Part shown: positions 1 to 4,106 of the stretch, piece after piece
How positions within the stretch are numbered: position 1 is the stretch's first letter
Layout of the letters: each line of letters starts with the position of its first letter
Origin: a virus
Taxonomy: Duplodnaviria; Heunggongvirae; Uroviricota; Caudoviricetes
Virus record (IMG/VR): IMGVR_UViG_2541047433_000013
Direction: 5' to 3' (one strand)
Length of the DNA stretch: 4,106 nucleotides
Notes under the pieces: model-generated
Database searches by the model: none
Told to the model about the DNA's origin: nothing
The model's input: only the letters and a program-made list of their open reading frames with translations
Program-made: the position numbers and the translations under genes

Positions 1-85
1 GGTCTTTCCTCGTTACCAGTGCCGTCACTATGACGGTTAAACAGATGACGATCAGGGCGATTAACATCGCCTTTTGCTGCTTCAT
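1..85 (-). CDS. hok: Hok/Gef-family type I toxin, 5' portion only (28 N-terminal codons; gene continues past the left edge)
   Basis: Reverse complement of 1..85 translates to MKQQKAMLIALIVICLTVIVTALVTRKD with ATG at 85..83. From memory this closely matches the N-terminal transmembrane region of HokD/RelF and Gef. AAGGAG Shine-Dalgarno at 100..95 sits 9 nt upstream of the ATG. Not in the ORF track because it is partial. Confidence 0.8.
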   Translation of the reverse strand, partial: MKQQKAMLIALIVICLTVIVTALVTRKD

Positions 86-158
86 AGCCTGCTTCTCCTT
101 GCCTTTCGGCACGTAAGAGGCTAACCTACATGTGTTCAGCATGGATTGAGCCTCAGAT

Positions 159-193
159 TAATGTTAAGCGTCTTGCAGGACGCGTAATGTTAA
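159..193. repeat. 9-bp direct repeat TAATGTTAA (159..167 and 185..193) flanking a 5-bp inverted repeat GCGTC/GACGC (168..172 and 179..183, loop TTGCAG)
   Basis: Read directly from the sequence. It lies in the predicted hok mRNA leader, or equally in the predicted antisense (Sok-like) region. Confidence 0.4.
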
Positions 194-260
194 CTGGGGC
201 TTTTCTCTATCTGCCGTTGGTGTTCATGCCCGAGGCAGATAGCCTCAAGCACCCGCAGCA

Positions 261-288
261 ATTCTACTTAACTATCCTTTTCCCGCAA
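261..288 (-). promoter_or_regulatory. Candidate sigma70 promoter for the hok transcript
   Basis: On the minus strand: TTGCGG (288..283), a 16-nt spacer, then TAGAAT (266..261). The implied start near 254 would place the hok ATG about 170 nt into the transcript, comparable to what I recall for plasmid R1 hok mRNA. Prediction from sequence only. Confidence 0.25.
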
Positions 289-321
289 ACCGTTTTTATC
301 CCCAGCGGCAAATCGAATACA

Positions 322-329
322 CCACCAGC
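322..329 (-). other. Chi octamer 5'-GCTGGTGG-3' (minus-strand sense)
   Basis: The plus strand reads CCACCAGC at 322..329, an exact reverse complement of Chi. It is the only copy I found in the window. Function is inferred from the motif alone. Confidence 0.5.
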
Positions 330-375
330 GCCACCGCCATCGCAATTCCTACCGTTGTGAATGCTTCAGGCCAGG

Positions 376-933
376 TCATTGATTCACCTCCTGCGGCGGT
401 TCTGGTAGCGACATCCAGTGGGTTGCTTGCCTAAGATCATTACCCGGACTAACTGCTATACCTCCGCGCCGGAACGTGCCTCCGAGATAGCGTGCGGAAT
501 ATATTAATGGCCCAGCCTCGCTATCGATATTCATCGAAATAAGCACGTTCTGGCTCTTTTCAGGCATTCGCTCAGTACAGCTTATCCAGCCATCCAGAGT
601 TATCGGAGATCTGGTTGACGTTTCCGAGATTTCCCGAAAATTGTTGGTTGACGAATTCTTATTTTCCCGAAAGTTTCCGGCCTGAAGCATGGCGACGCGG
701 CAGGCGTTCCAGCCATCAGCATATGTTTTAGTTACACCGTCGAGATGGCAGGTAAGCAAATCCATTTCATCAGGCACTACCATTGCTATCGGCTCTGCTT
801 CCAGTGATGCCAGCGCGATACGAAACACATTAGCCAGCAGGCTGTCTGAAGACTTGTTATCGTGCGCCGAGTCGCTCAGGAAGCCTGTGATGTATGATTT
901 AATCTCCGCGCGTTCTCTGGTAATAGTGCTCAT
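376..933 (-). CDS. Phage protein, 185 aa, with a C-terminal DUF551-like domain
   Basis: ORF in the track. AAGGAAA Shine-Dalgarno 7 nt upstream of ATG 933..931. The start lies 1 nt after the stop of the upstream 72-aa ORF. The C-terminal part (DGWISCTERMPE...THWMSLPEPP) resembles the DUF551 signature as I remember it; family assignment is from memory. Confidence 0.7.
   Translation of the reverse strand: MSTITRERAEIKSYITGFLSDSAHDNKSSDSLLANVFRIALASLEAEPIAMVVPDEMDLLTCHLDGVTKTYADGWNACRVAMLQAGNFRENKNSSTNNFREISETSTRSPITLDGWISCTERMPEKSQNVLISMNIDSEAGPLIYSARYLGGTFRRGGIAVSPGNDLRQATHWMSLPEPPQEVNQ
611..676 (-). repeat. Imperfect tandem duplication of a 33-bp unit inside the 185-aa gene
   Basis: Units 611..643 and 644..676 share ggttgacg and tttcccgaaa blocks, about 24 of 33 positions identical by my hand alignment. 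In the protein this is an 11-residue repeat (NFRENKNSSTN / NFREISETSTR) between the N-terminal region and the DUF551-like domain. Confidence 0.4.
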
Positions 934-934
934 A

Positions 935-1153
935 TCAGTTTTCCTTATACGGATTAATTTTATTGTGCAGTGCGCTGAATGATTCCCATGTCACATCGGT
1001 ATATAGCTCAATAACTGGTTCAAATGTCCTTCCAATTATCCAGACCAGTAATAGCGGGGATATCGGTATCATCAACACTATAAACAGAATGAAAAACAGA
1101 AACTCTGTTGTTCTGCTCTTTCGTGGGTAATTTTTTTCTAAATAATGTTTCAT
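935..1153 (-). CDS. Small single-pass membrane protein, 72 aa, function unknown
   Basis: ORF in the track with ATG at 1153..1151. It has a basic N-terminus (RKSR) followed by a hydrophobic stretch (FLFFILFIVLMIPISPLLLVWIIG). The gene and its upstream region are visibly AT-rich compared with the neighbouring genes. Confidence 0.6.
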   Translation of the reverse strand: MKHYLEKNYPRKSRTTEFLFFILFIVLMIPISPLLLVWIIGRTFEPVIELYTDVTWESFSALHNKINPYKEN

Positions 1154-1159
1154 TTCTTA

Positions 1160-1181
1160 CCGCCCTTTCGGGCGGCCTCCT
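1160..1181 (-). promoter_or_regulatory. Structured translation-initiation region: AGGAGG Shine-Dalgarno, then a 6-bp G:C stem with GAAA tetraloop, then UAAGAA-AUG
   Basis: In RNA sense: AGGAGG (1181..1176), CCGCCC-GAAA-GGGCGG (1175..1160), UAAGAA, then AUG (1153..1151). Read directly from the sequence. Confidence 0.35.
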
Positions 1182-1276
1182 GATGTTCTGAGGGTGCAGG
1201 AATCCCTCCGGTTAAGGATTTAATAAAAATCATTTCTGATTTAAATTTTCAGTGTTTAGTTGTTGGTTTATAGCCT

Positions 1277-1588
1277 TTATGCTTCGGCCTTATTTCTCAG
1301 CCATACACAAACAGGACCATCTTCGGTGTCATGTATCGAACCGATAAACCATCCCTCACCTTCTGGTCGCTCAGGTTCCCATGCTGAAATATCAGGGCCA
1401 TCTGCGTCCAGATTAAAATCATCTTCATCCATACTACGGATAGCCCACTGAAGATTATTTTTCTCCATCCAGGCGTTAAACTCTTCCGTTGAAATATATT
1501 CCCGACCATCACAGAATTTTTCATATTCAGGATGCGTCCAGCAGCCATATTCATTACGTTCCACTGGCATTTCTTTAATTACGCTCAT
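1277..1588 (-). CDS. Hypothetical phage protein, 103 aa, acidic and Trp-rich
   Basis: ORF in the track. The ATG at 1588..1586 overlaps the TGA of the upstream small ORF (ATGA). A G-rich Shine-Dalgarno (AAGGGGGG) lies immediately upstream. No family recognised. Confidence 0.7.
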   Translation of the reverse strand: MSVIKEMPVERNEYGCWTHPEYEKFCDGREYISTEEFNAWMEKNNLQWAIRSMDEDDFNLDADGPDISAWEPERPEGEGWFIGSIHDTEDGPVCVWLRNKAEA

Positions 1589-1737
1589 TTACCCCCCTTA
1601 TTTAATTTTCTACGACACTTTTTACAATCATCTGGACTTTCGAATGTATCCGGCTCACGCTCATTGCCAAAATACATCCACCCACCGCAAATACTTGTTA
1701 TTTCACCTTCAGCAAAATAATGATGTTTTTTCGCCAT
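1585..1737 (-). CDS. Small Cys/His-containing protein, about 50 aa, possible metal-binding mini-protein
   Basis: The track ORF 1585..1773 starts with GTG. I prefer the internal ATG at 1737..1735 (MAKKHHYF...), which is preceded by AAGG. The protein has HH near the N-terminus and three Cys (ICGG, DDCKKC). Its stop overlaps the next start by 4 nt. Confidence 0.45.
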   Translation of the reverse strand: MAKKHHYFAEGEITSICGGWMYFGNEREPDTFESPDDCKKCRRKLNKGGK

Positions 1738-1769
1738 AAGTGGCCTTGCCCAGCCCGGATTCGTTTTAC

Positions 1770-2126
1770 TCACTTGTTGCCTCCTTTGCGAAGCTCTGCG
1801 ACTAACTCGTCACATATGTGCGTCAAAGAGCAAAGTTTGATTGCTGGATGTTCGCGCACCATCTCCACACCCTGCGCCCGCAATTCTGCCAGAAAAGCGT
1901 AGGGGTCAGTTTTTTCACTGTGGTACATGGCATCATAGATAATCATTGCAGCGACACCTGCCTGTCCTGCATCTGTGACGGATATATGCTCAAGGGCTAC
2001 GGCCATTGCGTGTTTCAACCTCTCATTTTCCACCTCAAGCACCACACGATTAGCCTCCAGCTCTTCTATGCGTTTTTTTGCTGCTCCCAGCTCAACACGC
2101 AGCTCCTGATAGTTAATCTCGCTCAT
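1770..2126 (-). CDS. Hypothetical phage protein, 118 aa, with a probable coiled-coil N-terminus
   Basis: ORF in the track. The ATG at 2126..2124 overlaps the upstream stop (ATGA). GGGAGG lies 7 nt upstream. The N-terminal 40 residues are rich in E/L/K/R with a heptad-like pattern. Confidence 0.65.
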   Translation of the reverse strand: MSEINYQELRVELGAAKKRIEELEANRVVLEVENERLKHAMAVALEHISVTDAGQAGVAAMIIYDAMYHSEKTDPYAFLAELRAQGVEMVREHPAIKLCSLTHICDELVAELRKGGNK

Positions 2127-2347
2127 TCTCCTTCCTCCCGCACTGCTGTTTTATATGCCCGAAGCACATGCGATGTTTTTCCTGACACAGTGCTTCTCAG
2201 AAAGAAAATTCCACTGGTGTTTATTACCAGATACGGGTCAGCAAGACGCAGCATATCCAGTATGTGATTATGTTTTCTTGTTTCCAGCACCGTACTTGAA
2301 ATAAGCATATGTGACACGGGGCCGAAATCATGATATCTGATTTTCAT
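2123..2347 (-). CDS. Hypothetical phage protein, 74 aa
   Basis: ORF in the track with ATG at 2347..2345. AGGGTG Shine-Dalgarno about 6 nt upstream. It sits 21 nt downstream of the preceding gene's stop and its own stop overlaps the next start. Confidence 0.55.
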   Translation of the reverse strand: MKIRYHDFGPVSHMLISSTVLETRKHNHILDMLRLADPYLVINTSGIFFLRSTVSGKTSHVLRAYKTAVREEGE

Positions 2348-2368
2348 ATCATCACCCTGCTGTAAAAA

Positions 2369-3079
2369 TTACCCGTTATCTCCTGTCGTTATTTTCTGTA
2401 TGACATCACGATGCTTATTAATTTCCCGCAGCGCGGCGCATAAGCGCTCCCACTTCTGAACCTGACCTTTTGCCCGGCGCAGCTCGCGGTTAGCCACATG
2501 CAGCGATGGTAAAATCAGACCATCCGGATGCTTTCTGATGAACGACGACTGTGACTGCACTGTGACCGCCACACTTTCCGTTTTTATTTCTTCCTGTGTT
2601 TCCGCTTCCCGGACTGGTAACGCAACACCTGCTGGCTGAGGAAAGGCTTTACCATCCGTTTCCGTTATGGATGCGGCTTTCGGCTCTGCCGGTAAATTAT
2701 CGCCCGGTATGCAGTAACGATATTTACCGTCCTGATTCACGCGAATCAGACGCCCTTTGCTGACAGCCATCGCCAGTGATGAATTCGCCCGGCGGGAGGT
2801 AATCCCGAACATTAGCGCCAGTTCGTCAGCCGTTTGTGGGCCATGATGTTCAATCGCCTCAGTCAGCATTTGCGCTGTCACTTTCGGTACCGGTGACACT
2901 GGTTCACTTTCACCAGTCTGAGTCAGCCACCACATCGACCCCTTGTTATCCGCTTCACCACGGCGCTTCAGTTTCCACAGTTCGTTGACAGCATCTTCGC
3001 GGCTGATTCCAAGGCGCGATGCCACTACCTGTGAAGAGGCTTTTTTCAGTGCTTTCAGTGCGTCAAATACGGTTTCCAT
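2369..3079 (-). CDS. Tandem winged-helix phage protein, about 236 aa (DUF1627-like), in the position lambda ren occupies after P
   Basis: The track ORF starts with TTG at 3097. I prefer ATG at 3079..3077 (METVFDALK...), which has GGAGG 8 nt upstream. Two segments look like winged-helix HTH units ([10 protein letters not shown]...[10 protein letters not shown] and [10 protein letters not shown]...[10 protein letters not shown]). DUF1627 assignment is from memory. Confidence 0.75.
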
Positions 3080-3112
3080 TAATATTTCCTCCGACAAAAT
3101 CGTTTCTCAGAT

Positions 3113-3775
3113 TCAAATAAAACCAGCTGCCTTCCGGCGTTCGTATTCCTGTTTCAGCCGTTCAATTGGCGTTGGCCCTTGCGGGTGTTTCGCCCCTTCC
3201 AGTTGTCGTCGCACTGGCGGAACACTCATCCCGTTACCAACATGCTTTGCCCATTTCGTCAGTTGCCGTTCCGCAAGTCGTTTTAACTCACCTTGCGTCA
3301 TCTGGCGCTCAATCCCTCTGGTACGCATTTCGAGGCAGATGTGGTACAGCACAGGCTGTGGCCACGGGTATTTATCACTCCCGTCGTATCGCCAGGATTC
3401 ATTGCGCCAGCGCCGGTACTCTTCCATCACGGCATCCACCGTAAGACCAAATGGATTTGCCCCACTCTCCGAAATCAGCGCAACAAACTCAGCCAGGTCC
3501 GGGGGCCACGTTTCACCCGCCCGGCAGCGGTCCATGCACTGACGGCACACCAGACGGATTTGCTGTTCAGTCATCGCACCAATCTGGGCAATCCAGAGCT
3601 TCGAAGGTGCGGCCCCGTTCTTCTGAGTCCAGCGGTTCGAATACACCTCCCCCATGAGCTCCCACAGCTTCCAGGCCGTTTCCGTTGCTGATAAATCCGT
3701 TGTCACGTTCCCACTGTTCGCGTGCAGCCCGGATTTCCTGAACTGCCCGTGATGCCGTGCCACCTGATGCTGCAT
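3113..3775 (-). CDS. Lambda-P-like replication protein (DnaB helicase loader)
   Basis: ORF in the track. The C-terminal half aligns by eye with lambda P as I recall it (conserved YPW, ELRR/ELKR and PVxxQL blocks; MTEQQ versus TMEQV). AAGGGGGG Shine-Dalgarno 5 nt upstream of ATG 3775..3773. Alternative starts are ATG 3655 and ATG 3574. Confidence 0.8.
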   Translation of the reverse strand: MQHQVARHHGQFRKSGLHANSGNVTTDLSATETAWKLWELMGEVYSNRWTQKNGAAPSKLWIAQIGAMTEQQIRLVCRQCMDRCRAGETWPPDLAEFVALISESGANPFGLTVDAVMEEYRRWRNESWRYDGSDKYPWPQPVLYHICLEMRTRGIERQMTQGELKRLAERQLTKWAKHVGNGMSVPPVRRQLEGAKHPQGPTPIERLKQEYERRKAAGFI

Positions 3776-4106
3776 GGCTTCCCCCCTTGCTGACTGGTTT
3801 TACCTGTGCCCTGACGTGCTGCACGTGGCGGGCAAATTTCTGCTCCCACTGAACCTGCGTGAAAACCTTCCCCTCCGCCATCCAGTAATCCCGGAATGCG
3901 GCAAGCTCAGCAGGTGTAAATTCCGGCTCAGGCAGAGCCATACCCCACACTGCTGCCCGTTGTCGAAAATCCGGCGACGGCTGCCAGACAGTAGTCATCG
4001 AAAATTTCCCGATCGGTTCGCTCAGGCCGTCCAGGTATTCAGGTTCGGCTGTCTGCAACGGCGCACCATTCGACTCACTGGTCGGAATACTCTCGCGCGC
4101 GTTATG
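3567..4106 (-). CDS. Replication initiator with a DnaT-like domain, 3' portion (reading frame open to the right edge, so the N-terminus is outside the window)
   Basis: The track ORF 3567..4058 begins at a TTG, but the frame stays open through 4106. The segment GKFSMTTVWQPSPDF...YWMAEGKVFTQVQWEQKFARHV resembles the C-terminal domain of E. coli primosomal protein DnaT (GKFAMYPDWQPDADF...[22 protein letters not shown]), recalled from memory. Confidence 0.8.
   Translation of the reverse strand, partial: HNARESIPTSESNGAPLQTAEPEYLDGLSEPIGKFSMTTVWQPSPDFRQRAAVWGMALPEPEFTPAELAAFRDYWMAEGKVFTQVQWEQKFARHVQHVRAQVKPVSKGGSHAASGGTASRAVQEIRAAREQWERDNGFISNGNGLEAVGAHGGGVFEPLDSEERGRTFEALDCPDWCDD

What the first reader, a model, noticed from the sequence alone, without database searches (positions are those of the whole stretch)
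1..300. hok-type type I toxin locus at the left edge, with a roughly 170-nt structured leader and a predicted antisense partner
The Hok N-terminus is unambiguous in the sequence. Known hok loci are controlled by a long, folded mRNA leader, an overlapping mok frame and a short antisense Sok RNA made from the opposite strand, so the plus strand between about 130 and 260 should encode the Sok-like RNA. The leader contains an inverted repeat GAGGC-AGATA-GCCTC (232..246). There is also an in-frame ATG at 142..140 with no stop before the hok ATG, which could be a mok-like upstream start. I found no start codon in the other open frame across hok. A phage-borne hok locus may stabilise the prophage or exclude other phages, as has been reported for hok/sok and T4.
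Basis: partly seen in the sequence, partly recalled or inferred. Interest (0 to 1): 0.5.

Follow-up and report, generated by a model that had tools for sequence, protein, structure and literature searches.

The report
Known hokW/sokW toxin-antitoxin locus copy

Summary
The observation and the interpretation both hold. On the minus strand, 85..1 encodes the first 28 residues of a Hok/Gef toxin (Pfam PF01848, 32 bits). Positions 254..80 match Rfam RF01794 at 113.5 bits (threshold 59). The ATG at 142..140 is the in-frame mok start. The inverted repeat at 232..246 is the core of the conserved 5' metastable hairpin.

Window 1..300 differs at only 2 bases from the annotated hokW/mokW/sokW locus of phage 933W. 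That annotation puts SokW at window 134..204 (+). Every probe and wild-type primer segment checked from the experimental study of this locus (Takada 2021) that lies inside the window matches it exactly.

E. coli genomes identical to the window over its first 1000 bases show an intact 51-aa Hok, identical to HokW. They also show a 3' element that pairs with the mRNA 5' end, with compensatory changes across 16 homologues.

One caveat: the Rfam 'sok' model describes the hok-sense leader, not Sok itself, so its hit falls on the minus strand.

This copy sits between the replication genes and Q of a Rac-like lambdoid prophage. About 87% of complete E. coli genomes carry a related locus. The locus is already known, and interest is low.

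The parts
1..85 (-). hok toxin gene, first 28 codons (ATG 85..83); cut by the window edge, not by mutation
   Evidence: Translation. Pfam PF01848 32.3 bits. Identical to hokW of 933W over these bases. The full 51-aa ORF is present in genomes identical to window 1..1000.
86..142 (-). mok N-terminal extension: ATG 142..140, 19 codons, in frame with hok
   Evidence: Coincides with the annotated mokW start of AF125520. Same in-frame arrangement as mokC/hokC of K-12.
95..100 (-). hok Shine-Dalgarno AAGGAG, 9 nt before the hok ATG
   Evidence: Nearly invariant in alignment A1.
151..154 (-). mok Shine-Dalgarno GAGG, 8 nt before the mok ATG, inside the Sok target
   Evidence: Sequence. Invariant in A1. 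Paired with GCCCC (200..196, anti-SD/ucb) in the predicted folds.
86..254 (-). hok mRNA 5' leader, 169 nt; the 5' end is placed at G254
   Evidence: RF01794 full-length match 254..80, 113.5 bits. A -10-like hexamer sits at the same distance upstream of the model start in 16 of 17 loci checked, whose upstream sequences are mostly unrelated.
243..254 (-). tac element GGGUGCUUGAGG at the mRNA 5' end; pairs with the 3' fbi element that lies outside the window
   Evidence: MFE of the 393-nt mRNA taken from an identical genome. Duplex found in 17 loci. Covariation: pair 4:413 occurs as UA 9 / CG 6.
228..250 (-).
   Evidence: Folds. Covariation.
150..201 (-). Sok-target hairpin of the leader (mRNA nt 54-105), which sequesters the mok SD
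   Evidence: Helix 4 has 6 pairs with changes on both sides. It has no G.U among 208 standard pairs, against 165 of 1487 in the rest of the mRNA.
261..288 (-). hok promoter by position: -35 TTGCGG 288..283, 16-nt spacer, -10 TAGAAT 266..261, start 7 nt downstream
   Evidence: Coordinates. -10 position conserved in homologues. Below the threshold of the consensus scan. Inferred, not shown.
134..204 (+). Sok antisense RNA, 71 nt: 14-nt single-stranded 5' tail, long hairpin 148..202, 3' UUUU
   Evidence: sokW misc_RNA of AF125520 maps to these bases. Fold -30 kcal/mol, z -5.0. The Northern probe YO-592 for sokW matches 134..163 exactly.
99..127 (+). sok promoter: -35 TTGCCT 99..104 (overlaps the hok SD), 17-nt spacer, -10 TAACCT 122..127
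   Evidence: The promoter-less mutant of Takada 2021 (primer YO-421) replaces exactly 122..128 and abolishes antitoxin activity. Below the threshold of the consensus scan.

Best explanation
Window 1..288 is the promoter-proximal two thirds of a hokW-mokW-sokW type I toxin-antitoxin module. It is a second, near-identical copy of the one in Stx phages 933W/Sp5. Here it lies in the early-right (nin) region of a Rac-like lambdoid prophage.

The mechanism is that of the hok/sok family.

- A promoter at 288..261 makes a stable hok mRNA of about 390 nt starting at G254.
- While the RNA is being made, its 5' end is held in a local hairpin (250..228).
- In the finished RNA the 5' end (tac, 254..243) pairs with a 3' element (fbi) beyond the window edge. 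The mok ribosome-binding site (154..151) is buried by GCCCC (200..196). The RNA is therefore neither translated nor bound by Sok.
- Slow 3' trimming removes fbi and refolds the leader. This exposes the mok start, and translation of mok drives translation of the in-frame hok.
- The short-lived 71-nt Sok RNA (134..204, plus strand, own promoter 99..127) pairs across the mok SD and start codon. It blocks translation and marks the duplex for RNase III.
- When Sok stops being made, Hok (51 aa) enters the inner membrane and damages the cell.

Shown here: identity, all sequence elements, the folds and their covariation.

Shown by others for the 933W/Sp5 allele: toxicity, antitoxin activity of the plus-strand RNA, partial RNase III/Hfq dependence, loss of Sok and appearance of HokW on induction, and a two-fold gain in phage release.

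Inferred by family analogy: 3' processing, refolding and mok-hok coupling in this allele.
For: - Sequence identity: 298 of 300 bases match the annotated 933W locus. The differences are at 177 (Sok hairpin loop) and 274 (hok promoter spacer).
- Family matches: RF01794 at 113.5 bits on 254..80. PF01848 on the fragment, and at 81 bits on the full ORF from identical genomes.
- Left extension: genomes 100% identical to window 1..1000 carry an intact hok whose product is identical to HokW.
- Full-length fold: the full mRNA folds at -162.6 kcal/mol, z -6.3, with nt 1-12 paired to CCUCAACGCACCC at the 3' end.
- tac-fbi pairing: the same duplex is found in 17 loci from Escherichia, Kluyvera, Citrobacter, Pantoea and Photorhabdus, with compensatory changes.
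- Metastable hairpin: it covaries across homologues.
- Sok: it folds as a 5' tail plus hairpin plus U-run, z -5. The Sok-complementary hairpin avoids G.U pairs entirely (0/208 against 165/1487), as expected if it must fold on both strands.
- Experiments on the allele: PMC8621323. Its probes and the wild-type parts of its primers that fall inside the window match it exactly.
- Family mechanism: PMC9841398.
Against: - The hok 3' half, its stop codon and the fbi element lie outside the window, so the intactness of this very copy rests on other genomes that are identical over the overlap.
- No complete E. coli genome holds the whole 4106-nt window in one piece.
- The simple sigma-70 and terminator scans found nothing in 1..450. 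Both promoters are weak matches to consensus (8/12 and 7/12 by my count).
- The predicted fold of the 3'-trimmed mRNA did not show the expected tac/ucb 'open' stem. It kept the mok SD sequestered.
- No expression data exist for this copy.
Confidence: 0.93

Rival explanations
1. The locus is a decayed, non-functional hok remnant, like several chromosomal hok loci of E. coli K-12 that are inactivated by IS elements or have lost the leader and sok.
For: - The window shows only 28 codons of hok.
- Some related copies do lack the leader: L008, L009 and L028 gave no RF01794 hit.
- hokC of K-12 has IS186 20 bp downstream of its stop codon.
- Some phage records label the gene 'RelF inactive antibacterial toxin protein'.
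Against: - Every regulatory element inside the window is intact and identical to the functional hokW-sokW allele, apart from one loop base and one promoter-spacer base.
- Two genomes read through that are identical to the window over the locus (L002, L052) have the full 51-aa ORF, identical to HokW, plus the 3' hairpin and fbi.
- 526 records carry the whole 441-nt locus at 99% identity or more.
Confidence: 0.04
2. The antitoxin RNA is the ~175-nt minus-strand RNA that Rfam calls 'sok' (254..80), and nothing functional is made from the plus strand.
For: The only Rfam hit is on the minus strand, and the family is typed 'Gene; antitoxin'.
Against: - The matched segment ends in the hok SD and AUG, so it is the toxin mRNA leader (alignment).
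- In K-12 the same model hits the hokC/mokC strand (402-554, minus), while the annotated sokC is on the other strand (453-511, plus).
- The same is true for sokW in 933W.
- The published sokW Northern probe has the hok-sense sequence, so it detects a plus-strand RNA. Mutating the plus-strand -10 abolished protection.
Confidence: 0.01
3. The molecular device is the same, but its biological role in this prophage is addiction (killing cells that lose the prophage) or exclusion of other phages, rather than help with lysis.
For: - hok/sok of plasmid R1 is a post-segregational killer (established knowledge) and was reported to reduce T4 plating by 42% (cited in PMC8621323).
- The 933W record annotates the genes as 'prophage maintenance'.
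Against: - The only experiment on this allele found no growth effect of deleting it. It found earlier growth arrest and twice as many released phages when the locus was present.
- Genomes carry several near-identical copies: a median of 2 places and up to 10-13. Sok from another copy could therefore protect a cell that loses one prophage (inference).
Confidence: 0.3

Closest known systems
hokW-mokW-sokW of Stx2 phage 933W / Sakai prophage Sp5 (AF125520; Takada et al. 2021, PMC8621323)
   Same: 298 of 300 bases are identical over window 1..300, and 436 of 439 over the whole locus in identical genomes. The Hok product is identical. The mok start, Sok coordinates, and sok -10/-35 sequences are the same; the hok -35/-10 hexamers are unchanged, with one base differing in the spacer.
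   Different: - Three point differences: the Sok hairpin loop (window 177), the hok promoter spacer (274) and the 3' UTR hairpin.
- Different genomic setting. In 933W the locus lies near attR, downstream of L0142-L0139. Here it lies between the replication genes and Q, in the early-right operon of a Rac-like prophage.
- The gene upstream diverges beyond window ~394.
hok/mok/sok of plasmid R1 (founding member of the family)
   Same: Same parts list and regulatory logic: tac/fbi 5'-3' pairing, metastable 5' hairpin, mok SD sequestered by an anti-SD, cis-antisense Sok over the mok start, and RNase III (PMC9841398; PMC8621323).
   Different: - HokW is only 44% identical to R1 Hok (PMC8621323).
- At the DNA level only a ~47-nt block (window 81..127: hok start, SD, sok promoter) is recognisably shared with IncF-type plasmid hok loci.
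- Here mok is in frame with hok. In R1 it is out of frame (from my memory of the R1 sequence, not tested here).
- The setting is a plasmid rather than a prophage.
Chromosomal hokC(gef)/mokC/sokC of E. coli K-12
   Same: In-frame mok, the same RF01794 leader (118 bits), and sokC starting 8 nt inside mokC, exactly as Sok starts at 134 relative to the mok ATG at 142 here. Hok is about 80% identical (L016).
   Different: - The hokC leader lacks the ~18-nt tip of the Sok hairpin (alignment).
- The K-12 copy has IS186 20 bp downstream of the hokC stop and is regarded as inactive (established knowledge).
- It is not phage-borne.
hokD (relF) type loci of Qin-like prophages and phage-plasmids
   Same: The closest chromosomal and plasmid relatives at 87-94% DNA identity are labelled hokD by RefSeq. 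They are also prophage-borne.
   Different: Some hokD-type copies have no RF01794 leader at all (L008, L009). The window's copy has the complete leader and sok.

Membership tests
hok/sok type I toxin-antitoxin family | Small hydrophobic Hok/Gef toxin ORF (Pfam PF01848) | tested here: met
   The 28-aa fragment in the window scores 32.3 bits (cut-off 22). The full 51-aa ORF from genomes identical over the overlap scores 81.1 bits.
hok/sok type I toxin-antitoxin family | Conserved structured 5' leader of about 150-175 nt upstream of hok (Rfam RF01794) | tested here: met
   Window 254..80 (-) scores 113.5 bits against a gathering score of 59, full model length.
hok/sok type I toxin-antitoxin family | mok reading frame starting upstream of hok and overlapping it, with its SD inside the antisense target | tested here: met
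   ATG 142..140 is in frame with no stop. GAGG lies at 154..151. Both fall inside 134..204. Equals the annotated mokW. Translational coupling itself was not tested.
hok/sok type I toxin-antitoxin family | Short cis-encoded antisense RNA (Sok) with its own promoter, covering the mok start region | tested here: met
   The sequence is identical, except for one loop base, to sokW. sokW RNA was detected by Northern blot with a probe that matches the window exactly, and its -10 (window 122..127) was shown to be needed. The fold is a 5' tail plus hairpin plus U-run. The hairpin has no G.U pairs. Transcription of this copy was not observed.
hok/sok type I toxin-antitoxin family | Long-range pairing of the mRNA 5' end (tac) with a 3' element (fbi) | tested here: met
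   The 3' partner is outside the window. It was tested on L002, which is identical over window 1..1000: the MFE pairs nt 1-12 with CCUCAACGCACCC, z -6.3. The duplex is conserved in 17 loci with compensatory changes.
hok/sok type I toxin-antitoxin family | Metastable 5' hairpin in which tac pairs with the segment immediately downstream | tested here: met
   Window 250..228 forms 9 bp at -15 kcal/mol. 95.8% of cells are paired and 2 pairs change on both sides in 16 homologues, against 25-52% paired when the partner is slid.
hok/sok type I toxin-antitoxin family | 3' processing followed by refolding to an open tac/ucb form that is translatable and Sok-accessible | tested here: inconclusive
   The MFE of the mRNA with fbi removed keeps the local 5' hairpin and the sequestered mok SD. 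A tac/ucb pairing (GGG-GCUU with AAGC-CCC) can be drawn by eye but is not predicted. Processing cannot be tested with these tools.
hok/sok type I toxin-antitoxin family | Toxin kills or arrests cells, and the antisense RNA neutralises it | not testable with these tools
   Shown for the 933W/Sp5 allele, which encodes the identical Hok protein (PMC8621323).

The most novel reading that the evidence does not exclude
The orientation of the locus may be its trigger. In every lambdoid setting examined, hok points the same way as antiterminated early transcription.

- Here, and in three other prophage or phage backgrounds (O157:H7 strain PA20, PPompW, vB_EcoS-666R9), it lies inside the pR operon between the replication genes and Q.
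- In 933W/Sp5 it lies beyond attR. After excision and circularisation, pL-int transcription would run across attP into it, as lambda pL runs into the b region.

Read-through polymerases would then meet the sok promoter head-on and shut it off. They would also make 5'-extended hok RNAs. This could explain the unexplained, RecA- and induction-dependent disappearance of sokW RNA and appearance of HokW reported in 2021.

This rests on gene order only. Nothing here tests it.
Probability: 0.2. Interest if true: 0.4.

Novelty: already known. Interest (0 to 1): 0.08.

Why it matters
It matters little as a discovery. The locus is annotated in GenBank, modelled in Rfam and Pfam, characterised experimentally, and related copies are present in about 87% of complete E. 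coli genomes.

Three practical points follow.

- Rfam-based annotation will place 'sok' on the wrong strand and make it about 2.5 times too long.
- EHEC genomes carry several near-identical hokW-sokW copies in different prophages. Single-copy deletion experiments may therefore be buffered by Sok from other copies.
- The conserved co-orientation with early phage transcription gives a testable idea for how induction switches the toxin on.

Tried and rejected
- **Consensus promoter/terminator scan of 1..450.** It found nothing. Both promoters are sub-threshold matches, and the Sok terminator has only four U's. I rely instead on homology, position-conserved -10 boxes and the published promoter mutant.
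- **Other Rfam hits at E up to 1.** ceN48 snoRNA (23.9 bits against 70) and G-CSF SLDE (21.2 against 45) are far below gathering score and biologically implausible. I rejected them as noise. No plus-strand Rfam hit exists, which reflects model orientation and is not evidence of absence.
- **Search for the exact source of the whole window.** Among complete E. coli genomes and phages, the best hit is 80% coverage at 97.4%, with no full-length match. The left flank therefore had to be taken from genomes identical over only the first 1000 bases.
- **Search for the R1-type locus by DNA similarity in plasmids.** Only a ~47-nt block aligns. I did not fetch the R1 sequence, so the comparison with R1 rests on the literature and my memory.
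- **Fold of the 3'-truncated mRNA, to see the open tac/ucb form.** The form was not predicted.
- **Plus-strand ORF 130..360 (76 aa).** It overlaps Sok. I did not test it; I set it aside because it lies antisense to the conserved hok leader and promoter region.
- **Column-wise counting of the distal half of tac-fbi.** A one-base bulge shifts the register between sequence groups in the MAFFT alignment. The per-sequence duplex calculation is therefore the better evidence for pairs 7-12.

Full report
**What is in the sequence**

The minus strand of window 85..1 reads MKQQKAMLIALIVICLTVIVTALVTRKD and continues past the window edge. This fragment alone passes Pfam's threshold for the Hok/Gef family (PF01848, 32.3 bits against 22, E 7.7e-8).

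Upstream of it, Rfam family RF01794 matches window 254..80 on the minus strand over its full length. The score is 113.5 bits against a gathering score of 59, E 3e-26. The ATG at 142..140 is in frame with hok, 19 codons upstream, with no intervening stop. The inverted repeat GAGGC-AGATA-GCCTC is at 232..246.

**Identity**

A megablast of window 1..420 finds 96 phage records. The best are Stx-converting phages, including 933W, whose record annotates hokW, mokW and a sokW antisense RNA under the match. Transferred to window coordinates, these features are:

- hokW ATG at 85 (minus)
- mokW ATG at 142 (minus, same stop as hokW, hence in frame)
- sokW at 134..204 (plus)

Base by base, window 1..300 differs from 933W at two positions only. 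Position 177 is A instead of C, in the loop of the Sok hairpin. Position 274 is A instead of C, in the spacer of the hok promoter. Beyond about 394 the two sequences diverge because the upstream gene is different.

**Published experiments on this allele**

Takada et al. 2021 (PMC8621323) studied hokW-sokW of Sakai prophage Sp5. They reported the following:

- HokW is toxic.
- The RNA made from the sok promoter neutralises it.
- Mutating the sok -10 removes protection.
- RNase III and Hfq contribute partly.
- Mitomycin C makes sokW RNA vanish and HokW appear in the inner membrane, in a RecA-dependent way.
- Deleting the locus halves phage release.

Their oligonucleotides are listed in the paper. 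Every probe and wild-type primer segment I checked that lies inside the window matches it exactly. This includes the sokW probe (window 163..134, hok-sense, so it detects a plus-strand RNA) and the hokW probe (97..126).

Their mutagenic primer YO-421 differs from the window only at 122..128. This identifies TAACCT (122..127) as the sok -10 (reading).

**Anatomy in window coordinates**

hok side (minus strand):

- -35 TTGCGG at 288..283, 16-nt spacer, -10 TAGAAT at 266..261
- mRNA 5' end at G254
- tac at 254..243
- 5' hairpin at 250..228
- anti-SD GCCCC at 200..196
- mok SD GAGG at 154..151, mok ATG at 142
- hok SD AAGGAG at 100..95, hok ATG at 85

sok side (plus strand):

- -35 TTGCCT at 99..104 (overlapping the hok SD), 17-nt spacer, -10 TAACCT at 122..127
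- Sok RNA at 134..204

Neither promoter reaches the threshold of the consensus scan. A TAnnnT-type hexamer sits 6 nt upstream of the Rfam model start in 16 of 17 loci checked (the window plus 16 homologues). Most of their upstream sequences are unrelated. The exception has GAAAAT. This supports the placement of the hok promoter and start.

**Structure**

Sok (134..204) folds into a 14-nt free 5' tail, a long hairpin and a UUUU end, at -30 kcal/mol with z -5.0.

The 3' half of the mRNA is outside the window. I took it from E. coli O157:H7 PV15-279, which is 100% identical to window 1..1000. The 393-nt RNA folds at -162.6 kcal/mol (z -6.3). Its nt 1-12 (GGGUGCUUGAGG) pair with CCUCAA-C-GCACCC near the 3' end.

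**Comparative support**

A scan of one genome per species returned 47 loci encoding Hok relatives. Of the 20 given to Rfam, 17 had RF01794 immediately upstream of hok on the hok strand.

- **tac-fbi duplex.** In 17 loci the first 13-14 nt find a complementary site about 45-65 nt after the hok stop, at -18 to -26 kcal/mol. Changes are matched on both sides, for example GGGUGC/GCACCC in Escherichia against GGGCGC/GCGCCC in Photorhabdus, and GAGG/CCUC against GAGA/UCUC.
- **Whole-mRNA fold.** On a 16-sequence alignment, the fold has 84.5% of cells paired, against about 41% when partners are slid. Thirty pairs change on both sides, and no shuffle reaches that.
- **Metastable hairpin.** It has 95.8% of cells paired, and two pairs change on both sides.
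- **Caveat.** The sequences are related and the structure was derived from one of them, so these numbers overstate independence. The double-sided changes are the robust part.

**A signature of the antisense RNA**

The hairpin that is complementary to Sok has six pairs with changes on both sides. It has no G.U pair at all among 208 standard pairs, while the rest of the mRNA has 165 among 1487. A G.U pair on one strand is a C-A mismatch on the other. This pattern is therefore what a hairpin that must fold on both strands would show. It is comparative evidence, independent of the annotation, for a structured plus-strand RNA. The Fisher p-value of 3e-10 is inflated by relatedness.

**The Rfam strand caveat**

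RF01794 is named 'sok antitoxin', yet it hits the hok strand and ends in the hok SD and AUG. In K-12 it hits the hokC/mokC strand (L003 402-554, minus), while the annotated sokC lies at 453-511 on the plus strand. The same holds for sokW in 933W. The model therefore describes the toxin mRNA leader that contains the Sok target. A minus-strand hit supports the locus. It does not place Sok on the minus strand.

**Is the locus intact?**

Within the window nothing is broken. In two genomes identical over the overlap (L002, L052), hok is a complete 51-aa ORF identical to HokW, followed by the 3' hairpin and fbi. The whole 441-nt locus occurs at 99% identity or more in 526 records. Related copies occur in 4716 of 5426 complete E. 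coli genomes, with a median of two places per genome.

The actual left flank of this window is not known. No complete genome contains the whole window in one piece.

**Mechanism**

The family mechanism is summarised in PMC9841398.

- The nascent RNA is held in a metastable 5' hairpin.
- The full-length RNA is locked by tac/fbi, with the mok SD sequestered by ucb.
- 3' trimming triggers refolding to tac/ucb, which exposes the mok SD and the Sok target.
- Sok binding leads to RNase III cleavage.

Every sequence element needed for the first, second and fourth steps is present and covaries here.

The refolding step is not reproduced by MFE prediction of the trimmed RNA, so it remains inferred by analogy. 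Coupling of hok translation to mok is also inferred.

**Setting**

The other genes in the window are all on the minus strand. They are a DnaT-like replication protein, a lambda P-like protein, DUF1627, an Ead/Ea22-like protein, DUF4014 and DUF551.

In the closest complete genome the order on one strand is Cro-like, YdaT, DnaT-like, P..., DUF551, hok, YgiW-like, DUF968, RusA, DUF1133, tRNAs. That is the early-right operon of a Rac-like lambdoid prophage. The same placement between the replication genes and Q is seen in PPompW phages and in vB_EcoS-666R9, where a few opposite-strand genes intervene.

In 933W the record is in prophage order, with attL and int at the left end and the pL operon on the minus strand. 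hokW lies on the minus strand near the right end. After circularisation, pL transcription through int would continue into it. Takada et al. state that the step of induction which removes sokW RNA is unknown.

The co-orientation suggests read-through transcription colliding with the sok promoter. This is an untested inference, which I give a probability of about 0.2.

**Verdict**

The locus is a known, annotated and experimentally characterised module and is extremely common in E. coli. Novelty: already known. Interest: low.

Noticed in passing
window 299..379 (-): A 27-codon hydrophobic ORF (MTWPEAFTTVGIAMAVALVVYSICRWG). Its ATG overlaps the stop of the DUF551 gene (ATGA), and its stop codon lies 8 nt before the hok -35. 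It is kept in 933W at the same length with 7 amino-acid changes. It has no Pfam hit and is not annotated in the RefSeq or 933W records seen. It could be a small membrane peptide, or just an open frame.
   Followed up: partly
window 80..254 (-); L003 402..554; L001 1580..1754: Rfam RF01794, named 'sok antitoxin', is modelled on the hok-sense strand and ends at the hok AUG. Annotation pipelines that use it will place 'sok' on the wrong strand and at 150-175 nt instead of about 55-71 nt.
   Followed up: yes
window 150..201 (alignment A1 columns 55-107): The Sok-complementary hairpin has no G.U pairs among 208 standard pairs in 16 homologues, against 11% elsewhere in the hok mRNA. This fits selection for folding on both strands.
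   Followed up: yes
window 3113..3775 (-) and 3567..4058 (-): The longest ATG frame of the lambda P-like gene (Pfam PF06992) overlaps the DnaT-like gene (PF17948) by 209 nt. RefSeq calls a 153-aa product for the homologous gene in strain PA20, so the real start is probably an internal ATG near the end of the upstream gene.
   Followed up: partly
window 1153..1181 (-): An AGGAGG motif is followed by a GC-rich hairpin (GCCGCCC-GAAA-GGGCGG) and then AAGAA-ATG of the DUF4014 gene. The Shine-Dalgarno-like motif is about 22 nt from the start codon unless the hairpin forms and brings them closer.
   Followed up: no
window 1..4106: The first 1000 bases are 100% identical to many O157:H7 chromosomes. 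The window as a whole is not found in one piece in any complete E. coli genome or phage record (best 80% coverage at 97.4%). The middle of the window (the 20% not covered; exact span not mapped) is therefore a different mosaic module.
   Followed up: partly
L030 456..603 and 1085..1233; Photorhabdus loci L027-L043: Photorhabdus genomes carry many hok loci (up to four loci from a single assembly in this sample), with a shorter leader lacking the tip of the Sok hairpin. One locus shows two RF01794 leaders about 630 nt apart, which suggests tandem hok modules.
   Followed up: no
L015, L023 (related-loci output): Near-identical E. coli-type hok fragments appear on very short contigs (275 and 431 nt) of Acinetobacter idrijaensis and Xanthomonas pisi assemblies. 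An 'Actinobacillus phage' record also carries an E. coli-like Rac region. These look like contamination or mislabelled hosts rather than real distribution.
   Followed up: no

What the first reader, a model, noticed from the sequence alone, without database searches (positions are those of the whole stretch)
935..1276. AT-rich moron-like unit: small membrane protein with a hairpin between its Shine-Dalgarno and start codon, plus a 27-codon upstream ORF ending on that start codon
The 72-aa gene and its 123-bp upstream region are much more AT-rich than the flanking genes, which suggests a separately acquired unit. The AGGAGG Shine-Dalgarno is 22 nt from the AUG, too far unless the intervening CCGCCC-GAAA-GGGCGG hairpin folds and brings it to about 6-8 nt. 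A small ORF (ATG 1233..1231, MIFIKSLTGGIPAPSEHQEAARKGGKK) runs through the Shine-Dalgarno and the hairpin and stops at TGA 1152..1150, overlapping the start codon (AAATGA). This looks like a translational coupling or attenuation device controlling a possibly toxic membrane protein, for example one involved in superinfection exclusion, abortive infection or lysis timing. The upstream ORF has only a weak Shine-Dalgarno, so it may not be translated.
Basis: partly seen in the sequence, partly recalled or inferred. Interest (0 to 1): 0.6.

Follow-up and report, generated by a model that had tools for sequence, protein, structure and literature searches.

The report
Hairpin-split ribosome binding site in prophages
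A small prophage membrane-protein gene is preceded by a strong ribosome-binding sequence separated from its start codon by a very stable RNA hairpin; the same 66-base leader sits in front of many unrelated genes in about 43% of E. coli genomes, while the proposed upstream mini-gene is an inconsistent by-product.

Summary
The sequence features are real. The 72-aa gene (935-1153, minus strand) is a Pfam DUF4014 small membrane protein. AGGAGG (1181-1176) lies 22 nt from the AUG. The hairpin GCCGCCC-GAAA-GGGCGGU (1176-1159, -14.4 kcal/mol) fills that gap and leaves 5-6 nt, the same geometry as the split ribosome binding site of phage T4 gene 38.

The leader is not specific to this gene. Its 66-nt core occurs in 2,312 of 5,426 complete E. 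coli genomes (3,196 copies) and is never annotated. In 229 fetched copies it precedes at least six unrelated protein families, and the start codon always lies 5-10 nt after the stem. DUF4014 genes in other phages have ordinary Shine-Dalgarno sites.

The 27-codon upstream ORF is not a conserved part of the device. Its ATG is ACG in close relatives, and the commonest leader type has an in-frame stop and no start codon. I found no promoter, no terminator, no Rfam family and no compensatory covariation.

Best reading: a portable hairpin-bridged ribosome binding site at a cassette junction of lambdoid prophage accessory-gene arrays. It is a new member of a known kind and of moderate interest.

The parts
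935..1153 (-). 72-aa gene of the DUF4014 family. It encodes a small single-pass membrane protein with a basic N-terminus, one hydrophobic segment and an acidic C-terminal tail.
   Evidence: Pfam PF13198, E 1e-24, 87 bits against a cutoff of 23. PHROG 1832, E 1e-44. 122 homologues, mostly named DUF4014. Family alignment with 27 invariant columns.
1176..1181 (-). Shine-Dalgarno sequence AGGAGG, 22 nt upstream of the AUG.
   Evidence: The GGAG core is invariant in all 20 distinct leader variants aligned.
1159..1176 (-). Hairpin 2: GCCGCCC-GAAA-GGGCGGU, with six G-C pairs, one G-U pair and a GAAA tetraloop. It fills the gap between the Shine-Dalgarno sequence and the AUG.
   Evidence: -14.4 kcal/mol, pairing probability about 1.0. 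Most stable local hairpin in the window. Inverted repeat I2. 94% of cells paired across variants, but no compensatory double changes.
1151..1158 (-). 5-nt spacer AAGAA and the AUG start codon. With the hairpin folded, the effective Shine-Dalgarno-to-AUG spacing is 5-6 nt.
   Evidence: In 229 module copies the start lies 6-11 nt after GGGCGG, which is 5-10 nt after the stem.
1190..1208 (-). Hairpin 1: GAGGG-AUUCCUGCA-CCCUC. Its 5' arm is an orphan Shine-Dalgarno-like GGAGG. In other prophages the corresponding GGAGG serves as the ribosome binding site of a 70-aa gene inserted at this point.
   Evidence: -7.2 kcal/mol. 99% paired across variants, but broken by GGATGG in 13 copies. Sakai Sp10 arrangement.
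1157..1222 (-). Conserved 66-nt leader core (AATCCTTAACC, hairpin 1, AGAACATC, Shine-Dalgarno sequence, hairpin 2), shared by thousands of prophages.
   Evidence: 2,312 of 5,426 complete E. coli genomes, 3,196 places, no annotated feature. Alignments.
1223..1276 (-). AT-rich left part of the intergenic region ('type A' leader), from the stop codon of the upstream 103-aa gene to the conserved core.
   Evidence: An alternative 'type B' left part (CTGAATAATTAAAT...) is found in most other copies.
1150..1233 (-). 27-codon upstream ORF (MIFIKSLTGGIPAPSEHQEAARKGGKK). It is judged to be a fortuitous reading frame and not part of the device.
   Evidence: Present in the window. The ATG is ACG in EDL933 and related copies. 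Type B leaders have an in-frame TAA and no start codon. The ATG form does occur in 345 genomes. No Pfam hit.

Best explanation
The intergenic leader carries a split (noncontiguous) ribosome binding site. The strong Shine-Dalgarno sequence AGGAGG is 22 nt from the AUG of the DUF4014 gene. The very stable GNRA hairpin between them is looped out, so the Shine-Dalgarno sequence sits an effective 5-6 nt from the start codon. The 30S subunit can then initiate as on an ordinary site.

The Shine-Dalgarno-plus-hairpin unit is not a regulator of this particular gene. It is a portable junction module of the accessory-gene (ea/nin-type) arrays of E. coli lambdoid prophages. Different cassette genes, which mostly lack a Shine-Dalgarno sequence of their own, are joined 5-10 nt after the stem and use it for translation.

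Shown: the anatomy, the stability, the conservation, and the sharing among unrelated genes. Inferred: that the hairpin-bridged Shine-Dalgarno sequence is the functional initiation site, and that the hairpin insulates the site from whatever coding sequence follows. The 72-aa product is a small DUF4014 membrane protein of unknown function, probably with its N-terminus in the cytoplasm.
For: - **Geometry:** 22 nt between Shine-Dalgarno sequence and AUG. The hairpin is -14.4 kcal/mol with pairing probability about 1.0, leaving AAGAA before the AUG. This matches T4 gene 38, where 22 nt is reduced to 5 nt and mutations that break the structure lower translation (PMC3014915 section 29; PMC7297116 section 9).
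- **No alternative site:** there is no other Shine-Dalgarno-like sequence between the hairpin and the AUG, and no start codon at normal distance from AGGAGG.
- **Sharing:** 229 copies of the module precede at least six protein families with no BLASTP similarity to one another. The start is always 5-10 nt after the stem.
- **Two upstream contexts:** the Shine-Dalgarno-plus-hairpin unit keeps its place behind either the long leader or the stop codon of a 70-aa gene.
- **Distribution:** 2,312 of 5,426 E. coli genomes.
- **Conservation:** the leader core is more conserved (per-site diversity 0.01-0.035) than the adjacent DUF7167 coding sequence (0.04-0.13).
- **Direction of substitutions:** changes in the stem are mostly C-to-U in the 5' arm, which keep G-U pairing in the mRNA-sense strand only. 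There are 16 pair-preserving one-sided changes against 9 broken cells.
- **Strand:** the hairpin is more stable on the mRNA strand than on the complement, -15.5 against -12.6 kcal/mol.
- **Contrast:** the other genes of the window, and DUF4014 genes elsewhere, use contiguous Shine-Dalgarno sites.
Against: - There are no experimental data for this element.
- There is no compensatory covariation: 0 of 12 pairs change on both sides, and the measures do not exceed the shuffle control.
- Several natural variants carry a mismatch in the stem (L036, L091, L106 and L229).
- One downstream family (MEITKE) has its own GGAG after the hairpin, so the bridged Shine-Dalgarno sequence is not always needed.
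- The high conservation could reflect recent spread by recombination rather than selection.
- In thermodynamic ensembles the Shine-Dalgarno sequence is often predicted to be paired with upstream C-rich stretches. This is no more than in shuffled leaders.
Confidence: 0.55

Rival explanations
1. The conserved leader is mainly a recombination linker. It would be a homologous junction at which lambdoid prophages swap accessory-gene cassettes, with the hairpin and Shine-Dalgarno sequence carried along without any special role in translation. This is compatible with the main explanation and may be the reason the element is so widespread.
For: At least six downstream families and at least six upstream contexts share 93-100% identical junction DNA. 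Homology breakpoints fall at the edges of the element. The element lies in both the nin-like region (window, EDL933) and the ea region (mEp460). Tandem copies occur within one array. It is restricted to Escherichia and Shigella, which suggests recent spread.
Against: Most of the joined genes have no Shine-Dalgarno sequence of their own, so they need the upstream AGGAGG. The start codon is held within 5-10 nt of the stem. Stem substitutions are biased towards changes that keep pairing in the sense RNA.
Confidence: 0.2
2. The hairpin is an mRNA processing or stability element. RNase E would cut in the AU-rich leader, and the stable stem-loops would protect the downstream cistron, or the upstream one at its 3' end. 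Differential decay would uncouple expression of the accessory cassette from the replication genes.
For: This is the only long intergenic gap (123 nt) in an otherwise overlapping operon. An AU-rich single-stranded stretch is followed by two stem-loops. In the second context the hairpin lies 10 nt after the stop codon of the 70-aa gene.
Against: It does not explain the conserved AGGAGG placed immediately 5' of the stem, or the fixed short distance to the next start codon. The stem is too short to be an RNase III substrate. There is no 5'-end or 3'-end mapping data.
Confidence: 0.1
3. The hairpin is a translational operator. A phage or host RNA-binding protein would recognise the GAAA-loop stem at the ribosome binding site and repress or activate whichever cassette gene follows.
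For: The GNRA loop is almost invariant (GAAA in 17 of 20 variants). The position at the ribosome binding site resembles known operators (thrS, rpmE; PMC7297116). The repeated pairing of the 70-aa gene with the hairpin in arrays could hint at a partner.
Against: No candidate binding protein was identified. The 70-aa protein has no Pfam family, it looks acidic by eye, and it is absent from the window's arrangement. The loop is no more conserved than the rest of the element.
Confidence: 0.08
4. Translation of the 27-codon upstream ORF would open the hairpin and terminate on the AUGA overlap, coupling or attenuating translation of the membrane protein.
For: The ORF and the AUGA overlap exist in the window. 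The ATG-containing leader is 100% identical over 60 nt in 345 E. coli genomes. In an O26 strain with a different downstream gene the frame again ends in AAAATGA.
Against: The ATG is ACG in EDL933 and many close relatives. The commonest leader type has an in-frame TAA and no start codon, yet keeps the Shine-Dalgarno sequence and hairpin. There is no Shine-Dalgarno sequence before the upstream ATG. Nothing suggests selection on the peptide, and it has no Pfam hit. A stop near the start codon is expected in A/T-rich initiation regions.
Confidence: 0.05
5. The hairpin is a transcription terminator or an antitermination (nut/put-like) site of the early right operon, analogous to tR2 of lambda.
For: It lies after the replication genes and before the nin-like region and the antiterminator gene. 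It is a G+C-rich stem with a GNRA loop, and a loosely boxA-like CCTTAAC lies upstream (my reading of the sequence against remembered boxA consensus, not a test).
Against: No U-tract follows the stem on either strand, and the terminator scan is negative. The same module also lies in the ea region of mEp460. No Rfam family matches.
Confidence: 0.02

Closest known systems
Split (noncontiguous) ribosome binding sites of bacteriophage T4 genes 38 and 25
   Same: The Shine-Dalgarno sequence is too far from the AUG (22 nt in gene 38, 27 nt in gene 25), and a stable intervening hairpin shortens the spacing to 5 or 11 nt. Here 22 nt is shortened to 5-6 nt. These are also phage genes, and the hairpin acts positively (PMC3014915 section 29; PMC7297116 section 9).
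   Different: There is no sequence relationship. The T4 structures belong to one gene each. This module is shared by at least six unrelated gene families and thousands of prophage copies. Function here is inferred and was not tested.
Noncontiguous translation initiation regions with operator hairpins (E. coli thrS, rpmE)
   Same: A stable stem-loop lies inside the translation initiation region and is tolerated by the ribosome (PMC7297116).
   Different: In thrS and rpmE the hairpin separates an upstream enhancer from the Shine-Dalgarno sequence and binds an autoregulatory protein. Here the hairpin lies between the Shine-Dalgarno sequence and the AUG, and no binding protein is known.
Pfam DUF4014 / PHROG 1832 small phage proteins (933W gp07, ES18 gp39, epsilon15 gp46, g341c gp23)
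   Same: The 72-aa product is a full-length member of the family.
   Different: In 933W and g341c the gene lies in the ea region behind an ordinary contiguous Shine-Dalgarno sequence, without the hairpin leader. The names 'acetyltransferase inhibitor' and 'released from the phage upon host infection' are database annotations that I could not trace to an experiment.
Morons and mosaic module boundaries of lambdoid phages
   Same: A compositionally distinct gene is present in some related prophages and absent from others, and it is flanked by sharp homology breakpoints.
   Different: As the term is used in PMC4104026 (citing Juhala et al. 2000), morons are DNA insertions tolerated downstream of a promoter. 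As I recall the original definition, they usually carry their own promoter and terminator, and neither was found here. The gene is translated from a shared junction module inside an operon.

Membership tests
Split ribosome binding site (T4 gene 38/25 type) | The Shine-Dalgarno sequence lies too far from the start codon for direct use (more than about 15 nt) | tested here: met
   22 nt between AGGAGG and AUG
Split ribosome binding site (T4 gene 38/25 type) | The intervening sequence folds into a stable hairpin that brings the Shine-Dalgarno sequence to about 5-11 nt from the AUG | tested here: met
   Seven-pair stem, -14.4 kcal/mol, pairing probability about 1.0, leaving 5-6 nt. Most stable hairpin in the window. 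This is a prediction only.
Split ribosome binding site (T4 gene 38/25 type) | No other Shine-Dalgarno sequence at canonical distance from the start codon | tested here: met
   The spacer UAAGAA has no Shine-Dalgarno-like run. The only G-rich stretch, GGGCGGU, is locked in the stem.
Split ribosome binding site (T4 gene 38/25 type) | Stem-breaking mutations lower translation and compensatory changes restore it | not testable with these tools
   Needs reporter fusions or toeprinting
Split ribosome binding site (T4 gene 38/25 type) | The structure is conserved among relatives | tested here: inconclusive
   94% of stem cells are paired in 20 variants, with 16 wobble-preserving one-sided changes. 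No pair changes on both sides, and there is no excess over shuffles.
Pfam DUF4014 (PF13198) | Full-length match to the family profile above the gathering score | tested here: met
   87.2 bits against a cutoff of 23.2, residues 1-72 on profile positions 1-72
Moron (autonomous inserted transcription unit) | Own promoter upstream of the gene | tested here: not met
   No sigma-70-like site in the leader of the window or of L003. This is a consensus scan only.
Moron (autonomous inserted transcription unit) | Own terminator downstream of the gene | tested here: not met
   The next gene starts 1 nt after the stop codon (933 against 935). No terminator-like site.
Moron (autonomous inserted transcription unit) | Composition different from the neighbours, and presence/absence among related phages | tested here: met
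   35.6% GC against 50.2% downstream and 43.3% upstream. The slot is occupied by other genes in related prophages.
Leader-peptide / upstream-ORF coupling or attenuation device | The upstream ORF, with its start codon, is conserved wherever the device occurs | tested here: not met
   The ATG is absent (ACG) in EDL933-type copies. Type B leaders have an in-frame TAA and no start codon. The ATG form is present in 345 genomes.
Intrinsic terminator | G+C-rich stem followed directly by a U-tract | tested here: not met
   The stem is followed by AAGAAAUG on the sense strand and CCUCCUGAUG on the other strand. Scans are negative.
Known RNA families (Rfam 15), including prophage sRNAs | Match to a curated covariance model | tested here: not met
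   Only sok (80-254) passes. The region 1097-1210 gives a chance-level hit with E 0.88. No Hfq-CRAC peak is listed at the Sakai Sp10 copy.

The most novel reading that the evidence does not exclude
The Shine-Dalgarno-plus-GNRA-hairpin unit could be a dedicated, portable expression adaptor that defines cassette slots in the accessory-gene arrays of E. coli lambdoid prophages. Any gene recombined in 5-10 nt behind the stem would be translated without needing its own ribosome binding site. The structured junction would insulate initiation from the incoming coding sequence. It might also act as a common operator, so that all cassettes at such junctions are controlled together. That would be a translation-level counterpart of an integron-type expression platform, present in about 43% of E. 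coli genomes and so far unannotated.
Probability: 0.2. Interest if true: 0.65.

Novelty: new member of a known kind. Interest (0 to 1): 0.4.

Why it matters
If the hairpin-bridged site works as inferred, it adds a natural and very abundant example to the few known split ribosome binding sites, namely T4 genes 38 and 25. It would also show such a site acting as a shared junction for many genes rather than as a peculiarity of one gene.

In practice, it marks an unannotated conserved element in thousands of E. coli prophages. It explains how cassette genes that lack a Shine-Dalgarno sequence are expressed. It warns annotators against calling ORFs across the leader, as has happened in one Rac phage record. 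It also offers a compact natural 'insulated' ribosome binding site that could be tested for engineering use. It does not reveal the function of the DUF4014 protein.

Tried and rejected
- **Anti-sRNA idea.** The CA-rich stretch at 1247-1265 recalled the GcvB-target motif of AgvB. AgvB and its relatives lie downstream of PR' and have different sequences, so I dropped this.
- **Hfq-bound sRNA.** The EcOnc list for strain Sakai has no peak at the Sp10 copy of the element, near 1,933.69 kb. The peaks I checked (EcOnc11, 22 and 24) lie in lysis or tail regions. Only some prophages were checked.
- **Pas sRNAs.** Their reported context is different: 96-99.8% lie next to capsid or tail genes, and pasA, pasC and pasD1 sit next to a holin/lysozyme operon.
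- **Rfam.** Nothing beyond sok.
- **Promoter or terminator.** None in the leader, in either the window or the type B locus L003.
- **Conserved alternative fold that hides the Shine-Dalgarno sequence.** Ensembles often pair GGAG with the upstream CCCUC or UCCU. However, 21-26% of leaders with shuffled upstream sequence do the same or more, so this is not significant.
- **'Three-frame stop' block (CTGAATAATTAA) as a universal stop.** The block has stops in all three frames. In 27 upstream contexts the long ORF used one frame 17 times and a second frame once, and otherwise ended earlier. Support is weak.
- **Covariation.** No compensatory changes.
- **Relatives outside E. coli.** A scan of one genome per species found the leader only in Escherichia and Shigella, plus one contaminated MAG contig. 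The other hits were chance matches. I ran that scan on genome contigs by mistake, having meant to use viral contigs.
- **Defence function.** No PADLOC match for DUF4014 or its neighbours.
- **'O-polysaccharide acetyltransferase inhibitor' annotation.** It traces to an old epsilon15 gp46 record. I could not tie it to an experiment.
- **Literal sequence search of the paper library.** No hits.

Full report
**Setting.** The window is part of the early right operon of a lambdoid (Rac/CP-933-like) prophage of E. coli. All genes run on the minus strand. The order is replication genes (DnaT-like O, P), DUF1627, four small genes, the 72-aa gene, a DUF551 gene and a hok/sok locus. Genes overlap or abut everywhere except for the 123-nt gap at 1154-1276 in front of the 72-aa gene.

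**Checking the observation.**
- The ORF lies at 935-1153 on the minus strand.
- AGGAGG is at 1181-1176, the inverted repeat CCGCCC/GGGCGG with a GAAA loop is at 1175-1160, and the ATG is at 1153-1151. Exactly 22 nt separate the Shine-Dalgarno sequence from the AUG.
- The composite pattern AGGAGG-N6-GAAA-N12-ATG occurs once, against 0.01 expected.
- With the extra G-U pair, the stem-loop GCCGCCC-GAAA-GGGCGGU has a predicted energy of -14.4 kcal/mol and is paired with probability about 1.0 in the ensemble.
- It is the most stable 22-nt fold on either strand of the window. It is also more stable on the mRNA strand (-15.5) than on the complement (-12.6).
- The 27-codon upstream ORF (1233-1150) and its AAATGA overlap with the start codon are present.
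- The AT-richness is real but less sharply bounded than stated. The gene is 35.6% GC and the leader 41.5%, against 50.2% for the downstream DUF551 gene. The two upstream genes are 43.3% and 41.3% GC.

**What the gene is.** The product is a full-length member of Pfam DUF4014 (E 1e-24) and PHROG 1832. It has 122 homologues at E below 0.001, almost all in E. coli and Salmonella.
- The family alignment shows a basic N-terminus (YPRxS), one hydrophobic segment and a conserved C-terminal tail (LHNK.NPY). By eye this suggests a small single-pass membrane protein with its N-terminus in the cytoplasm (the topology is inferred).
- The window's first residues (MKHYLEK) differ from the family consensus (MxTLFRK) because of a short local frame change.
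- The names 'sugar/O-polysaccharide acetyltransferase inhibitor' and 'released from the phage upon host infection' appear in some records. I could not trace either to an experiment.
- No PADLOC defence model matches.
- In 933W and in the P22-like phage g341c the gene lies in the ea region, directly behind the preceding gene, with an ordinary contiguous Shine-Dalgarno sequence (AAGGAG or AAGGGG). The hairpin leader is therefore not a property of the DUF4014 family.

**What the leader is.** A BLAST search of the region showed that a segment of about 70 nt (window 1224-1151) occurs on its own in thousands of genomes and in front of other genes.
- The 66-nt core (1222-1157) is found in 2,312 of 5,426 complete E. 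coli genomes, at 3,196 places and up to four per genome. It never lies under an annotated feature.
- It occurs in six isolated phages. One is mEp460, where it lies in the ea region upstream of int.
- A scan of one genome per bacterial species found it only in Escherichia and Shigella.
- In the 229 copies held in fetched loci, the module AGGAG(G/A)-hairpin precedes at least six protein families with no BLASTP similarity to each other. These are DUF7167 (60 aa), DUF4014 (three N-terminal variants), a mosaic MTELTK/MQEIKE group (123-277 aa), MEITKE (174 aa), MLTLKH (43 aa) and, in one unrelated G+C-rich phage contig, a 194-aa protein.
- The start codon lies 6-11 nt after GGGCGG in every case, which is 5-10 nt after the stem.
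- Apart from MEITKE, which has its own GGAG, none of these genes has a Shine-Dalgarno-like sequence between the stem and the AUG.

**Two upstream contexts.** In the canonical leader, the Shine-Dalgarno-plus-hairpin unit follows AATCCTTAACC and a first, weaker hairpin (GAGGG...CCCUC, -7.2 kcal/mol). In the second context a 70-aa gene (ECs_1949 family) is inserted. Its own ribosome binding site corresponds to the GGAGG of hairpin 1, and its stop codon is followed by TGTCAGGAGG-hairpin. Some prophages carry two such units in tandem with different cassettes behind each. Further upstream the leader comes in two forms. Type A is the window's form. Type B (CTGAATAATTAAAT...) is the commoner form and is joined to at least six different upstream genes.

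**The upstream ORF.** The window's ATG at 1233 is ACG in EDL933 and many close relatives. It was the only ATG among 45 distinct variants from viral contigs. It is not unique, however. The 60 nt around it are 100% identical in 345 complete genomes, while 326 others differ at one to three positions. In an O26 strain with a different downstream gene the frame again ends in AAAATGA. Type B leaders, which are the majority, have an in-frame TAA and no ATG, GTG or TTG before the Shine-Dalgarno sequence, yet keep the Shine-Dalgarno sequence and hairpin unchanged. No Shine-Dalgarno sequence precedes the upstream ATG. The upstream ORF is therefore a by-product of one polymorphic base in one leader type. 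It may or may not be translated where it exists, but the conserved device does not depend on it.

**Is the hairpin under selection as RNA?**
- The element is too uniform for a strong test. Across 20 distinct variants, 96% of stem cells are paired, against 41-53% when the partners are slid. No pair changes on both sides, and none of the measures exceeds the shuffle control.
- The direction of the substitutions is suggestive. C-to-U changes in the 5' arm keep G-U pairing only in the mRNA-sense strand. They are frequent and occur at four of five C positions. G-to-A changes in the 3' arm, which break pairing, are rare.
- Both one-sided changes of the closing G-U pair turn it into a Watson-Crick pair, A-U or G-C.
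- Among copies linked to DUF7167, per-site diversity is 0.01-0.035 in the leader core and 0.04-0.13 in the coding sequence behind it.
- Some variants do carry a stem mismatch, and hairpin 1 is broken in 13 copies.

**Mechanism.** The anatomy matches the split ribosome binding sites of phage T4. In gene 38 a spacing of 22 nt is reduced to 5 nt by an intervening structure, and in gene 25 a spacing of 27 nt is reduced to 11 nt. Mutations that destabilise those structures lower translation (PMC3014915 section 29; PMC7297116 section 9). Here 22 nt becomes 5-6 nt.

The most economical reading is that AGGAGG pairs with the 16S rRNA, the stem-loop is extruded, and AUG 1153 is placed in the P site. Because so many unrelated genes sit behind it, the unit appears to act as a portable initiation module at a cassette junction. 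Its stable stem would also stop the Shine-Dalgarno sequence from pairing with whatever coding sequence follows. The anatomy and distribution are shown. The initiation mechanism and the insulation are inferred.

**Alternatives considered.**
- A pure recombination linker explains the spread but not the dependence of Shine-Dalgarno-less genes on the upstream AGGAGG. It is best seen as complementary.
- A processing or stability element, or a protein-binding operator, is possible but untested.
- A terminator is unlikely, because no U-tract follows on either strand and the scans are negative.
- There is no promoter-like site, so the unit is not a moron in the strict sense.
- No Rfam family matches.
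- The element is not among the Hfq-bound prophage sRNAs listed for Sakai at the one copy I could place.
- A conserved fold that hides the Shine-Dalgarno sequence is not supported.

**Verdict.** The hairpin between the Shine-Dalgarno sequence and the start codon is real, conserved and most likely functional. It is a generic, widely shared junction module rather than a control device for a toxic membrane protein, and the upstream ORF is incidental. This is a new member of a known kind of translation initiation site. It is notable for its abundance and its portability, and its interest is moderate.

Noticed in passing
window 1-254, minus strand: A hok/sok type I toxin-antitoxin locus. Rfam sok matches at 254-80 (113.5 bits, gathering score 59). 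By eye, the Hok coding sequence starts at 84 and runs off the window end, reading MKQQKAMLIALIVICLTVIVTALVTRKD.
   Followed up: partly
L139 7440-7720 (Sakai Sp10); L187 and L155; L231 (ArgO145): A 70-aa gene (ECs_1949 family, no Pfam hit) is inserted into the leader between the GGAGG of hairpin 1 and the Shine-Dalgarno-plus-hairpin-2 unit. Gene plus hairpin recur as tandem units with different cassette genes behind each, which gives a repeated-junction array.
   Followed up: partly
type B leaders, e.g. L003 2495-2510 and L127 2550-2561: The left end of the commonest leader type, CTGAATAATTAA, has stop codons in all three frames. It also forms an AT-rich near-palindrome (CTGAAT-AATTAA-ATTCAG in some copies). 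Upstream ORFs mostly end at one of these stops.
   Followed up: partly
window 1139-1153 compared with L127 2650-2670: The first five residues of the window's DUF4014 protein (KHYLE) are read in a different frame from the family consensus (xTLFRK). A nearby 1-nt difference restores the frame, and both forms are 72 aa.
   Followed up: partly
L144 about 11454-11500: The exact 25-nt Shine-Dalgarno-plus-hairpin unit also occurs in a quite different, G+C-rich phage contig. There it lies 10 nt before a 194-aa ORF (MVTTGYNRML...), outside the usual leader context.
   Followed up: no
L150 and L180 (downstream of the hairpin); L128 and L133: In some copies the hairpin is followed by something other than a start codon. 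In L150 and L180 it is the 3' end of a reverse-oriented 184-aa ORF 10-12 nt away. In Shigella and E. coli (L128, L133) it is a 228-aa ORF (MTSINIFMTVADFKRPKLEL...) that starts 61 nt downstream. These look like later insertions at the junction.
   Followed up: no
L230 747-929 (phage Rac record MN652886): A variant leader with GGGATGCC creates an ATG directly after the orphan GGAGG. The record annotates a 60-aa 'HP1' that reads through the Shine-Dalgarno sequence and hairpin. This is probably an annotation artefact caused by the unrecognised leader.
   Followed up: no
window 376-933 compared with the MTELTK-family proteins behind the leader in other loci: The N-terminal part of the window's DUF551 protein shares the motif LASLEAEPIA with the MTELTK proteins that occupy the cassette slot elsewhere. 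This points to mosaic N-terminal modules among these accessory proteins.
   Followed up: no

Follow-up and report, generated by a model that had tools for sequence, protein, structure and literature searches.

The four small genes at positions 1277–2347 of the DNA analysed here (a stretch of 4,106 nucleotides, called the window below) are real and are likely to be independent accessory genes, the short overlaps that join them representing the ordinary packing of a nin-type region. The genes, designated A, B, C and D, assort independently of each other, and overlaps of the same kind are generic to the places where their homologues are found. The block is a nin-equivalent region, since it is located between the replication genes (DnaT-like O, P and DUF1627) and hok, DUF968, RusA and Q; the early-right operon to which it belongs is that of an E. 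coli prophage of Rac/lambdoid type (O157:H7 type). The genes, their junctions and their immediate neighbours are arranged as follows:

2369–3097, minus strand: DUF1627 gene, the upstream neighbour in the same operon (PF07789, E=1e-78; so annotated in identical genomes)
2123–2347, minus strand: gene A, an ORF of 74 amino acids
2123–2126, minus strand: A/B junction, ATGA, in which the stop codon of A overlaps the start codon of B (direct sequence reading)
1770–2126, minus strand: gene B, an ORF of 118 amino acids
2097–2110, minus strand: deletion scar in B, with the junction between 2105 and 2104, where 309 nt (103 codons) were lost in frame; a short CTGCGTG repeat is present
1770–1773, minus strand: B/C junction, GTGA, in which the stop codon of B overlaps the GTG start of C (direct sequence reading; the N-terminal extension is conserved)
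1585–1773, minus strand: gene C, an ORF of 62 amino acids from GTG, or 50 amino acids from the ATG at 1737
1585–1588, minus strand: C/D junction, ATGA (direct sequence reading)
1277–1588, minus strand: gene D, an ORF of 103 amino acids
935–1153, minus strand: DUF4014 gene, the downstream neighbour (PF13198, E=1e-24)

Every gene in the whole window is on the minus strand. Gene A follows the end of the DUF1627 gene after 21 nt, and D is separated from the DUF4014 gene by a 123-nt spacer containing a GC hairpin. The initial annotation described four ORFs packed head to tail with 4-nt overlaps at all three joints, which the sequence confirms. It read all three as ATGA; this is correct for A/B and C/D, but the B/C joint is GTGA, a small correction. 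A plausible Shine-Dalgarno sequence was noted for each of the four genes and is found there: GGAGGAAGGAG for B, AAGGAGG at 1780–1786, 6 nt before the GTG, for C, AAGGGGGG at 1592–1599 for D, and AGGGTGA, weaker than the others, for A.

Over positions 1200–2420 the window shows 100% identity with an E. coli O157:H7 prophage, and 332 complete genomes hold at least 80% of this segment. In these E. coli O157:H7-type genomes A, B, C and D are all annotated as “hypothetical protein”. Throughout the O157 lineage A–D are passed on together. In NZ_AP018488, where the prophage adjoins tRNA-Ser and mtfA, a single strand carries Cro/CI, YdaT, DnaT-like O, P, DUF1627, A, B, C, D, two hypothetical genes, hokD, another hypothetical gene, DUF968, RusA and Q, a gene order that bears out the nin-type placement of the block, after the replication genes and before those of late control. 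A genuine toxin-antitoxin locus, hok/sok, is located further downstream. The sibling prophage of EDL933 has the same frame, an early-right operon running between the replication genes and Q.

The window itself is a mosaic. Positions 1158–2420 match the NZ_AP018488-type O157:H7 prophage, and positions 1–1158 and 2424–4106 resemble a different O157 prophage, from EDL933; the breakpoints relative to EDL933 are at the start codon of D (1587/1588), at 2424 (the 3' end of the DUF1627 gene) and at about 1158. One IMG/VR contig (L009) matches the entire window at 98.3%. A consensus scan, which cannot prove absence, gives five promoter-like sites against 4.8±2.2 expected, and the one terminator-like site, against about four expected, is outside the cassette. 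An Rfam scan finds no RNA family inside the four-gene cassette.

In all lambdoid phages the packing of the nin region is exceptionally tight, and ATGA motifs are numerous among its genes (PMC8022706). The present block resembles the lambdoid nin region (ren-ninA..ninI-Q in lambda; the nin genes of P22/L) in its distal position in the early-right operon, from the replication genes to RusA/Q late control, in its small, non-essential-looking genes with exceptionally tight ATGA stop/start overlaps, and in the mosaic exchange at gene boundaries. It differs in that A–D have no Pfam match to any named Nin family and in that the replication module is of the Rac type (YdaS/YdaT, DnaT-like O, P, DUF1627) as opposed to the O/P/ren module of lambda.

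The main evidence for independence comes from the neighbours of the homologues. Locus scans were centred on C and D, the alignment of the A family being too diverse for one. All four genes occur together in 16 of 83 D-centred loci, representing the closest 80 of 508 relatives in IMG/VR, and there exclusively in a near-identical E. coli lineage; because these loci are the closest of the 508, and because IMG/VR contigs are short, the co-occurrence statistics are approximate. A C homologue is present in 53 IMG/VR loci, and A, B and D go with it only in those where the identity of C reaches 97% or more. Homologues of C with 64–78% identity are placed in unrelated neighbourhoods, including Mu-like phages, where they lie by gemA/mor-type genes, and D accompanies C in one of these neighbourhoods. 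When the immediate neighbours are clustered, C (42 non-redundant contexts) has at least nine partner families on the upstream side and at least 14 on the downstream side, and D (67 contexts) has at least six upstream and at least nine downstream. Of the 64 D contexts with an upstream ORF, only 14 have C in that position. In nearly every non-redundant context of a C or D homologue there is a 4- or 8-nt overlap with the upstream gene, whatever that gene is.

Other rearrangements of the block are seen in individual prophages. In the EDL933 sibling the slot from DUF1627 to D is occupied by a 93-amino-acid HTH protein and a 75-amino-acid A-like protein (38% identity), replacing A-B-C, and A-like genes can lie right next to D where B and C are missing. 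The gene boundaries are fluid as well: one homologue (P0170) is a fusion of A and B, another (P0203) joins an Ead/Ea22 N-domain in frame to the GTG of C, and a third (P0081) is a chimera of the N-terminal half of D. Since overlaps of 4 or 8 nt are the rule in such regions, independent of the partner, they are uninformative about this particular set of genes. The reading of the ATGA joints as a sign of special co-regulation is therefore not upheld, the overlaps being generic to these regions and kept with any partner.

B is the coiled-coil protein that the initial annotation noticed among the four. It is what a deletion has left of an Ead/Ea22-like gene, the conserved N-terminal domain being lost. 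The full-length relative, a 221-amino-acid protein (P0168), scores 120.7 bits on PF13935 and is encoded at the same position in a sibling prophage (L133), which carries the same A, C and D genes. B corresponds to residues 1–10 and 111–221 of P0168 with 98% identity, and the DNA of the two loci, one 309-nt gap aside, is 99.5% identical (window 2368–1277, minus strand, compared with L133:2757–4159); it is this near-identity, interrupted by one in-frame gap, that identifies B as a deletion remnant. Of the conserved N-terminal domain B keeps only the first ten residues (MSEINYQ.LR), and it retains the coiled coil and a lineage-specific C-terminal domain. A search of complete E. coli genomes found no gene for full-length B at 80% coverage or more; such genes are found in draft assemblies only.

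By itself, B scores 18.1 bits against PF13935, below the cut-off of 27, with profile positions 75–138 of 139 matched; its link to the family is common descent from P0168, a bona fide PF13935 member. It is named “eae-like protein” by NCBI. Ea22 of lambda contains a short N-terminal domain, a coiled coil and a variable C-terminal domain, and is tetrameric and pro-lysogenic (PMC10834534). The coiled coil and C-terminal domain of B fit this architecture (PMC10834534), while B differs from the Ead/Ea22-like proteins (PF13935; lambda Ea22, P22 Ead/Eae) in the missing conserved N-terminal domain, in the sub-cut-off Pfam score and in its location in the early-right operon rather than the exo-xis region. 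No sequence match was found to the solved C-terminal domain of lambda Ea22 or to any other PDB chain. The description of the four as uncharacterised small accessory genes is accurate as to their being small, non-enzymatic and functionally uncharacterised, but B is now placed as an Ead/Ea22-like (PF13935) deletion remnant.

C is the small Cys/His protein of the set, as had been noted. Its length of about 50 residues holds for the ATG at 1737 used by PGAP, but the GTG at 1773, giving 62 residues, is the better call and corrects the PGAP start. The GTG is favoured because the GWARP motif preceding PGAP's ATG is conserved in 16 homologues and Met14 is not, and because the homologues have an ATG or GTG start codon at the corresponding place. 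The exact 62-residue form has been deposited from 699 contigs and the 50-residue form from at least 1000. C matches phrog_2358 over residues 1–60 (E=1e-31). The alignment of 16 homologues shows the invariant residues H17, H18, C29, C50 and C53 and the motif REPDTFESPDDC. The protein is basic, and its family is rare and restricted to Enterobacteriaceae, with three species representatives only in a scan of genome contigs.

The His/Cys ligand pattern suggests zinc binding, and C, a basic His/Cys mini-protein, is probably a one-zinc finger. The CxxC where a basic C-terminal helix begins may form a single zinc site together with one Cys and one His of the preceding hairpin, and the best guess from the residue pattern is a zinc-finger-like binder of nucleic acid or protein. 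A marginal similarity to BPTI/Kunitz proteins (phmmer E=0.05) was judged to be due to chance, as C contains three cysteines versus six in Kunitz proteins, with different Cys spacing. C is also unrelated to the 50-amino-acid CxxC protein that is the commonest gene before D (hhalign probability 0.4%).

The AlphaFold2 model of A (pLDDT 89.9) has a bba-bba topology and matches ACT domains, with 8–15% identity to the fold matches. By this model A shares the fold of ACT/permuted ferredoxin-like domains such as the aspartokinase regulatory domain and the permuted BMC shell proteins. The predicted permuted ferredoxin/ACT-like fold is a generic one, which does not assign a function, and A has no Pfam or NCBIfam match, hence neither membership in an ACT sequence profile nor a ligand-binding motif. 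The family is basic, with a median pI of about 10, and its relatives amount to 21 representatives among 1.8 billion proteins. The model suggests that A is probably a dimerizing binder of a ligand or nucleic acid.

D is widespread, with 160 homologues across Enterobacterales and the IMG/VR relatives mentioned above. The isolated phages that carry it number 57 and are those of Escherichia, Erwinia, Klebsiella, Yersinia, Pseudomonas, Burkholderia, Vibrio and Acinetobacter; the annotation is hypothetical in every case. The protein is strongly acidic (pI 4.2, net charge −16), and so is the entire family (pI 4.05–4.76, net charge −9 to −22). Its model (pLDDT 86) contains two helices, a three-stranded sheet and an acidic linker, and matches no known fold. 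Longer homologues from Parlo and PEp14, considered as domain-fusion (Rosetta-stone) hints, have no Pfam domain, and a relationship of D to the DUF551 protein next to it is rejected (hhalign probability 0.1%).

DNA mimics such as Ocr and ArdA are acidic phage inhibitor proteins. D resembles them in being small, early-expressed by position and uniformly very acidic, which is an analogy only. The family might be a stand-alone inhibitor, a decoy or DNA mimic with a fold not found in the PDB, directed at host defence or a DNA-binding protein, the other three genes being unrelated to this role. The very acidic character of the whole family, the strong purifying selection (dN/dS 0.06–0.12), the presence in many unrelated phage types and hosts, and the small single domain of no enzymatic or known fold encoded at an early-expressed position agree with such a role. 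Acidity alone is weak evidence, however, and neither sequence nor fold similarity to Ocr/ArdA-type proteins, nor to any known anti-restriction or anti-defence protein, was detected; this explanation is rather unlikely, though it fares better than those considered below. The best guess, by analogy, is that D may act alone, binding and blocking a basic, possibly DNA-binding, protein of the host or of a rival phage. The functional suggestions for A, C and D derive from fold, charge or residue patterns only.

The proposal that the four genes form one functional module, for example a heteromeric host-takeover or anti-defence complex with subunit ratios set by ATGA translational coupling, is very improbable. 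Stop/start overlaps lead to termination-reinitiation coupling in E. coli (PMC6728339), and genes encoding the subunits of heteromeric complexes in general show a statistical enrichment of short overlaps (PMC10666635). Owing to this enrichment (PMC10666635) coupling could still matter for some pair, and three consecutive 4-nt overlaps with Shine-Dalgarno sites, as well as the intact state of the block in more than 300 O157-type genomes and in the sibling prophage with full-length B, would be in keeping with a module. For a translationally coupled complex the subunit genes are expected to be adjacent in diverged relatives, and here they are not: the genes occur together in a near-clonal lineage only, the more distant homologues of C and D have many other neighbours and overlap with them in the same manner, B lost its conserved domain and its neighbours were kept, and A-like genes can abut D without B or C. 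The initial annotation, which put forward a module with co-regulated stoichiometry, had named beforehand a lack of conservation as a unit as an observation that would speak against it. The module reading fails because the genes are not conserved as a unit.

Even less credible is the idea that one or two adjacent pairs (the 74- and 118-amino-acid proteins, or the 62- and 103-amino-acid proteins) are small toxin-antitoxin-like pairs. The gene sizes and tight coupling do resemble those of type II systems, and each pair consists of one basic and one acidic partner. Unlike type II toxin-antitoxin systems, the genes show no conserved pairing, C-D and A-B each having many alternative neighbours, they contain no recognizable toxin or antitoxin domain, and they are located in the middle of an operon, with hok/sok as the genuine locus of this kind further downstream. 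None of Pfam, NCBIfam and PADLOC yields a toxin-antitoxin or defence family, the proteins show no recognizable DNA-binding antitoxin fold, and promoter-like sites are no commoner than expected by chance. The lack of conserved pairings, of toxin-antitoxin or defence domains and of a promoter signal disfavours both this and the module explanation, and the suggestion of toxin-antitoxin-like pairs is not sustained.

Pfam and NCBIfam profile searches and PADLOC return nothing for A, C and D, and PADLOC assigns none of A–D to a catalogued defence or anti-defence family. The earlier remark that no enzymatic domain is recognizable agrees with the Pfam, NCBIfam and PADLOC searches. PDB sequence searches give no significant match for any of the four proteins, and a literature search by their RefSeq and UniProt accessions retrieved no papers. 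All four match PHROG families, A phrog_1001, B phrog_492 and phrog_368, C phrog_2358 and D phrog_1372, every one of them listed as “unknown function”.

All four families are under purifying selection, and A, B, C and D are on this ground real genes. By the Nei-Gojobori method, in comparison with diverged homologues, dN/dS is 0.06–0.12 for D, about 0.2–0.3 for A and 0.25–0.45 for B; for C it is 0.05 at unsaturated dS, and elsewhere pN is 0.12–0.28 against saturated pS. Coding signatures in relatives, which the initial annotation had asked for, are thus present in every family, with pN below pS. That some of the ORFs are spurious, with no protein product, as could be imagined from their shortness, their “hypothetical” annotation, the missing Pfam domains and the different starts that PGAP and other gene callers assign to C, has a negligible probability, being already refuted by substitution patterns with pN well below pS in every family and further contradicted by conserved motifs in homologues across genera, confident AF2 models and PHROG families for all four.

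Taken as independent genes packed in a nin-type region, A–D would work in the following way. They appear to lack a promoter and a terminator of their own, and their transcripts would come from the Cro-side early promoter by read-through, once induction or infection has taken place. Translation would proceed in a relay, with ribosomes re-initiating at the overlapping ATGA or GTGA, helped by the Shine-Dalgarno sequences within the 3' end of the upstream gene. Each of the four proteins would then act singly. The overlaps are no sign of a protein complex; they are the usual joints that lambdoid phages use in packing and exchanging small genes.

The array is of an already-known kind, a textbook case of lambdoid nin-type packing, and its sequence is present in hundreds of O157:H7 genomes under the name of hypothetical proteins. 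The modest by-products of the analysis are the corrected start codon of C, the recognition of B as an Ead/Ea22-like remnant and two confident fold predictions. The D family, being acidic, strongly conserved, widespread and of no known fold, is the component worth testing for a host-directed or anti-defence role.

In relatives of the four small minus-strand genes A–D (74, 118, 62 and 103 aa), the boundaries between genes are fluid, as seen in the fused or chimeric proteins P0170, P0203 and P0081. Gene A and a full-length B are fused in relatives into a single 296-aa protein through a changed length of the G-tract at the A/B junction (2127-2140). A 168-aa relative carries C joined in frame, at its GTG, to an Ead/Ea22 N-domain, and in another protein of 168 aa an unrelated C-terminal half is attached to the N-terminal half of D. 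Other features of the window are:

2097-2110, deletion scar in B, from comparison with L133:3001-3666
1737-1773, alternative starts of C, ATG 1737 (RefSeq/PGAP) versus GTG 1773
1161-1176, minus strand, GC hairpin CCGCCCGAAAGGGCGG in the D–DUF4014 spacer
80-254 and 1-85, minus strand, hok/sok-type type I toxin-antitoxin, from Rfam RF01794 and a Hok/Gef coding sequence

Gene B is a shortened form of the 221-aa Ead/Ea22-like gene of a sibling prophage (L133), lacking 309 internal nucleotides in frame; the flanks of the deletion are 99.5% identical and a short CTGCGTG repeat is present at its breakpoints.

In RefSeq/PGAP, gene C is a 50-aa frame. That the gene starts at the GTG, which gives 62 aa, is indicated by conservation of the GWARP motif, by a Shine-Dalgarno sequence that is a perfect AAGGAGG, and by the GTGA overlap; the ATG start is probably a systematic mis-annotation across hundreds of genomes. 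Protein C shows a weak phmmer match to the Kunitz-type bovine pancreatic trypsin inhibitor (E about 0.05, 47 residues), which is attributed to chance, since C contains just three cysteines and their spacing is unlike that of Kunitz domains.

A further tight joint within the operon is the overlap of O and P, where the DnaT-like O gene is overlapped for ~200 nt by the longest P-like ORF, of 220 aa (P-like ORF at 3113-3775, O at 3567-4058, minus strand). The RefSeq P has 153 aa and overlaps O by 8 nt.

Inside the 123-nt spacer, a few bases separate the perfect hairpin from the start codon of DUF4014, which lies downstream of it. The 151-nt stretch shows better folding than shuffled sequence does (z=-3.0). 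Since the hairpin lacks a T-run after it, it is not a classical terminator. At the window start, the sok model scores 113.5 bits, and the Hok/Gef coding sequence, starting near base 85, is cut off by the window start.

Two O157-type prophages have recombined to give the window: its flanks are EDL933-like (96-99%), its centre is identical to the serU/mtfA prophage, and the breakpoints, at 1158, 1587/1588 and 2424, lie at or near gene boundaries. None of the complete E. coli genomes in the collection carries the entire window contiguously at a coverage beyond roughly 80%; the IMG/VR contig IMGVR_UViG_2541047432_000013 matches all of it at 98.3%.

In D-centred loci of related prophages, such as L072 and L101, C is not the gene that most commonly precedes D immediately; this position is occupied by a 50-aa CxxC protein in 23 of 64 contexts and by a 74-aa protein in 16. 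Around D, one and the same small accessory-gene pool is reshuffled.

What the first reader, a model, noticed from the sequence alone, without database searches (positions are those of the whole stretch)
3567..3775. About 209-bp out-of-frame overlap between the initiator 3' end and the P-like gene 5' end
Both reading frames are open across 3567..3775. The P-like frame has its strongest Shine-Dalgarno at ATG 3775, and its similarity to lambda P appears to extend upstream of the internal ATG at 3574 (KLWIAQIGAMTEQQ versus QWVLAFRENGITTMEQV, from memory). The initiator frame continues about 70 residues beyond its DnaT-like domain to an acidic tail (EALDCPDWCDD) before stopping at 3569..3567. This is either a true dual-coding overlap that couples initiator and loader expression, a frameshift in a decaying prophage, or a short P-like protein starting at 3574, where ATGACTGA gives classic stop/start coupling.
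Basis: partly seen in the sequence, partly recalled or inferred. Interest (0 to 1): 0.55.

Follow-up and report, generated by a model that had tools for sequence, protein, structure and literature searches.

The report
Conserved initiator–helicase-loader gene overlap
In this E. coli O157 prophage, the end of the replication-initiator gene and the start of the lambda-P-like helicase-loader gene share about 209 bases read in two frames. The arrangement is conserved from Vibrio phages to enterobacterial prophages, and current annotation hides it by starting the loader 67 codons too late.

Summary
On the minus strand the initiator frame (DnaT domain) stops at 3569..3567. The P-like frame is open from ATG 3775, which has the strongest Shine-Dalgarno of the three candidate starts.

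RefSeq starts P at ATG 3574 (153 aa, 8-nt ATGACTGA overlap). Comparative data contradict that start.
- In 37 loci from about 30 species of Enterobacterales, and in three Vibrio phage groups, an SD-preceded ATG aligns with 3775.
- In all of them the initiator stops 149-227 nt further on, always in the same relative frame.
- P residues 34-68 (AWKLWE..YSNRWTQKNG..LWIAQIGAM), upstream of the RefSeq start, are strongly conserved and are modelled as helices.

The overlap has two zones.
- P codons 1-30 carry the initiator's selection signature: a conserved SRAVQEIRAAREQW segment, with P a disordered leader.
- P codons 31-70 carry P's signature. There the initiator's acidic tail is only kept open (37/37 loci against 26% expected by chance).

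Initiators with unrelated N-terminal domains (DnaT, DUF1376, Phage_rep_O, HTH_36/DnaD_N) share only this tail, and their similarity begins at P's ATG.

Verdict: a genuine, ancient dual-coding junction. It is not a frameshift and not a short P. That the tail recruits the loader is inferred, not shown.

The parts
3567..4106 (-). 3' part of the replication-initiator gene. It runs off the right edge of the window and is 347 aa in the identical RefSeq locus. The stop TGA is at 3569..3567.
   Evidence: frame. (PF17948 DnaT, 63.1 bits). (WP_001262402, DnaT-like ssDNA-binding domain-containing protein).
3804..4004 (-). DnaT DNA-binding domain of the initiator (fragment residues 35-101). This is initiator-only coding.
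   Evidence: The initiator's synonymous obs/exp is about 1.0 here.
3781..3788 (-). Shine-Dalgarno of the P-like gene (AAGGGGGG). It lies inside the initiator's Gly-rich linker codons (K-G-G).
   Evidence: anti-SD duplex -11.0 kcal/mol; mean -9.9 at the aligned ATG in 37 loci, against -3.0 for 461 other ATG triplets inside initiator ORFs. GGAGGT-type SD in nearly all loci.
3113..3775 (-). P-like helicase-loader gene, full form, 220 aa, starting at ATG 3775..3773.
   Evidence: PF06992, 57.9 bits. (216-223-aa orthologues in many genera). (aligned SD-ATG in 37/37 loci). (initiator codon at the ATG is always NAT followed by G). (AF2 model). (Foldseek to lambda P chain 9oa1_Z, E = 5.5e-6, 211 alignment columns).
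3686..3775 (-). Overlap zone 1, P codons 1-30. The initiator frame is the selected one. P here is a poorly conserved leader, modelled at low confidence (pLDDT below 50).
   Evidence: P position 2 (= initiator position 3) is the most variable and amino-acid entropy is 2.3 bits. P synonymous obs/exp 0.47-0.77; initiator synonymous obs/exp 0.69-0.87; 14 SNPs synonymous for the initiator against 8 synonymous for P; pLDDT below 50 for residues 1-26.
3705..3758 (-). Conserved initiator C-terminal segment TASRAVQEIRAAREQWER (fragment residues 117-134). It is the proposed loader-recruiting adaptor helix.
   Evidence: conserved across initiators, and recognisable in Vibrio phages; helix 117-135 in a low-confidence single-sequence model. 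The function is inferred.
3567..3685 (-). Overlap zone 2, P codons 31-70. The P frame is the selected one. The initiator's acidic tail (net charge -7) is only kept open.
   Evidence: P position 3 is the most variable; initiator synonymous obs/exp 0.09-0.35. P synonymous obs/exp 0.80-1.02; 14 SNPs synonymous for P against 1 synonymous for the initiator; initiator frame open in 37/37 loci against 26% expected; tail net charge -2 to -8.
3572..3676 (-). Conserved N-terminal core of P (residues 34-68, AWKLWELMGEVYSNRWTQKNGAAPSKLWIAQIGAM). It lies upstream of the RefSeq start.
   Evidence: R48, W49, K52, N53, G54, P57 and W61 are at least 90% conserved; tblastn matches to Vibrio phages begin at residues 33-37; helices 24-45, 47-53 and 59-66 at pLDDT about 79-88.
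3572..3574 (-). Internal ATG (Met68) that RefSeq uses as the P start. It is part of ATGACTGA, which holds the initiator stop.
   Evidence: 462-nt CDS with an 8-nt overlap; weak SD (-3.1). Met68 is Leu in many orthologues and the motif is absent in distant loci.
3653..3655 (-). Internal ATG (Met41), used by NCBI annotation as the P start in other genera (180-181-aa forms). It would give an 89-nt overlap.
   Evidence: SD -6.5 with only 3-nt spacing. It is missing in L023/L024 and in Vibrio phage D77.

Best explanation
The 209 bases at 3567..3775 are a genuine same-strand dual-coding junction between a prophage replication initiator and its lambda-P-type helicase loader.

The loader is translated independently from ATG 3775, using an SD that lies in Gly-rich linker codons of the initiator. 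This gives a 220-aa protein with the lambda P layout: a disordered N-terminal leader, then a helical domain beginning near residue 30. The initiator reads on in the frame that starts one base earlier and stops at 3567.

The overlap is partitioned.
- In the first 90 nt or so, selection acts on the initiator frame, which encodes a conserved, probably helical segment (SRAVQEIRAAREQW). P's leader is a by-product that only has to stay open.
- In the remaining 120 nt or so, selection acts on the P frame, which encodes the conserved AWxLWE..RWxxKNG..LW core. The initiator's acidic tail is a by-product that only has to stay open.

Inferred step: the initiator's C-terminal segment is the element that recruits the loader, as the lambda O C-terminal domain recruits P. 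Because it is encoded inside the loader gene's 5' end, the adaptor and its loader are inherited as one cassette. That cassette can be joined to unrelated origin-binding domains.
For: Shown by tool results:
1. Both frames are open, and the best SD is at 3775.
2. An SD-preceded ATG aligns with 3775 in 37/37 loci. The initiator stops 149-227 nt downstream (mode 209-215), always in the same relative frame. The same holds in three Vibrio phage groups, with overlaps of 191-212 nt.
3. At the ATG the initiator residue varies (H, N, D or Y), but its wobble base is T in 37/37 loci and the next codon always starts with G. The background T fraction at such codons is 0.48, so 13 divergent lineages give about 7e-5.
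4. P residues 34-68 are conserved across genera. They are modelled as helices at pLDDT about 79-88, while residues 1-26 fall below 50. The model matches full-length lambda P chain 9oa1_Z over 211 alignment columns. The lambda P domain layout is from PMC12661323.
5. The two frames show reciprocal selection signatures, in codon-position entropy, P synonymous obs/exp, initiator synonymous obs/exp and the SNP spectrum of 40 E. coli-clade haplotypes. No variant creates a stop in either frame.
6. The initiator frame is open across zone 2 in 37/37 loci against 26% expected. Control windows in P-only sequence are open in 18% against 17% expected. The product over 13 divergent loci is 3e-9.
7. Initiators with DnaT, DUF1376+T5orf172+DnaT, Phage_rep_O, DUF1376-only, HTH_36/DnaD_N or no Pfam domain all carry the tail. 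Between them, the 80 aa upstream of the P ATG score at the shuffle level (19-27). The tail scores 43-125, against a shuffle null of mean 26 and maximum 42.
Against: - There is no direct evidence of where translation starts (no ribosome profiling or N-terminal data).
- P codons 1-30 show no P-frame purifying selection. The choice of ATG 3775 over a start nearer residue 30 therefore rests on the conserved SD and ATG and on the open frame. That open-frame test is weak by itself: 63% expected per lineage, product 3e-4 over 13 loci.
- The initiator tail in zone 2 shows little amino-acid constraint beyond what P imposes (P synonymous obs/exp 0.80-1.02). Much of its conservation (E-P/S-L/M/V-D-x-E-E-R/W) is forced by P's NRWxxKNG codons.
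- The lineages are not fully independent, so the products of probabilities are approximate.
- The adaptor function is inference by analogy with lambda O-P. The single-sequence model of the initiator tail is unreliable (pLDDT 46).
- RefSeq annotates a 153-aa P in E. coli.
Confidence: 0.8

Rival explanations
1. RefSeq model. The loader is a 153-aa protein that starts at ATG 3574 and is translationally coupled to the initiator stop through ATGACTGA. On this view the open P frame upstream is incidental.
For: PGAP annotates it this way in every E. coli record fetched, as does phage Rac-SA53. The ATGACTGA stop/start motif is present and is kept in the Escherichia, Citrobacter, Enterobacter and Klebsiella clade. 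phmmer and hhalign similarity to lambda P begins at or after residue 69.
Against: - Residues 34-68 upstream are among the best conserved in the family.
- They show the P-frame codon signature, with 14 P-synonymous SNPs against 1 initiator-synonymous SNP.
- The initiator's synonymous sites there are frozen (obs/exp 0.09-0.35).
- Met68 is Leu in many orthologues, and the motif is absent from Serratia, Buttiauxella, Klebsiella sp. and other loci.
- The SD is weak (-3.1).
- The short form would lack three confidently modelled helices.
- A minor internal isoform in E. coli cannot be excluded.
Confidence: 0.07
2. The loader starts at the internal ATG 3655 (Met41; 180 aa), as NCBI annotates in Salmonella, Klebsiella, Citrobacter, Brenneria and Pectobacterium. 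This gives an 89-nt overlap instead of 209 nt.
For: There are many 180-181-aa 'replication protein P' entries. P codons 1-30 have no P-frame selection signature. A GGGAG lies upstream of this ATG (-6.5).
Against: - The conserved AWxLWE motif (residues 34-39) lies upstream of Met41, and matches to Vibrio phages begin at residues 33-37.
- Met41 is absent in L023/L024 and in phage D77.
- The SD spacing is only 3 nt.
- The ATG and SD aligned with 3775 are universal and are kept against initiator-frame synonymy.
- Even if this start were correct, the overlap would still be long, out of frame and dual-coding.
Confidence: 0.1
3. The overlap is damage: a frameshift or indel in a decaying prophage fused or extended one of the frames.
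For: The element is one of many O157 prophages, several of them defective (general knowledge). One related locus (Leclercia, L038) does carry a frameshift inside the overlap. Deletion or fusion variants exist as single database entries (P0106, P0061).
Against: The arrangement is the rule, not the exception: 37/37 intact loci across about 30 species, plus Vibrio phages, with the same relative frame and similar length. There are no frame-disrupting indels in the overlap among 86 close relatives; the only indel there is a whole codion-length change, a 3-nt indel just after the ATG. The sequence is 100% identical in many O157:H7 genomes.
Confidence: 0.01
4. A programmed +1 frameshift within the overlap makes an initiator-loader fusion protein, and the overlap exists to allow it.
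For: The P frame is +1 relative to the initiator frame, and both are open for about 70 codons.
Against: No conserved slippery or stall motif was seen in the overlap. The loader has its own conserved SD and ATG. The one natural 'fusion' in the database is a deletion, not a frameshift product. No RNA structure stands out.
Confidence: 0.02

Closest known systems
Phage lambda O-P replication module (initiator O and helicase loader P)
   Same: The gene order is the same: initiator, then loader. The loader belongs to Pfam PF06992. Its model matches lambda P in the DnaB-lambda P complex. It has the same layout of a disordered N-terminal segment followed by helical domains (PMC12661323). In lambda, the loader is recruited through the C-terminal part of the initiator (established knowledge; the lambda O 156-299 construct is used for this in PMC12661323).
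   Different: Lambda-type loci have only a short overlap at the junction: about 20 nt in L041, and open frames overlapping by only 22-29 nt in L042-L044. Here about 209 nt are dual-coding. The initiator is not an O protein in this window; it has a DnaT domain and no Phage_rep_O domain. Sequence similarity to lambda-type P begins only at residue 78, so the N-terminal core is family-specific.
Long same-strand out-of-frame overlapping genes of phages and viruses (the phiX174 type of overlap; overprinting)
   Same: Two proteins are read from the same bases in different frames. Synonymous sites are suppressed in each frame where the other is constrained. One partner in each zone is a low-complexity or disordered segment, as is typical of overprinted regions (general knowledge).
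   Different: Neither gene is embedded in the other. It is a terminal overlap with reciprocal dominance in two adjacent zones. It joins two proteins expected to interact, and it travels as a cassette under initiators with unrelated domains.
Translational coupling by overlapping stop and start (ATGA / ATGACTGA)
   Same: The motif ATGACTGA is present at 3567..3574. Ordinary 4-nt ATGA junctions link the small genes downstream in the window.
   Different: The ATG in this motif is an internal Met68 of the loader. It is not conserved as Met and has a weak SD. It is not the main start.
VdhL1/VdhL2, Vibrionaceae chromosomal helicase loaders derived from Vibrio phage loaders (PMC11087808)
   Same: The Vibrio phage relatives found here sit next to lambda O-like or DnaD-like initiator genes. 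That paper describes the same neighbourhood for the viral VdhL homologues, and it reports weak similarity of some VdhL proteins to PF06992 proteins.
   Different: Identity of these phage proteins with VdhL was not tested here. That paper does not mention an overlap: the word does not occur in its main text.

Membership tests
Phage_lambda_P (PF06992) helicase loaders | Match to the family profile above the curated cut-off | tested here: met
   57.9 bits against a cut-off of 26, E = 1.3e-15, residues 58-187 on profile positions 31-161 of 162.
Phage_lambda_P (PF06992) helicase loaders | Lambda P fold and domain order (N-terminal lasso, domain II, domain III, C-terminal lasso) | tested here: met
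   AF2 model with mean pLDDT 75.8: residues 1-26 at low confidence, helices from residue 24 to 180, terminal helix 203-216. Foldseek to 9oa1_Z gives E = 5.5e-6 over 211 alignment columns, though with a high rmsd because the relative domain positions differ. Lambda P domain limits are from PMC12661323.
Phage_lambda_P (PF06992) helicase loaders | Binds and loads host DnaB | not testable with these tools
   Needs biochemistry or genetics.
DnaT-domain replication or primosome proteins (PF17948) | Match to the DnaT DNA-binding domain profile above the cut-off | tested here: met
   63.1 bits against a cut-off of 25 in the window fragment. 62.6 bits at residues 203-269 of the full 347-aa protein.
Lambda O-type initiators (PF04492 Phage_rep_O) | Phage_rep_O N-terminal origin-binding domain | tested here: not met
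   The full-length initiator of the identical locus has only the DnaT domain. A Phage_rep_O initiator with the same tail does exist in another species (L022).
Genuine dual-coding (same-strand, out-of-frame) gene overlap | Both frames open over the shared stretch, more often than synonymous resampling predicts | tested here: met
   The initiator frame is open in 37/37 loci against 26% expected across zone 2. Control windows give 18% against 17%. The P frame is open in 37/37 loci against about 63% expected per lineage in zone 1, which is weaker evidence.
Genuine dual-coding (same-strand, out-of-frame) gene overlap | Evidence of purifying selection on each frame within the overlap | tested here: met
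   Signatures are reciprocal in the two zones. Within a zone, only one frame shows amino-acid constraint; the other is only kept open.
Genuine dual-coding (same-strand, out-of-frame) gene overlap | Arrangement conserved in distant relatives | tested here: met
   About 30 species of Enterobacterales and three Vibrio phage groups.
Genuine dual-coding (same-strand, out-of-frame) gene overlap | Both products demonstrably translated from the shared stretch | not testable with these tools
   No ribosome profiling or proteomic data were available here.
Stop/start translational coupling (ATGA-type junction) as the main arrangement | The downstream gene's true start codon overlaps the upstream stop | tested here: not met
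   The ATG at 3574 is internal to the conserved loader. Met68 is Leu in many orthologues and the motif is absent in distant loci.

The most novel reading that the evidence does not exclude
The loader gene carries, in an alternative frame of its own 5' leader, a portable adaptor peptide. Any initiator placed upstream acquires it simply by reading into the loader gene. The initiator's loader-binding segment and the loader's N-terminal region, possibly the very surfaces that touch, would then be written on the same bases. Recombination in mosaic phage genomes could never separate a loader from the tag that recruits it. This would explain why origin-binding domains of at least five unrelated architectures share only this tail, and why the arrangement has persisted from Vibrio phages to enterobacterial prophages. 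It may also persist in the chromosomal VdhL loaders of Vibrionaceae.
Probability: 0.35. Interest if true: 0.7.

Novelty: new variant of a known kind. Interest (0 to 1): 0.5.

Why it matters
1. Annotation. The loader of a prophage family present in about a third of complete E. coli genomes (1731 of 5426) is annotated 67 residues too short. Its annotated length elsewhere is inconsistent (140, 153, 177, 180, 184 and 216-223 aa). This will mislead structure prediction, family models and expression constructs.

2. Dual coding. Long same-strand overlaps in bacterial and phage genomes are usually dismissed as start-codon errors. This one survives every comparative test and shows a clean division of labour between the two frames. 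That makes it a good teaching and benchmarking case for methods that detect dual coding.

3. Module evolution. If the adaptor reading is right, overlap would be a way for mosaic phages to keep interacting partners linked while swapping origin-binding domains. This bears on how replication modules evolve and on how phage loaders are domesticated by hosts.

Tried and rejected
- Lambda P similarity upstream of Met68. A profile-profile comparison of this family with lambda-type P proteins aligns only from residue 78, and phmmer to lambda P only from residue 69. Within-family conservation is.
- Protein search with the 80-aa initiator tail alone. It returned only nine candidates, mostly partial E. 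coli fragments, and was uninformative about the tail's distribution.
- Protein search with the Vibrio phage D77 loader, to reach chromosomal VdhL genes. It returned only phage-like, unnamed entries.
- Single-sequence AlphaFold model of the initiator fragment. Mean pLDDT was 46, too low to rely on.
- RNA structure masking the loader's SD. The fold of 3720..3840 is not unusual (z = -1.0), so there is no support for structure-mediated coupling.
- A natural fusion protein (P0106) as a stand-in for a complex prediction. It is a deletion joining the initiator to P residue about 103 and lacks both elements of interest.
- The IMG/VR scan returned only close relatives (95-100% identity), so it added population data but no depth.
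- Two literature searches for a description of this overlap found none. This is a limited search, not proof of novelty.
Full report
**What is in the window**

All genes lie on the minus strand. The window is 100% identical over 3000..4106 to prophage DNA of several E. coli O157:H7 genomes. Related sequence occurs in 1731 of 5426 complete E. coli genomes.

The frame entering from the right edge encodes the C-terminal 179 residues of a protein with a DnaT DNA-binding domain (PF17948, 63.1 bits). It stops at 3569..3567. In the identical RefSeq locus this protein is 347 aa, sits where a lambdoid replication initiator sits (after cro/ydaT-like genes), and has no other Pfam domain.

A second frame is open from ATG 3775 to the stop at 3115..3113 (220 aa). 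It matches Pfam Phage_lambda_P at 57.9 bits, against a cut-off of 26. The two frames share 3567..3775. The P frame starts one base after the initiator frame.

**Checking the observation**

That SD is AAGGGGGG at 3781..3788, with an anti-SD duplex of -11.0 kcal/mol. ATG 3655 gives -6.5 and ATG 3574 gives -3.1.

For the window alone, chance is not negligible. Resampling synonymous codons leaves the P frame open in 36% of trials given the initiator protein. It leaves the initiator frame open in 5.7% of trials given the P protein.

**What annotation says**

RefSeq starts the P gene at ATG 3574 (153 aa, 8-nt overlap) in every E. coli record fetched. Phage records use 153 or 140 aa. In other genera NCBI entries start at the equivalent of Met41 (180-181 aa). 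Other sources-223 aa. The annotated start is therefore unstable.

**Relatives**

A protein search with the 220-aa frame found orthologues across Enterobacterales that cover 80-100% of it. In an alignment of 27 of them, residues 34-68 (AWKLWELMGEVYSNRWTQKNGAAPSKLWIAQIGAM) are among the best conserved. R48, W49, K52, N53, G54, P57 and W61 are at least 90% conserved. All of these lie upstream of the RefSeq start.

A scan of one genome per species returned 38 loci.
- Thirty are intact loci of this family with an upstream initiator. With the window and six E. coli records they make the 37 loci analysed below.
- Four loci are true lambda-type P genes. Their open frames overlap the upstream gene by only 22-29 nt in three cases, and the actual overlap in L041 is about 20 nt.
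- Two are orphan P genes next to host genes.
- One (Leclercia) carries a frameshift inside the overlap.

In all 37 loci an ATG preceded by a good SD (mostly GGAGGT) aligns with 3775. The upstream ORF stops 149-227 nt downstream (215 nt in 12 loci, 212 in 7, 209 in 5), always in the same relative frame.

The ATGACTGA junction is kept only in the Escherichia, Citrobacter, Enterobacter and Klebsiella clade and one other locus. Met68 is Leu in many orthologues.

**The start codon is selected as nucleotides**

In the initiator frame, the codon holding the loader's AT is CAT, AAT, GAT or TAT (His, Asn, Asp or Tyr). The next codon begins with G (Ala, Val, Glu or Gly). So the amino acids change while A-T-G does not.

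The wobble base is T in 37/37 loci, although C would be synonymous for all four amino acids and T makes up only 48% of such codons in these loci. The SD falls on the initiator's conserved Gly-Gly codons. The anti-SD duplex averages -9.9 kcal/mol at this ATG, against -3.0 for 461 other ATG triplets inside the initiator ORFs.

**Two zones**

*Codon-position entropy across 37 sequences.* In P codons 1-30, the P frame's second position, which is the initiator's third, is the most variable (1.26-1.48 bits). Amino-acid entropy there is high (2.3 bits). From codon 31 on, the normal P pattern holds, with position 3 the most variable.

*Synonymous differences between pairs below 80% identity.*

| Frame measured | Zone 1 (P codons 1-30) | Zone 2 (P codons 31-70) | Outside the overlap |
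|---|---|---|---|
| P frame, obs/exp | 0.47-0.77 | 0.80-1.02 | 0.86-1.09 |
| Initiator frame, obs/exp | 0.69-0.87 (first 30 overlap codons) | 0.09-0.35 (last 40 codons) | 0.84-1.07 |

*Variants among 40 haplotypes of the E. coli clade.*

| Region | Initiator-synonymous / P-changing | P-synonymous / initiator-changing | Changing both |
|---|---|---|---|
| P codons 1-35 | 14 | 8 | 2 |
| P codons 36-70 | 1 | 14 | 1 |

None of these variants creates a stop in either frame.

So the initiator is the constrained frame over roughly 3686..3775. It encodes TASRAVQEIRAAREQWER there, a segment that is recognisable in every initiator tail. The loader is the constrained frame over roughly 3567..3685.

**Is the unconstrained partner merely open by luck?**

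In zone 2 the initiator frame is open in 37/37 loci, whereas synonymous resampling of the P codons leaves it open 26% of the time. In 148 control windows of the same length in P-only sequence, the same relative frame is open in 18%, against 17% predicted. The null is therefore calibrated. Over 13 divergent loci the product is 3e-9, which assumes independence and is approximate.

Much of the tail's apparent conservation (E-P/S-L/M/V-D-x-E-E-R/W) is dictated by the loader's NRWxxKNG codons. What is maintained is the open frame and an acidic character (net charge -2 to -8), not a specific sequence.

In zone 1 the P frame would stay open by chance 63% of the time per lineage (product 3e-4). The long start therefore rests mainly on the conserved SD and ATG.

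**Structure**

An AlphaFold model of the 220-aa form from the 27-sequence alignment has mean pLDDT 75.8. Residues 1-26 fall below 50. Helices at 24-45, 47-53, 59-66 and 70-85 have pLDDT about 79-88.

The model matches lambda P in the DnaB-lambda P cryo-EM structures. The best match is the one fully ordered chain, 9oa1_Z, at E = 5.5e-6 over 211 alignment columns.

Lambda P is described as an intrinsically disordered N-terminal lasso (residues 1-29), then compact domain II (about 30-119), domain III and a C-terminal lasso. The authors speculate that the N-terminal lassoes engage lambda O (PMC12661323). The 220-aa form reproduces this layout. The 153-aa form would lack the leader and three helices of the domain-II equivalent.

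Direct sequence similarity to lambda-type P begins only at residue 78 by hhalign and at residue 69 by phmmer. The Pfam match begins at residue 58.

**Beyond Enterobacterales**

A translated search of phage genomes found 124 Vibrio phage records whose matches begin at loader residues 33-37. In three representative groups (D77, D195 and 1.247.B):
- the P-like frame is open 191-212 nt before the stop of the upstream 'replication initiation O-like' gene, in the same relative frame;
- the start has the same NAT-G context;
- the initiator tails are recognisably related (...ATSRVSAALEKQRAEF...HGQVHQEERGG..DLD...).

Their annotations again truncate or shift the loader start.

**A cassette under unrelated initiators**

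The upstream proteins have different architectures:

| Architecture | Locus or loci |
|---|---|
| DnaT domain only | the window, L011, L035 |
| DUF1376 + T5orf172 + DnaT | L004 |
| Phage_rep_O | L022 |
| DUF1376 only | L023, L026 |
| HTH_36/DnaD_N | Vibrio phages |
| No Pfam domain | L030, L040 |

Compared with the window's initiator, the 80 residues before the loader ATG score at the shuffle level (19-27) for these unrelated types. The tail still scores 43-125, against a shuffle null of mean 26 and maximum 42. Similarity among initiators thus begins at the loader's start codon. The tail belongs, in terms of inheritance, to the loader gene.

**How it most likely works**

Shown: two proteins are encoded by the same 209 bases. 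The loader has its own conserved initiation signals inside the initiator's linker. Each frame is under amino-acid constraint in one half of the overlap and is merely kept open in the other. The arrangement is old and travels with the loader.

Inferred: the conserved initiator segment in zone 1 is the element that recruits the loader-DnaB complex to the origin. This follows by analogy with lambda, where the loader is recruited through the initiator's C-terminal part. Encoding the segment within the loader gene keeps adaptor and loader together when origin-binding domains are exchanged.

Not supported: coupling through RNA structure (z = -1.0), and a programmed frameshift (no motif seen, and the loader has its own start).

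**Comparison with what is known, and novelty**

Functionally this is a lambda O-P-type initiator-loader pair, and the loader is a member of PF06992. The initiator is not an O protein. Long dual-coding overlaps are well known in small phages and viruses, so the kind is known.

Two things appear not to have been described. One is this particular conserved junction, about 200 nt with reciprocal dominance of the two frames. The other is its cassette behaviour under heterologous initiators. Two literature searches found nothing. The paper on phage-derived VdhL loaders of Vibrionaceae, which concerns what may be the same phage family, does not mention an overlap. The literature check was limited.

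**Verdict**

The dual-coding reading is supported at about 0.8. The frameshift and short-P readings are rejected or unlikely. The adaptor-cassette reading is plausible at about 0.35 and is worth testing. Interest is moderate (0.5).

Noticed in passing
window 1..254, minus strand: There is a hok/sok-type toxin-antitoxin locus at the left edge. Rfam sok (RF01794) matches 80..254 at 113.5 bits. The minus-strand reading from about 85 down to 1 begins MKQQKAMLIALIVICLTVIVTALVTRKD, a Hok/Gef-type peptide that runs off the window. The related RefSeq locus annotates a Hok/Gef family protein in this neighbourhood.
   Followed up: partly
window 3113..3775, and database entries P0001-P0120: The annotated length of this loader is inconsistent across sources and genera: 140, 153, 177, 180-181, 184 and 216-223 aa. 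NCBI pipelines favour starts that minimise the overlap. Family models and counts built on these entries inherit the truncation.
   Followed up: yes
L038 (Leclercia adecarboxylata) 2441..3150: This copy has a frameshift inside the overlap. The P frame runs MQEF...AWHLWQVMGGNILEPVDAEEWGRTFGALDSPDRFDD*, so it switches into the initiator tail frame, and the rest of P continues in another frame. It shows what real decay of this junction looks like.
   Followed up: partly
L031 (Erwinia sp. CGal63) 2420..3052; L039 (Erwinia sp. MMLR14_017) 2459..3043: These are intact P-like genes without any initiator upstream, flanked by what look like host genes. Their leaders are short (MFNNSPDTPVWQLWD... in L039). 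The roughly 30-residue leader is therefore dispensable in length when no initiator tail has to be encoded. Why these orphan loaders are kept is unknown.
   Followed up: no
L047-L049 (Vibrio phages D77, D195, 1.247.B) around 1390..1613: The loader relatives in Vibrio phages sit next to HTH_36/DnaD_N 'O-like' initiators. That is the neighbourhood reported for the viral ancestors of the Vibrionaceae chromosomal loaders VdhL1/2 (PMC11087808). Whether these proteins are VdhL homologues, and whether chromosomal vdhL overlaps its conserved upstream gene OG4911, could not be checked.
   Followed up: partly
window 1277..2347, minus strand: A run of small early-region ORFs is joined by 4-nt overlaps of the ATGA type (1585..1588, 1770..1773, 2123..2126). 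This is ordinary stop/start coupling and contrasts with the 209-nt junction upstream.
   Followed up: no
L004 (E. coli QML220601) 2069..3301; also H7-H9: Some E. coli prophages carry the same tail and loader (86-99% identical DNA) behind a different initiator N-terminus, DUF1376 plus a T5orf172/MUG113 (GIY-YIG-like) domain inserted before the DnaT domain. This is a clear mosaic joint inside the initiator gene.
   Followed up: partly
L027-L029 (Buttiauxella, Serratia) about 2063..2435: In these three loci the P frame happens to stay open for a further 70-120 codons upstream of the conserved SD-ATG, across the initiator's DnaT region. The translation is Arg-rich and looks like off-frame reading. 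It is probably chance in GC-rich sequence, but this was not tested.
   Followed up: no
window 2369..3097, minus strand: The gene after the loader is a DUF1627 protein (262.6 bits) with weak winged-helix/HTH-type matches at its N-terminus. It follows the loader in nearly all E. coli loci fetched, and its function is unknown.
   Followed up: no

What the first reader, a model, noticed from the sequence alone, without database searches (positions are those of the whole stretch)
3113..4106. Mosaic replication module: DnaT-like initiator domain paired with a lambda-P-like loader
Lambda pairs O with P. Here a P-like loader follows a protein whose visible C-terminal part resembles host primosomal protein DnaT. 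That suggests the initiator may recruit P and DnaB through a DnaT-type single-stranded-DNA or primosome interaction domain, or may interface with the host PriA restart pathway. The origin-binding N-terminus and any iterons are outside the window, and I saw no obvious iterons in 3776..4106.
Basis: partly seen in the sequence, partly recalled or inferred. Interest (0 to 1): 0.45.

Follow-up and report, generated by a model that had tools for sequence, protein, structure and literature searches.

The report
Prophage DnaT-domain initiator and P loader
This is the replication module of a very common E. coli lambdoid prophage: an origin-binding initiator that carries a copy of the host DnaT single-stranded-DNA-binding domain, followed by a lambda-P-type helicase loader. 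Databases already name this pairing and the literature describes it, and the only unusual detail is that the loader gene starts 209 bases inside the initiator gene.

Summary
On the minus strand, window 3113-3775 encodes a 220-aa lambda-P-family loader (Pfam E 1.3e-15; the fold matches lambda P). Window 3567-4106 encodes the last 179 residues of an initiator whose residues 35-101 (3804-4004) are a DnaT C-terminal domain (Pfam E 2e-17). That domain aligns closely with solved DnaT structures, and all six ssDNA-binding residues are conserved. There is no relationship to lambda O.

The N-terminal domain, ten GTCACGAC iterons and an AT-rich tract lie just right of the window in identical relatives. 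"Mosaic" is also right: the same C-module is joined to at least three unrelated N-domains.

The pairing is not new. RefSeq names both genes, phiV10 is annotated this way, and DopC/DopE (2017) has the same domain pair. The module is in 1253 of 5426 complete E. coli genomes.

Two results go beyond the finding:
- The DnaT domain does not depend on the loader type. It also pairs with a DnaC-like loader, or with no adjacent loader.
- The P gene starts at 3775, not at RefSeq's 3574. It therefore overlaps the initiator's last 69 codons out of frame, and this arrangement is conserved as far as one Vibrio phage.

The mechanism is inferred, not shown.

The parts
3113..3775 (-). Lambda-P-family helicase loader gene, 220 aa plus stop. 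The real start is the ATG at 3775. RefSeq starts it at 3574 (153 aa).
   Evidence: Pfam PF06992 E 1.3e-15. PHROG 109 matches from residue 18. tblastn homology runs from residue 18 (phiV10) and residue 33 (Vibrio phages). A Met sits at this aligned position in 16 of the 17 loci (15 enterobacterial species loci, one duplicated, and two annotated phage loci); the window's own M1 falls one column over, and M1 is invariant in the 25 protein clusters. The AF2 model has helices 28-45, 47-53 and 59-66 upstream of RefSeq's start, and its top Foldseek hits are lambda P chains 9oa1_Y/Z/V at E 2.6e-5 over about 200 columns.
3567..4106 (-). 3' part of the replication initiator gene: 179 codons plus stop. 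The ORF runs off the right end of the window. It is 347 aa in the 100%-identical relative L001.
   Evidence: Translation. Annotated as WP_001262402.1 'DnaT-like ssDNA-binding domain-containing protein' in L001. PHROG 1408/3729 'replication initiation protein'.
3804..4004 (-). DnaT C-terminal-domain-like three-helix bundle (ssDNA-binding domain).
   Evidence: Pfam PF17948 E 2e-17. NCBIfam DnaT model positions 82-156, E 5.7e-27. PDB 6aep/4ou6/9zbt at E about 1e-20. All six residues needed for ssDNA binding in E. coli DnaT (Y127, W128, K133, F135, K143, R146; PMC4132743) are identical. AF2 pLDDT is about 90.
3705..3758 (-). Conserved helix TASRAVQEIRAAREQWER of the initiator. It is encoded in the first part of the overlap.
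   Evidence: Here the substitution pattern follows the initiator frame: diversity at its codon position 3 is 0.456, against 0.30 and 0.27 at positions 1 and 2. Initiator amino-acid identity is 0.60 and P-frame identity 0.40. AF2 predicts a helix at residues 120-135. The helix is conserved in distant clusters.
3570..3704 (-). Predicted disordered C-terminal tail of the initiator, with motif G-x-GG-x(3)-EP(L/V)D-x-EERG-x(5)-LD-x-PDW-x-DD. It is overprinted on the conserved N-terminal helices of P.
   Evidence: The ORF ends at the same aligned position in 16 intact enterobacterial loci and in Vibrio phage D62; Vibrio phage 199E37-1 stops about 7 codons earlier. Against the saturated comparison with Vibrio phage D62, tail identity is 14/43 where 7.6 is expected from the P protein alone, p 0.0008. 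P codons S46, Q51 and K52, which lie under D-x-EERG, show zero synonymous diversity. pLDDT is below 50.
3567..3775 (.). 209-nt region read in two frames on the minus strand. The P frame is +1 relative to the initiator frame.
3776..3791 (-). Ribosome-binding site of P. AAGGGGGG lies 5 nt upstream of ATG 3775 and is embedded in the initiator codons S-K-G-G-S-H.
   Evidence: Sequence context. The initiator motif GG-x-(H/N)-(A/V), which spells GGNGG...ATG in the +1 frame, is conserved in enterobacterial and distant clusters.
4088..4106 (.). Left part of the conserved junction AACCCCACACATAACGCGCGCGAGAG. It borders the AT-rich tract and the iterons that lie just outside the window.
   Evidence: The junction is conserved at DNA level next to different iteron sets and different N-domains. 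In L001 it follows a 36-nt tract that is 75% A+T, against 46% for the gene.

Best explanation
**Shown.**
- The region is the 3' two-thirds of a lambda-type 'initiator then loader' replication module of an E. coli lambdoid prophage. The gene order is cro-like, ydaT-like, initiator, P-like, and then a DUF1627 gene in the position of ren.
- The initiator is modular. In the nearest relatives it has an N-terminal domain with no Pfam name. Its coding sequence and the following linker carry two clusters of five GTCACGAC repeats at 10-bp spacing, then a 36-bp AT-rich tract. After that come a DnaT C-terminal-type three-helix bundle, a conserved helix, and a disordered acidic tail.
- The loader belongs to the lambda P family. 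Its gene starts at 3775, inside the initiator gene and in the +1 frame.

**Inferred.**
- The N-domain binds the iterons, as lambda O does at ori-lambda inside the O gene, and opens the AT-rich tract.
- The tethered DnaT-type domains coat or hold the exposed single strand, as DnaT C-terminal domains do when they form filaments on lagging-strand ssDNA.
- The helix-plus-tail segment docks the N-terminal helices of P, which arrives bound to host DnaB.
- Tail and P N-terminus are encoded by the same 209 bp. They are therefore always inherited together when N-domains and iterons are swapped at the conserved junction.
For: **Identity of the parts.**

**Origin anatomy in L001.** Ten of the 15 GTCACGAC matches (allowing at most one mismatch) in 13 kb fall in two clusters on the coding strand inside the gene. 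They are followed by GATAMA repeated five times at 75% A+T.

**ssDNA-binding residues.** All six are conserved.

**DnaT C-terminal-domain filament on ssDNA.** PMC13377028.

**The DnaT domain does not depend on the loader type.** It pairs with P (phiV10, ST512phi13.3), with a DnaC/IstB-like loader (pAEv1818), or with none (SPN1S).

**The tail tracks this P subtype.** This holds even after non-DnaT domains (Vibrio D62, P0132 with a lambda-O N-domain).

**Overlap conserved.** It is present in 16 intact enterobacterial loci (one more, Leclercia L183, is frameshifted) and two Vibrio phages. Constraint passes from one frame to the other along the overlap. In the comparison with Vibrio phage D62, each frame is conserved beyond what the other frame would impose, p about 0.001.

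**Mosaic C-module.**
Against: - Nothing here tests function. Iteron binding, ssDNA binding by this domain, and tail-P contact are all inferences.
- The second half of the tail is only weakly constrained. Synonymous diversity of P is 0.427 inside the overlap and 0.484 outside, Mann-Whitney p 0.23, and AF2 predicts disorder.
- The statistical support for the tail rests mainly on one distant comparison, Vibrio D62. The second Vibrio phage ends its tail earlier and could not be scored in register.
- The true right flank of this particular window is not known, because no complete E. coli genome holds the whole window in one piece. The N-domain is assigned from 59 loci that are at least 99.8% identical over the fragment.
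Confidence: 0.6

Rival explanations
1. The DnaT-type domain is itself the loader-docking domain, the functional equivalent of the lambda O C-terminal domain, and it recruits P-DnaB.
For: - The DnaT domain and P are co-inherited as one block behind different N-domains.
- The same domain pair occurs in DopC/DopE (PMC5509034).
- Host dnaT and dnaC share an operon and interact genetically (PMC13377028).
- One cluster, P0377, is an in-frame fusion of a DnaT domain to P.
Against: - The domain also pairs with an unrelated DnaC/IstB-type loader, and with no adjacent loader.
- This P subtype also follows initiators with no DnaT domain.
- DnaT-domain initiators pair with two different P N-terminus types, phiV10-type and this one.
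- All the ssDNA-binding residues are kept, which a pure protein-docking role would not require.
Confidence: 0.2
2. The DnaT-type domain plugs the phage origin into the host PriA/PriB restart pathway. It docks on PriA as DnaT's C-terminal domain does, or it competes with host DnaT.
For: - The domain aligns closely with the E. coli and Klebsiella DnaT C-terminal domain, which docks on PriA through a hydrophobic surface (PMC13377028).
- The segment just before the domain (EPEYLDGLSEP) is acidic, like the PriB-binding linker of DnaT.
- SPN1S-type phages have a DnaT-domain initiator and no loader gene of their own next to it.
Against: - This module brings its own P-type loader, and in lambda P takes DnaB directly.
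- The DnaT N-terminal domain is absent.
- The PriA-contact residues are not listed in the text of the paper, so their conservation could not be scored.
Confidence: 0.15
3. The long overlap has no function. The initiator frame simply reads through into the P gene until the first stop, and only the part up to the conserved helix matters.
For: - In the second part of the overlap the substitution pattern follows the P frame. The initiator's codon position 1 is the most variable, at 0.396.
- Synonymous diversity of P is not significantly lowered there, p 0.23.
- The tail is predicted to be disordered.
- phiV10-type modules work with a 4-nt overlap and no such tail.
Against: - The stop position is the same in all 16 intact enterobacterial loci and in Vibrio phage D62. 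Only 9-16% of synonymous recodings of P leave that frame open over 43 codons.
- The D-x-EERG...LD..DW motif survives to Vibrio phages and to clusters with other upstream domains, p 0.0008.
- P codons under EERG are frozen at synonymous sites.
Confidence: 0.25

Closest known systems
Phage lambda O-P replication module with ori-lambda inside gene O
   Same: - The gene order is initiator then loader, downstream of cro.
- The loader belongs to the lambda P family by Pfam and by fold.
- Iterons followed by an AT-rich tract lie inside the initiator gene, in the stretch that encodes the inter-domain linker.
- N-terminal specificity domains are exchangeable, while the C-terminal part travels with the loader.
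   Different: - There is no sequence relationship to lambda O: BLASTP E 1.5 and no PF04492 hit.
- The C-terminal part is a DnaT-type domain plus a tail.
- The genes overlap by 209 nt rather than 4 nt.
- The iterons are 8-bp GTCACGAC cores at 10-bp spacing, in two clusters of five, rather than four 18-bp iterons.
E. coli DnaT (primosomal protein I), C-terminal domain (PDB 4OU6/4OU7, 6AEP, 9ZBT/9ZBU)
   Same: - Three-helix bundle with a close 70-residue alignment at E about 1e-20.
- All six ssDNA-binding residues are identical.
   Different: - The DnaT N-terminal oligomerisation domain is absent.
- The NCBIfam equivalog score is 94.5, against a cut-off of 201.
- The domain is fused behind an origin-binding domain, and a helix and tail that DnaT lacks follow it.
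- It is encoded in a prophage next to a loader of a different family from DnaC.
DopC/DopE of Cellvibrionales and Oceanospirillales (Brezellec et al. 2017, PMC5509034)
   Same: An O-like protein with an HTH N-terminus and a DnaT C-terminal motif sits immediately upstream of a lambda-P-like protein.
   Different: - DopCE is a chromosomal, vertically inherited pair. It has no detectable iterons and is not at the replication origin.
- The present module is in a prophage and has iterons and an AT-rich tract. It looks like the phage form from which such pairs could derive.
- Whether dopC and dopE overlap was not examined.
phiV10 / epsilon15 / Klebsiella ST512-KPC3phi13.3 replication genes (HTH_36 + DnaT-domain protein, then P)
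   Same: Same two families in the same order. The phiV10 record already cites the DnaT family and PF06992.
   Different: - These have an ATGA 4-nt overlap, and the initiator ends about 20 residues after the DnaT domain (...PEAWEDFL).
- The N-terminal region of P is of a different type.
Aeromonas phage pAEv1818 initiator plus DnaC-like loader; host dnaT-dnaC operon
   Same: The pAEv1818 initiator is 55% identical to this one over residues 1-267, including the N-domain and the DnaT domain.
   Different: - The loader is an IstB/DnaC-type ATPase, not P.
- There is no tail and no overlap.

Membership tests
Lambda P helicase-loader family (Pfam PF06992) | Whole-protein score above Pfam's gathering cut-off | tested here: met
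   57.9 bits against a cut-off of 26, E 1.3e-15.
Lambda P helicase-loader family (Pfam PF06992) | Fold like solved lambda P, over the full length | tested here: met
   The AF2 model (mean pLDDT 69) has lambda P chains 9oa1_Y/Z/V as its top Foldseek PDB hits: E 2.6e-5, probability 1.00, 194-211 aligned columns. The rmsd is high, about 16 A, which means the domains are placed differently.
Lambda P helicase-loader family (Pfam PF06992) | Binds and loads host DnaB | not testable with these tools
   Needs biochemistry.
DnaT (NCBIfam NF002770 equivalog) | Whole-protein score at or above the curated cut-off, meaning the same function as DnaT | tested here: not met
   94.5 bits against a cut-off of 201. 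Only model positions 82-156 of 179 match.
DnaT (NCBIfam NF002770 equivalog) | DnaT N-terminal oligomerisation domain | tested here: not met
   Nothing matches DnaT residues 1-81. The N-terminus is a different domain with no Pfam hit.
DnaT C-terminal DNA-binding domain (Pfam PF17948) | Domain score above the cut-off | tested here: met
   63.1 bits against 25, E 2e-17.
DnaT C-terminal DNA-binding domain (Pfam PF17948) | Residues required for ssDNA binding (Y127, W128, K133, F135, K143, R146) | tested here: met
   They are identical at Y242, W243, K248, F250, K258 and R261 in the HMMER alignment. The residue list comes from PMC4132743.
DnaT C-terminal DNA-binding domain (Pfam PF17948) | Docking on PriA, and handover of ssDNA from PriB | not testable with these tools
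   The interface residues are given only in figures of PMC13377028.
Lambda O initiator family (Pfam PF04492; lambda O C-terminal region) | Sequence or profile similarity to lambda O | tested here: not met
   No PF04492 hit at E up to 1. BLASTP against lambda O gives E 1.5. hhalign of the tail profile against lambda O gives probability 0.1%.
Lambda-type origin inside the initiator gene | Cluster of four or more direct iterons next to an AT-rich tract, within the initiator coding sequence | tested here: met
   Seen in L001, which is identical to the window over 3113-4106. There are five plus five GTCACGAC repeats at 7041-7089 and 7311-7370, then 36 nt at 75% A+T. All of this lies outside the window.
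Lambda-type origin inside the initiator gene | Supports initiator-dependent replication | not testable with these tools
   Needs a plasmid replication assay.
DopC/DopE | O-like HTH + DnaT_C protein next to a P-like protein | tested here: met
   Domain pair confirmed. Description in PMC5509034.
DopC/DopE | Resident chromosomal pair without iterons, replacing DciA | tested here: not met
   The context is a prophage: cro, ydaT, DUF1627, hok/sok, and RusA further on. Iterons are present. The host is E. coli, which has DnaC.

The most novel reading that the evidence does not exclude
The initiator's helix-plus-disordered tail is the docking element for P, and it is written in an alternative frame over the very helices of P that it binds. 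Both halves of the initiator-loader interface would then share one 209-bp stretch of DNA, and recombination in a highly mosaic phage population could never separate them. In the same reading, the tethered DnaT-type domains act at a phage origin the way DnaA does at oriC: they are held at the origin by duplex binding and form a filament on the single strand. That would give an experimental model for the DnaT/DnaA parallel proposed in 2026, and a plausible phage source for the host dnaT-dnaC and dopC-dopE pairs.
Probability: 0.2. Interest if true: 0.6.

Novelty: new member of a known kind. Interest (0 to 1): 0.3.

Why it matters
**As stated, the finding adds little.**
- RefSeq already names the two genes.
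- The DnaT-C-terminus/P-like pairing was published for DopC/DopE.
- The module is present in about a quarter of complete E. coli genomes.

**Three by-products have some value.**
1. The DnaT-type domain in phage initiators does not depend on the loader type. This argues for a role on DNA rather than as a loader adaptor, and it bears on how host DnaT works and where it came from.
2. RefSeq and GenBank annotations shorten this P protein by 40-80 residues. They drop three conserved helices, because gene callers avoid long overlaps.
3. The conserved out-of-frame overlap of initiator tail and loader N-terminus suggests a testable idea about how interacting partners stay linked in mosaic phages.

Tried and rejected
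**Lambda O relationship: rejected.** This covers the whole protein and my own impression that lambda O's C-terminus (LDLTNTDW) resembles the tail. BLASTP gives E 1.5 and hhalign probability 0.1%.

**Synonymous-site suppression as proof of selection on the tail: not significant.** Diversity is 0.427 against 0.484, p 0.23. Only a local freeze under the EERG motif was seen.

**Synonymous-reshuffle test against Klebsiella Kp4865-4: significant but biased.** Synonymous sites are not saturated in that comparison, so I rely only on the Vibrio D62 comparison. Vibrio 199E37-1 could not be scored, because its tail ends 7 codons earlier and the stop-anchored register is wrong.

**Programmed frameshift producing an initiator-P fusion: considered but not pursued.** PHROG 15931 (482 columns) matches both proteins. 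The fused database entries are either single-member deletions (P0256) or one Logan cluster with a garbled C-terminus (P0377).

**Two scans of viral contigs: little new.** They returned only relatives that are 96-100% identical. The species-level genome scan gave the useful diversity.

**Searching for the whole window: no single match.** No complete E. coli genome holds it in one piece, so the true right flank is inferred.

**Promoter and terminator scan of 3000-4106: nothing above chance**.
Full report
**What is in the window.** All genes in the 4106-nt window are on the minus strand.
- The ORF at 3113-3775 (220 aa) is a member of the lambda P family. Pfam PF06992 gives 57.9 bits against a cut-off of 26, E 1.3e-15. 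PHROG 109 'P-like helicase loader' matches residues 18-220.
- Lambda P is the only solved relative by sequence (8v9t). It is also the top structural match of an AlphaFold2 model: 9oa1 chains Y/Z/V, E 2.6e-5, 194-211 aligned columns.
- The ORF that runs off the right end (3567-4106, 179 codons) carries a DnaT C-terminal domain at residues 35-101, which is window 3804-4004. Pfam PF17948 gives 63.1 bits against 25, E 2e-17.
- That domain aligns with solved DnaT C-terminal domains (6aep, 4ou6, 9zbt) at E about 1e-20 over 70 residues.

**Source and completion of the initiator.**
- The 994-nt region is 100% identical to prophage DNA in many E. coli O157:H7 genomes. It occurs at 80% identity or better in 1253 of 5426 complete E. 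coli genomes, with up to six copies per genome.
- In strain TR01 (locus L001) RefSeq annotates a 347-aa 'DnaT-like ssDNA-binding domain-containing protein' and a 153-aa 'replication protein P'. They lie downstream of cro-like and YdaT-like genes and upstream of a DUF1627 gene.
- No complete genome contains the whole window in one piece, so the right flank is inferred. All 59 metagenomic/viral loci whose initiator fragment is at least 99.8% identical to the window have the same N-terminal domain, MANAWLRLWHDMPNDPKWRT.... That domain has no Pfam match.

**Origin.** This part lies outside the window.
- In L001, ten of the fifteen GTCACGAC matches (allowing at most one mismatch) in 13 kb fall in two clusters of five on the coding strand, at 10-bp spacing, inside the initiator gene (7041-7089 and 7311-7370).
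- The second cluster is followed by GATAMA repeated five times (36 nt, 75% A+T against 46% for the gene), and then by AACCCCACACATAACGCGCGCGAGAG. The window's right end cuts this last motif.

**Relation to DnaT and to lambda O.**
- Only the C-terminal domain of DnaT is present. The NCBIfam DnaT equivalog matches positions 82-156 of 179 and scores 94.5 against a cut-off of 201.
- All six residues whose mutation abolishes ssDNA binding by E. coli DnaT are identical in the prophage protein: Y127, W128, K133, F135, K143 and R146 (PMC4132743; alignment).
- There is no similarity to lambda O. BLASTP gives E 1.5 and Pfam Phage_rep_O gives no hit.

**Mosaicism.**
- Rac-SA53, PPompW and Klebsiella Kp4865-4 have unrelated N-terminal halves. 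From '...LNPTHNA' onward they share the C-terminal block of DnaT domain, tail and P.
- Within E. coli viral contigs the same block follows the unnamed N-domain at 99.8% nucleotide identity, a DUF1376 domain at 97.6%, and an HTH_36 domain at 94.4%.
- At DNA level the breakpoint lies between the iterons, which differ with the N-domain, and the AT-rich tract plus AACCCC(A/T)C(A/T)C(A/T)TARCGCG junction, which is shared.

**Is the DnaT domain the loader adaptor?** The comparative evidence says probably not.
- DnaT-domain initiators sit next to P with a 4-nt overlap in phiV10, BUCT554 and Klebsiella ST512-KPC3phi13.3.
- In Aeromonas phage pAEv1818 the neighbour is a DnaC/IstB-type loader. That initiator is 55% identical to this one over residues 1-267.
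- In SPN1S there is no adjacent loader.
- Conversely, this subtype of P follows initiators without a DnaT domain. Examples are Vibrio phage D62 (HTH_36) and P0132, which has a true lambda-O N-domain.
- Together with the conserved ssDNA-binding residues, this favours a role on DNA. The model is the DnaT C-terminal-domain filament on single-stranded DNA seen in the 2026 preprimosome structures, whose authors draw a parallel to DnaA (PMC13377028).
- A role in docking to PriA cannot be excluded.

**The overlap.** The P reading frame opens at 3799, and its first ATG is at 3775, preceded by AAGGGGGG.
- Homology to other P-like proteins begins at residue 18-33.
- A Met sits at this aligned position in 16 of the 17 loci (15 enterobacterial species loci, one duplicated, and two annotated phage loci); the window's own M1 falls one column over. 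M1 is invariant in the 25 protein clusters.
- The AF2 model has residues 1-27 disordered and helices at 28-45, 47-53 and 59-66.
- RefSeq's start at 3574 (M68) therefore removes three conserved helices. Public gene calls vary between 220-223, 177-181, 153 and 140 aa.
- With the start at 3775, the last 69 codons of the initiator overlap P in the +1 frame (3567-3775).
- This arrangement is kept in 16 intact enterobacterial loci (the window's own relative L001, two annotated phages Rac-SA53 and PPompW, Klebsiella Kp4865-4 and 12 further species; one more species locus, Leclercia L183, is frameshifted) and in two Vibrio phages. phiV10-type modules lack it.

**Constraint along the overlap.**
- In the first 27 codons the substitution periodicity follows the initiator frame. 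Diversity at its codon position 3 is 0.456. Initiator identity is 0.60, the conserved helix is TASRAVQEIRAAREQWER, and P identity is 0.40.
- In the remaining 42 codons the periodicity follows the P frame. P position 3 is 0.379 and P identity is 0.79.
- The initiator tail in that second part is predicted to be disordered and is only weakly constrained overall. P synonymous diversity is 0.427 there against 0.484 outside, p 0.23.
- Three observations argue that the tail is not simply free. Its stop position is the same in all 16 intact enterobacterial loci and in Vibrio phage D62, while Vibrio phage 199E37-1 stops about 7 codons earlier. The motif D-x-EERG...LD..DW survives to Vibrio phage D62 beyond what the P protein imposes: 14/43 identities against 7.6 expected, p 0.0008. 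P codons S46, Q51 and K52 under that motif have no synonymous variation.
- An exhaustive HMMER search found only 162 representative clusters with the DnaT domain and/or tail among 1.84 billion. About 25 carry both. The tail also occurs after other domains.

**Mechanism.** Steps 1 to 4 and the consequence are inferred.
1. The N-domain binds the iterons and opens the AT-rich tract.
2. The tethered DnaT-type domains hold the single strand.
3. The helix-plus-tail docks the P N-terminal helices.
4. P delivers DnaB.

One consequence of the overlap is that tail and P N-terminus cannot be separated by recombination at the conserved junction.

**Novelty.**
- The domain pairing is already in RefSeq product names and in the phiV10 record, which cites HAMAP DnaT and PF06992.
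- It is also in the DopC/DopE paper, which describes an HTH + DnaT_C protein next to a P-like protein (PMC5509034).
- Full-text searches found no paper on DnaT-domain phage initiators as such, and none on the overlap.
- I therefore rate the finding as a new member of a known kind, of modest interest. The independence of the DnaT domain from loader type and the conserved dual-coding stretch are the parts worth following up.

Noticed in passing
window 2-85 (-) and 80-254 (-): The left end of the window holds the start of a Hok/Gef-type toxin gene (MKQQKAMLIALIVICLTVIVTALVTRKD..., which runs off the window). It also holds a full-length sok antitoxin RNA (Rfam RF01794, 113.5 bits against a gathering score of 59). 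This is a hok/sok type I toxin-antitoxin locus inside the prophage.
   Followed up: partly
window 3574 (RefSeq start) versus 3775; L001 6001-6462; L002 2501-2962; L003 2501-2923: RefSeq and GenBank annotations of this P-like gene start 67-80 codons too far downstream. That removes three conserved helices. Public gene calls for the same gene range over 140, 153, 177-181 and 220-223 aa.
   Followed up: yes
L001 6975-7040 and the equivalent sites in L002, L003, L170-L183; window 4088-4106 is its edge: A DNA motif, AACCCC(A/T)C(A/T)C(A/T)TARCGCG, preceded by an AT-rich GAT-periodic tract, is conserved next to quite different iteron sets and N-domains. It may be the unwinding element of the origin, a recombination junction for module exchange, or both.
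   Followed up: partly
window 2369-3097 (-): The gene in the position of lambda ren is a 242-aa DUF1627 protein (E 1.3e-78) with winged-helix-like N-terminal matches. It also has a weak PHROG hit to 'Ren-like exclusion protein' (E 1.7e-4, residues 77-126).
   Followed up: no
L184 (Aeromonas phage pAEv1818) 1729-3401: An initiator 55% identical to this one, including the DnaT domain, is followed by a DnaC/IstB-type loader. The order mirrors the host dnaT-dnaC operon, which suggests that operon could descend from such a phage module.
   Followed up: partly
protein P0377 (298 aa, 44 member sequences, Logan assemblies): This is an in-frame fusion of a DnaT domain to a P-like protein. Its C-terminus looks frameshifted. 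It is not clear whether it is a real fused variant or an assembly or pseudogene artefact.
   Followed up: no
L183 (Leclercia adecarboxylata) 1941-2192: In this species' copy, a frameshift joins the start of the P frame to the initiator tail and truncates both genes. It is a decayed copy of the module.
   Followed up: no
proteins P0080 (983 aa) and P0148 (562 aa): Two long proteins each match the DnaT-domain query in six or seven separate stretches, so they may carry tandem arrays of DnaT-like domains.
   Followed up: no
whole window: No complete E. coli genome contains the 4106-nt window as one piece. The best match covers 80% at 97.4% identity in two pieces. The window is itself a mosaic not represented in that collection.
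   Followed up: partly
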